A stretch of 62,998 bases of DNA, filler included, from Olpidium bornovanus S191 (Eukaryota; Fungi; Olpidiomycota): NCBI GenBank assembly GCA_017911155.1. It is 30 parts of 30 records of this genome, joined end to end, with 100 filler letters (N's around TTAATTAATTAA, not from the genome) between each part and the next. Parts side by side here need not be neighbours in the genome. Positions count along the whole stretch, not along the records: positions 24,693 to 28,518 come from JAEFCI010007819.1; 29 more parts are not named here. The stretch is one strand, 5' to 3'. The translations under genes and the position numbers were made by a program. Positions 1 to 62,998 of this stretch are shown here, piece by piece. Position 1 is the first letter of the stretch, and every line of letters begins with the position of its first letter. The notes beneath the pieces are model-generated. The model ran no database searches. It had not been told where the DNA came from and saw nothing but the letters and a program-made list of their open reading frames with translations.

Positions 1-168
1 CGGTTCAAAGGAACGCGGCTGGATGGTCTGCTGCTGTGCGCGGCAGCTCGATTCTCCCGTGCAAGTTGCTTTCCTTTTCCAGTTGGCCCCTTTTTTGTTC
101 GCGAGCACACGGCGACACATGCAAACGACTCCGTTCCCCTCCACGTCTCCTTCCCGCGCCCACGCCCC

Positions 169-202
<34 letters not shown>

Positions 203-247
203 CCCCGGGGGAGGGGGGGGGGGGGGGTTCCCCCCCCCCCCCCCCCC

Positions 248-280
<33 letters not shown>

Positions 281-384
281 CCTCCTGGCGTAAGGGAGAG
301 CGGCGCGTTCCTACACCCCCCACTCCAAAGAAGAGGAGCAGCGCCGCAACAAAACACGAAGCCGGCTCCGGGAGACGGGCAGAC

Positions 385-1171
385 ATGGCGGCCAAGAAAG
401 TAACGGGCGTGGCTAACCGCGTTGCCGATATGCTCTACGAGAAGTTCGGAGAAAAGTACGCGAACATCGCTGGTTATAGGAAAATGGGTAAGCTTGGAGG
501 TCGCGGTTTCCCGTCATCCGCCCACCCCCCCCGGGACCCCGCCCGCCGGCCCCCCCCCCCCCCCCCCCCCGGCCACGAGCTCGGCGTTTGTCCGGCCCAG
601 CTAGGCGTCGTCCGCCTGGTGTTAACCGCAAGGGCGTATACCCTTCACGTCCTCGTTTGCTCAAACAAAACCGACCCGCTTAAAAAGGCCTCAGGTTTGA
701 CGACCTCCTCATTGAAGAAACTGAACAAGTTCAGGAGGCACTCCGGCGCCTTCCCGAAATGGAGAGCTATGAGCGCGTGTTTCGTTTTAGGCGGGCCCTC
801 CATGCCGATTTAAAACAGGACCTTCTGCCTCCGGAGGAGTGGACGAAGCCCGAAGAGGTGAGACCCACTGCCCTATTGGCAGACCCAGTGTCTGTTTGGA
901 TTTGCTCGGAATCGCACCTACCAAGAGGACCGACGACCAGATGTTGCCCTATCGCGCGGCGCATTCCGCGGCCTGTGGACTTCCGAGATCTCACTCCTGC
1001 GCTTGCCCGTCCACCTTCATACTCCCGGGGTTGAAAAAATTTGGCGTCGGTCTATAGGACATTCCGTACTTGTCTCCCATCATTGCTCAAGTCAAGGCCG
1101 AGATGCGCGAGCGCGACTGGTATAACACGTGGAGCCCTAAGGACAAGAAGCCTGACTTCTTTAACGAATAG
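385..1171 (+). CDS. QCR7: Cytochrome b-c1 complex subunit 7 (3 exons: 385-487, 688-857, 1058-1171)
   Basis: GT-AG splicing gives ...[76 protein letters not shown]..., matching the Qcr7/UQCRB motifs (GY.K.GL.FDDL, RRLP, LLP.EW.K). An extra upstream exon is not excluded. Confidence 0.93.
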
Positions 1172-1267
1172 TTTAAAGTCTTGCTGAGGTGGTGTTGTGA
1201 AAGAGAATACAATGGAACTAGTTTTAAGTCTTGCTATAGGTGGTGTTGTGTGAAAACACAATGGAAC
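1169..1267. repeat. Imperfect about 50-bp tandem duplication at the QCR7 stop/3' UTR
   Basis: TAGTTT(A/T)AAGTCTTGCT..AGGTGGTGTTGTG...ACAATGGAAC occurs twice in tandem. Confidence 0.8.
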
Positions 1268-3158
1268 TCAAGAAGTTGCGAGTTACGAATTTCGATATTT
1301 AAGAGTAGCAACAGGCGCCTGAAATGTGTGCAAGTCTATTTTTAGCACTAGATCTAAAATATGACGTGTTGTTGGAAAAAAAACTAATGCGGAATGTAAC
1401 CAACACAAGTCAACGCTTGTTACCCCCAGTGCTTGCCTGCAACGCACGCAACACCACACTTCGAATTTTGTTGCGTCTGCACGCACGATGCTGACAGAGT
1501 TGACGGCGTGGGACATGGCCCAGAGTTAAGGTCCGGGTTTGAGTCAAAGCATCGGGATCGCTTTCACGGAGAGTGCGGTTCCGTAATTCACAGGGAGAAT
1601 TCGGGCCTGATCAACCACCGGTAGCCCACGGAGGTCATGTTGGGGTGTGCAGCAAAACCGATGGCTCTACCGGCGGCGGCGTACTGAATACTAACCCCCA
1701 CTCCCAAAAAAACATCCGCCGGAAACCTTGCACCCCTGCAGCCGCTGGTCGAACGCGGTGCGTAATTGGCGAGAATGATGTGCGAAGGAAGGATTGGGGA
1801 GAGTGCTGCAAGCAAGGTCTCTAGATCGGTGGCGAAGGTGTTGCAAACGGAGTCGCAAATTTACAAAGGCATTGCAGAAGTCCAAAGCTTCTTTTTTGTT
1901 TGCGTTTTGTGCCGGGCGTGGCGGACCAATGCACCGCACGACAAAATGCATTTTTGATGATCACGCAGCGGTAGAGCACGCTCATCTATGACAGTCTCGT
2001 TACTCCTCCCCGCTCAGTGGGATCTGTGATTCTTGGCTGGCCACGTTGCCCCCACGCAATAAAGGGTCCCTTTTCACTGACGCGAATTTCTCGTGACGCG
2101 TGAAGTATATAACCTGCGCTCTGCGCGATCTGGAGGTTAGCATTCACGAGTCTAACTCTGGATCTGGAGTTCTGGAGTGAACTACGTCTGGAGTTCCGGT
2201 CCTGTAGCTCTAGAGGTGCGTGGTATATGCGCTTTATATAGGCGCGGCTGCCATGGCCGGCGCCAGCGCGGATATGTGGTGTGCGTCTGGAAGTTCGTGG
2301 CTCACGGGTGGTTATGTAAAGCCTGAATGCATCGAGGAGAATTTGCGACCAGGCCACCTGCAGGAAAGGTCAGGCGTCCCGTGGGATGGCCGTGATCTGG
2401 TCCGACTGCTTGGACCTGCAAGTCTAATTGACACCCAAAGCCGCAGTTGGGTTTGGGTGTAGAGAGATGTGCGGGGGGGAGCACCAAAGTCTGGTCCGGG
2501 TGTACAGTCCAGTCCCCGCCAAGCACGACCTTCCCGCAAGTTTCAGCGATATCCAAGGCCGTTGACAACAACTGTGCGGAACTGGTGGGCCCCGCCAGCA
2601 GGTGCGTCGCCAAGAGCTGGACGAACCCTCCGGTTGTGAAAGAATAGTTTGGATAGAGTAGATTTGGCAAGCACACCAGTATGGGGTAACGGCCGTGCTG
2701 TTTCTCGTCGTCAGATAAACGTTGCTGCTTGATTATGCACACCTCGGAGGTTGCAATTATTCCCAAATGAGCTGGCGATGGCTTTTCAGGAATTCATTAG
2801 TATATACTAATTGCATGATATTTTAGTGTAGAATTAAACTGTATTATCACAATGACATTAGAGTCCCCCCTCTTGATTGGTACGATAATTTCGCCTGGTT
2901 GGTTTGGGCATCAGTTGGAGGACACCCATACAGGAGGAACTTGGTTGCCGGCGCACTGGGGAACTCGCAATTCCTCCTGCTCCATGCACCAACCACAACA
3001 TCACAAGCCCTTCCTTTCTTCGCCCTCCCAAAACCGACCATGCCGCCCGCTAACAAAGAGAATCTTAAGCTTTCCCGTGCCCTCGCTTCTCGTGACTTTC
3101 CCCTTTGCCCGCGGCCGAAGGCACGTCCCGCACCGTCATCACGGGCGGCTCGTCCCGC

Positions 3159-3258
3159 NNNNNNNNNNNNNNNNNNNNNNNNNNNNNNNNNNNNNNNNNN
3201 NNTTAATTAATTAANNNNNNNNNNNNNNNNNNNNNNNNNNNNNNNNNNNNNNNNNNNN
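3159..3258. other. Artificial contig spacer (first of 29): N44-TTAATTAATTAA-N44
   Basis: The same 100-bp spacer, with stops in all six frames, starts at 3159, 4509, 8443, 9673, 11018, 13227, 14589, 16100, 17602, 19271, 20932, 23003, 24593, 28519, 30846, 32271, 33729, 35688, 37874, 39392, 42848, 46923, 48956, 50301, 51534, 54274, 58039, 60042 and 61778. Confidence 0.99.
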
Positions 3259-3305
3259 CATGAATCTATAAACGTTTACGCCCGTTAATATCATCGTCTC
3301 GACGT

Positions 3306-3946
3306 TTACGGGCGGAAACGTTGTTTGCTGACCTCGTCTCGCGCACGTCCGAGTCCGCCTGTTGACGTTATCGCGAGGTGATTTGTGTGTGCGTCCCCGA
3401 GGAGTCGCCGGAGCGCCTCGGATTTCCCTGTGCCCATTTCTGACAGGACACACATCACGAACGACTCGCCGTCGATCGAGTCTCGAATGCGCCCCCAGTC
3501 ATCATCGGGGGGGAGGTAATCATCAGGATCCAAGTACCTCTTGTTTATGCGACGGACGCGCATGCCCATCGCTAGGAGCCCTTCTTCTCCTTCCTCGCAA
3601 GGTTCCATCTCCCGAAGAATCCGACCGCGACCAGCGTGTGAAGAACACACGGAGCAGTAGATGATTCGACGCCCGGACCGCAATATTCCGACGAACGCGG
3701 AGGGGTGGTGGCCCACTCCGCGTTCGTGGCGCGGGCAGAAGATGGGGTCTTTTGGTTCACGTCCGCCAATTTCACGAAGCGCCCTGCGAGGGCATCGAAG
3801 ACAGGGAACCCTGGGGAGACATAAACGACGCGGGGGCCGTCATCGAACATTAGCCGTACGCTTTCGTCGGAGACGCCGTCCAGACGAGCCCAAGACTTGT
3901 CTTGGGCGATGACCATCTCCCTGTGCAGAGTGTCGCGTGCCACCAA
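3306..3946 (-). pseudogene. Truncated, probably frameshifted replicase relic: primase-type Zn finger plus N-terminus of an origin-binding-protein (UL9-like) SF2 helicase
   Basis: One minus frame reads FCPRHERGVGHHPSAFVGILRSGRRIIYCSVC (CP.H...PS...YC..C), then RINKRYL...CVLSEMGTGKSEALRRLL...HLAITS (Walker A S.MGTGK(S/T) plus start of motif Ia). The frame ends soon after, and no introns are apparent. Confidence 0.55.
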
Positions 3947-3994
3947 AAGTCTCCCGCGCTCGTCTTCACTTGTTTCTGGTGCCTGGGAATTCAG

Positions 3995-4078
3995 ACGTTT
4001 ACGGCCGTTAACGTCTCCAATAGGAACGTTTACGGGGCGTTAACGTCGCCGGACAGGAATGTTTACGGGCGTTAACAT
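3995..4078. repeat. Three tandem copies (about 31-33 bp period) of core A(C/T)GTTTACGG(G/C)CGTTAAC; related copies at 3271-3322
   Basis: Copies at 3995 acgtttacggccgttaacgtc, 4026 acgtttacggggcgttaacgtc and 4059 atgtttacgggcgttaacatc. Also 3271 aacgtttacgcccgttaa and 3301 gacgtttacgggcgg. Confidence 0.85.
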
Positions 4079-5062
4079 CTCACCGCAAGGCGGAACCGTA
4101 TATCCATATCTCGGAGCACCATCATCGCGCGGATGAATTGCTGGTGCGGTCGTTCACAGCGTCCGACGCAAGCGGCCCGCTCTCGTTCCACGGCCTCCAA
4201 AATCCTCCGAAAGGGGGGCAAAAGGGGGAACCCCGCAATCAGGGCACCTGGGATTGATCTAGGATGCCGCCCCTAGGTGAACTAAAGGGGAGACGGAGCG
4301 AGGAGACAGAGTGAGGATAGAATAGAAACCCATAGAATAGAGGGAAGAATTGCCGGCGGGCAACATAAAATAATGGGGGAACTCACGGGTATAAATAGCG
4401 CGAGAATCCGCGATCCCACGACATAGATTCCCCATTACCGATGCTTGTTCCTCGATCTCCGATCGTACTTTCAATAAAGGAATGTTTAGGTGCCTAAGCG
4501 GACGCATGNNNNNNNNNNNNNNNNNNNNNNNNNNNNNNNNNNNNNNNNNNNNTTAATTAATTAANNNNNNNNNNNNNNNNNNNNNNNNNNNNNNNNNNNN
4601 NNNNNNNNCATGGTGGTTGTAAGGGTATCGATTATAATATTAATCCTAAAGAAAAGTAATGACTAGTAAATAGACTTGAACCTAGACACTAGGGTGTACG
4701 GCATCTACCATTAGCAGCAGCATTAGTATCAGCATAAGCATTATCTTGTTACTCGACCAATATTAGAAGTGTGTGCATGGCATCGCAATATCATTGTGAT
4801 GCTGCGCTTCTTGACTCCTCGTGCACTAGCTTCAGAGTACGAAGTGAAACTTCGCGGTGAACTTCCGCTCAGATCTCAATGTGCCAAATCAGAATAAAAG
4901 TTTCCGCGCGCCTCTCCTCTCTACCCGTCGTTATGTCCGTCTCCTCCGTCTCCGTCTCGGTCGCCCTTCGACCCGGCTCCCTTTTCACTGCTTGCAGCGT
5001 GGGGGGCGGGGCGGGGCAGGGTTGGGGCGTCGTGCCGTTTTTTCCTTTTTTTTTTTTTTTTT

Positions 5063-5127
<65 letters not shown>

Positions 5128-5254
5128 GCTCTCTTCCCCCGTCCGAAAGCGCCCGCCCCCCGTCTTTCGCCCCCGGCCGGCGCGAAAGTTCCGCCCGTTT
5201 CCAAACTTGCCTCCTTCCCGCCCACAGAAAAACAAAAATAAAGAAAAGCGCACA

Positions 5255-7122
5255 ATGTCCCAAAGTCCCCTACGTTGCACGCACGCGGGCGGCCGCGGGC
5301 GTCACGCCCGGCCAGGCGACGACCACGCCCGCGGCGCCGAACTGCCCCGCGAATGGGGAGGGCCGCACGGAGGAGGAGGAGGAGACGGAGGTGGAGGAGG
5401 AGGTGGACGCCGACGACCGCGCCGCCCTTCGGCCTCTCCTGCGCGGAGGCACGCCGAGCACGGCCGGCGGCAGCAGCAGCCGCAGGACGGCGCGCGGCTT
5501 TCTCGGCCCCTTGAGAGCGGCGAACCGCCGGCAGCGGAGGGATTCTTCGGACGCGAACAGCCGCCGGACGACGACGGGGCCGCAGCAGAGGGCCCAATTG
5601 GCCCCGTCCTGCCCCTCAATCTCCTGGGCCGGTCCTGGGAAGCAGGCGGCGCGGAGGCGGAGCCCGTCGGAAAGGATTGCCTCGAGGACGAAGAGGACGA
5701 GGCCGCCTACGCGCCGGCGCTGCCGCCGGACATGATCGAAGCGCGACTGGCCGCAGCGGCCCCCCCCACCCCCCCCAGGCGGCGCCCGCCGGCCGGTCCC
5801 GCGCTGCCGGCGGAAGGACTTGCGGGGCGCCGTCGTTCGGAGGAGGACCAAGACGACTACGCCGACGAAGACTACGGCCCGGAAATGCCGACCGACGGAG
5901 TGGCGGACGACGTACGCTTCTGCGCTTCCGGGGCGAGCGGGTGGGGATACAGTGGGGGAATACGTTTGTGTGCAATTCCCGTCGGGGACCTCCCGCTGTT
6001 TCCGGCTCATCGAATTTGCCAGCTTTCCGCAGTCAACGAAACGATCGAGCGCATAGAAAACAGAGCACGGCAAAGCAAGGACGGCGTTGACGTGAGCTAT
6101 CTCCGCAACGCACCACTTGCCCGCCGCGTCCGAACCCCTAATTGGAATATTTTCCTTTTTTGGCTGTCGCTGCACTCTTTCCGATGGGCGGCCCGCACGC
6201 AGCCCGACGCTTCGGACGTGAAGCAGAAAAGGGGGGATTGGATGCTTGTGCCGCCCAAAAACACGGCTCTCGCAGGTAACTGTTTTCCGCCGAACTTTTG
6301 CCCCTCGACTTTCCGGCGTTGTCAGGCGGCGGCGGTCGCAGGCTCTGCCCCTCGCTCACTCATGCCGAGGACGAAAAAAAAAACAGACTTGTTGAAAGCG
6401 CCGCAGGCCATGATGAAGTCCAGGGCGTTCAGCAAGAGGGAACATGAATACGACGACGGGGGCTCGTCGGAGTGGACCGAGACGCCCGACGAACGGGCGG
6501 CGAGGATTAGGGACGGAAAGGTGCTTTCTTTTCCCACCCTCTCCCGACCTTTTTTCCCGGCCCCAATTGTTTCGAGGGCGGCGGCGCGCGGCGGGTAACG
6601 CTTTCCGCGGCCGTTGTCTGGTCCCCGTGCTTAAATTCGCGGTGCCGTGCGATTTCCCACTTATCGGCGCAGGATACGAAGCGCAAGCGCCGGGAGAAGG
6701 AACCCGTGTCTGCCCAGGTGCTGGAGCGCGACCGGCGGACGCGAAGGGAGGTCATCGAGCATGACGTAGGGATGCTTTATTTTTTCTTGTTCGCAGGACA
6801 GGGGGTGGGGAGGCGGGAAGGTGGGGGGGGGGAGGTGCGCGCGCGCATGAAACTAAAACTGGGCTTACACCTTCTCTTTTTCCCCCCTTCCCACCCACCC
6901 TCCCAGAAACAGAATCGGCCCAAGTCGCTCATGGAAATGCACGCCGAGAATATGCTGAAGGATCGCAAATACGCGGAGCACGACGTCAGCCAGCGGGCCT
7001 GGGACCGCGACCGCGATATCAACTCCAGGCAGGTCAGCTCGTCCGCCCTCCGCGGCCGCCTCACGCAGGCCGGCAACCTGGACTCACGATTCTCCGGGTC
7101 GCGCACGGGGTCGTACATGTGA
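5255..7122 (+). CDS. GPALPP1: GPALPP-motif / DUF3752 family protein (multi-exon; start uncertain)
   Basis: Contains IGPVLP, APALPP, GPALP and YGPEMP repeats, then RGDWMLVPP, SEWTETPDER, SLMEMH and RAWDRDRDI...RFSGSRTGSYM*, separated by GT-AG introns. Confidence 0.85.
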
Positions 7123-7683
7123 ATACACATAGCCGCATCAAGGTTTGGTGCGGGTAAGGGAAAGAGCGCGACACGTCCGTTCCCACACCCCGTCCGCCCT
7201 CCTCCGATTTTCGGAGCTCCTCTTTTTGGTTCGTACTTCCATTCCCATCGGTCGAATGAGGGGAGGGGCAGAGGCCGGAATGGAAGATTTTCCCAGCGGC
7301 TCGCTTTTTGTGCACGGCTCTTATATCCCCTCCACTGCCCTCTCACTTCTTTCTTTCCCCCCACCCCAATTTTTTCCTCTCTTTTCTTCGGGAGCGCGTT
7401 TTCTCCGCTCCTTCAACTTGTAGCACTCCGGGTCCTAATTTTGGCTGTCGGCGTCGGCCAAGGTGTGCCTTTTCCGTAAGTTTCTTCGGCTGCGGACTGG
7501 AAGGGCGACGGGTGCGGGATGGTAACAAGGCGCACGCAGGCCGGTGGGATCATGGTAAAGAGGCACATGCAGGCCGCCGGGTGCGTTGTACCAAGCTATT
7601 TGTTGCACTGGAAGAGAGGTAGCGTGGTAACATCGACCGGCTGCCCAGCGGATGGTGCATGGAAACCGGATGGGTTGCGGGAG

Positions 7684-7922
7684 GGTAACATGGTACATGC
7701 TCCTGGGTGAGCGGGAGAGCATGAAATAATTTGGCTCTTGCTCCGGGGTGAACGGGCATTGTAACATGGTGCATTGCTCCCGTAGCATGATAACATGGTA
7801 CATACTCCCGGGTGAGCGGGAGAGCATGGTAACATAGTACATCATCCCGGGTGAGCGGGAGAGCATGGTAACATGGTACATGCTCTCCGGTGAGCGGTAG
7901 AGCATGGTAACAAGGCGCATGA
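7684..7922. repeat. 39-bp CATG-rich minisatellite, about 4-5 degenerate copies
   Basis: Unit GTAACATGGTACATGCTCCCGGGTGAGCGGGAGAGCATG; further degenerate copies extend back to about 7520. Confidence 0.85.
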
Positions 7923-8189
7923 ATGCAGACAGGCTGCCAGGCGGGGCGCGCGGGGCGGCATGCGAGAATGGGAACATCACAGGCCGGGGGTTTTTTTTTT
8001 TTTCGTTTCGTTCACGCTTAACACACTTCCGGGTTCTTTTTCCCCCCAGCGCGCGTTTCCCCCAAGCAGGGGCCGAATATTTGAGGTAATTTGACGAATT
8101 TCAGGTAATGATACTACGAAAAACCGCGGAGGCGGACAGCCCGAGCTATTATGGCAACGCTTCGGGAACACACGCTTGAAAAAGGCGAT

Positions 8190-8297
8190 TTTTCTGAAGT
8201 CGAGGGGGGGGCAGCGCCTGAACTCTTTTCTGAAGTCGAGGGTGGGGCAGCGCCTGAACTCTTTTCTGAAGTCGAGGGTGGGGCAGCGCCTGAACTC
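8190..8297. repeat. 36-bp tandem repeat x3 with no spacers
   Basis: TTTTCTGAAGTCGAGGG(G/T)GGGGCAGCGCCTGAACTC at 8190, 8226 and 8262. Confidence 0.95.
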
Positions 8298-9141
8298 CTC
8301 CGACGAAGGCGACGAAAACGGCATGACCAAGCAGTTTTTCTATCGAAACAACTCCAACGTGGCGGCACGCGGAAGACCGCTGTGCGGGACCCGCAGAAAA
8401 CGCGTTAAAGCCTGTGTGGCGGGGTCTAACACGGCTCTCAAANNNNNNNNNNNNNNNNNNNNNNNNNNNNNNNNNNNNNNNNNNNNTTAATTAATTAANN
8501 NNNNNNNNNNNNNNNNNNNNNNNNNNNNNNNNNNNNNNNNNNCTTTTTTCTTGGAAAAAGGTAAAGGAAACGATATTTTTTCTTTTTTTTTAGTTCGGAA
8601 ATTTCATCGGCTCCCTTTGCTCCGCTTTCTGTACCGGCGTTATCGTTGCGGCGATACGTTGCCCCCAAAAAAAAAAAAAAAAAAAAATTAAAAAAAAAAA
8701 TTAAAAAAAAAATTAAAAAAAAATTTAAAAAAACATTTGCGCGTTTTTGTCGGCTTTTGGAAAGTTTCATTTTTCCTTCCGTCTTTGTTTTGATTTCTTG
8801 TTTCAAAATCGGGGAACCACCCGCGGATGAGCCACACGGGGTCGATCCGGTTGGTGCTCTCAAAGTGATGCAGACGGGACGGCGAGCGGAACACGCTCCT
8901 TACTCGCGTTTTCAACAACGGTTGTTTTTTTTTTTAAAAAAGAAAGGGTTCTTTTTTTTAACATTTACGCCACGTAACCCGACATTTGCCGCTGTTCTGG
9001 TTTTTTTTTTTTTTGAACCTCGACCCCTTCCGCGAGCTTTACGGGATCTCTCTGTTGAAACAAAGGGGGCGGTGCCCGCGTGGCTCCGGCGGAAATCCCC
9101 CCGTTCACCCCTTTCCTCCTTTCGTAAACCGGCAACACCTT

Positions 9142-9672
9142 TGAAGTACAAATAGGCCTGTATTCCGTATAGATTCTACAACTTGGCGAACAGCTCAAAA
9201 CAGAAAGCTCCTGCCCGTCTTCTCGTCCCTGTCCTTGTTCGGCCACTGCCCGTGGAAGTAAAAAAGTCCTTCAGGTTATGAGCCCAAACGAACGACCTTC
9301 CGAACACGACTCGGGGCGTGGAACCATGCCCGGGGCCCTCCAAGCCCCAGAAAGGCACGGCACGACGGCCTCTACCGCCTCCAGACGGTCCCAGACCTAT
9401 GCCGACTCCGTGACGGCACTCAGGGAACATCATAGAAGAGAGGAGGAGCAGCAATGCCACGCTGAGGAACCAGAGGAGCTGCGCCAAGAACTGGCACGAG
9501 TAAGAGCAAAGACGGAGAGGGAGAAAGCCCGCCGTACTCGCGCTAAAGAATGCAACAAAGCCATGGAAGCACTACTCCAGGAAAGGGAGGAGTGGGACGA
9601 CGACGAACCACGGGACGAAGACCGCGAAGCGGTGGAAAGGACCCGAAGGGAACGCGTCGAGCGGTTCCTGAA
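9142..9672 (+). mobile_element. 5' end of a Ty1/copia-type LTR retrotransposon: 132-bp LTR, half-tRNAi-Met PBS, start of a gag-like ORF
   Basis: 9142-9273 is bounded by the inverted termini TGAAG...CTTCA and is directly followed by GGTTATGAGCCC (9274-9285). An ORF (MSPNERP..., acidic/basic coiled coil) starts inside the PBS at 9278 and runs to the contig end. Confidence 0.7.
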
Positions 9673-10670
9673 NNNNNNNNNNNNNNNNNNNNNNNNNNNN
9701 NNNNNNNNNNNNNNNNTTAATTAATTAANNNNNNNNNNNNNNNNNNNNNNNNNNNNNNNNNNNNNNNNNNNNCATGTGCGCTTTCGCCATCGTGCATTTC
9801 GTTAATGTAAAAAAGTTCTCAACGGCCGCACCGTTGTCGTGCAATGATTTGTCCTGCCGTCGACATCCAATAAAGATCCTTTTGTAGGACAAGCCTATAT
9901 GCTGGCGCATATTACCTCGCACAAATCGGTTGCTCTGTCCTTTGCGTCCTTCACCGCTTCTAACCGCTTTTCAGACCACCTCCGGACTTATGTACGAAAA
10001 ACTTTACTGTCCGCGACTTTGCAGACAACTCTAACAAACAAAAGATAACTGACGATTAACGGTTGACTGCCCCGAGAAACCACACCAGAGGCGTTGCAAC
10101 AACTCGTGCGCGTTTCCGCCTTGAAGAGCGGTGTGAAACACAACGGGCGGATGATCGCGTTGGCTTGTGCGCTTGTGCTGCCAGTGCGGGTTCGCAGCGC
10201 ATAATTCAAGCGCTTTCGTGCGCTTCGTGCTTTTGGCAAAGGGAACGGCGTACGAATGCCGTCAGAGTTCCCGGGCTAGTTTTCCAGCGCGACATTTCAA
10301 CGGTGCGGAAGATGGCGAAAACGGAGCTGCCAACGGACACACGTAGTTGCCGCGCTCCCCGCCGCCATCTGTGATCAGCAAATTGTGATCAACAATGCTA
10401 AATAAAAAGGCGTCATCGCCGGCTGCTCATTTTTTTGTTCGTTCACCTTACCATTCGCATCGCCGTTGATTCTCGAGCCCGTTGCAGCGCAGCACGGTTC
10501 CTGGAAGCTCGGCCAGCGCCGCAAAGCGCGATTCTCGGTTTCGCGGGCGGGGCATAAAAGCCGGGCCATTGCCCGCAGGCACTCCGGTCACAGAGCCGGT
10601 CATCGTCAGGGTCTCACAGCGCCAACGCACCTCTCTTCTATCCGAAAAGACTCTCAACCCCGAAGCAAAA

Positions 10671-11017
10671 ATGAAGTTCTCCGCCGTTATTATGCTCGCG
10701 CTCGTCGGCACCGCTCTGACCGTGGCCGCGGCTCCCGCTCCCGGTTACGGGAAGAACCTCAAGAACGTCGCCGCGAACAACAAAGCTCTGAAAAACGCCA
10801 ACAACGCCGCTGTGAAAACCAACAAATACAGCAACAACGCGGCTGTTAACCAGGGGTAAAAAGCGTTTGACATTGGCAGGGGACTTAGGGGAGCTTTCAG
10901 TGCAGCCGCCGGTTAATTCTATTTTTTTTTTGCCTGCAGATTCAAGTACAACCAGGCTAAGAAGAACACGAACAAGAATTCCAAGGCTTACAAAAAAAAT
11001 TACAACAACGCCGCCAA
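10671..11017 (+). CDS. Secreted Asn/Lys/Ala-rich low-complexity protein (exons 10671-10855, 10940-; 3' partial)
   Basis: Signal peptide MKFSAVIMLALVGTALTVAAAP, then GYGKNLKNVAANNKALKNANNAAVKTNKYSNNAAVNQG. A GT-AG intron restores the frame to FKYNQAKKNTNKNSKAYKKNYNNAA. TATA-like CATAAAAG at 10553. Confidence 0.8.
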
Positions 11018-11675
11018 NNNNNNNNNNNNNNNNNNNNNNNNNNNNNNNNNNNNNNNNNNNNTTAATTAATTAANNNNNNNNNNNNNNNNNNNNNNNNNNN
11101 NNNNNNNNNNNNNNNNNCCGTCCACTGACGACCGCCTTGGTCGCGTAGTTGGTGTCGCCTATCGACGCGAGTTGTGGCCACTGGTGCCGCCTCAAGCGAC
11201 CGAGCCGGCTCCAGCCGTCGACCTTTTGATCCTTCATGGGTTCGTTTGAATGGGGAGCAGCGAGGACCGGGGGGTGCCTGGCGCGTCCGCAGTTGCTGGC
11301 GAACAAGCTGGGGGGAGGGCGTTTGTTTACTACATAGTTTCCTCTGGCCCTATTTTGTGTGACGAGGGAACTATGTACAAAGGGGGGCAACACGGGTGCG
11401 CGCAGTGCGCGTCTTCGCCCGCCCCCTGGCGCCCGCCCGCCCCCTTTAATTCCAACGGCGGAGCGGGCGCGGAGGGAAGGGGGTCGATTTCCTCGGTCGG
11501 ATCTCCGGGGCGGGCGGGGCGGGCAGCGGGGAGGGGCGGGCAGATCGGGGTGGCGAGCGACAACGGGCCTGAGCGCGCGGGCTGAGGAGAGACGGGCTGA
11601 GGAAGAGAAGGGGGCCGGGGGAAGTTGACTCTGGTGACCACGATAAAGCCCCTTTGAAACACCTGTTCGAGTGTA

Positions 11676-13030
11676 CCGTCTTCCCCCCTCTAAAAGTTAT
11701 CCCCTGTAATGTTATATCCCCTTGTTGCAAAAGGGGGTCTCTCTCTTTTGCCTTCCTTCCTCTCTCCCTTTTGTTTTTGTTGTTTGCAGCCGGCGGGGAG
11801 GCCTGCTTCCACAGGTCTCACCCAGAGGTATGCATCTTTGGTGAACACGTGACCCGTTGAGCGCATCATACGGTTCACAACACCCCTCGTAAGTTATAGC
11901 TTTTTGGCATCAACTTTTCTATTCGGAGACTCGGCTGCTGTCGACTACTTGACTACACACTACTAGCAACTAAAAAATTGGGTAATTTTTGGGCTGCACA
12001 AGGCCAGATGGTCGAAGTTCATATTGGAGGCTACGAAGTCGATCATGGACTTTTCTATCATCTTGTCTGCTGATGTCCAACATGGAGCAAACGGCCTGAA
12101 TTCCTTGCAGTTTGTCGTCTTTGCTGAAGGGATCCTCGAGCTCTGCTGCCTCATTTGCATCAACTGCATTCGCTTCATCGTCATCGTCTTTGTTTTGGAC
12201 GAGTTCAATTATTTTCTCGTCAGACAGCTCGATGTGCACCTCGTTCTCCTCCGCTGGGTTGAGAAGGTAGTCGATGGCCATTGGATTGCGTAGCGGTAAC
12301 TGCTGTAAACAGTTTTTGAGCTGCCGATCAATGTTGTCTTCCGCCGCATTGTTGGCAACGGGCGCCTCTGGGACGACGCCGTCGGGAGTAAACAGTCCCG
12401 TGTGGCGGAAGCAGTTTTTGATTGTTTCCGGGCTGAGCTCATCCCACGCAGCTATCGACCATTGCATCGCAGTGAGCTGATCAGCGGCGTAGATTTTAGT
12501 TTTGCCACGTTCATCTTTGTCAATGGCATTCTGGAGGTGGTAGCGGCGATAGCGGCGCTTAAAAGCGGCAATGATTCCAGCATCCATTGGTTGGATCTTC
12601 GATGTCGTATTGGGTAGTAAAGGACGAACGGTCACATTGGTAGACGTAAAATTGTCGAGGATATGCGAGGGCGCATTGTCGATCAGCAAAAGAATTTTGC
12701 GACCGGCGGTGTGCATTTGACGATCAAGATCTTTCATCCACACCTTTTTATTGCTGCATAAGTAAAAGCCTAGCTGAGCGGCGGTGCCACGTTTGAAACA
12801 GCATGGCTGACGAGCGTGTCCAAGGATGAGGGGCTGGAGCTTGTGTGACCCATCAGCGTTGGCGGTGAACGCAAGGGTGAGGCGGACTTTGTCTTTCTTG
12901 CGTCCCTCGATTGGCTGCTGCGCGATGGTGTAATCGGGAGCCATGCAGTAAAACACGCCGGTCTCATCCATGTTGTAAACATCGCAGAGCGCATATCTGG
13001 CGATATCGGCGCGTAGATCGGGAAGGGCAC
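11676..13030 (-). mobile_element. 5'-truncated pogo/Tigger (CENP-B-like, DDE_1) DNA transposon
   Basis: ORF 11970-13097 has VYNMDETGVFY, KVRLTLAFTANADGS, LLLIDNAPSH and IQPMDAGIIAAFKRRY. It lacks an HTH N-terminus and appears deleted after NKKVWM. A possible 3' terminus starts after TA at 11674, with a CCCCT...AAGTTAT-like motif repeated near 11685 and 11883. Confidence 0.9.
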
Positions 13031-13326
13031 GATTGTGCTGTGGCATGCATGGTTCACAGCCCCGACCGCCGCCCAAGGCTGCCAATGAGGACGCCAAGGA
13101 TGGCGCGGCAGCGGGCGGCGGGGAGGACTCGGAGGCGGGGACGGGACGGTCACGTGACCCGTGGCCCGACCAATAGAATAGCCCCCCTCCAGTAGCAACG
13201 CCACACGCGGTACCCCACCGCCAACCNNNNNNNNNNNNNNNNNNNNNNNNNNNNNNNNNNNNNNNNNNNNTTAATTAATTAANNNNNNNNNNNNNNNNNN
13301 NNNNNNNNNNNNNNNNNNNNNNNNNN

Positions 13327-13833
13327 CATGACCCGGCAGATCGCACTGGCGATCCAAGAAATCCTCCAGCCTCAGGGCGTGGCCGTAATAATGGAGGCGA
13401 GGTGAGAGAGAGAGAGAGAGAGAGTACGGACTGTTTTCGAACCTGGGTGTTGTTTTTTTCTGCAGAAAGCGCGTGCTCGGAGGGAAAGGGGGGGAAGGGA
13501 GGGGAAGGGGGGGAAGGGAGGGGAAGGGGGGGAAAAGGGGGTGGGGTGGGAGGTGGGAAGAGGGGGTTCGTTGTGGTGGGCGGAGTTTCGCTTTTTCAAA
13601 AAAAAAAAAAAAGGAAAAAAAAAAAAGGAAGGGGGCACCGCACACGGCCCCGTTCCTCCCTCACCCCCCTCCCCTCTTCCCTCTGCCCTCCGTTCTAAAA
13701 CAACAGCCACCTCTGCATGGTGATGAGGGGCGTCCAGAAGCCCGGCAGCCGGACAGTGACGTCGTCGATGCTGGGCGTTTTCAGGGACGATCCTAAAACG
13801 CGGGAAGAGTTCCTGACGCTGGTGAAGCACTGA
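13327..13833 (+). CDS. GCH1: GTP cyclohydrolase I, 3' part (exons 13327-13401, 13707-13833)
   Basis: [66 protein letters not shown], the canonical GCH1/FOL2 C-terminus. Confidence 0.97.
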
Positions 13834-14908
13834 AGGAAGAAAAAAAAATTTATATCCGCAGCTTTTCTTAGGTCGCGTCCCTGGGCCTTCTCTCTCTCAC
13901 TGGTTATTCTGCTCCACGTCCAACGACCGACGGCATCCGCTTCTCTCTTCTCGCCCGGGACATCGCTGCTACCCGTCAACGATGGGAGAACAGTATGCGC
14001 CGCCCGCCCGCCCACCGGCCCACCCCCTTTCTCTCGCCTCCAGTTTCCGTTTTCCGGAACAGGGGACGAGGGGGGGGCCATCACCAGAGCAGCCCGCTCG
14101 AACCTGCACGTTCTGCGACACAGACTCCCCGCCCTTACTTGACTGCGAACTTGTATACCGGGAGGGGGGGGGGGGTTGCGTGGATTTTATAGAGCAAAAT
14201 TATCGGCCGCGGTGTTGCGGCCCATTTTCGTATCTGGAAAACGTGTACGCGAGGGGGTTTTACGGATGCGCACATGTGAGGTACTTAGGTCTTCTACAGG
14301 AACTCTGTCAGGACATTGTGCGGGGACCGGCAGGAGAGGCGGCGGCAAACTTGCCTCGCACGCTGCGCGAAGGACAGCAAACCGACGCCGAGACCGCCGT
14401 CTCCGCAGCCAAGTCGCCCTCCGAGCCGAACTCGCTCACAAGCGGCCTCCGCTGAAAGCAGTTTACCCATGATGAAAACACCGGCTTATCCCGGCGGACC
14501 GTGCTAAGTTTCCTCGAGAACCCCGGGTGGCTCCTGCTTCGCGGCCGAAGATTCCTCGAGTCGAAGCGTTCACACCATCCTCCCGGCCNNNNNNNNNNNN
14601 NNNNNNNNNNNNNNNNNNNNNNNNNNNNNNNNTTAATTAATTAANNNNNNNNNNNNNNNNNNNNNNNNNNNNNNNNNNNNNNNNNNNNCCGTTTCGGTGT
14701 CCACAAATACCGCGTGTTGTTTAAAACCCACAGCCTCTCGTTTTCGGGGGTAGGCCCCCCCGCCTTCGGGGCCCCAAGGCGGAAACCCGGCCCCCCGGCC
14801 CTGTTTTTTTGCCAGGTCCCCCCCCCCCCCCCCCCCCGCGTTCCGGCGCGCTCTTCTCGTGAAAACCGAAAGCGCTCCGGGAAGCTGAATCGGTCGGGCC
14901 CTCTCCAG

Positions 14909-15849
14909 GTTCCTCAAAGTGGTGGCGGACGAGATATACCGTTCGCTGCTCCTCGCAAACTTCCTTTTCCAAGCGTCACTCGTCTACCTGGTGCCCTACG
15001 TCGGGCCGGCGATATCGTTTATGTGCCTGTGCTGGCTCGGGTCGTTTTACAGCTTTGAGTACGTTCGGCCAACGGTGCCCTTCCCGGGACGACGCGAATC
15101 GGGAACCCGTCGGCCCGCGCGTCGGCACAAAAAAAAAAAAAAAAAATGCGCCGGATGCGTGGGATCCGGGTGGCTTCGGCAATAAATCAAAAGTTCGTCT
15201 GTCACCTCAATCTGATGTGACGGCACCGCGCAGGTACAAGTGGATAAATCGGGGATGGTCGCTCGAACAGCGGATAGATTTCTTTGAAGAGCGCTGGGCG
15301 TACTTCGTCGGCTTCGGTGAGTTGCCCTTTGTCCAGGTCCTTTTCCTTTGGCGATAACCGCCCTTCCCGCGGGCCGGCGAGGTGGACCAACGCAACGATT
15401 CCGATCCCGCGTGTGCCAACCCGCGTTGCGATGGCCAGGTATACCATCCACGGTCGCTACATTCTTCTTCCCGCAGTTCGTCAGCAGCGGGCTGTTCGCG
15501 CTGTTGTTTCCGATGGTTAGTCGACGGCCAGTTTATGAATACGACGGCCCCACCCCCTCCCGCGGGGACACCCGGCATCGTGCGGTCCTTGACGACGGAG
15601 TGGCAGCTTGCTTTTTGTCCGGTGGTCTGACGCCCGCGGCTCGAAACGCTGCAGTTCATCATCATGGCCATCAGCGCGGAACCGCTGCCGCACCGGCAAA
15701 GCGGCCGGGGCTTCGCGCGTCCGATACCGACGAAGCTGCCCATCTTCGCGCTCGCCAAGCGGGCCAACCTGTTCTGCATCCGCCGCATACCCGCCGCGCG
15801 AAAGCCGCCACCCGCAACCTCGGCTCGGAGGGGGAAACGAGACGCTTGA
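14909..15849 (+). CDS. EI24: Etoposide-induced protein 2.4 (EI24) homolog, 5' partial, spliced
   Basis: ADEIYRSLLLANFLFQ...CWLGSFYSFEY / KWINRGWSLEQRIDFFEERWAYFVGFG / TFFFPQFVSSGLFALLFPM / FIIMAISAEP...LPIF, the EI24 family motifs. Confidence 0.9.
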
Positions 15850-16208
15850 GACCCCCGAGACTCCCCCCCCCCCTCGGGGTTCGTTGCGGTGCCGACGGGG
15901 CTTGCCGATTTTGCGAAGCGCCGCGACTTCGAGACGCGCAAACGAAAACCGGGGGGAACAGGCGGGGAGGGCGGCGGGGCCCGTCGTTTATTTCCGAAAT
16001 GTAAGGGCTTTCCCTTTTCCCTCCCCTTTTTCCCTCTTTGCCCCTTTTCCTCCCCTTTCTGTTGGAGCCAAGCCGAAAAATGCGGAGACGCAGCGAACGN
16101 NNNNNNNNNNNNNNNNNNNNNNNNNNNNNNNNNNNNNNNNNNNTTAATTAATTAANNNNNNNNNNNNNNNNNNNNNNNNNNNNNNNNNNNNNNNNNNNNG
16201 CGGCGTGT

Positions 16209-16251
<43 letters not shown>

Positions 16252-16259
16252 CTGACGCC

Positions 16260-16738
16260 GGCGCAGCAGCGGCGGCGGAGCTCAGCGGCGGTGATGGGGG
16301 GGGCGGCTGCAAAACGCAGCGGCGGCAAAGGCGGCGGTGGCGGCGATGAGCGGCGGCTGCGAAACGCTGCGGCGGCGGCGATGAGCGGCGGCTGCGAAAA
16401 CGCAGCGGCGGCAAAGGCAGCGGCGGCGGAGCGCAGCGGCGCCGGGCGGCGATGAGGGGCGGCTGCAAAACGCAGCGGCGGCAAAGGCGGCGTCGATGAG
16501 CGGCGGCTGCGAAAATGCAGCGGCGGCAAAGGCAGCGGCGGCGGAGCGCAGCGGCGGCGATGCGCAGGGCGAAGCGCAAAAGCGGCGGAGCGCAGCGGCG
16601 GCGGCGGCGGCGATGAGGGGCGGCTGCAAAACGTAGCGGCGGCAAAGGCGCCGGCGGTGAGCGCCGGCGATGCGCAGGGCGAAGCGCAAAAGCGGCGGAG
16701 CGCAGCGGCGGCGATGGCGGCGGCTGCGAAGCTTCGCC
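16260..16738. repeat. GC-rich composite minisatellite
   Basis: Repeated blocks GCGATGAG(C/G)GGCGGCTGC(G)AAAACGCAGCGGCGGCAAAGGC and GCGCAGGGCGAAGCGCAAAAGCGGCGGAGCGCAGC. Confidence 0.9.
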
Positions 16739-16752
16739 GTCAGGTCCGGCTT

Positions 16753-16880
16753 GGGCTCATAACCTGTTGGTAGTTTTTGTGTGTTCGCCGCGCGTGCGAA
16801 GGTGTATTTTGCGCGTTTCAGAGGCGTACTAGTAGTAATACATTGTGGGGTTCCGACCAAACGCAACGTACAACTTAACA
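16753..16880 (-). mobile_element. 116-bp LTR (TGTT...AACA) followed by half-tRNAi-Met PBS; copia-type or TRIM-like element
   Basis: The minus strand reads TGTTAAG...ACCAACA|GGTTATGAGCCC. LTR is 16765-16880 and PBS 16753-16764; the internal region runs straight into the GC-rich minisatellite. Confidence 0.7.
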
Positions 16881-17052
16881 ATTCGGGGCGCAGGCGGTCC
16901 CCGACCCCTTCCCGCCCACTCTTCGAATGCCCGGCAGCGGGTCTCGCCGCGCGTCCCGGAAGGGCCGTTGCTGCCAGCGGCCGCGGCCCGCCCGCCCGAC
17001 CGCCGCATCCCGGGTTCGTCACGGCCCGCGCCGTCCGCCGGCGCGCATCCGG

Positions 17053-17545
17053 CTAGGGTCGGGCTCCGCGCGGAGGAAGCATCGCCTCGGACTTCTTCAG
17101 CGCCGCGATCACAAGGTCCTGTCCCCCGTCGCCGAGGACGCCGTCCAGCTGCAGGCAGTCCTCGGCGCCGAACACGCCTTGCCGGCAGCGCTCCAGCTGC
17201 ACCACGTGCCCGGCCGACCCGAGGGCGCGCGCGACGTCCCGGACCAGGCTGCGCACGTAGAAGCCCCCGCCGCTCTCGATGCGCAGGCGGAAAACCGGCG
17301 CCGGCGGCGGCAGCGTCGGGTCGCGGACCTGCCACCGGAACCGAGTCAGCACGCTCTCCGCCGGATCGCCTTTCGACGCCGGCTGGTGGTAGTTCGTCGG
17401 GTAGTGGTAGGAGTGGTCGCCGGTGAAATCCAGCAGCTCGAGCGAGTACACCTTCACGTCGCGCGCGGCGATTTCGCGCGGAAGCTCCTTTCCCAGCGCA
17501 GCGTACCGGTACAGCGGGGCGCCGTCCATTTTCAGTGCTGAGTAT
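17053..17545 (-). CDS. PUS4: tRNA pseudouridine-55 synthase (TruB/Pus4), last exon
   Basis: YSALKMDGAPLYRYA...SGGGFYVRSLVRDVARALGSAGHVVQLERCRQG, the TruB motifs, with an AG acceptor at 17546-17547. Confidence 0.93.
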
Positions 17546-17960
17546 CTGGTCAAACCGGACACCCACACCCCCCCCCCCCCCCCCCGCCCCCACCCCTCCA
17601 CNNNNNNNNNNNNNNNNNNNNNNNNNNNNNNNNNNNNNNNNNNNNTTAATTAATTAANNNNNNNNNNNNNNNNNNNNNNNNNNNNNNNNNNNNNNNNNNN
17701 NCATGCAGACATAACATTCGTGCTATCGTTCTTCTTTTGAACATTCGGAGGAAGATTTTCTAATCTCTTCTCGGTCTCTCAAAGGCAAAAAAAATGAGAT
17801 TTTGGTAAAAGAGTTCGGGCACTGAGGCCCTACATCTCTGACAGCGGGGGGGCGCCCGAAGCCAATGGCCCCAGCATTGCGCATATGCCAGGCGGCTCAA
17901 CATGCGACCAACCAGCACACGCTGCCCGCACGAGGAGTGGTTAGCTCCTCGCGTCTCGTT

Positions 17961-18040
17961 TGCCCTTCGTGGGACTCGAACCCACGTCTGCCAGAGCAGT
18001 TTTCCGGGGCGACGCGGTAACCAGCCGCACACCCCAGGGC
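17961..18040 (-). pseudogene. tRNA-like relic (Leu/Ser type) or tRNA-derived SINE head
   Basis: Minus strand has an intact T-arm GTGGG-TTCGAGT-CCCAC, a D-like arm GCGG-CTGGTTA-CCGC, a variable arm CTGC-TCTG-GCAG and 5 of 7 acceptor pairs (GCCCT/AGGGC). There is no pairable anticodon arm. Confidence 0.5.
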
Positions 18041-19140
18041 AAAGCGGAAGACGGCGAGGAAATCGTTGGGGTTGCCCTTCAACTCCACCCGCCCCGCACG
18101 CGCCTCTCCCCGCAGCCGAAGCCGCCGCGGACGGGAGCGGCTCCTCCACCACCTCGACGGCAGATGGTGACACCGCCTCGTGGCCGCGCCCCCGCCGCTC
18201 TCCAGGACCCCGCGCTCCACGCCCGCGACGGCGCCGCCCTCCAGGAAGCCGTCCTCCATGGCCGCGACAGCGACGACCTTCTGCATGTCCGCGACGGCCG
18301 ACGCTGCCGGGCATCACGACGCCACCCGTGACGGCCGCGCCGCCGCGCCCCATGATGGTCATGGCGCCCTACGGGGTACCGCCCTCCATGGCCGCGACGC
18401 CACCTCCCGTTACAGCCGCGCTCGCCGGCCTCACGATGGTCACGGCGTTCTCCGTTGTGCCGCCCCTCCTTGGTGCCACCCGAGACGAGCGCGCTGCGCT
18501 CTGTGACGGCTTTTCAGCCGTCCGCTCTCACCGCGCACCGCGTTCGGCCGCCACGAGCAGAAGGCACCGTTCGCTTTTTTTTTTTTTTTGCCAAACAGGG
18601 TGCTGCTTGCGGCCGGAGCCGACGTGCGCACGCGTGCCCGGTGTCATCGCGCCGACGGCGTTCACCGCAATGCATTGGCTGTGGCCTTCAGCCGTCCACG
18701 CCGCGTTCACTGCTGACTGCGTGTTCACCGCCGACCGCGTTCAGCCGTGTTCACCTCCGACGGCATTCAGCCGTCCGCGTTCGCTGTCCAAAGATGCTGC
18801 GCCCAGGCGGTGCTAAACTTTCTTCCTCCCACTGCCACACTGGGTGTTGACTCATCATGGTGAATAACGAAATCCCCCACGACGACCACCCGACGCTCAA
18901 ACAACGTACTCAGAAAAAACTCCTGGAAGTTGCTGCGAATATACACAGCATCCAGTTCTCCAATTTCCAGCTCCCTCCGTTGCTTCTTGACGGGAGTGGA
19001 ACAATGGTAGGATTTCGCACCTCTTCTGAGCTGGGGAAGATGGTTCACCTGCCCGTGAGGCAGTGTCCCTTTGTCACTACAACTAGCTACTCTCCATGTA
19101 GTGGTACTACCCCAGCAGTTTCAGTCTACAGCAGAAGGAC

Positions 19141-19222
19141 GGGTGGTTACGGTTACGTGGCGTGACAGTTACGGTCACGGGCGTGAGGCCAAAAGCGAAA
19201 GAAACTCCTAGGTTCGGGAATT
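19141..19222 (-). repeat. Dispersed repeat end, related to 37613-37717
   Basis: Shares TTCCCGAACC, an identical 18-mer GGAGTTTCTTTCGCTTTT and tandem TCACGCC.GTGAC.GTA.C units with a different contig. Confidence 0.8.
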
Positions 19223-19229
19223 AAAAAAG

Positions 19230-19265
<36 letters not shown>

Positions 19266-19593
19266 CCCCCNNNNNNNNNNNNNNNNNNNNNNNNNNNNNN
19301 NNNNNNNNNNNNNNTTAATTAATTAANNNNNNNNNNNNNNNNNNNNNNNNNNNNNNNNNNNNNNNNNNNNTGGGGGGGGAACAAGAAATCTGCTTGCGCG
19401 CACGGGCACAAAGGGCCAACAAAAAAAAAAAATTGGGCGCCCGTGGGCCTCCCCGGCGGGGGGGGGATTAGGGGGGGACCCGAGAAAGGGGTGGGAAGGG
19501 GGGTGAGGTGGGGGGGGGAGAGACGGTAGGTGGGAAAGGAGGACGACGAGAGGGGCGGGGCCGGCAGAAACAGGCAGGGGCCCGCGGTTCGCC

Positions 19594-20904
19594 TCACTCC
19601 TCCTTGTCATCGTCGACGATCCTCGCCACCCTGAGCATCTTCGCCATGCTCCTCGCAGAGGCGGTGTGCACGTTCATGCCGCCGTTGAAGGCCGAGGAAG
19701 CGTCCTTCCCGCGGAAGCTCTGGAAAACCTTGTGGCCCCCCGGGTGCGACGAAGCGTACGCCTTCGTGTCCAGCACGTACCCGTCGATGAGCACCCACTG
19801 GCGCGCCTCCGGGTCCTCCCGGACGAGCCGGGCGAACCGTTCGCGCGTCATCGCCGGCAGCGCGTCGCGCTCGGGGCCCCAGTCGTACCGCTTGCGCCTC
19901 TCGAGCAGCTCCGCCTCCTTGACCGCGATCATCGCCTTCTGGATCTCGCTCGCGGGCGCCCGGTACAGCTTAGACGCGAGCCCCACGCGCGACAACAGGT
20001 AGATCCCCCACTTGGTCGGGTCCCAGTCCCACGTCCTGACGCCGTTGCGGTAGTCCTTGGGAAACTCGTGGTGGAAGTTGTGGTACCCTTCGCCCCACGT
20101 CAAGAACGCGAGCAGCATCCCTCCCTTGGCGGAGACCCCCCGAGCGAACGGCATCTCCCCGCCCCAATGCGCGAACGAGTTGATCATGAACGTGCAGTGC
20201 CAGATCCCCAGGCGCGCAACGAAGCCAGCCCAGAGGAACCCTCCCAAAGCGTCGCCCCACGTCGCCGCCAACACCGTCGGCAGCAGGAAACCGACGGTCA
20301 TGGCCAGCTGCAGGTAGTACTTGTGCTGGAATTGGACAACTGGAAAGGTGGCCCGGGCGCCCGCGGGACAAAAAAAAAATTCAGCGGCGTTCAAACAGCG
20401 AGCGCAGCGGGCCCAGGGCGGCCGGGTTCCCCCGGCCCGCGCGCCCGGGCGGCGCGCGCGCACAGCCCCTCCCGTCGCCGAAAAGAGAACTTCGCTCACC
20501 CGGGTCTGCGCGAAGGTCGGAGATGTCAATGCTCTTCATGCGCGGGTAGTGCGGCTTTTGGAAGATCCAGCCGATGTGGCTGAAGAGCAGTCCCTTCGTG
20601 GAGTCGTAGGGGTCGTGTTCCGTGTCCGTGTATCTTTTGAAAACGGGGCGCGTTAGAAAAATCGAAAAAATGAGATAGGGCGCCAACAAGTCAGACGCGG
20701 GGCCGACGGGGGGTAAAGGGTTGAGAGGGAGCAGGTGGCAGGGGGACGGGGACGCTCACCTGTGGTGCAGCCTGTGCCGGAGGACCCACCATTTGATCGA
20801 CGCTTGGAAGCCGAGGGTTCCGCAGAAGGCGAGGAAAGCGCGGAGCGGCAGCGAGGCGGTGTACGCGCGGTGTGACCACAGGCGGTGATATCCCATCGTG
20901 ATGC
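19594..20904 (-). CDS. OLE1: Delta-9 fatty acid desaturase with fused cytochrome b5 (5' partial, 3 exons visible)
   Basis: His boxes GYHRLWSH, RHRLHH and GEGYHNFHHEFP.DYRNG; C-terminal b5 with HPGG; GT-AG introns. Confidence 0.97.
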
Positions 20905-21031
20905 CTGCGGAGCGGTTATGCGCAAACCAAANNNNNNNNNNNNNNNNNNNNNNNNNNNNNNNNNNNNNNNNNNNNTTAATTAATTAANNNNNNNNNNNNN
21001 NNNNNNNNNNNNNNNNNNNNNNNNNNNNNNN

Positions 21032-22793
21032 CCATGACCCGCTGGATGTTCTTGAAGCACTTGAGGGCGTCCTTGTGCACGGACTTGTTGAGCACGATCA
21101 GCGGCTGCTTCAGGGTGTCCTTGGTCCAGTTGAGCATCTTCTCGACAGGGACCTTGCGCCGGAATATGCCCTGCTTGTGCGTGCAAAAGTATTTTTGGGC
21201 GTACCCGTTAATCTGGAACTGGTTGATGTCATTCTGCAGCTCTGGGGGCAAGGACTTCAGGCTACTGCTTGATACGACCGAGTCCCGACAGAAAGCGCCA
21301 GACAGCGGCCTGTCAGATCGCATAACGCCGCGGGGGGGCCGGGTGTGGGGGTGGGGGGGGGTGTGATCCGAGATGATCTTCTCAAAAAACTGACATTGCC
21401 GATGGAACAGAAAGTGTGCCCGGCGAGGAACACACCTACGAAATGTCTCCGGTTTCGCGCCGTCTCCGGGTCCTTGCTCGCCCTGTCGCACCGGGCTCAT
21501 CCTAAACGCGGCCTCTGGGTCCGGTTCGTGGAGAAGAAGAAAAATAAAAAAAAGAATACAAAATAAAAAAGAGAAAAAATAGGGAATTGTCGGCAAATCC
21601 AGACGAGGCAGGCTTCGAGAAGGGTGTTCTGCGGCCCGCCTCTAGGACTAACCTCTGTTGACGACCGGATCGCTTATGCCGCCGCTCCTGGCTGCCTCCG
21701 CCGCCGATATCGACTTCCGCGCGTGCTCCAGACGCATTCCTCCGGCGGACCCGGGAGACGAAGCCGCGGCCGCCGCGAAGGGCGCGGACGACGACGGCAA
21801 GGGGGACATCGCCTGGAGACCCGCGTGCCCGGGGCCTCCCCCGCCCGGCCAGCCCGCGGAGGCCGGGGCGCGCGAGGCGCCCGGCCCGGCGTACGCGCTC
21901 TGGTGCTGCAGGGGCGAGCTCGGCCCCGCGGATCGGCCGCGCGCATTCTGCGGCGAGGTGCCGCCGCCGGCGCCGGCGGATCTCGGCGATCCGGCGGCCG
22001 GGAGGGCCGCTCCCTCTGCGGGCGTGGACCCCCGCTTGAGCGCCACAGACGCCCGCTTGCCCAGGGCCGAGTTCTGTATCGACGAGAGCGGTATTATCGT
22101 CCCCGTCGCCGGCCTCGCCCACTCCGACTGGCCCGACAGGGTGTTGTAGTAGTACGGCAGCTTGTGCTGCTCGTCGTAGAGCTCCCACCATTCCCCCCCG
22201 GGATTTTCTCGTCTTCTGATCTCGCGAATAACGGCCCGGCGCAAAGGGCGGGGCGATAGTCAACAAAAAACTGGCCTGCAATCAGGCCCGACGATGCACG
22301 ATGCGGTCCGGTTGCGATCGCGGCGGGTCACGCACATTCTTCCGTCCTCCGGTACGTTCCACTGACATTCCCCGGTAACCTTTTGACGGGCAGGAAAGAG
22401 GGGAGGGGGAGGGAAGAGGGGGCCGGGGAACAAAAAAAAAAAAAAAAAAAAAGGGCTGACGTGAGCGTCCCGGAACGAAACACCCTTTTCTCCCCCCCCC
22501 TCGGTTCTCGCTACCCCCTCCCCCGCCCGCTCCCGCACGTCAGACCGTCGGGGAGCCGGATCCGTCTCTTTTTGAGAGATGCCACCCGTCCGCCCGGTCT
22601 TCCACTCAACTGGATTGGCATAGAAGGCGTTCTGCGTCTGCGGGTCAATTATCCTGATCCACTCCGTGCCGGAGTCTCCGGCGCAGAAGATATCCGACTC
22701 CGGCGACCTCCGCACGGCTTCCGCCAGTTTCGCGCCGAAAAAGCCTTCGGGCGCCCCGTACAGGAAACCTCTTGCTCCATGTTCGCCCGCCAT
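21032..22793 (-). CDS. ARHGAP39: ARHGAP39/Vilse-like WW-WW-MyTH4(-RhoGAP) protein, 5' part
   Basis: WW-like segments EWIRIIDPQTQNAFYANP-VTGECQW and EWWELYDEQHKLPYYYNTLSGQSEWARP, then LPPELQNDINQFQINGYAQKYF...GIFRRKVPVEKMLNWTKDTLKQPL (region leading into MyTH4). Start codon uncertain; the RhoGAP domain lies beyond the contig. Confidence 0.85.
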
Positions 22794-22923
22794 TCACCCG
22801 AACGTGTGGGGTGCGGGGGGTGAAGGGGGGGGGGTGGTGGTTAGGGTGGGAGTGTCCCGATCAGCGGAGGGGAAAACCCGTGGGCGGACGGACGTCCCCC
22901 ACTCTCCTCGAGCCGCGCACTTT

Positions 22924-22966
<43 letters not shown>

Positions 22967-23227
22967 TTTTTTTTTCCCCCCCCCCCCCCCCCCCCCCCCC
23001 CCNNNNNNNNNNNNNNNNNNNNNNNNNNNNNNNNNNNNNNNNNNNNTTAATTAATTAANNNNNNNNNNNNNNNNNNNNNNNNNNNNNNNNNNNNNNNNNN
23101 NNCGGGGGTGGGGGCGCGGGTGCCCCCCCCCCGAAGGTTGATGGGAACGGCGCCCCCAAACAGGGGGCCCGCCCCCCCCCCCCCCCCCCCCCCCCAAAAA
23201 AAAACGCCCTGCGCGCAGCCCACGTAC

Positions 23228-24304
23228 ATCTGAATCTAGCCAGAGTCCGGGGACCGAAAACGACTGTATCAAGTCAGCTCCGGCCACCAGCATGATCCTG
23301 ATGGGATGTCGGCGGCCTGGAAACAGCGCGGTGGTGGAGAACCGTGGTTTCCCACGAAACGTCGCTTCAATGCGCTCCCATATACGCCCCCGTCGTGTCG
23401 CGCCCAGCGCGCGCGCGGACCACTCGAGGGACGATTTTGCCCGACGTGCTTTTCCCACCGTCCAGGTCCCGGATCCCCCCCTCCGCGTTCAGCTCGGCGT
23501 CGAAGTGGTCGAGAACCAGCGCGCTCCGCACGAACTCCGGGTTGGAGCACTCCCACTCGTCGACCATGAGCCAGGGCGACGACTCGACGGCCAGGGTGCA
23601 CATGCGCGCGCGGTGGGCCGCGGCCTCGAGCCCCTTCTTTTTGTACCCGTCCGAAACGGGAGAGATGTACCCCCCGATCACCTCGAAACCGGTGTTCTCG
23701 CGGACGTAATCCCTCGCGATCTCTGCAGGCGCGCTCGAGCGGTGGGTGCAGGTCGGTTCAGCAGAATGGAACCGAGGGGAACCGGGAACTTCGTAGTCCC
23801 CCGAGGGTCGGCCTGTCGCGGGAGCGGCCGCCGCCGGTGAGGGGCGGTGCGTCTTACGCACCGAGGTTTCGCAGGTGGAGGTACGTGACCGGCGAGTACG
23901 AGCCGCAGGCGACGACGACGAGAGGCGTTTTGGCCGGGTCTGGTTGGCGCACAATGTGCGAGAAAAACGCGTTCCAAACGCCTCACCCGCTCCCCAAAAC
24001 CCCCCGCCCGCGCGCAGCGACGGAGAATCGCGCGGAAAAGTGGGGGTAGGAGAGGGGGGTAGAGGGGGACGCGGAGAAAAAAGGCCCTTGCGGTGAGCGT
24101 GGATCGCGATTGCAGTGCTCGCCGCGAACGCTAAAAAGTCGCGGCGCCGTCGAAAGGGGGATAAGGGAGGAGGTGGGCGGGTTCAGGGCGAAGCGGCAGC
24201 CCCGCCGTTTGCCGACGGCCGGGTTCCCCGGACCCACCGTTGATCGTCTTGGCCAACTTGTCCGTCGGGAAGCGGTAGCACGAGCCGGCCGGCTGAGCCT
24301 GCAT
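23228..24304 (-). CDS. NMA1: Nicotinamide mononucleotide adenylyltransferase (3' partial)
   Basis: YRFPTDKL / LVVVACGSYSPVTYLHLRNL / GGYISPVSDGYKKKGL...HRARMC...WLMVDEWE / IMLVAGADLIQSFSVPGLW, the NMNAT motifs. Confidence 0.95.
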
Positions 24305-26023
24305 GGCGGGGTTATGTCGGCCGCGAAAAAAGCTATTCCCTTTTTTTTCTTTTCTTTTCTTTTTGGTTTTAGCCGGGTCGCGTCGACTTCTGGTTGTGGA
24401 CCGGTTTTTGCCAGGCGGGGGAGAGGCGAGACGGGGAATATACGGGGGCCCTACGACCCTCGCGAGACCTTCGACGTCTGCTGCCACGCCAAACGCTGCG
24501 GTTTGCGCGACCGGGCGATGTAACAAGCGTTTGTTCGTACTACGCTCGCGCGTGATCTAGAGGACGAGCGAGGACCCGGACAGTCTGTGCAGNNNNNNNN
24601 NNNNNNNNNNNNNNNNNNNNNNNNNNNNNNNNNNNNTTAATTAATTAANNNNNNNNNNNNNNNNNNNNNNNNNNNNNNNNNNNNNNNNNNNNGAAAGAGA
24701 CAACCCCGGGACCCGTCAAATAACCATTCGGCATCACGTCGTCAGGAAACGCAGCTGCTGACGGCGAGCTGGAACCACGCCGTGCCCCGACAGCGAAGGA
24801 CACGGCCAACATGTTCGCAAAGGCACCACCGTCACCCCACTTCGCGGCGTGCAAAGATGAAGTCGGCATGACAAGAACGACGGAATGAATTACACTCATT
24901 CGCACACAATGTTCTGTTTTTCCACTCTTTCTGTTTGTTTATCTCTCTTCCTTTCACCTATTTTTCTTTATGCCATAATTTCTATAAGTTCTACAAATTG
25001 AATTAGTTTTGGCACTGTAATTAGTAGAAATGCATCCCGTTATTTTTTTTTCTCTCTCGTCTCGTGATCGCATATTGTACACCACTCCTGGTTAATCCAA
25101 TTTCCCTTGTTTGATTGAGAGGGGGAGCGAGAGTTGCAGAATCACCGAACAAATTTGGGGGCATCCCCTTTCCCCGTGTTCGCCCTTCTTTCCCTTTTCC
25201 TTCCCCCCGGCGAAGGAAACCAAAATAAAGACGAACAGCGAGCTCCCGTCAGAAGTCGTTCTTCCACAAATTCTTGCCCGTCTAACGCCTGCCTGTGATC
25301 CTCTGGCTTGTGAAGGCCCCCGCCAACCGCTGCAAAGCCGGTTCCCTCTCCTTTCGCACAAAACTCGACGGCTAACGCTGTAAGTATTCGGCCACCCGTT
25401 CGGCGGGAATATTGCCATTCGTGGTGGAAAGAGAGGGGGAGGAGGAGAAGAACCAGATGAGGAAGTTAGTGTGGTTGTGGAAGTCCTGGAGGTACGTGAG
25501 GTAGCTGTGGCACCCCAACCATTTTCCCACCATTTTCCCTACCCAAGCTTTCTTTGATTTTTTTTTTTTGGTGCTCAGGGAACACTGTATTATCGTACTC
25601 CCAAGCCATCTCCGCACGCGGGCACCCAGTCCAAATACTTACGCGCATACAACGGGGCCATACGGTTCCACAGTACACTGGGAACGGCCAACAATGATAG
25701 AAACAGTTAGTAACATTTGCTTGGCATGGACGAGTTCTGCGCGCGTCTCAAGCAGGAGGACTCGGAATACAGTCTGCTCGGTCTGTACGTTTTGAAAGAA
25801 CAGTCTGACGCCGCGGTGCGTCCTCAATAAGCAAAGAGCATCATGGGTTGACGGTTCTTCTGCACTAGGCTGATGTCTGAAGGAAATGTCGGTTACAAGG
25901 GCCCAACCCCCCCCCCCCCCCTGAGCCACCACAAAACACCCCGCGGCACACGCCACACGCACACAGACGCAGGCACTTACACACACGCATGCCCAGGCGA
26001 AACGGCGGCCGAAGCACGCGGCA

Positions 26024-28457
26024 ATGACGACGACCACGACCGGCAAAGAACCGGCCGCTGCCGCTGCCGCGCTCCGGCAGCTAACCCGCCCAAGGCACTC
26101 TGCCGCCCACGCGGACGTCCAGGCTAAACCACGCCACACCCGGTCGTTCGCGAGCCCCTCGGAGATCGTGGACGCGCTCAAGTCCGACAACGCGGAGGCC
26201 CTGTACCAGGCGCTGGCGCAGCTGCGGAGGCAGCTGCGGAACGCGGGCGACGACGCGGCGGGCGCCGCGACCGTGGACGACGGCCGCCGTGTCGTCATCA
26301 AGTATCTGGAGCAGTCGAAAAACTGCGACGAGCTGTTCGGCGTCTGGCTGTTCCAGCGTAAAGTGCGTTGGTTTTTTGTTTCGTACCCCTCCCTTTCCAG
26401 ACCCGCGACCGACCGCGCTGAACAAGCGACTTGCGTGTATGCCCGCGACAGGGAAACGTCAACCGCCTGGAGGTCATCATTCTGGACGTGTTCACTCGCG
26501 TGCTTCGTGAGGCAAACAACGTCCTCACGAAAAGCACGGGCCTGGCCGTTGCGAAAAAGATATCCTTTTCCTGCTGGCTGTTTGCGCGGTTTTGCGCTGA
26601 ACTTGTGGGCGGGGCGCACTTTTTTATTTTTTTGAAAAGGGCTGGCAGCTACGGGAGAACGCGCGGACGGGACTGTTTCAATTACCCGTGACCATTGCCC
26701 TGCGGTGCACACATCATTAGAAGTTTTCTCTCAACCATCTATCGCAACCTTTCTTCCGGGAATGTTGCACTATGTCAAGCAACCCTCCGTCTCTTGACTG
26801 CTGTCGTTGCGCACGGCGGCAGCGTCGTGCGTGAACTGAAGGAAAATTTCAACTTTGGAATAAAAGTGGGTTTCTTGCGCGTGGGCAACGTTTCCCTTCC
26901 CCCCTCCAACCCCCCACCCCCACCCCCTCCCCGCCTATTCTCGGCTTTTTACTTTTGTTCACCTGCACGACTTGACGTCTTTTTTTTTGTTCCGGCAGGC
27001 TATGCATAAGCTGGCTAGCATTCGGCGAAAGCCTAATCAAGCTGACGCAGGAAGTCAGGGCGTAAAAGCTCATGGCGTCGGTTCGTTTACCTTGCGTGTT
27101 CATTGCTGGTACAATCGGGTTCGTGGCAACGTACGGGTTCACAGCGGTTTGACGCCAATGCAGACACCCGAACGTTGTATGTACAGTTTGTCCTGTCGTT
27201 TTTCAGATATGGCGACGCTGCCGTCAAGAAAGACATTTTAGAAGTGAAGGATTTAGTTAGCAGCATTTTTAAAGGGCTTCACCAGGACGATTATGAAGTA
27301 TGCCTGACGGCTTTTTAATATTACGTGGAAAAAGACTTGAACTCGCTAATGACATTTTGTTAGCTAGTGGACGAGGTTCTCTCCGTCTTCAAGAACCATC
27401 TGCTTCTTGATGTCGGAATAAGTCGCTTTGTCAAGGAATCGTTCTTCGGCGCGTATGTCCTAGAGAATGTACGTGGGGGTCAGGTAGAGCCACATGACAA
27501 CCAAAAAGTACCTTGTTGAAACTTAGTTTTTTCCAGGTTGCACGGCTGTATCCTCGACGAGAAACGGTGGAGTCAAAAACGTTCACGTCGATTGCAGCTT
27601 TGGCCCACGACTTTCTGGTTTTCGTTTGCTGCACGCCGGACGTGGGGGTATGGGTCCAGGATTCCGGCTGGTACACAGCGCAGCCGGCGTTGGGGTTGTC
27701 GGAAAACAAAACTCCACATGTCGGCCGGAACAACCACGTGCACAATCGCACTTTGGCAAAGTTCCTGCAGTGTCTGAGACCTACGGACGACGTCCTACAG
27801 CAGGAGCTGGTGCTAGCCATCCTGCAAGCCTGTCCAGAGCTATACCAGGTTTACTGGCAATCTTCGTCGCTATCCTTCGAACCGCGACTTTCGGCGAAGT
27901 GGCTCGCGAACATGGGTTTCTTCCAGCGTGCGGCGGCTTTGCCTGTTCCGTCGTTTGCGCTGCCGGGCCCCGACGGGTCCGCGCCCGTGTACCCGCTGCT
28001 GCCTCCGCCCGTGAGCGTCGCCGCAGACAACGTATTCCCGCCTGTTGTCCAGAGGAGAGTGCTCGGCAAAGGTCTTCAACACACCAGCTCGCTGGTGCGC
28101 CACGTAACCGCAGGCGCAGTCGCGACTGCCTTGAGGAGGCTCAGCTTGGTGTTGAGGCAGCTGAGAACTGTGGCGGACTCGTTTGCGGACGGGGAAGACG
28201 GCGACAGCTTGAAGAGCGCGGCGGAGGGACAGGCAAAGTGGAAGAAAGCGGCTGCGCTCGTTGCCGACGAGGTGCGCCGGCGCGCGCCCGACGCTCAGAT
28301 CCTGCTTGCGATGCAGCACTCCGTGATCGAGGAGGAGAAGAAGAACGGAGCCGGTCAAGGAGTCGACGGCAAGGATGACTACTCGAACAGCTCCGTTGGC
28401 ATGCTTCACGAGGACGTGCTACGGCTGATCAAGCATTACCTGGAAGTGCTGCCGGAG
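26024..28457 (+). CDS. URB1: Nucleolar pre-ribosomal-associated protein 1 (Npa1/URB1), 5' part, multi-exon
   Basis: Npa1-domain-like segments TIYRNLSS...LRLLTAVV, DTRTLYVQFVLSFF, IFKGLHQD, LAHDFLVFVCCTPDVGV, NRTLAKFLQCLRPTDDVLQQELVLAILQACPEL and FEPRLSAKWLANM. Confidence 0.9.
26560..26712 (+). other. U12-type AT-AC intron (153 nt) in URB1
   Basis: 5' end ATATCCTTTT, 3' end GCACAC, branch-like CCGTGAC at 26686-26692. Removing it joins ...GLAVAKK to IIRSFLSTIYRNL... in frame. Confidence 0.85.
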
Positions 28458-28758
28458 GTATGTGACGGAGCCGAGAGCGACGTATGCGGAAGAGTATGGC
28501 TTGGGGGTTAGATTTTGANNNNNNNNNNNNNNNNNNNNNNNNNNNNNNNNNNNNNNNNNNNNTTAATTAATTAANNNNNNNNNNNNNNNNNNNNNNNNNN
28601 NNNNNNNNNNNNNNNNNNGGTGCGTGGGGAGGAGGGTCAACGGGCGCAGTGCACGGGTCTTCCTGGCCAGCGGCTAAAGCGGTGAGCCGGGCTCGGAGAG
28701 ACGCCGCAGCACTCTCAATCGAAGCGGTCATTCGATGCGTATGCAAGATATAATTTTC

Positions 28759-29049
28759 GATCGGCGTCAGGCGGAGAACAAGAAGTTTATTTGACCCTTG
28801 AATCTGCCACGGTTTACGAACGGCAAGTGGAATGCGTAAGCGTTCGTGAAATGCGCAATCGACGAGAAGTGGTTCAGCACAAACGCGCGAACGGCGAAGA
28901 CGAGGCGGTAGGGAAAGAACAGCGTTGTAGCCCTCGGGCAAACCCAAGGCGAGCTCTGTATCGAAAACGGTGTCGAAGCGAAGCGTCGTGGTGCGACCAG
29001 CTTGTTGAACGATGAAGAACTCCAAGGCGTGGTGCCCAGCGATGATCAA
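28759..29049 (-). pseudogene. Degenerate dUTPase-fold ORF
   Basis: DTELALGLPEGYNAVLSLPPRLRRSRVCAEPLLVDCAFHERLRIPLAVRKPWQIQGSNKLLVLRLTPI keeps the spacing of trimeric dUTPases (T...alP.Gy; vD..(Y/F); (F/W).I....(R/K)(I/L)..L) but not the RSG, DxDYxG or QL catalytic motifs. There is an in-frame stop upstream. Confidence 0.4.
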
Positions 29050-29869
29050 TGGAGCGGTTGATGTAAGGCGACGGTATCGAAGAGCGGGCGAGGAAGAAGA
29101 GAGCGGGGTAACGGTGCAATTAGCATTATTGTCGGTGGAGGTCTCATCGTTTCAATCGGTTGCCATTGAAGGAAAAGACATGGGCGGAGCGAGATCGATC
29201 TGCTCAAGGCCAGCGGACGAAAGGAGAGCGTTAATTTCGTCGAGTGGTAAGTCTTTGTTATTAAAAGGGGCAACTATCGAACGACGAGTTGGCCAGCGCC
29301 GACCGCAGGGGCATGGGCGATGGCTTCTTCGCCGAGGCGGGTGCGACGAGAGCGCGTATGCCAGAGCATGCACCGCGGATCAATACAGTCGTCATCAGCG
29401 GCACAGGTGGCGATCATCCGCAATGAACGGAGCGGTGCGGGCACGCGAGCCGGATCAGCAGCCGGGTGACAAAACCGCTGGAAAACCCTTTGGCGATGCG
29501 TGGGGGGGGGGGCGGGGGCGGGATTTGGCAACCGATTTCAGACGTTTCCGTCGAGTCCCGTGGAAAAAGAAACGAAAAGAACTTGGCCTTCTGTTTGACC
29601 CCAAGCCTTTCATTTACGTATTTATTTTTTGCCCCCAGAGAAAAACTGTTACGGTATCGTTATGTATGGGGATAGAGAGAGAGGATGTCTGTCGTGAAGC
29701 CAAACTGTGTGGGGCGCCTACGGCCTATAAAAAAAATGAAAAAAATAAAGGGTTTTTTGCAAAACCAGGCGTTTTAACGCGGGAGGGGGGGGGGGGGGGG
29801 GGTGGGGGGGGGGGGGGGGGGGGGGGGGGTTAGTGGTCAAGCGCGGTTGAAAGAAAAGCGTAAACTCGT

Positions 29870-30779
29870 TCAGGATTCGGAGGTCGGCTCCGGGGCCGGA
29901 TCGGAGGAAGGGTCGGCGGAGGGCTCGGGGGTCGGCTCGGCGGAGGGTTCCGGGGTAGGCTCGGCGGAGGGCTCGGGTGTCGGCTCGGCGGAGGATTCGG
30001 GGGTCGGCTCGAAGGGGGGCTCGGGGCTCGGCTCTGCGGAGGGCTCGGGGCTCGGCTCGGCGGAGGGCTCGGGAATCGGCTCGTCGGTGGGCCTGGCTGT
30101 GGGCTCCGGCGGCGGGTCGTTGGCGGCGGCTGACGGGGCGGATCCGCCGCCGGAGTTTCCGCCGCCGGCGCTGTTGCCCTCGCCGCCGTTGAACAGCAGG
30201 GCGTTGGGGCTGTCGGGGCCGAGGCCGGCGAGGACGTTCACGGTGGCGGTCTGGGTGATGATGTGGGCGATTTGGGCCGGAGAGAAGTCACCGGCGGAGG
30301 CGATGAGCGCGGCGACGCCGGCGACGTGCGGGGAGGCCATGGAGGTGCCGGAGATTGTCTGGCGGTCGGAGTCGCCCGAGTTCCAGGCGGAGGCGATCTG
30401 CATGCCCGGGGCGTAGACGTCGACGCAGGAGCCGTGGTTCGAGAACGGCGCCTCGCCGTCCGCGTCCGTGGACGCGCCGACCGTGACGGCGGCCGGGACG
30501 CGCGCCGGCGAGTACCGGCATGCGTCAGCGTGGTCGTTCCCGGCGGCCACGACGAACGTGACGCCGGCGCCGATCGCGCTCGCGACGGCGGCGTCCAGCG
30601 CGTCGTCCGCGCCGCCCCCGAGGGACATGTTGACGAGGGCCTTCTTCCCCGGCGCGTCCCGGACGACGAACTCGATCCCGGACATGATGTCCTGCGTGGT
30701 GCACGCGCCTTTCCCCGAGCAGACCTTGACGGCCACGATCTCCGCTTTCTTGGCGACGCCGAAGTCCTTTCCGGCGATG
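29870..30779 (-). CDS. Subtilisin-like (S8A, proteinase K type) serine protease, last exon, with Pro/Ser/Glu/Thr tail
   Basis: FGVAKKAEIVAVKV, VNMSLGG, VVAAGND, SPARVPAAVTVGA, VDVYAPG and catalytic-Ser motif SGTSMASPHVAG. Confidence 0.97.
29875..30086 (-). repeat. 24-bp coding repeat encoding (PSAEP[T/S]PE)n
   Basis: About 8 imperfect copies at the protease C-terminus. Confidence 0.9.
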
Positions 30780-30945
30780 CTGGTAATTTTGAATGTTTTT
30801 TTTTTTGGTCGTCAGACTCGGTAAAGAGTTTCGAAAAAAAAAAAANNNNNNNNNNNNNNNNNNNNNNNNNNNNNNNNNNNNNNNNNNNNTTAATTAATTA
30901 ANNNNNNNNNNNNNNNNNNNNNNNNNNNNNNNNNNNNNNNNNNNN

Positions 30946-31412
30946 CATGTTTGCGTTTTACCTTTTCGTGTACAAACTCGAACCCGGCGACAAGAAACTT
31001 AGTAAGTTTTATCTGCCCTCGGGAAGAAAAGAAAAAAAAGGGCCAAAGGGAAAGGGAGGGGGAAGTGGGGGAGGGGGATGGGAGGGAAGAGGTACGAGTG
31101 CTTGCGGGATTCTCGCTCGTCCTTTACTCTCTCTTTCTCATTTTCCGTTTTTTTCTTTTCTTTCTTTTTTTTTTTTTTTTGCGCGCACTTGTCAACCAAC
31201 CCATCCTCCTCCCACGCGTCGTTTCGAACACAGAGCCTGCCTTCAAACCCTCATTTTGGACCCCGCGTGTTTACAGCGGATATCAAGAGAAGTTCAGCAA
31301 GTATGCCAAAGGGAAGGAGCAACCGCTGCGAGTCCTCGATACGCGCACGCTCTGGGTAACCAAGAAGGCGGCGGAGAGCGTAGCGCGTAAAAAAGAGACC
31401 AAAGAGGATTGA
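30946..31412 (+). CDS. Unidentified spliced protein, 3' end (exons 30946-31001, 31234-31412)
   Basis: A GTAAGT...CAG intron gives the in-frame MFAFYLFVYKLEPGDKKLKPAFKPSFWTPRVYSGYQEKFSKYAKGKEQPLRVLDTRTLW...*. Family not recognised. Confidence 0.55.
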
Positions 31413-32082
31413 TTCTGCGGAGGAAGGCGGAAAAACAGCCATCTCGGCTTGGCAAATTCCTCTCCGCGACTCTCACCCCCGCACGCCCCTCTTCCTGCTC
31501 TCATCTCACCTCCACGTTCCCGCTCTGTTTCTCCCCGTGTCGGGGGCGCGAGATTTGCGACTTCTTGGGCAGATTATTTTTTTCATTCGCGACCGCCACC
31601 TGACGGGCGGGGCGAGCGGGATCCCGTCCCCCGCTGGACTTCCAGAATTTCGTCGTTTTCGCACTTTGGCTTTTTGCGGCCGTTTTACCTCGAACTGTTG
31701 GTATCACAGAGGGGGAAGCAAACGGGACCGTCCGCAGGCTTTATCCGAGATTCCAGCTGCCTTGGTTGACCGGCGTTTTACCTGCAGCGCTGACACGAAA
31801 AGTTCCGCTGTCGGTGTCGGTGTGGCCGGTTCAGTACTCTCAGTTGGGGCTGGTTTTTTTTTATTTTCCGCTTGCCGCGGAGTGAGAGATGTTACTGCGT
31901 ACCCGCACGCACGCGTGCGCGGCGGAGGGGGAGGGGGGAGAGGGGATGGGGGGGGGAGGCGGAGGGGCGGGGGGGCCTCTCGCCTCCCTCCCCCGCAAAG
32001 ACACAAGAAACACGCGCGCACTCTATTCACTCACGCACACGCTTTCATGCGCTCCGCTGCTGCGTCTTCTCCCTCTTTTTTC

Positions 32083-32083
32083 C

Positions 32084-32158
<75 letters not shown>

Positions 32159-32218
32159 CCCCCCTCTCCCCCTCTCTCCCTCTCTTTCTCTTCTCTCTCT
32201 CTTCCTCTCTCTCTCTCC
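32083..32218. repeat. (CT)n microsatellite / pyrimidine tract
   Basis: Direct reading of the sequence. Confidence 0.95.
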
Positions 32219-32885
32219 CGACCGACCGACAGAGAAATCGCGCCTTTCGCCCGCCAAACTCCCCGCCAACNNNNNNNNNNNNNNNNNNNNNNNNNNNNNN
32301 NNNNNNNNNNNNNNTTAATTAATTAANNNNNNNNNNNNNNNNNNNNNNNNNNNNNNNNNNNNNNNNNNNNGGGCGCCCCCCCTGGGGGAGGCGCCCCCCG
32401 GCGGCCCTTGCCCCGCGTCCCGGTGGCAGCGTATTCCCACCCCCCCCCCCCCCCCCCCCCCCTCCCCTCCCCCTTTCCGTCCCCCATCCCTTACTCTTTT
32501 GCCCGTGCTCTCTGGGTCCAGCAGAAGCCGCCCGGTCGCAACAGCCCTCCGACGTTCGCCAGGCGATTTTCTCGTCTGAATGCATGTGTTGCGGGCGGCT
32601 CTCTGTTGTCCGCCCCAGTCCGCTCGACCGCGTTGCCCACGCTGTCGGTGTAACGCCTTTTGCCCTTACCCTTCCGCTTTTCCATTGCCGCCTACAGTTG
32701 GAAAAAACAGAAGAAGATTTCGGGCCACCCCTGCCCGAAGGGCCGTGATTTGTGGCGTTGCTTTTGAGTTTGGCATACCCTGTCACCCCCCATCCCTCCC
32801 TGTTTCCTTGGAATCGAAGTGAAGGAGCTAAGCCCGGCGGATTTCAAACATTGGATTGAGGAATTTCAAGCAGCGAGCCGACAAT

Positions 32886-33728
32886 ATGACCAGCAACTCG
32901 ATTAAAATATTTGCGGGTAACTCCCATCCCGAACTTGGGAGGCTCGTTGCAAGGTAAGAAGTGGAGATTTGCCACCCTTACGACGGAACTTGCCGCCGGG
33001 AGAGAATGTGAGCTTGTGCGGTCGCGTCGCTGGAACGCCAAGACCGACATGGAGAGGTTTTGCCTCTCGGCCTCCTGGTTACGCGGGCGCGTTATTCGGC
33101 GGCTTGATTTCCGCTACGGTTCTAGCAGGCTCCGCCCGGCGACGTCCACGAAGCGCCAGGCCTGTGAGGCGCCGCCGCCAGTCACGTATATATTTGCGGC
33201 TCCCCCATCCGGGGGGTCTCCCTCGGTTCTGGGCTGGGCAGGCTGACTCCCTCCTTTTCTCCCCCCTCGTCAACTCGTCGTCGAACAACCCGCTATTTTG
33301 CAGGCACATTGGCCTCGAATTGGGGAAGGTCATCGTCATGAAATATTCGAACCAGGAGACGTCCGTGACGATCGGCGAGTCCGTTCGAGACGAGGACGTG
33401 TTCATAGTGCAGTCCGGATGCGGGGAGATTAACGACAACCTGATGGAGCTCCTGATCATGATCAACGCCTGCAAAACCGCCTCGGCTCGCCGCATAACCG
33501 CGGTTATACCCTGCTTCCCGTACGCGCGGCAAGACAAGAAGGACAAGTCCCGCGCTCCGATATCCGCTAAGCTCGTCGCCAACATGCTCACCGTTGCCGG
33601 TGCCGATCATGTCATCACGATGGACCTGCACGCGAGCCAGATTCAGGGCTTTTTCAATGTTCCTGTCGACAACCTCTACGCCGAGCCGTGCGTGTTGAAG
33701 TACATCCGCGACGAGATTCCGAACTACA
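32886..33728 (+). CDS. PRS: Ribose-phosphate pyrophosphokinase, 5' part (exons 32886-32953, 33304-)
   Basis: [17 protein letters not shown] / [74 protein letters not shown]...[12 protein letters not shown]. Paralog (PRS2/3/4 class) not resolvable. Confidence 0.98.
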
Positions 33729-33828
33729 NNNNNNNNNNNNNNNNNNNNNNNNNNNNNNNNNNNNNNNNNNNNTTAATTAATTAANNNNNNNNNNNNNNNN
33801 NNNNNNNNNNNNNNNNNNNNNNNNNNNN

Positions 33829-34851
33829 CATGACCTTGTTCACATCGAACGAACCGAAGACGCGGCAACCCGACTTCTCCGCAGGATCGCTACCAGTAGC
33901 GTCTTCAAGGCCCGTGGTCGTTTATTAAACGTCGATTTCTCAGCGTGCGTGCGCAAGAGGGCCGCAAACCGTGAACACTCACCGTCATCTTGTTTGGAAG
34001 CCGGGCGTTGAGCGTCTTTTATTAACCGGCGGACGTTGAGCGCATCTTGCGATTCTTGCCTGACAGGGTGAAAAACCACCGCCGTCAACTAATTTTTTTT
34101 TCCTTCTCCCGATACACCAACCAAGAGGCCATGTCCAGTGACATACCCAAGCGGCCGAGCCTTGCCTCTGGTGAAGTCTGCCTACGAGCCGTGTGCAGCC
34201 ACACACCGCGAGGCGAAAATAAAGAAAGGGAGAAAGTAAGAAAAAAATTATCAGCGGTATTATCGGGTCGGTCCGCTCGATTACTGGGCAAAAGGCGAAT
34301 GTAAGAGCTAAACGATGAACGGAGCACTCACCCGAACCATTTGCACGGCCGTCTTCACGTGCAGGGAAGATCCGCCGACATCCGTTACGTCCACCGTTAT
34401 GTCTACCCGGGCGCACGGAAAGCAGGTGCCGTGGGTAACGTCGTCAAAAGGCGAAGGAAACCCACCCACGTTGCCAGGCCGCCCTCTCCCCAGAATCTTT
34501 TTTTTTTTTTTTTTGGCGGGGGAACACAGGGCGAACCGATAAAACTCCCGCTGTTCTGCGAGGTGAAAGGGACGCACATTCGCACTTCATGGCGATGGTC
34601 ATGTCGATGTTGACCTGCAGTTTTGAGGCGGCGCTGCTGCTCCCGGTCGACTGGTCGACAAGGAACTCGTACTTCTGCTCAAGGCGCCGGTAGTCGGCGA
34701 ACTCGGACATGGCCAGAACGAGCAGGAAGCCGGAGAGCACGACGGTGAGCAGGCCGCCAGAGGAAGTCCGGGTCTGGTAGGTGGCCTCGGTCTTCGGAAA
34801 AGCGTCGAGCTTGGAAAGCGAGTTCCGTATCCGCCTGTTGAGCGTAGCCAT
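33829..34851 (-). CDS. ERV41: ER-Golgi vesicle protein Erv41/ERGIC2 family, 5' part, multi-exon
   Basis: LSKLDAFPKTE...SSGGLLTVV...QVNIDMTIAMKCE / YITVDVTDVGG / GCRVFGSFDVNKV. ERV46/ERGIC3 is the alternative paralog. Confidence 0.85.
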
Positions 34852-35030
34852 TGCGCTTGTCAGCGCCGCAGCAGAGGTCTCTTGGTTTCGGGAAAGCGGG
34901 GCCCAGAAAGAGCAGCCGGGTGTTAGTTGACTAGGCCGGGGGAGGAGTTGTGAGGGGGCTGGGGGAGGCGCGGAAGTGCGGGGTAAAGCGGGTGGGGAGT
35001 GGGGAAGGGGGTTTCCGCCCCGCCGATCGG

Positions 35031-35065
<35 letters not shown>

Positions 35066-35787
35066 CCCCGGGGGAAGAGACACACACGGGGAGGTAGGGC
35101 TGAAGGTGCGGGGAGCGGGGCGGTGGGCGCAGAGGCAGAAGCGACTCCACTTCCTTCCCAACCCCGGCCGGCCCCTCCCCGAATTGTGTTAATGCTGAGT
35201 TGTGGCCAGCATTAGAAGCAGGCTTCTGATTGAAAAAGCTATGCATCTCATCTGCAATATTGCACAGGCATTTGCTGGGGACTTTGCTGAGCTCGGAAAC
35301 GGGACTTTTTTGACCGGTGCGGAGCCCCGCTCGCCGGCGAGTGTCTCCGCAGATGTCAGCGGCAAGCGACCGGCCCTGTTGGGGACAACCCTCGTTCCGG
35401 CGGCCGCCGGTGTGCAGAGATCGGCGTTAATCTCGCCCAGCGGCGTGTCCGCCGGTCGACGCAACTTCCCCCAGCAAATCCGAGCTTAACATCGAACAGC
35501 TATGTGGAGGACCGCGCGACGGACAGTGCCGGCAGTGCCAGCGAACGTTTTTGGACTTTTCCGTTGCAACGGACTGGACTGCCACGCGGCCGTATCTTGC
35601 AGTCCTCCCCTCGTATCGAAATATTCATCCTCGCGAGGCTTCCAGGGCAATTTAAGTGACACTCGGCAGATGTTGGTTATACACATGNNNNNNNNNNNNN
35701 NNNNNNNNNNNNNNNNNNNNNNNNNNNNNNNTTAATTAATTAANNNNNNNNNNNNNNNNNNNNNNNNNNNNNNNNNNNNNNNNNNNN

Positions 35788-36348
35788 GTACGTGAGCTGC
35801 TGCTGCTGCTGCTGGCGGTGGTGCCGTGCCGCCTCCCCGCGGCGGCACATTTTTGCCTGCGGGAAAGAGGAGTTACGCGTTTGAATCTGTTCCCTCGCCC
35901 CCCCCCGCTTGTCCCGCCGTTCTTCTGCTCGCACGCGTAAAAACGCGCGGCGCTCCGCTCCCCTCGCGTTCGTGCGGGCACATTTTCTCTTTCCGCCGCC
36001 TTGGCAACAACCCCCACCCCCACCCCCCCCCCCGCCCCCCCCCCCCGGCCCCCCCCCCCCCCTTCGTACCGTAAAGCGGCCGGATCCAGGAAATCCATCG
36101 TCCGCTCCCCTCGCCGATTTTCCTTCGTCAGGCTAGAGCGCAAAAAAACCAGTGCAGACACGCGGTAGCGGGTGAATCTTCCGGGAGTCGCGCCGCGCCA
36201 CGCTTCCCCAAGTCTTGAGAAGTTCAGCACACCAGGCGGCAAACGACGGGTTCTCCTCTGCGAGGGCGTCCCAGTCTGGCCGCCGCTCAAGGTATCTGTT
36301 TCCCGCAACCGCCCCTGCGGACAGCGTGGAGTTGGCGCCAGGTTGCAT
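35788..36348 (-). CDS. METTL16: METTL16-like RNA m6A methyltransferase, 5' part
   Basis: NRYLERRPDWDALAEENPSF / NRRGERTMDFLDPAALR / QLTY resembles the METTL16 N-terminus (NRY...PDF..LA...P.F, ..F.DP.A.R.LT). Confidence 0.7.
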
Positions 36349-36764
36349 GTGGGCTGGCTTCCCCCCCGCGCGCGCGCTCGTCGAAGGTGGCCGCAGAACG
36401 ACTGGTTGCGGACGGCGGGGATCCCTTGTCTGACCGACGTTCCGCTCTGGCGTTTCCGTGCGCGGGCACGGTCAGTTGAACCAAAATTCGACCTCCAAAA
36501 GAAAAATACTTCAACGCGATTTCCACGTGAACGCTGGAAGGAAGTTTAGACGTCAAGTCCGGGAAACGCCATTACTACTAGTGGAGTCAGTGCCGACGAG
36601 CACTGCCAAACGAGGTAGGCATACCTCACGAAATCCGGTTCGCCGTGCGCGCGCGTGTGTGTCGGGACGCGACACCGCATGGGAAGCCGACGACGTCCGC
36701 CGGGAGGCGGTCATCGGGCTCCGTGCCGGAAATCCCGGGGACAGGGCATCCAGAATCCAGTTTG

Positions 36765-36963
36765 AAATCCGGCATCAAATACGGCTGTCGCATCCACAAT
36801 CGCTTCTTGCATCAACACAATCGTCGAATCCGGGATCGAGATTCGGCTGTTGGGCCGACGGGCGCGGTTTGCTGTCAAATCTGGGGCCAGATCCGGCTGT
36901 TCCACTCACGGCCGCATTACGACATCAAATGCAACGTCAAAACCATGCAAATCCGGCATCAAA
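36765..36963. repeat. Spaced degenerate motif AATC(C/T)GG..(C/T)C.A.AT.CGGCTGT x3-4; similar motif at 59970-60041
   Basis: Copies near 36766, 36827 and 36878, partial copy at 36950. The end of contig 58139-60041 has AAATTCGGCGTCAGATTCGGCGTC and a duplicated GATGCCGCGTCGGATT. Confidence 0.55.
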
Positions 36964-37612
36964 GCTCAACGGACTCTTCTGGCAAGAGCAGGATGCGGTG
37001 AACGCGTTAAAGGCACGCTAACGCGGAACCACCGCTGCCACGTGTGGTGTTGTGTGCGAGCACCAAGAGCCGGCCGCGGCCAGAAGGAGAGCCAAAAGAA
37101 TTATCTTAAGCTCAAAGTCTGACTAGCCGCTCGTCAGCAACTTCATCTGCTTGGCCGGACACTGGGGTACCGTGGAGAGTTACGGCAGGAGGCCGTCATT
37201 CGATGCGATGCCGGTCATGGCAGCTCCTCGCGATACACCGTTGTTATGGGCACTGTGGCGAGAAATACCAGTGGGCGGAGGCGGGGCTGTGCTAACCAGC
37301 ACGTTCAGCGACGGTGCTCGTGCGCAAGAGCGGTGGAGGATTGCTTGGCATTTGACGCCCCTGTTTGACACGAATTATGTTGCAAAACGAACAACGGACG
37401 GTTATGTAATCACAGGATTTGACGGAAGGTCGGATGCGCTCGTTTGGATGGGTTCTACCAGGTTCCAGGCCGCCCGCACGTGGATGCATTGCTGCGTTCA
37501 CAGGAGAAGTTAAATATCAAAACCTCCCGAAGAATTTTTACAGCGTCTCCGAGTGCGCAAGGCGTGAAATATTTATCGGAGGTGTGCGGGTGAAAACCTC
37601 ATGGGAATGTTT

Positions 37613-37717
37613 TTCCCGAACCGTTAGGTTAGGGTCTACGGGAGTTTCTTTCGCTTTTCACTGTAGCGTCACGCCAGTGACTGTAGCGTCACGCCACGTG
37701 ACCGTAACCCTCACCCC
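37613..37717 (+). repeat. Dispersed repeat end, related to 19141-19222, with a GTTAGGTTAGGG insert
   Basis: Same TTCCCGAACC and 18-mer as the 19141 copy; this copy has about 16 extra nt (GTTAGGTTAGGGTCTACG in place of TA) between them. Confidence 0.8.
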
Positions 37718-37973
37718 ACGTGACGCCGGGGGGAAGAGGGGGGGTCGAAGTCCTACGGCTTCACCGCCCACCGCCCCACCCAACGAGACCCCAAAACCCA
37801 AGAAAGAAAAACCCCAAGAGAGAGAAACTGTCCCTACCAAAAAAATCAAATTCAGAAATCAGCGAAGACATGANNNNNNNNNNNNNNNNNNNNNNNNNNN
37901 NNNNNNNNNNNNNNNNNTTAATTAATTAANNNNNNNNNNNNNNNNNNNNNNNNNNNNNNNNNNNNNNNNNNNN

Positions 37974-39325
37974 CATGGCGTATATCCGATTGGTGTCCCG
38001 CTTGCGGACTTGCATTACCTGGGACGGCAAAGCGGAGGTCTTTCGTGAGTGCGGCTGCAGAACGGCGGAGATAGGAATTCCGCCCCACGCCCCAGAACGA
38101 GCGGAGCGGCCGGGCGGGCGACTGTCGTATCCCACCTTCCCAAAGCTGCCTTTCCCAATCACTTTAAGCAGGTCGAAACTGTCGATGCTCAGCGGCGCCT
38201 GCTTGCTGTCCCGTTTGAACATGAATTGCACGTGCACGGCGGAAACGTGTCCTGATGAGCCGGCGACCGCGGGCGCCGCGGGCAGGTTGGAGAGCGGGAA
38301 CCACTGGTCCACCACCCTGCCGTCAACGAAATCCGGTTTGATGCAGACGGAGCCGAGGAATACGTCGCCGACCTGCTTGCTCGGCGCGGCTCGCGACGGG
38401 TTCCGACCCCCCCGGACCGCGCCGCGACCGGCCCCGATATCCGCCGGTTTCGCGGCCTCGGGCGGGCTCGTTCGGAGAAAAATGGAAACGACGGCCTCAG
38501 AGTCTCGAGAGACGTCACTGCAAAAAGCCGGGTTTCGCCGCGGCCCCGCCCCATCCAAATCCGAATCCGGGGGGTTTCGAGGAGAACCCCGGGGTGCAAC
38601 CAAAAGATCAGAGCTTGCGGCCAGCAAAGGCGGGATCAACAAACTTTTTCTCACGGCGTGCAGAAAGAGAGAAAGAGTTCGGGCAAAAACGGCCCCGCGC
38701 CCTCCCCCTCTTCCCTTCCCTTCCCTTCCCTTTTTCCCGCCCCGGCTCCTCCTCCCCCAACTCTCACAGATTCGCTCGGTAGTTCCATATGGGGTTGCTG
38801 GCGTTGCCTCCCAGCGCGTCGATGACGAGCTCGTTCTTATCGAACTCGAGCACCGCATACGGCAGCCACCAGCACGGCTTCCTCTGCTCGCGGATCTGCT
38901 GCGGCGTCGCAACGGGCGGGCCGGAAGGCCACTGCGCTTCAAACGGAGAGACGCCCGCCGGAAGGGGTATGCGTCGTGCTTCGCAAACCCGGAGCATCAT
39001 AAGGCCTTGCATGGCCTGCGGCTCTGGCTGCCGTCCGCCGCCGCCGCCGCCGACGTCCGCCTCTTCGGCAACAAGAACCGAGAACCGCGGTAAAGGGGTT
39101 TGGCGTGATCCGGTTGCATGGGAGCGAGAGAGGAACAAAACGAAAAACGGTGAGACCCGCGGGATTTGTGTGAGCGCCTCCTTCTTTTTCCCTCACTCTC
39201 TTCTCTCTCCCTCCCTCGCTCTCCCTCTTCCCTGTGGGAGGCGGGGATGAACGGTTGGCGGGCCTCGTCTTTCTCTCACCGGATATGTCACTGCGGGTTG
39301 CCGGCATGTTGGGCTTCCACGACAT
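37974..39325 (-). CDS. YPK1: AGC Ser/Thr kinase Ypk1/Gad8 (C2-like domain plus start of kinase domain), 3' partial
   Basis: WWLPYAVLEFDKNELVIDALGG..NPIWNYRAN / DVSRDS, then LSIDSFDLLKVIGKGSFGK / VMQVRKRDTNRIYAM. Confidence 0.92.
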
Positions 39326-39582
39326 TGGTGAGCGGGACTCGCCGGGGCGGGGGGCAGAGGACGTCCGGAGAAGGGGGGGGGGGGGGGGGGGNNNNNNNNN
39401 NNNNNNNNNNNNNNNNNNNNNNNNNNNNNNNNNNNTTAATTAATTAANNNNNNNNNNNNNNNNNNNNNNNNNNNNNNNNNNNNNNNNNNNNCGCGCGCAA
39501 GGTGGAACTTGGGTGGCTAGCTTCCTTGAAACTGCACACCACGTTGGGGACGAGGGGCGCCGCGCCCCGCCGGGGGGGCGGC

Positions 39583-39626
<44 letters not shown>

Positions 39627-40339
39627 ACACACACAACAACAACACGCTCAGCCCGCCCGCCCGCCGGTCACGAGCGCCCCTGCACATGGGGAGAGAGCAT
39701 CCGGGCGCCGACACGCCGCTGCGCTGGACGAAGATGCGGACCGCATGCCAAACCAGCGCTCCGGAAAACGACAGATCTGCTTTCGAGGCATATCCGGGAA
39801 GCGGATTCTTCCATGCAGAGACCAGGGCCGACGGCGCCGGCCGTGTGACTGGATCATACCTCTCATGATCCATTCTTGCGATGGCGCGGCAGTCACGCGG
39901 TGCTCCAGGAATCAATTCATCACCGCTCACCGGCTCCACAGAGGCAGAGACGTAAATCGCAGGCAGCAAAAATCTACTCGAAAAAGGTCTCCCTGGGCGC
40001 GGCAGAAATCCAGCACCAAGTCGGCAACGGCGGGGCGGCAGATGCCTTGAGCCATGACCGCACGAAAGAAGCGCACGGAGGAGATATGACATCTCCATGT
40101 CGGCGTCTGCTCTGAGAGAGAAGGAAAGAAGGAAAAAAAAAACGGCGCGAGAGAAGGATGTCATCGCGGCGGTGTGCTCTGTCACAAAGTCGGTGGGGGA
40201 ACTGAGGAGGCGGGTGGGCGCGGCGGATTCGGGAGAATTTACATTAATTAACCCCCCCCCTTCCCGCGCCCTCTCTGACGCGGACTCCAAACGTATCGAG
40301 AAAGCAGGCAGTCCTTGCCTTCCATCCGCCGCCGTCCAC

Positions 40340-41237
40340 ATGGATGCGGCCGGCGGTGCTGCAGCCCCCAGCGGAGCAGAGGCGCGCAGCCCGCGCGGCG
40401 CCGGGCGAGAACGCCCGCCAGGGAACAACAGCGGTGAAGGCGGGCTTGCGTCGGACGAGAACTCCGCGCCCGTCTTCGACGCGGCGCTGCTGCGCTTCCA
40501 GGCCGACCACTTCTTCCATGGCGCCGCCGACGCGCAGCCGCCCCTGAACGCCCACGCCGCCTTCGTCGCCGGCTTGGTCGCCGCCGGGTCACCCCCGCGC
40601 GACGACAACAACTACTACTGGCCGTGGGCGGCCGAAGTCGCGCGGGACGGCTCCCAAGGGGTTCCTCATTACGGCGCCCTCGACCGTGGTGACTCGGCTC
40701 CTCACGGGGCTGGCGTCGAACAACAGTCGCACGCTGTATCCGACGCCGAACCGGGCGACAACGAACAGGGCCTGGCCATGGAGCTGACAGACGAGGTGAT
40801 AGCAATCTTCAGGCACACCGAGGCCTGGAAGAAAGAACGTGCGTGCCGCTTATGCTTGGATGTGTTGGTATTCTCCATGGCGCGCGCGGTCGCCGCCATC
40901 GGACGTTGCTATCACTTACGCGAGAACGCCGCTAGGGGAACTGATTCTGAAACGAGAGCGCCAGCTGGAGCAGGCGGAGGCAGCAATCGCTGCGGCCCTG
41001 GCGCAAAGGGCGGAATCAGCCGCGATGGCAGGCCGGAAGTTACCCAAATCGCCAAAAGAGATAGAGTTTTACAGGCGGATGTACGGCAACGAGCACTGGG
41101 AGGGCATAGCGTCCAAAGAGTGTCTTCTGAATGCGAAGTACGAGGCCGCGTGCGCCGAAGCGGCGGCAGCTAGAAAGGGCAGCAAGCCCGGCAAGGGAAA
41201 AATTGTCGTATGGCCGGTTGTGCCCATGAGATGCTGA
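40340..41237 (+). CDS. GEMIN8: Gemin8-like SMN-complex subunit (intron 40839-40935; start uncertain, may extend to 40097)
   Basis: MELTDEVIAIFRHTEAWKKER...RRMYGNEHWEGIASKECLLNAKYE...VWPVVPMRC* matches the Gemin8 C-terminal pattern (ME.T.E....F..TE..R.ER, .R.YG....I...E......., WP.IPL.F). Confidence 0.7.
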
Positions 41238-42725
41238 GATACGCGTTTGAAACGCGAAAATCAACGACGGCGGAACAACTACTCCTCGCAGTATCCGCGG
41301 ACGGAATTGAACGAGCAGCGACGCTATGAATGAAACACCGCGGATGACCGGATTAGTGCTCTTAGCATTCCCGACGCCGTCGAATTCGTGCCCCGTGATA
41401 GAGGCGCCCGTTTGTGCGTCACCCTGTGCGTTGATGAACCGTCCTTTACTGGAATCAAATGAAGATTGCTGGTTTAGGCCCGCGAACGCTTGATTTGACG
41501 GGCGTCGGGTTTTACCAAACGCCCTGTTTTTTTAATTCATCATTTTTCCGGACGTGTGCACATGAACTTGGTTGGCGCAGGTTTCCGATGACCTTACTTG
41601 CCGGTAACGTTCAGAGTGTCAGCGGCCCCGTCCGTTTTTCTTGAATGCGAACAGGTCTTCGGGTGATTCATGCCGAGAGAGAGGGTTGTTTGTGGTTTTG
41701 TGCATATGTGTGTGCAAACGTGCCGTTACAAAATTCTGTTCAGAGGCCGGCAGTAGCCGGCTGTGGAAACAGGAAACCCACCAGTGTGTATATTTAGCCC
41801 AATACTAAAGGGAGAATGTCCCGCACTTCGGCGCTAGTGTCTCCCGGCCACCAGGGCGTCCGCGACACGGTCTTCAAGAAAGAAGAATCCAGAATAGTTC
41901 ACCGTTTAACGACACTTTGACCATAATTACCCAGACTAATTTTATTTGCTATGCTTCCGATCACATCAAATGGATTGGGATTTTGGTGAAGTTAGAAAGT
42001 TTGGGTTCCCTTTCCATCAAGGGTCACCCTCAAGAGAAGATCCAGGGGGTCAGTGATCAGCTGGCTTCGGAGCTTGGCCTTGATGAGGTTTTGGTGCGAG
42101 AACCCTCACTCCCAGTCGACCGGCCCGGTCAGCAGCGCAAGAAGAATTTCGAGGAGGAAAGCAAAGGTTTGCAGTGCCGTCGAGGGCTTGCCGGTGTTTC
42201 GGGACACGCATGGCCGTTTCCAACGCGGGGAGCGAAAGTTGACAAAAAATCCACGTTACGCAGGCGCGGCTATTCACCAATCGTGGTCTGCTCGTCGATC
42301 AAAGAACTTTCCAAGTGGAGAGCTGGGCGAATGCCACTCCTGTGTAGGGGGGCACCACGCCGGCAAGGTGCCTGGTACGGTTTTTCACCTGTAAAGCGCC
42401 AAGCAGAGTTGCCGCACAAGTCGTTTGAACCTGCAACGCTCTCTTCAACTGACGGTGAGTTCCTCCTTCCGTGTTTCCCCCCCTTCTTTCCTCCCAAGCA
42501 AGCGGCAGCGGCGTTCGCATCTGCCCGGAAATCTGCTACACGTTTGGCCTACTCCGACGTCGCTTGGGAGGAGCCGGTGTCGTGAACGGGAAGACATCAA
42601 CAGGCATGTGCTACTTTCCCGCACCCACCTGGAACTCCGGTCACAGACACCACTGCCTCCTGCCCTGACGCTGCCGGGCGACGTCGTCTGTGACGTCCCG
42701 CGTTATCCTCCACAACGGCGATTGT

Positions 42726-42847
<122 letters not shown>

Positions 42848-42947
42848 NNNNNNNNNNNNNNNNNNNNNNNNNNNNNNNNNNNNNNNNNNNNTTAATTAAT
42901 TAANNNNNNNNNNNNNNNNNNNNNNNNNNNNNNNNNNNNNNNNNNNN

Positions 42948-44048
42948 CATGGTTGATAACAGTTGTTCGGCGTCGTACTCCTGGGCGCAGTCTACTACAC
43001 GCTCATACGTGCGTCCCATTTTGCGAATGCGTAGGAAGTTTTCTCGCTCTGCATCGAAAGACTCCAGGCGAAGATCCTTGAAAATGGCCGGGCGCACAAA
43101 AGGAGGTATCGCTCGGCGGGAGGTTGGGGATACCAGGCAGAAGGGAAAGCACGTCAGCAGGTTTGTCCGTAGTTTCTCAACGAAAAGGTCATCCGTGTGC
43201 GCTCGTGGCGGACACATAGTTCGACGGGCAGAAGGCAGAAGCGGGGCCAAATCGCCAGCCGCAAACCGGGGCCAAATCGCCAGCCGCAAACCGGGGGCAA
43301 ATCGCCAGCCGCACACTGCGAGGCATCCAACGGGACCGCAGACGAAACGCGATGTAGTTCGACGGGCAGAAGGCAAAAACGGGGCCAAATCGCCAACCGC
43401 AAACTGCGAGGCATATCCGACTGAACTGCAGATGTAACGCAACACAACCCGACAACTAGGACAGGACCAGAGAGAGAGGATGTCCGCAGAAACGTGGGAC
43501 ACGGTAGTTGGCATGACCACCCCGGGTGCCAAGCAGCGGGTTGCGTGCTTGCTGGTGCGTAAACACGGCAAAACAGTTAGAGAGAGATCACTTGCCTTCA
43601 GAAGCACCGCGTTCGTTTTGAAGGCGACGCGCCCGATAGTTGTAGCCCAGGCGCGGGCATGGTGAGCATACACAGCATCCGCCCCGTGGACTTCCTTGAG
43701 TTTTTCGATAAGCCGTTTTACGGAGATCTCTTTGCTAAAGTCCGGGAAGGGCTGGACCACGTCCGTTACGAGTAGCCACCGTTCGCGTTTCCGACCACGT
43801 GCCGGGGTTTCTTCAACTGTCGTCATTGTTCCCGACTTTTCCCCTCGGTCGAGGACATTGAGGGACTTTCGGGAGCACCGACCACGTGCAAGGGTATCTT
43901 CAACTATCGTCATTGTTCCTGACTTCTCCCGTCGGTCGGGGGCGTGGGGGGACTTTCGGGAACGCGGCGTGCGGAGGGGGGGGGGGAGGGGGACGAAATG
44001 CGCCCCAAGGACGTGTTTTCCACGGAAGCTCATATAAGCACTGCCCAT
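42948..44048 (-). CDS. Long open frame of unknown function containing internal repeats (3' partial)
   Basis: About 366 codons open to the contig end, with protein-like segments (FPDFSKEISVKRLIEKLKEVHGADAVYAHH; TDDLFVEKLR; DLRLESFDAERENFLRIRKMGRTYERVVD). No family recognised. Confidence 0.35.
43217..43405. repeat. 25-bp unit CGGGGCCAAATCGCCAGCCGCAAAC (x3 plus x1), each block preceded by TAGTTCGACGGGCAGAAGGCA
   Basis: Direct reading of the sequence. Confidence 0.9.
43791..43964. repeat. 87-bp imperfect tandem duplication
   Basis: CCGACCACGTG...CTTCAACT.TCGTCATTGTTCC.GACTT...GGACTTTCGGGA starts at 43791 and 43878. Confidence 0.9.
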
Positions 44049-44157
44049 TAACGAAATAAGGATTTCTTAGCCGCGATCTCAGTGACCTCCTCCAAAGTAT
44101 TCCGAAACGGAAAGCAGAGGGAAATCTGACACGTTGTACATCATGGAAGCTCGTACT

Positions 44158-45960
44158 TCATTTTTTGCCTAAAAGAACAAAGTGATGGATTACGAGGAGA
44201 TATAAGGTGGATATTTTTAGTAATTCCAGAGAGTCGACCAATTTCGCGGACATAGAGGGAAAAAACGCCAGGGGAAAACAGCGAAAACATGGGAAGTAAA
44301 AAGACAAAACGACCGCGTGACCGGTAAACACGCACCGATTTTCAGCCACTTCGTCATCTTGCTCCCTCGCGCGACGTCAGACCGCGTAACACCGCCCGGG
44401 TTCACTCTCTCGCATTTGACATCGTTCCCGTCCTGCTGTGCCTCGGGTCTTTGTTGCCCCTGAGTCTCGGGGGCCAAAGCCAAAGGAAGATCCTCCATCC
44501 GCTTCAGCCAAGAGTCGGCCAGGTAAGGACCATCCTGCCCTGCAGAAAGTGAACATGGCGTGTGAGATGTACGCGTTACATTCGTTCACATCCTTTAAGT
44601 GGCCGACGATCCGACCAGAGTGCCACGCGTGCGCACGCAAAGAAGTAACACTCACGTGCCACTCCACTTTTCCACGAAAACCACACGACCGATGCCGGCG
44701 AAAGGCTGGCCTTATACAAGGTCTCGTCCATGGAGGCCAAAACTTTCTTGGGCGGTGTCAGGTCTACACAATGCAACAATTTCGTCCGATTGGCCTATAA
44801 TTTCGTGACCGAACCAAACACGCCTCTGTTTGGGGCGGACAACCCGGGAGTGTAACGTACACAGAATGAAATCGCGACCAGGTTCACGCAAAGAACCCCG
44901 GACAAAGCCGTAGACCTCGGAAACTGAACGAGAAAGACATATTAGCATAAAGATCGGCTTTTAAGTAGCTGCAACGCGTGCCAGGCCGGAGCGGATAGGT
45001 ACGTACGCCTCGCCTGGCTGCTGAACTCGCCTTGGAGCTGCACCCGGTCTGGAAACCGCACCCTGATGATCGTCTTAACACTCATAAAAAGCGAACAAAC
45101 AACGGAGAAACGAAAGGATGGAAGAAAAAATCAGAACAAGTACTCCACGTAGCGGTCTACACGAGGAAAAAAAAAAAAAAAAAAAAGAAAAATCCAAGAC
45201 GAAGGTGTGCCTCGCCCGACCTTAGGAAATCTCCTCTCCTTCGCTGCCGCTTCCGCGGCCCTAACAGCGCTCGTCTTAAACCCAGCGTTTTCGCTGGCAA
45301 CCCGCTTGGTCGTCTGCGTGTTTATGAGGGACTTAAGCTCGTTGCCGCTGAGCTCGAAGAAGCTATCGGGGAGTTCGACTGATGAGCACAGACAATAAGG
45401 CGACAAAACAAAAGGGAAACGCGGTAGAGAGCGAGAGAGAAAAATTGGGAAAGAGAGAGGGAGAGGGGGAGAGAGAGGGGGGAGAGAGAGAGAATGAGCG
45501 AGCAAGAAAATGAAATCACTGAGAACTCGGTTCCGGAGACTAATTGGTCAAACAAAGAACACAAAGATCCACAGAGCGCCGCGGAGCTTACTCCTGTTCA
45601 TCGGCGCCGCATTGTCCGGCGGGGGCCGGAACACCTTCACGTTCCCTTTGTCCGTTGCCGCGAACACCTGCTGGGGTGCATCGTCGCTCTGTGGTGCCCC
45701 GGTCGGAGCGGCCTGCCACGCAGTCGCCGGCACGGTGGCCGACAGCGGCGGCTGCGGCGCCGGAGCGGGCGGCACGTCGACAAGGGGGTCACTCCGCCGC
45801 GGCGGCGCGTTCTCTTCGCGTTCGCCCGCGGCGACAGGACCGGTCGCAGACGCGCCGCCGAGCGCCATCGAGGTTGATGGGGGCGTGGTCGGGGCGCTCA
45901 TGGGAGAGGTGGGGAGCAAAAGGGAGCTACTCGTTGGCTGCTGCTGAGGGCTGGGTACGT
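44158..45960 (-). CDS. ASPSCR1: UBX-domain protein of the TUG/ASPSCR1 (Ubx4) family; 5' exons unresolved
   Basis: VKVFRPP / VELPDSFFELSGNELK...FKTSAVRAAE...RRFPK / TIIRVRFPDRVQLQGEF / SEVYGFVR / TPPKK...TLYKASLSPASVVWF / KWLKI-GKK*, across GT-AG introns. Confidence 0.88.
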
Positions 45961-47690
45961 CTGCGACGGGCGTCGGGCGCGCAGCGCTCGCCTTCGGGCG
46001 TCCGCGGACCGGGCGGGGAGGACGAGAGAGAGAGAGAATAAGAGAGAGCCGGGCTGGGTCGGGAGTTGGCGGGCCGGGTCCTGGAGAAACCCTTTCCCCA
46101 AAGTAGCGGCGCCACGGCTCGTTTTTGTTTCCCTCACAGTTTTTCGCTCGTACACAAATCACATGATAGCAACGCAAGTAGCGACTTTGGACCATCGAGC
46201 CAATGCCGCCGTCGTCACAGTCGGCTCTCCGCCGCTACTGCGGAGCGCCGTTCCGCGCTGCTCTGCGGCCACTGCTTCCTCGCTGACGATTTTCCGCTGC
46301 CGTCATCGCTGTCGCCGTTGCTCTAAACATTGACCTCTCTAGCCCATCGCCGTCGCTGTTGCTCGAAAAATTTGAAACATCGCAAAGCCCGTCGCCGTTG
46401 CCGTTGCGCTAAACGGAAGCCTTTCGAAGCTCATCGCCGATCATTGTTCTCCTTCATTTCCCGTCGCAGCGACGTCTGCGCCGTCGTGTCTCAGCTCATG
46501 AAGGAGTCATTCTGCAGCTTTTAGCCTTGCTCTGATCTGCCCTGTGCCGTTCAGTTCTTGTTGCCGATCACTTCGAGTTACTTCAGACTTGATCACTTTT
46601 GTTTTACTCGAATTCTTTCGAGAAAGAGGTCGTCAGTCCGTAAGTGACCTCTCCAAGAGGACGTATTGTTCTCAAACGAGACTCCGTTGCAGCAGTCGTC
46701 TACGCATTTTGCACTGACTGTCACGGCTAGCCCGTCAATCCCTTCCTCCAACCATCAAATCCTCCTGGCAAGCTGCGCCCGTCATAATGGTCACGTGACA
46801 TCATGATTGTGTTACGTTCAGCTCAACGTTCTCTCGTGTATTTGCTATGGTTGACGGTTACAGCAGGGAGGTGCCGGGCGGTCAAAAAGAAAAAGAAAAA
46901 AGGGGGGGGGGCAAAAACGAGGNNNNNNNNNNNNNNNNNNNNNNNNNNNNNNNNNNNNNNNNNNNNTTAATTAATTAANNNNNNNNNNNNNNNNNNNNNN
47001 NNNNNNNNNNNNNNNNNNNNNNAAGCAATTGCCCATTTAAAGAATCATTGTGATTGAGCGAGTCAGTTTCCTACTGATTTGTCAACCAAGCTTTTGGACA
47101 AGGCAATTTTCGCAAAACGCCGTTGTGCAAATCAACCCCCATGAAGTTTTGAACGAGAAACCGCCAGGATGTTCAAGCGCAAATGTAGATAAACAGATTT
47201 AGAGGAGCCATGAAGGTTAGGTGTGCCAGGTGGAGCGGGGCATGGAGAATGAACGCGGGTGGGGTGAGCCATAGCCCCGTCCCGCCGTGCGTACGCACAC
47301 CCACGCTCACCAACCCTAATCACACCCCGATAGACTCCCTAAAAAGGCAATTACAGATTTCAGGACCAGAGGAATCCAACGAACGTTTTCCCTTCTACTT
47401 CTTGCGACCGCCTCGCCCCTTGGCCTGCGTGCTGGTTGTGGGGGGTGCACCCCGTAAAGTTTTCGTCCTTTCAGCATATGCAAAACTCCAAACACCGAGT
47501 TCTTCGCTCGCCCCCCACGCGCCCTCCACCGCCAGGCCGCCCCTCCTCCGCCCCGGCCCCCTCCCCTCTCTCTCTCTTCCCTCCCCGTCCCTGCGCGCTC
47601 ACAGCCTGAACCCACCCCTCCTCCTCTTTCTCCCCCCCGCCCATCCCCACCCACCAAAAACCAAAACAAGGACCACTCGGGACCGCAAAC

Positions 47691-48955
47691 ATGGCCGACG
47701 CCACCTCTACCGGTAAGAGGAGCGCCGCGCACGCGGCAGGACGCCGGGGAACGGGGAAGTGGAGGGATGGGGACGGGGAGGGGGTGGTTGCTGAAGACGG
47801 GGGGAGGAGGGGGGGACATAAGGTCCATTGCCGGGGGGAGAGGGCGACAGGGGCGAGAGTGGAAGAGGTGGGAGAGGGGACGAGGGAAAAACATGTCCCC
47901 CGGTGGAGCGGCTCGCGGACCCGCGGCTTGGAGTTTGTCGAGATCCGGAGCACGGCGGGAATGTTGTCCTGTGCTTCACGTCTCTGCGGTCACGCCTCAG
48001 GTTTAACCAGGTCCCCCACGAGTTGTCGGGGGGAAGGTTTTCCGGGCCAGCGGTTCGACCACTCGTACCCAGGGCTGCACGACGCGTGCCGTTTGTACCC
48101 CTGGTTGCAGAAGGACCCAACCGTTTTCCATGGCCAGCTGGCGTTTCTGTCGCGTCAGCTGTGGGCTGTGACTGGTAAAATTTTCCAGAAAGCTGATAAG
48201 TGTCTTTTGTCCCGTCGCTCCTTTGCGTTCCTTCGCACTCCGCACATTCCCTCCACCGCTGGTCTCTGCTTTTTCAGCTGACTTCGTTTATCTCGCCAAG
48301 CTTTCCGAGCAGGCCGAGCGCTACGATGGTAAGTCTCTATCGTCGCGGTGACGCGCCACGGGGCCCGAGCATATGCGAAAGTCCCGAAACAACACACTCT
48401 TGCGAACCCCGTTAGCATGTGTTGCTGGTCTACTCCGCATTTGTTCAAAGACGCGCTTGATCTTCAGCGGTCTTTGTTTTCAGCATACCGCCATTGACAG
48501 GGCGGCCTTGTGTGCTGAGCTCCTGCACTTACGGGAGGCCGAGATCACTATCGGCCTTCCGCCTGTAGTCCATAGCTGCATCGCTGCAACCGAGACGCCA
48601 GTTTGACTCGCCCGCTGGAAGCCTTTTGGGTGGAAGATAGATGCCTATACGCGGACAGCTGCGAAATGAATTATGCGCTAAGGATCCTTCCGCCGGGACG
48701 CATTGATGACCGTTGGGTCGCGGCATGCTCGGCTTACCGCTGGTTAAGCGAAATTCTCACCCATTTTTTGTACTGTCGCATTTGTTTTTCGCACGTACGC
48801 CTGCCTTCCCGCTGTTTGCAGAGATGGTCGAGAACATGAAGAAGGTGGCCGCATCGGATCACGAGCTGTCAGTGGAAGAGCGCAATCTGCTCTCCGTTGC
48901 CTACAAGAATGTTATCGGAGCCCGCCGCGCTTCGTGGCGCATCGTCTCCTCAATT
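47691..48955 (+). CDS. BMH1: 14-3-3 protein, 5' part
   Basis: MADATST / [17 protein letters not shown] / [45 protein letters not shown]. Confidence 0.98.
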
Positions 48956-49090
48956 NNNNNNNNNNNNNNNNNNNNNNNNNNNNNNNNNNNNNNNNNNNNT
49001 TAATTAATTAANNNNNNNNNNNNNNNNNNNNNNNNNNNNNNNNNNNNNNNNNNNNAAAAAAAAAAAAAAAAAAAAAAAAGCCCCCCCCCC

Positions 49091-49135
<45 letters not shown>

Positions 49136-61642: not shown

Positions 61643-62005
61643 TGAACATGTTGTCTCATGGAAGCCTCACCAAGAAAGATAATACACAGTCACCAGTGGC
61701 ACCGCACGCCGCGGCATCTCGAGATAGCCAATGTATTTTGTCCAGATAGTTATAGGGGCACGACGCCTAGCGACAAGNNNNNNNNNNNNNNNNNNNNNNN
61801 NNNNNNNNNNNNNNNNNNNNNTTAATTAATTAANNNNNNNNNNNNNNNNNNNNNNNNNNNNNNNNNNNNNNNNNNNNCAAAATGAAACACATGGCCGCCC
61901 TTCCGCCGGCCTGCCCGGTCGACAGTTATGTTTTTTTTCCGGCTTTCAAACGCCAGCTGGTTCCTCGAGACGTCCCAAGCGTTACGGGCGAGGTCATTAC
62001 TTTTT

Positions 62006-62043
<38 letters not shown>

Positions 62044-62998
62044 TTTTTGCGGTTAGCCGGGAGGGAGGAGGAGGGAAGGGACGACGTCACGATTTTGTAT
62101 CCAGCGGAAACGAAAGAAACAAAAAAAAAAAAAAAAAAAAAAAAAAGGATAAAGGGGAGGGGCGGGGAGGGGGACTGGGGGGTAAGAGGGATGGCGGGCG
62201 GGACGGGGACTCCGGGGCGAAACGCCGTGAACAATCTCGAGGCCGAAAAAGCAGGCGCGGGCGGTCCTCCCGGCGGCCGCAACAGCCGTCGCGGCGTGGA
62301 GAGGTTTCCGGCCAATAGTTCCGGGTTGCGGGGGGCCCGGAGCGTCGTGACCAGTCCGCCCGCCCGCCCCCTACCCCCCACCCCATTCGGGCCGCAGCTC
62401 CGGCGCGGTTCCCATATGTCTGCAACAAGCGGGCCCTCCTCCTCTCCCCCAGACGGGAATTTTTTTTTTTTTTTTTTGGGGACGGGGCCGGGTAAGGCCA
62501 GCTCGATCCGCCCGCACCTCTCTCGGGTGAAGCATCTTCACCGCGCGCTTGTCGTCCTCGAGGATCGTGCGCTGGTCCATGGGTCGTTCGCGCCGTCAGA
62601 GCCTGCGGGAGATGCGGCGGCAGAGAGATTCCCGCGTGTGTGTTGTGCGTCCGCTTGTTCGACATACGGCAATTTTTTCTTTCTTTCTTTCTTATTATTT
62701 GGGGAGGGGTGGGGGCACGGGGAACCGGGGAAATTGCGAATTGGAGAGCGCGCCGCGCGCGCGCGCGCAAAAAAAAAAAAAAAAAAAAAAAAAAATATTA
62801 ACGCCAAACCGGCGAGCGCTACCGGGTGGGTGGGCGCGGTTTCATCCCAACACCAAGAGTGTAATCAGTTTGTCGGTGATTCGTTTAGCCCTTGCGTTGC
62901 ACGCAAAAGGGGAGTCTGAACGGTGCGCACACGCTGCACGAAATACTTTTTGGAAGGGAACTACAACAGAAACGCTCGAACGGCAAATTATTAGCATG

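Follow-up and report, generated by a model that had tools for sequence, protein, structure and literature searches.

The locus examined here raises the question of whether a 153-nt segment that interrupts a fungal URB1 coding sequence is an intron of the U12 type, as the original prediction held, or whether it is an AT-AC intron handled by the major spliceosome, a misread GT-AG intron, or no intron at all. It lies in a 3826-nt piece (24693-28518) of the window, by which we mean the whole stretch of DNA analysed (62,998 nucleotides, joined parts and filler included) and along which our positions count unless a locus label is given. Here we report that 26560-26712 is very probably a U12-type AT-AC intron in phase 0, situated in the URB1 Npa1 domain of an early-diverging, non-Dikarya fungus. 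The mRNA lacks these 153 nt, whose borders read ATATCC...CACAC, and two Mucorales as well as Calcarisporiella have an intron of the same class between the corresponding codons.

Minor splicing has a patchy record among the fungi, and the U12 consensus elements (/RTATCCTTT and UCCUUAACU) have been described together with the presence of U12 introns and the corresponding snRNAs in Rhizopus and Phycomyces (PMC2846911). Minor introns have been counted in Rhizophagus (n=205) and Basidiobolus (n=249) and are also reported from Spizellomyces and the Neocallimastigomycetes, with no convincing minor-intron support in Ascomycota or Basidiomycota (PMC10639083). Dikarya are described as lacking minor introns and several early-diverging lineages as retaining them, with records for Mucorales, Glomeromycota, Zoopagomycota and chytrids (PMC2846911, PMC10639083); the loss and patchy retention stated in the original prediction agree with this literature. 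Fungal U12-type AT-AC introns have been catalogued by Bartschat & Samuelsson 2010 (PMC2846911) and Larue & Roy 2023 (PMC10639083). No relevant report of a minor intron in URB1 came up when the literature was searched.

We assign the gene to URB1/Npa1, as originally proposed, on the basis of its predicted protein. URB1/Npa1p is a 60S ribosome-biogenesis factor (PF11707 Npa1, PF26140 HEAT_URB1, PF16201 NopRA1), and the window gene has the N-terminal Npa1 domain, colinear with full-length fungal URB1. PF11707 (Npa1, 'Ribosome 60S biogenesis N-terminal') matches three exons with E=4e-34, 9e-9 and 3e-13, the three scores being 118.8, 50.2 and 35.4 bits against a gathering cut-off of 22.7. A phmmer search with exon 7 against 1.84 billion representative proteins returned 652 relatives, the best of which are full-length URB1 proteins of ~1700-2400 aa named at source 'ribosome 60S biogenesis N-terminal-domain-containing protein' or 'nucleolar pre-ribosomal-associated protein 1'. 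Among these is a 2134-aa Jimgerdemannia URB1, matched over residues 292-602 with E=6.5e-61; identity to exon 7 is at most 43% among the matches listed. A separate homologue search with the 307-aa exon 7 (E<=1e-10, within a length window) found none, a PDB sequence search with the same exon gave no match, and an Rfam scan of the 3826-nt piece at E<=1 recovered no RNA family and no snRNA. The piece covers the first 614 URB1 codons and ends at 28518, inside the intron that follows exon 7 (Table 1); the C-terminal HEAT_URB1 and NopRA1 domains would be encoded beyond it.

Table 1. Features of the URB1 locus, in window positions
Feature	Positions	Strand	Description and support
URB1/Npa1 gene, 5' part (ATG to end of exon 7)	26024..28457	+	Pfam, phmmer, RNA contig; gene extends beyond the piece
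Exon 1	26024-26362	+	gene model
Intron 1, GT-AG, 89 nt	26363..26451	+	joints in X1 and X4; position common to 8/11 orthologues
Exon 2, 36 codons	26452..26559	+	GNVNRLEV...GLAVAKK; translation, X1 contig piece, colinear orthologue alignment
AT-AC intron, assigned to the U12 type, 153 nt	26560..26712	+	phase 0; RNA joint, in-frame TGA, no extra orthologue residues
U12-type 5' splice site	26560..26568	+	ATATCCTTT; consensus /RTATCCTTT (PMC2846911)
Candidate branch site	26686..26692	+	CCGTGAC; A at 26691, 21 nt from the intron's last base
3' terminal AC of the intron	26711..26712	+	sequence and RNA joint
Exon 3, 51 codons	26713..26865	+	IIRSFLSTIYRNLSSG...FNFGIK; Pfam Npa1 E=9.4e-9, X1 contig piece
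Intron 3, GT-AG, 133 nt	26866..26998	+	joint in X1; position common to 8/11 orthologues
Exon 4	26999-27080	+	gene model
Intron 4, GT-AG, 83 nt	27081..27163	+	X1 joint (27079->27163, cut +1); position common to 9/11 orthologues
Exon 5	27164-27297	+	gene model
Intron 5, GT-AG, 66 nt	27298..27363	+	joint in X1; position common to 7/11 orthologues
Exon 6	27364-27468	+	gene model
Intron 6, GT-AG, 68 nt	27469..27536	+	joint in X1; position common to 7/11 orthologues
Exon 7, 307 codons	27537-28457	+	gene model, X1 and X4 contigs

The sequence features on which the original prediction rested were all confirmed in the window, the stated coordinates by script. Exon 2 closes with ...GCG AAA AAG (AKK), its last base at 26559; the intron begins with ATATCCTTTT (26560-26569) and ends, 153 nt long, in GCACAC; and the reading frame continues in phase 0 from 26713 with ATC ATT AGA (IIRSFLSTIYRNL), so that the intron separates codons K149 and I150 in the N-terminal Npa1 domain. 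At the 5' end the claim of a perfect U12 splice site also stands, since ATATCCTTT agrees with /RTATCCTTT at 9/9 positions. The exact ATATCCTT 8-mer has a calculated expectation of ~0.06 per strand in the 3826-nt piece, and the looser motif [AG]TATCCT occurs just twice on the two strands of the piece: once at the start of the URB1 intron and once, as GTATCCTCGA at 27548, within an exon where the RNA has no joint. Reading through the intron keeps the frame (51 codons) and meets an in-frame TGA at 26689.

Pyrimidines make up 60% of the last 20 nt of the intron (26693-26712, CATTGCCCTGCGGTGCACAC) and occur there in runs of at most 4, so that a strong polypyrimidine tract is lacking. Searched from -5 to -40, the candidate branch site CCGTGAC shows one mismatch to CCTTRAC and 6/8 agreement with TCCTTRAC; relative to TCCTTAAC, a G replaces the first of the two adjacent Ts. 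The A of the motif (26691) is 21 nt from the intron's last base, a spacing among the longest of those usually seen. Phase 0 counts against the U12 reading, being the less common phase of minor introns in most lineages (PMC10639083). The window intron resembles the catalogued fungal U12 AT-AC introns in its terminal AT and AC, in matching the 5' consensus perfectly over 9 nt, in being removed precisely from the mRNA, in lacking a marked polypyrimidine tract before the 3' end and in having a non-Dikarya host.

Removal from the mRNA was observed directly. A 2449-nt contig assembled from RNA run X1 (word depth 11.5) contains the joint 26559->26713, recorded as 'skips 153, AT..AC', which is the junction named in the original prediction as the one to look for. 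The same contig removes five neighbouring GT-AG introns and falls into seven pieces that fit the gene model exactly; because five ordinary introns are gone from it too, it represents spliced mRNA. Support for the AT-AC junction consists of this one assembled contig from one run. Contigs from a second study (X4) confirm intron 1 and exon 7, the AT-AC junction being outside their reach. An RNA contig spans 25958-28458 with every intron removed, and the X1 contig continues beyond 28458 into sequence outside the piece, in a way that fits a GTATGT donor there. Since the dinucleotide AT stands at each of the two borders, the cut may slide by 0 to +2, giving TA..CA or AT..AT, and at no setting GT-AG.

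RNA runs X1-X7 contain 0.14-0.67 of the sequence words sampled from the whole gene, less than the ~76% that exons make up by coordinates. A search with 11 words sampled from the AT-AC intron alone listed soil-metagenome runs and no others, one of them containing a share of 0.18, which weakly supports efficient intron removal. The soil hit in itself suggests that the organism or a near relative lives in soil.

With the RNA in hand, one may ask whether the segment is an intron at all, or instead an assembly or allele-specific 153-nt insertion, with the RNA contig derived from a copy that never had it. In favour of this, 153 is a multiple of 3, and the RNA does differ from the window at a few bases (T>C at 26099 in the X1 contig, G>A at 28214 in an X4 contig), pointing to a different individual or strain. 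The same single-base differences mean that the RNA came from non-identical individuals or strains, and hence that the splice evidence is independent of the assembly. An insertion would have to have borders of exactly AT...AC and a full U12 5' consensus, carry an in-frame stop, share its codon boundary with a same-class intron of three other genera, and be missing from a contig that lacks five ordinary introns as well. We regard this explanation as extremely improbable.

Conservation of the site was assessed in intron maps of 11 annotated orthologue loci, whose exon-intron structure was obtained by exact protein-to-DNA threading. Aligned with ten fungal orthologues, the spliced window protein is gapless at AKK|IIR, which excludes a 51-residue coding insert. 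Spinellus fusiger (L008:818-896) has a 79-nt AT-AC intron, ATATCCTTTT...TATCCTTAAC-(10 nt)-AC, in the same alignment column and in phase 0, and Calcarisporiella thermophila (L007:852-948) has a 97-nt AT-AC intron, ATATCCTTTT...TCTCCTTAAC...AC, likewise in the same column and phase; a perfect CCTTAAC lies 11 and 16 nt from the end of these introns, respectively. The same arrangement is present in the DNA of Cunninghamella echinulata (L012:1847-1985), where 139 nt contain ATATCCTTT and a perfect TCCTTAAC. For Spinellus and Calcarisporiella, the public gene models already contain the same URB1 intron implicitly.

The window intron and those of Spinellus, Calcarisporiella and Cunninghamella are alike in codon boundary (K/T/S before I-I/L), phase 0, class and ATATCCTTTT start. 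They differ in length (153 nt against 79, 97 and 139 nt) and in branch site, the three having a perfect TCCTTAAC and the window intron CCGTGAC; their host proteins are ~36-40% identical to that of the window. The prediction had proposed examining URB1 orthologues for an intron at this position, and such a same-class intron was thus found in three fungi. In the intron maps it is absent from nine others, namely Jimgerdemannia, Geosiphon, Ambispora, Podila, Basidiobolus, Entomophthora, Piptocephalis, Spizellomyces and Borealophlyctis. None of the nine has any intron at the site, which indicates precise loss, not conversion to GT-AG.

Two further observations concern Cunninghamella. An unusually long distance of ~43 nt separates the TCCTTAAC of its intron from the inferred 3' end, and its deposited protein model (P0014) begins past the unannotated ATATCCTTT...AC intron, at the first Met close behind it. 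Since upstream exons are present in the DNA (L012:1513-1843, by tblastn), the N-terminus of P0014 looks truncated at the U12 intron. It had been claimed that predictors restricted to GT-AG would mis-model genes of this kind, and P0014 is a possible illustration; gene prediction for the present assembly must allow AT-AC/U12 introns.

Beyond the AT-AC site, five GT-AG intron positions of the window gene are in common with chytrid and Mucoromycota orthologues, and the introns that most orthologues carry at alignment columns 84 and 496 are missing from it. The URB1 of Basidiobolus meristosporus (L001) has a single intron in 2117 codons and none in the first 620, as against 13-17 introns in the chytrid and Mucoromycota orthologues. 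This amounts to an extensive loss of introns, and the species is one for which numerous minor introns are reported. For intron 4 of the window gene, a placement at 27062-27144 (also 83 nt, 19 nt apart, frame kept, ...SQG|RFDANAD...) is plausible from sequence alone; it was rejected, the RNA using 27081-27163.

How specific are the U12 elements? We compared them with a control set of 115 GT/GC-AG introns mapped in the URB1 orthologue genes and the window gene. A start matching [AG]TATCC was found in 0/115 of these, and a perfect CCTTRAC between -8 and -40 likewise in 0/115; a one-mismatch match to CCTTRAC in the same region was found in 12/115 (10%). The 5' splice site and the branch sites of the orthologous introns are therefore diagnostic of the U12 class. 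The window's own branch motif is weakly informative, because 12 of the 115 control introns match equally well: the prediction described CCGTGAC correctly, as one mismatch from the motif and 21 nt from the end, and the motif is a weak argument when taken alone.

An ordinary GT-AG intron across the same region was also considered. The original prediction stated that no good GT-AG pair restores the frame, and the statement needs dividing: the available donors are indeed all poor, although frame-restoring pairs do exist, 37 frame-preserving GT/GC-AG combinations being enumerated across the 153-nt region (e.g., GTTTGC at 26580 with an AG ending at 26720). These 37 alternatives were rejected, as their donors are poor, residues are added or deleted relative to the orthologues, and the RNA joint disagrees with them.

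Another explanation would be that the AT-AC intron is removed by the major spliceosome, either as a member of the rare U2-type AT-AC subclass or as a relic that outlived the minor machinery. The degenerate branch motif and its distance of 21 nt from the 3' end would suit such an origin. To our knowledge, U2-type AT-AC introns lack the ATATCCTT element, whereas the window intron keeps all nine consensus positions. That these nine positions are kept here and in three other fungi argues for continued selection by U11/U6atac pairing, and the nine intron-less fungi show precise loss rather than conversion. We consider removal by the major spliceosome very unlikely.

The evidence as a whole favours the U12 class, to which the 5' consensus, the RNA joint and the canonical AT-AC/ATATCCTTT/TCCTTAAC introns at the same site in three fungi all point, as the original prediction had it. 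Following the established model of U12 splicing, ATATCCTTT would be recognised by U11 and then by U6atac, and a branch adenosine near 26691 would be selected by U12 through pairing with the region near 26686-26692. Because the 153 nt are cleanly excised, the organism presumably keeps a functional minor spliceosome. The intron itself is probably old, predating the split of the host lineage from the Mucoromycotina, and would have been lost precisely in many other fungal lines without conversion to GT-AG.

The intron is thus correctly identified, and it is ordinary for an early-diverging fungus; the known distribution and mechanism of minor splicing are unchanged by it. Its interest is that of a clean, RNA-supported case of minor splicing in a non-Dikarya fungus, and of a positional marker: a URB1 minor intron that Mucorales and Calcarisporiella also possess and that at least nine other fungal lines have lost precisely.

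Which fungus the intron belongs to is a separate matter. The relatives looked up were fungi in 30/30 cases (Jimgerdemannia, Basidiobolus, Geosiphon, Spinellus, Calcarisporiella, several chytrids and some Dikarya). A quick URB1 tree places the window protein in a clade of Mucoromycota and Basidiobolus (SH-aLRT 97), and a mixture-model tree puts it at the base without a resolved placement. One-gene AU tests did not reject a grouping with Mucoromycota (p=0.30) or one with chytrids (p=0.47). Given that the mixture-model tree yields no firm placement and the tests reject neither grouping, we call the host an early-diverging fungus and place it no more finely.

The piece could also derive from an associated fungus (a contaminant, symbiont or pathogen), and the statement about a minor spliceosome would then apply to that associate. 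Two large raw-read RNA runs (X17 and X11), labelled as the species of X1, gave no read on the gene in ~10 million reads each, the intron words occurred in a soil metagenome alone among the runs listed, the piece is a short contig, and no protein exceeded 43% identity among 1.8 billion representatives in the matches listed. Against this, the transcript is present in two independent studies with that label (P1, P2), and a strain divergence above 5% could also explain the zero reads. We think an origin from an associate unlikely on balance, if well worth bearing in mind; it concerns attribution alone and leaves the nature of the intron unaffected. The species label of X17 and X11, for its part, may be that of a host or may cover divergent strains.

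A more far-reaching view of the host would make it a deep fungal lineage not surveyed for minor splicing, with relaxed U12 branch-site recognition and a minor intron in URB1 that predates the Mucoromycota. The identity of at most 43% to 1.8 billion representatives and a one-gene tree that does not place the protein are the grounds for a deep lineage, and the degenerate, distant branch site in a retained URB1 intron is the ground for possibly relaxed U12 branch recognition. We hold this combination to be rather improbable.

Two minor observations concern the sequence upstream of the gene. In the RNA contigs the transcript starts at 25958-25964, ~60 nt before the ATG at 26024, and a run of 15 C (25907-25921), succeeded by a CA/CG-rich tract (25940-25990), lies just upstream of this start. 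Further left, an open frame in + orientation (24693-24887) extends from the edge of the piece as far as a TGA at ~24885, after which comes a T-rich stretch; the frame may represent the 3' end of a gene lying upstream.
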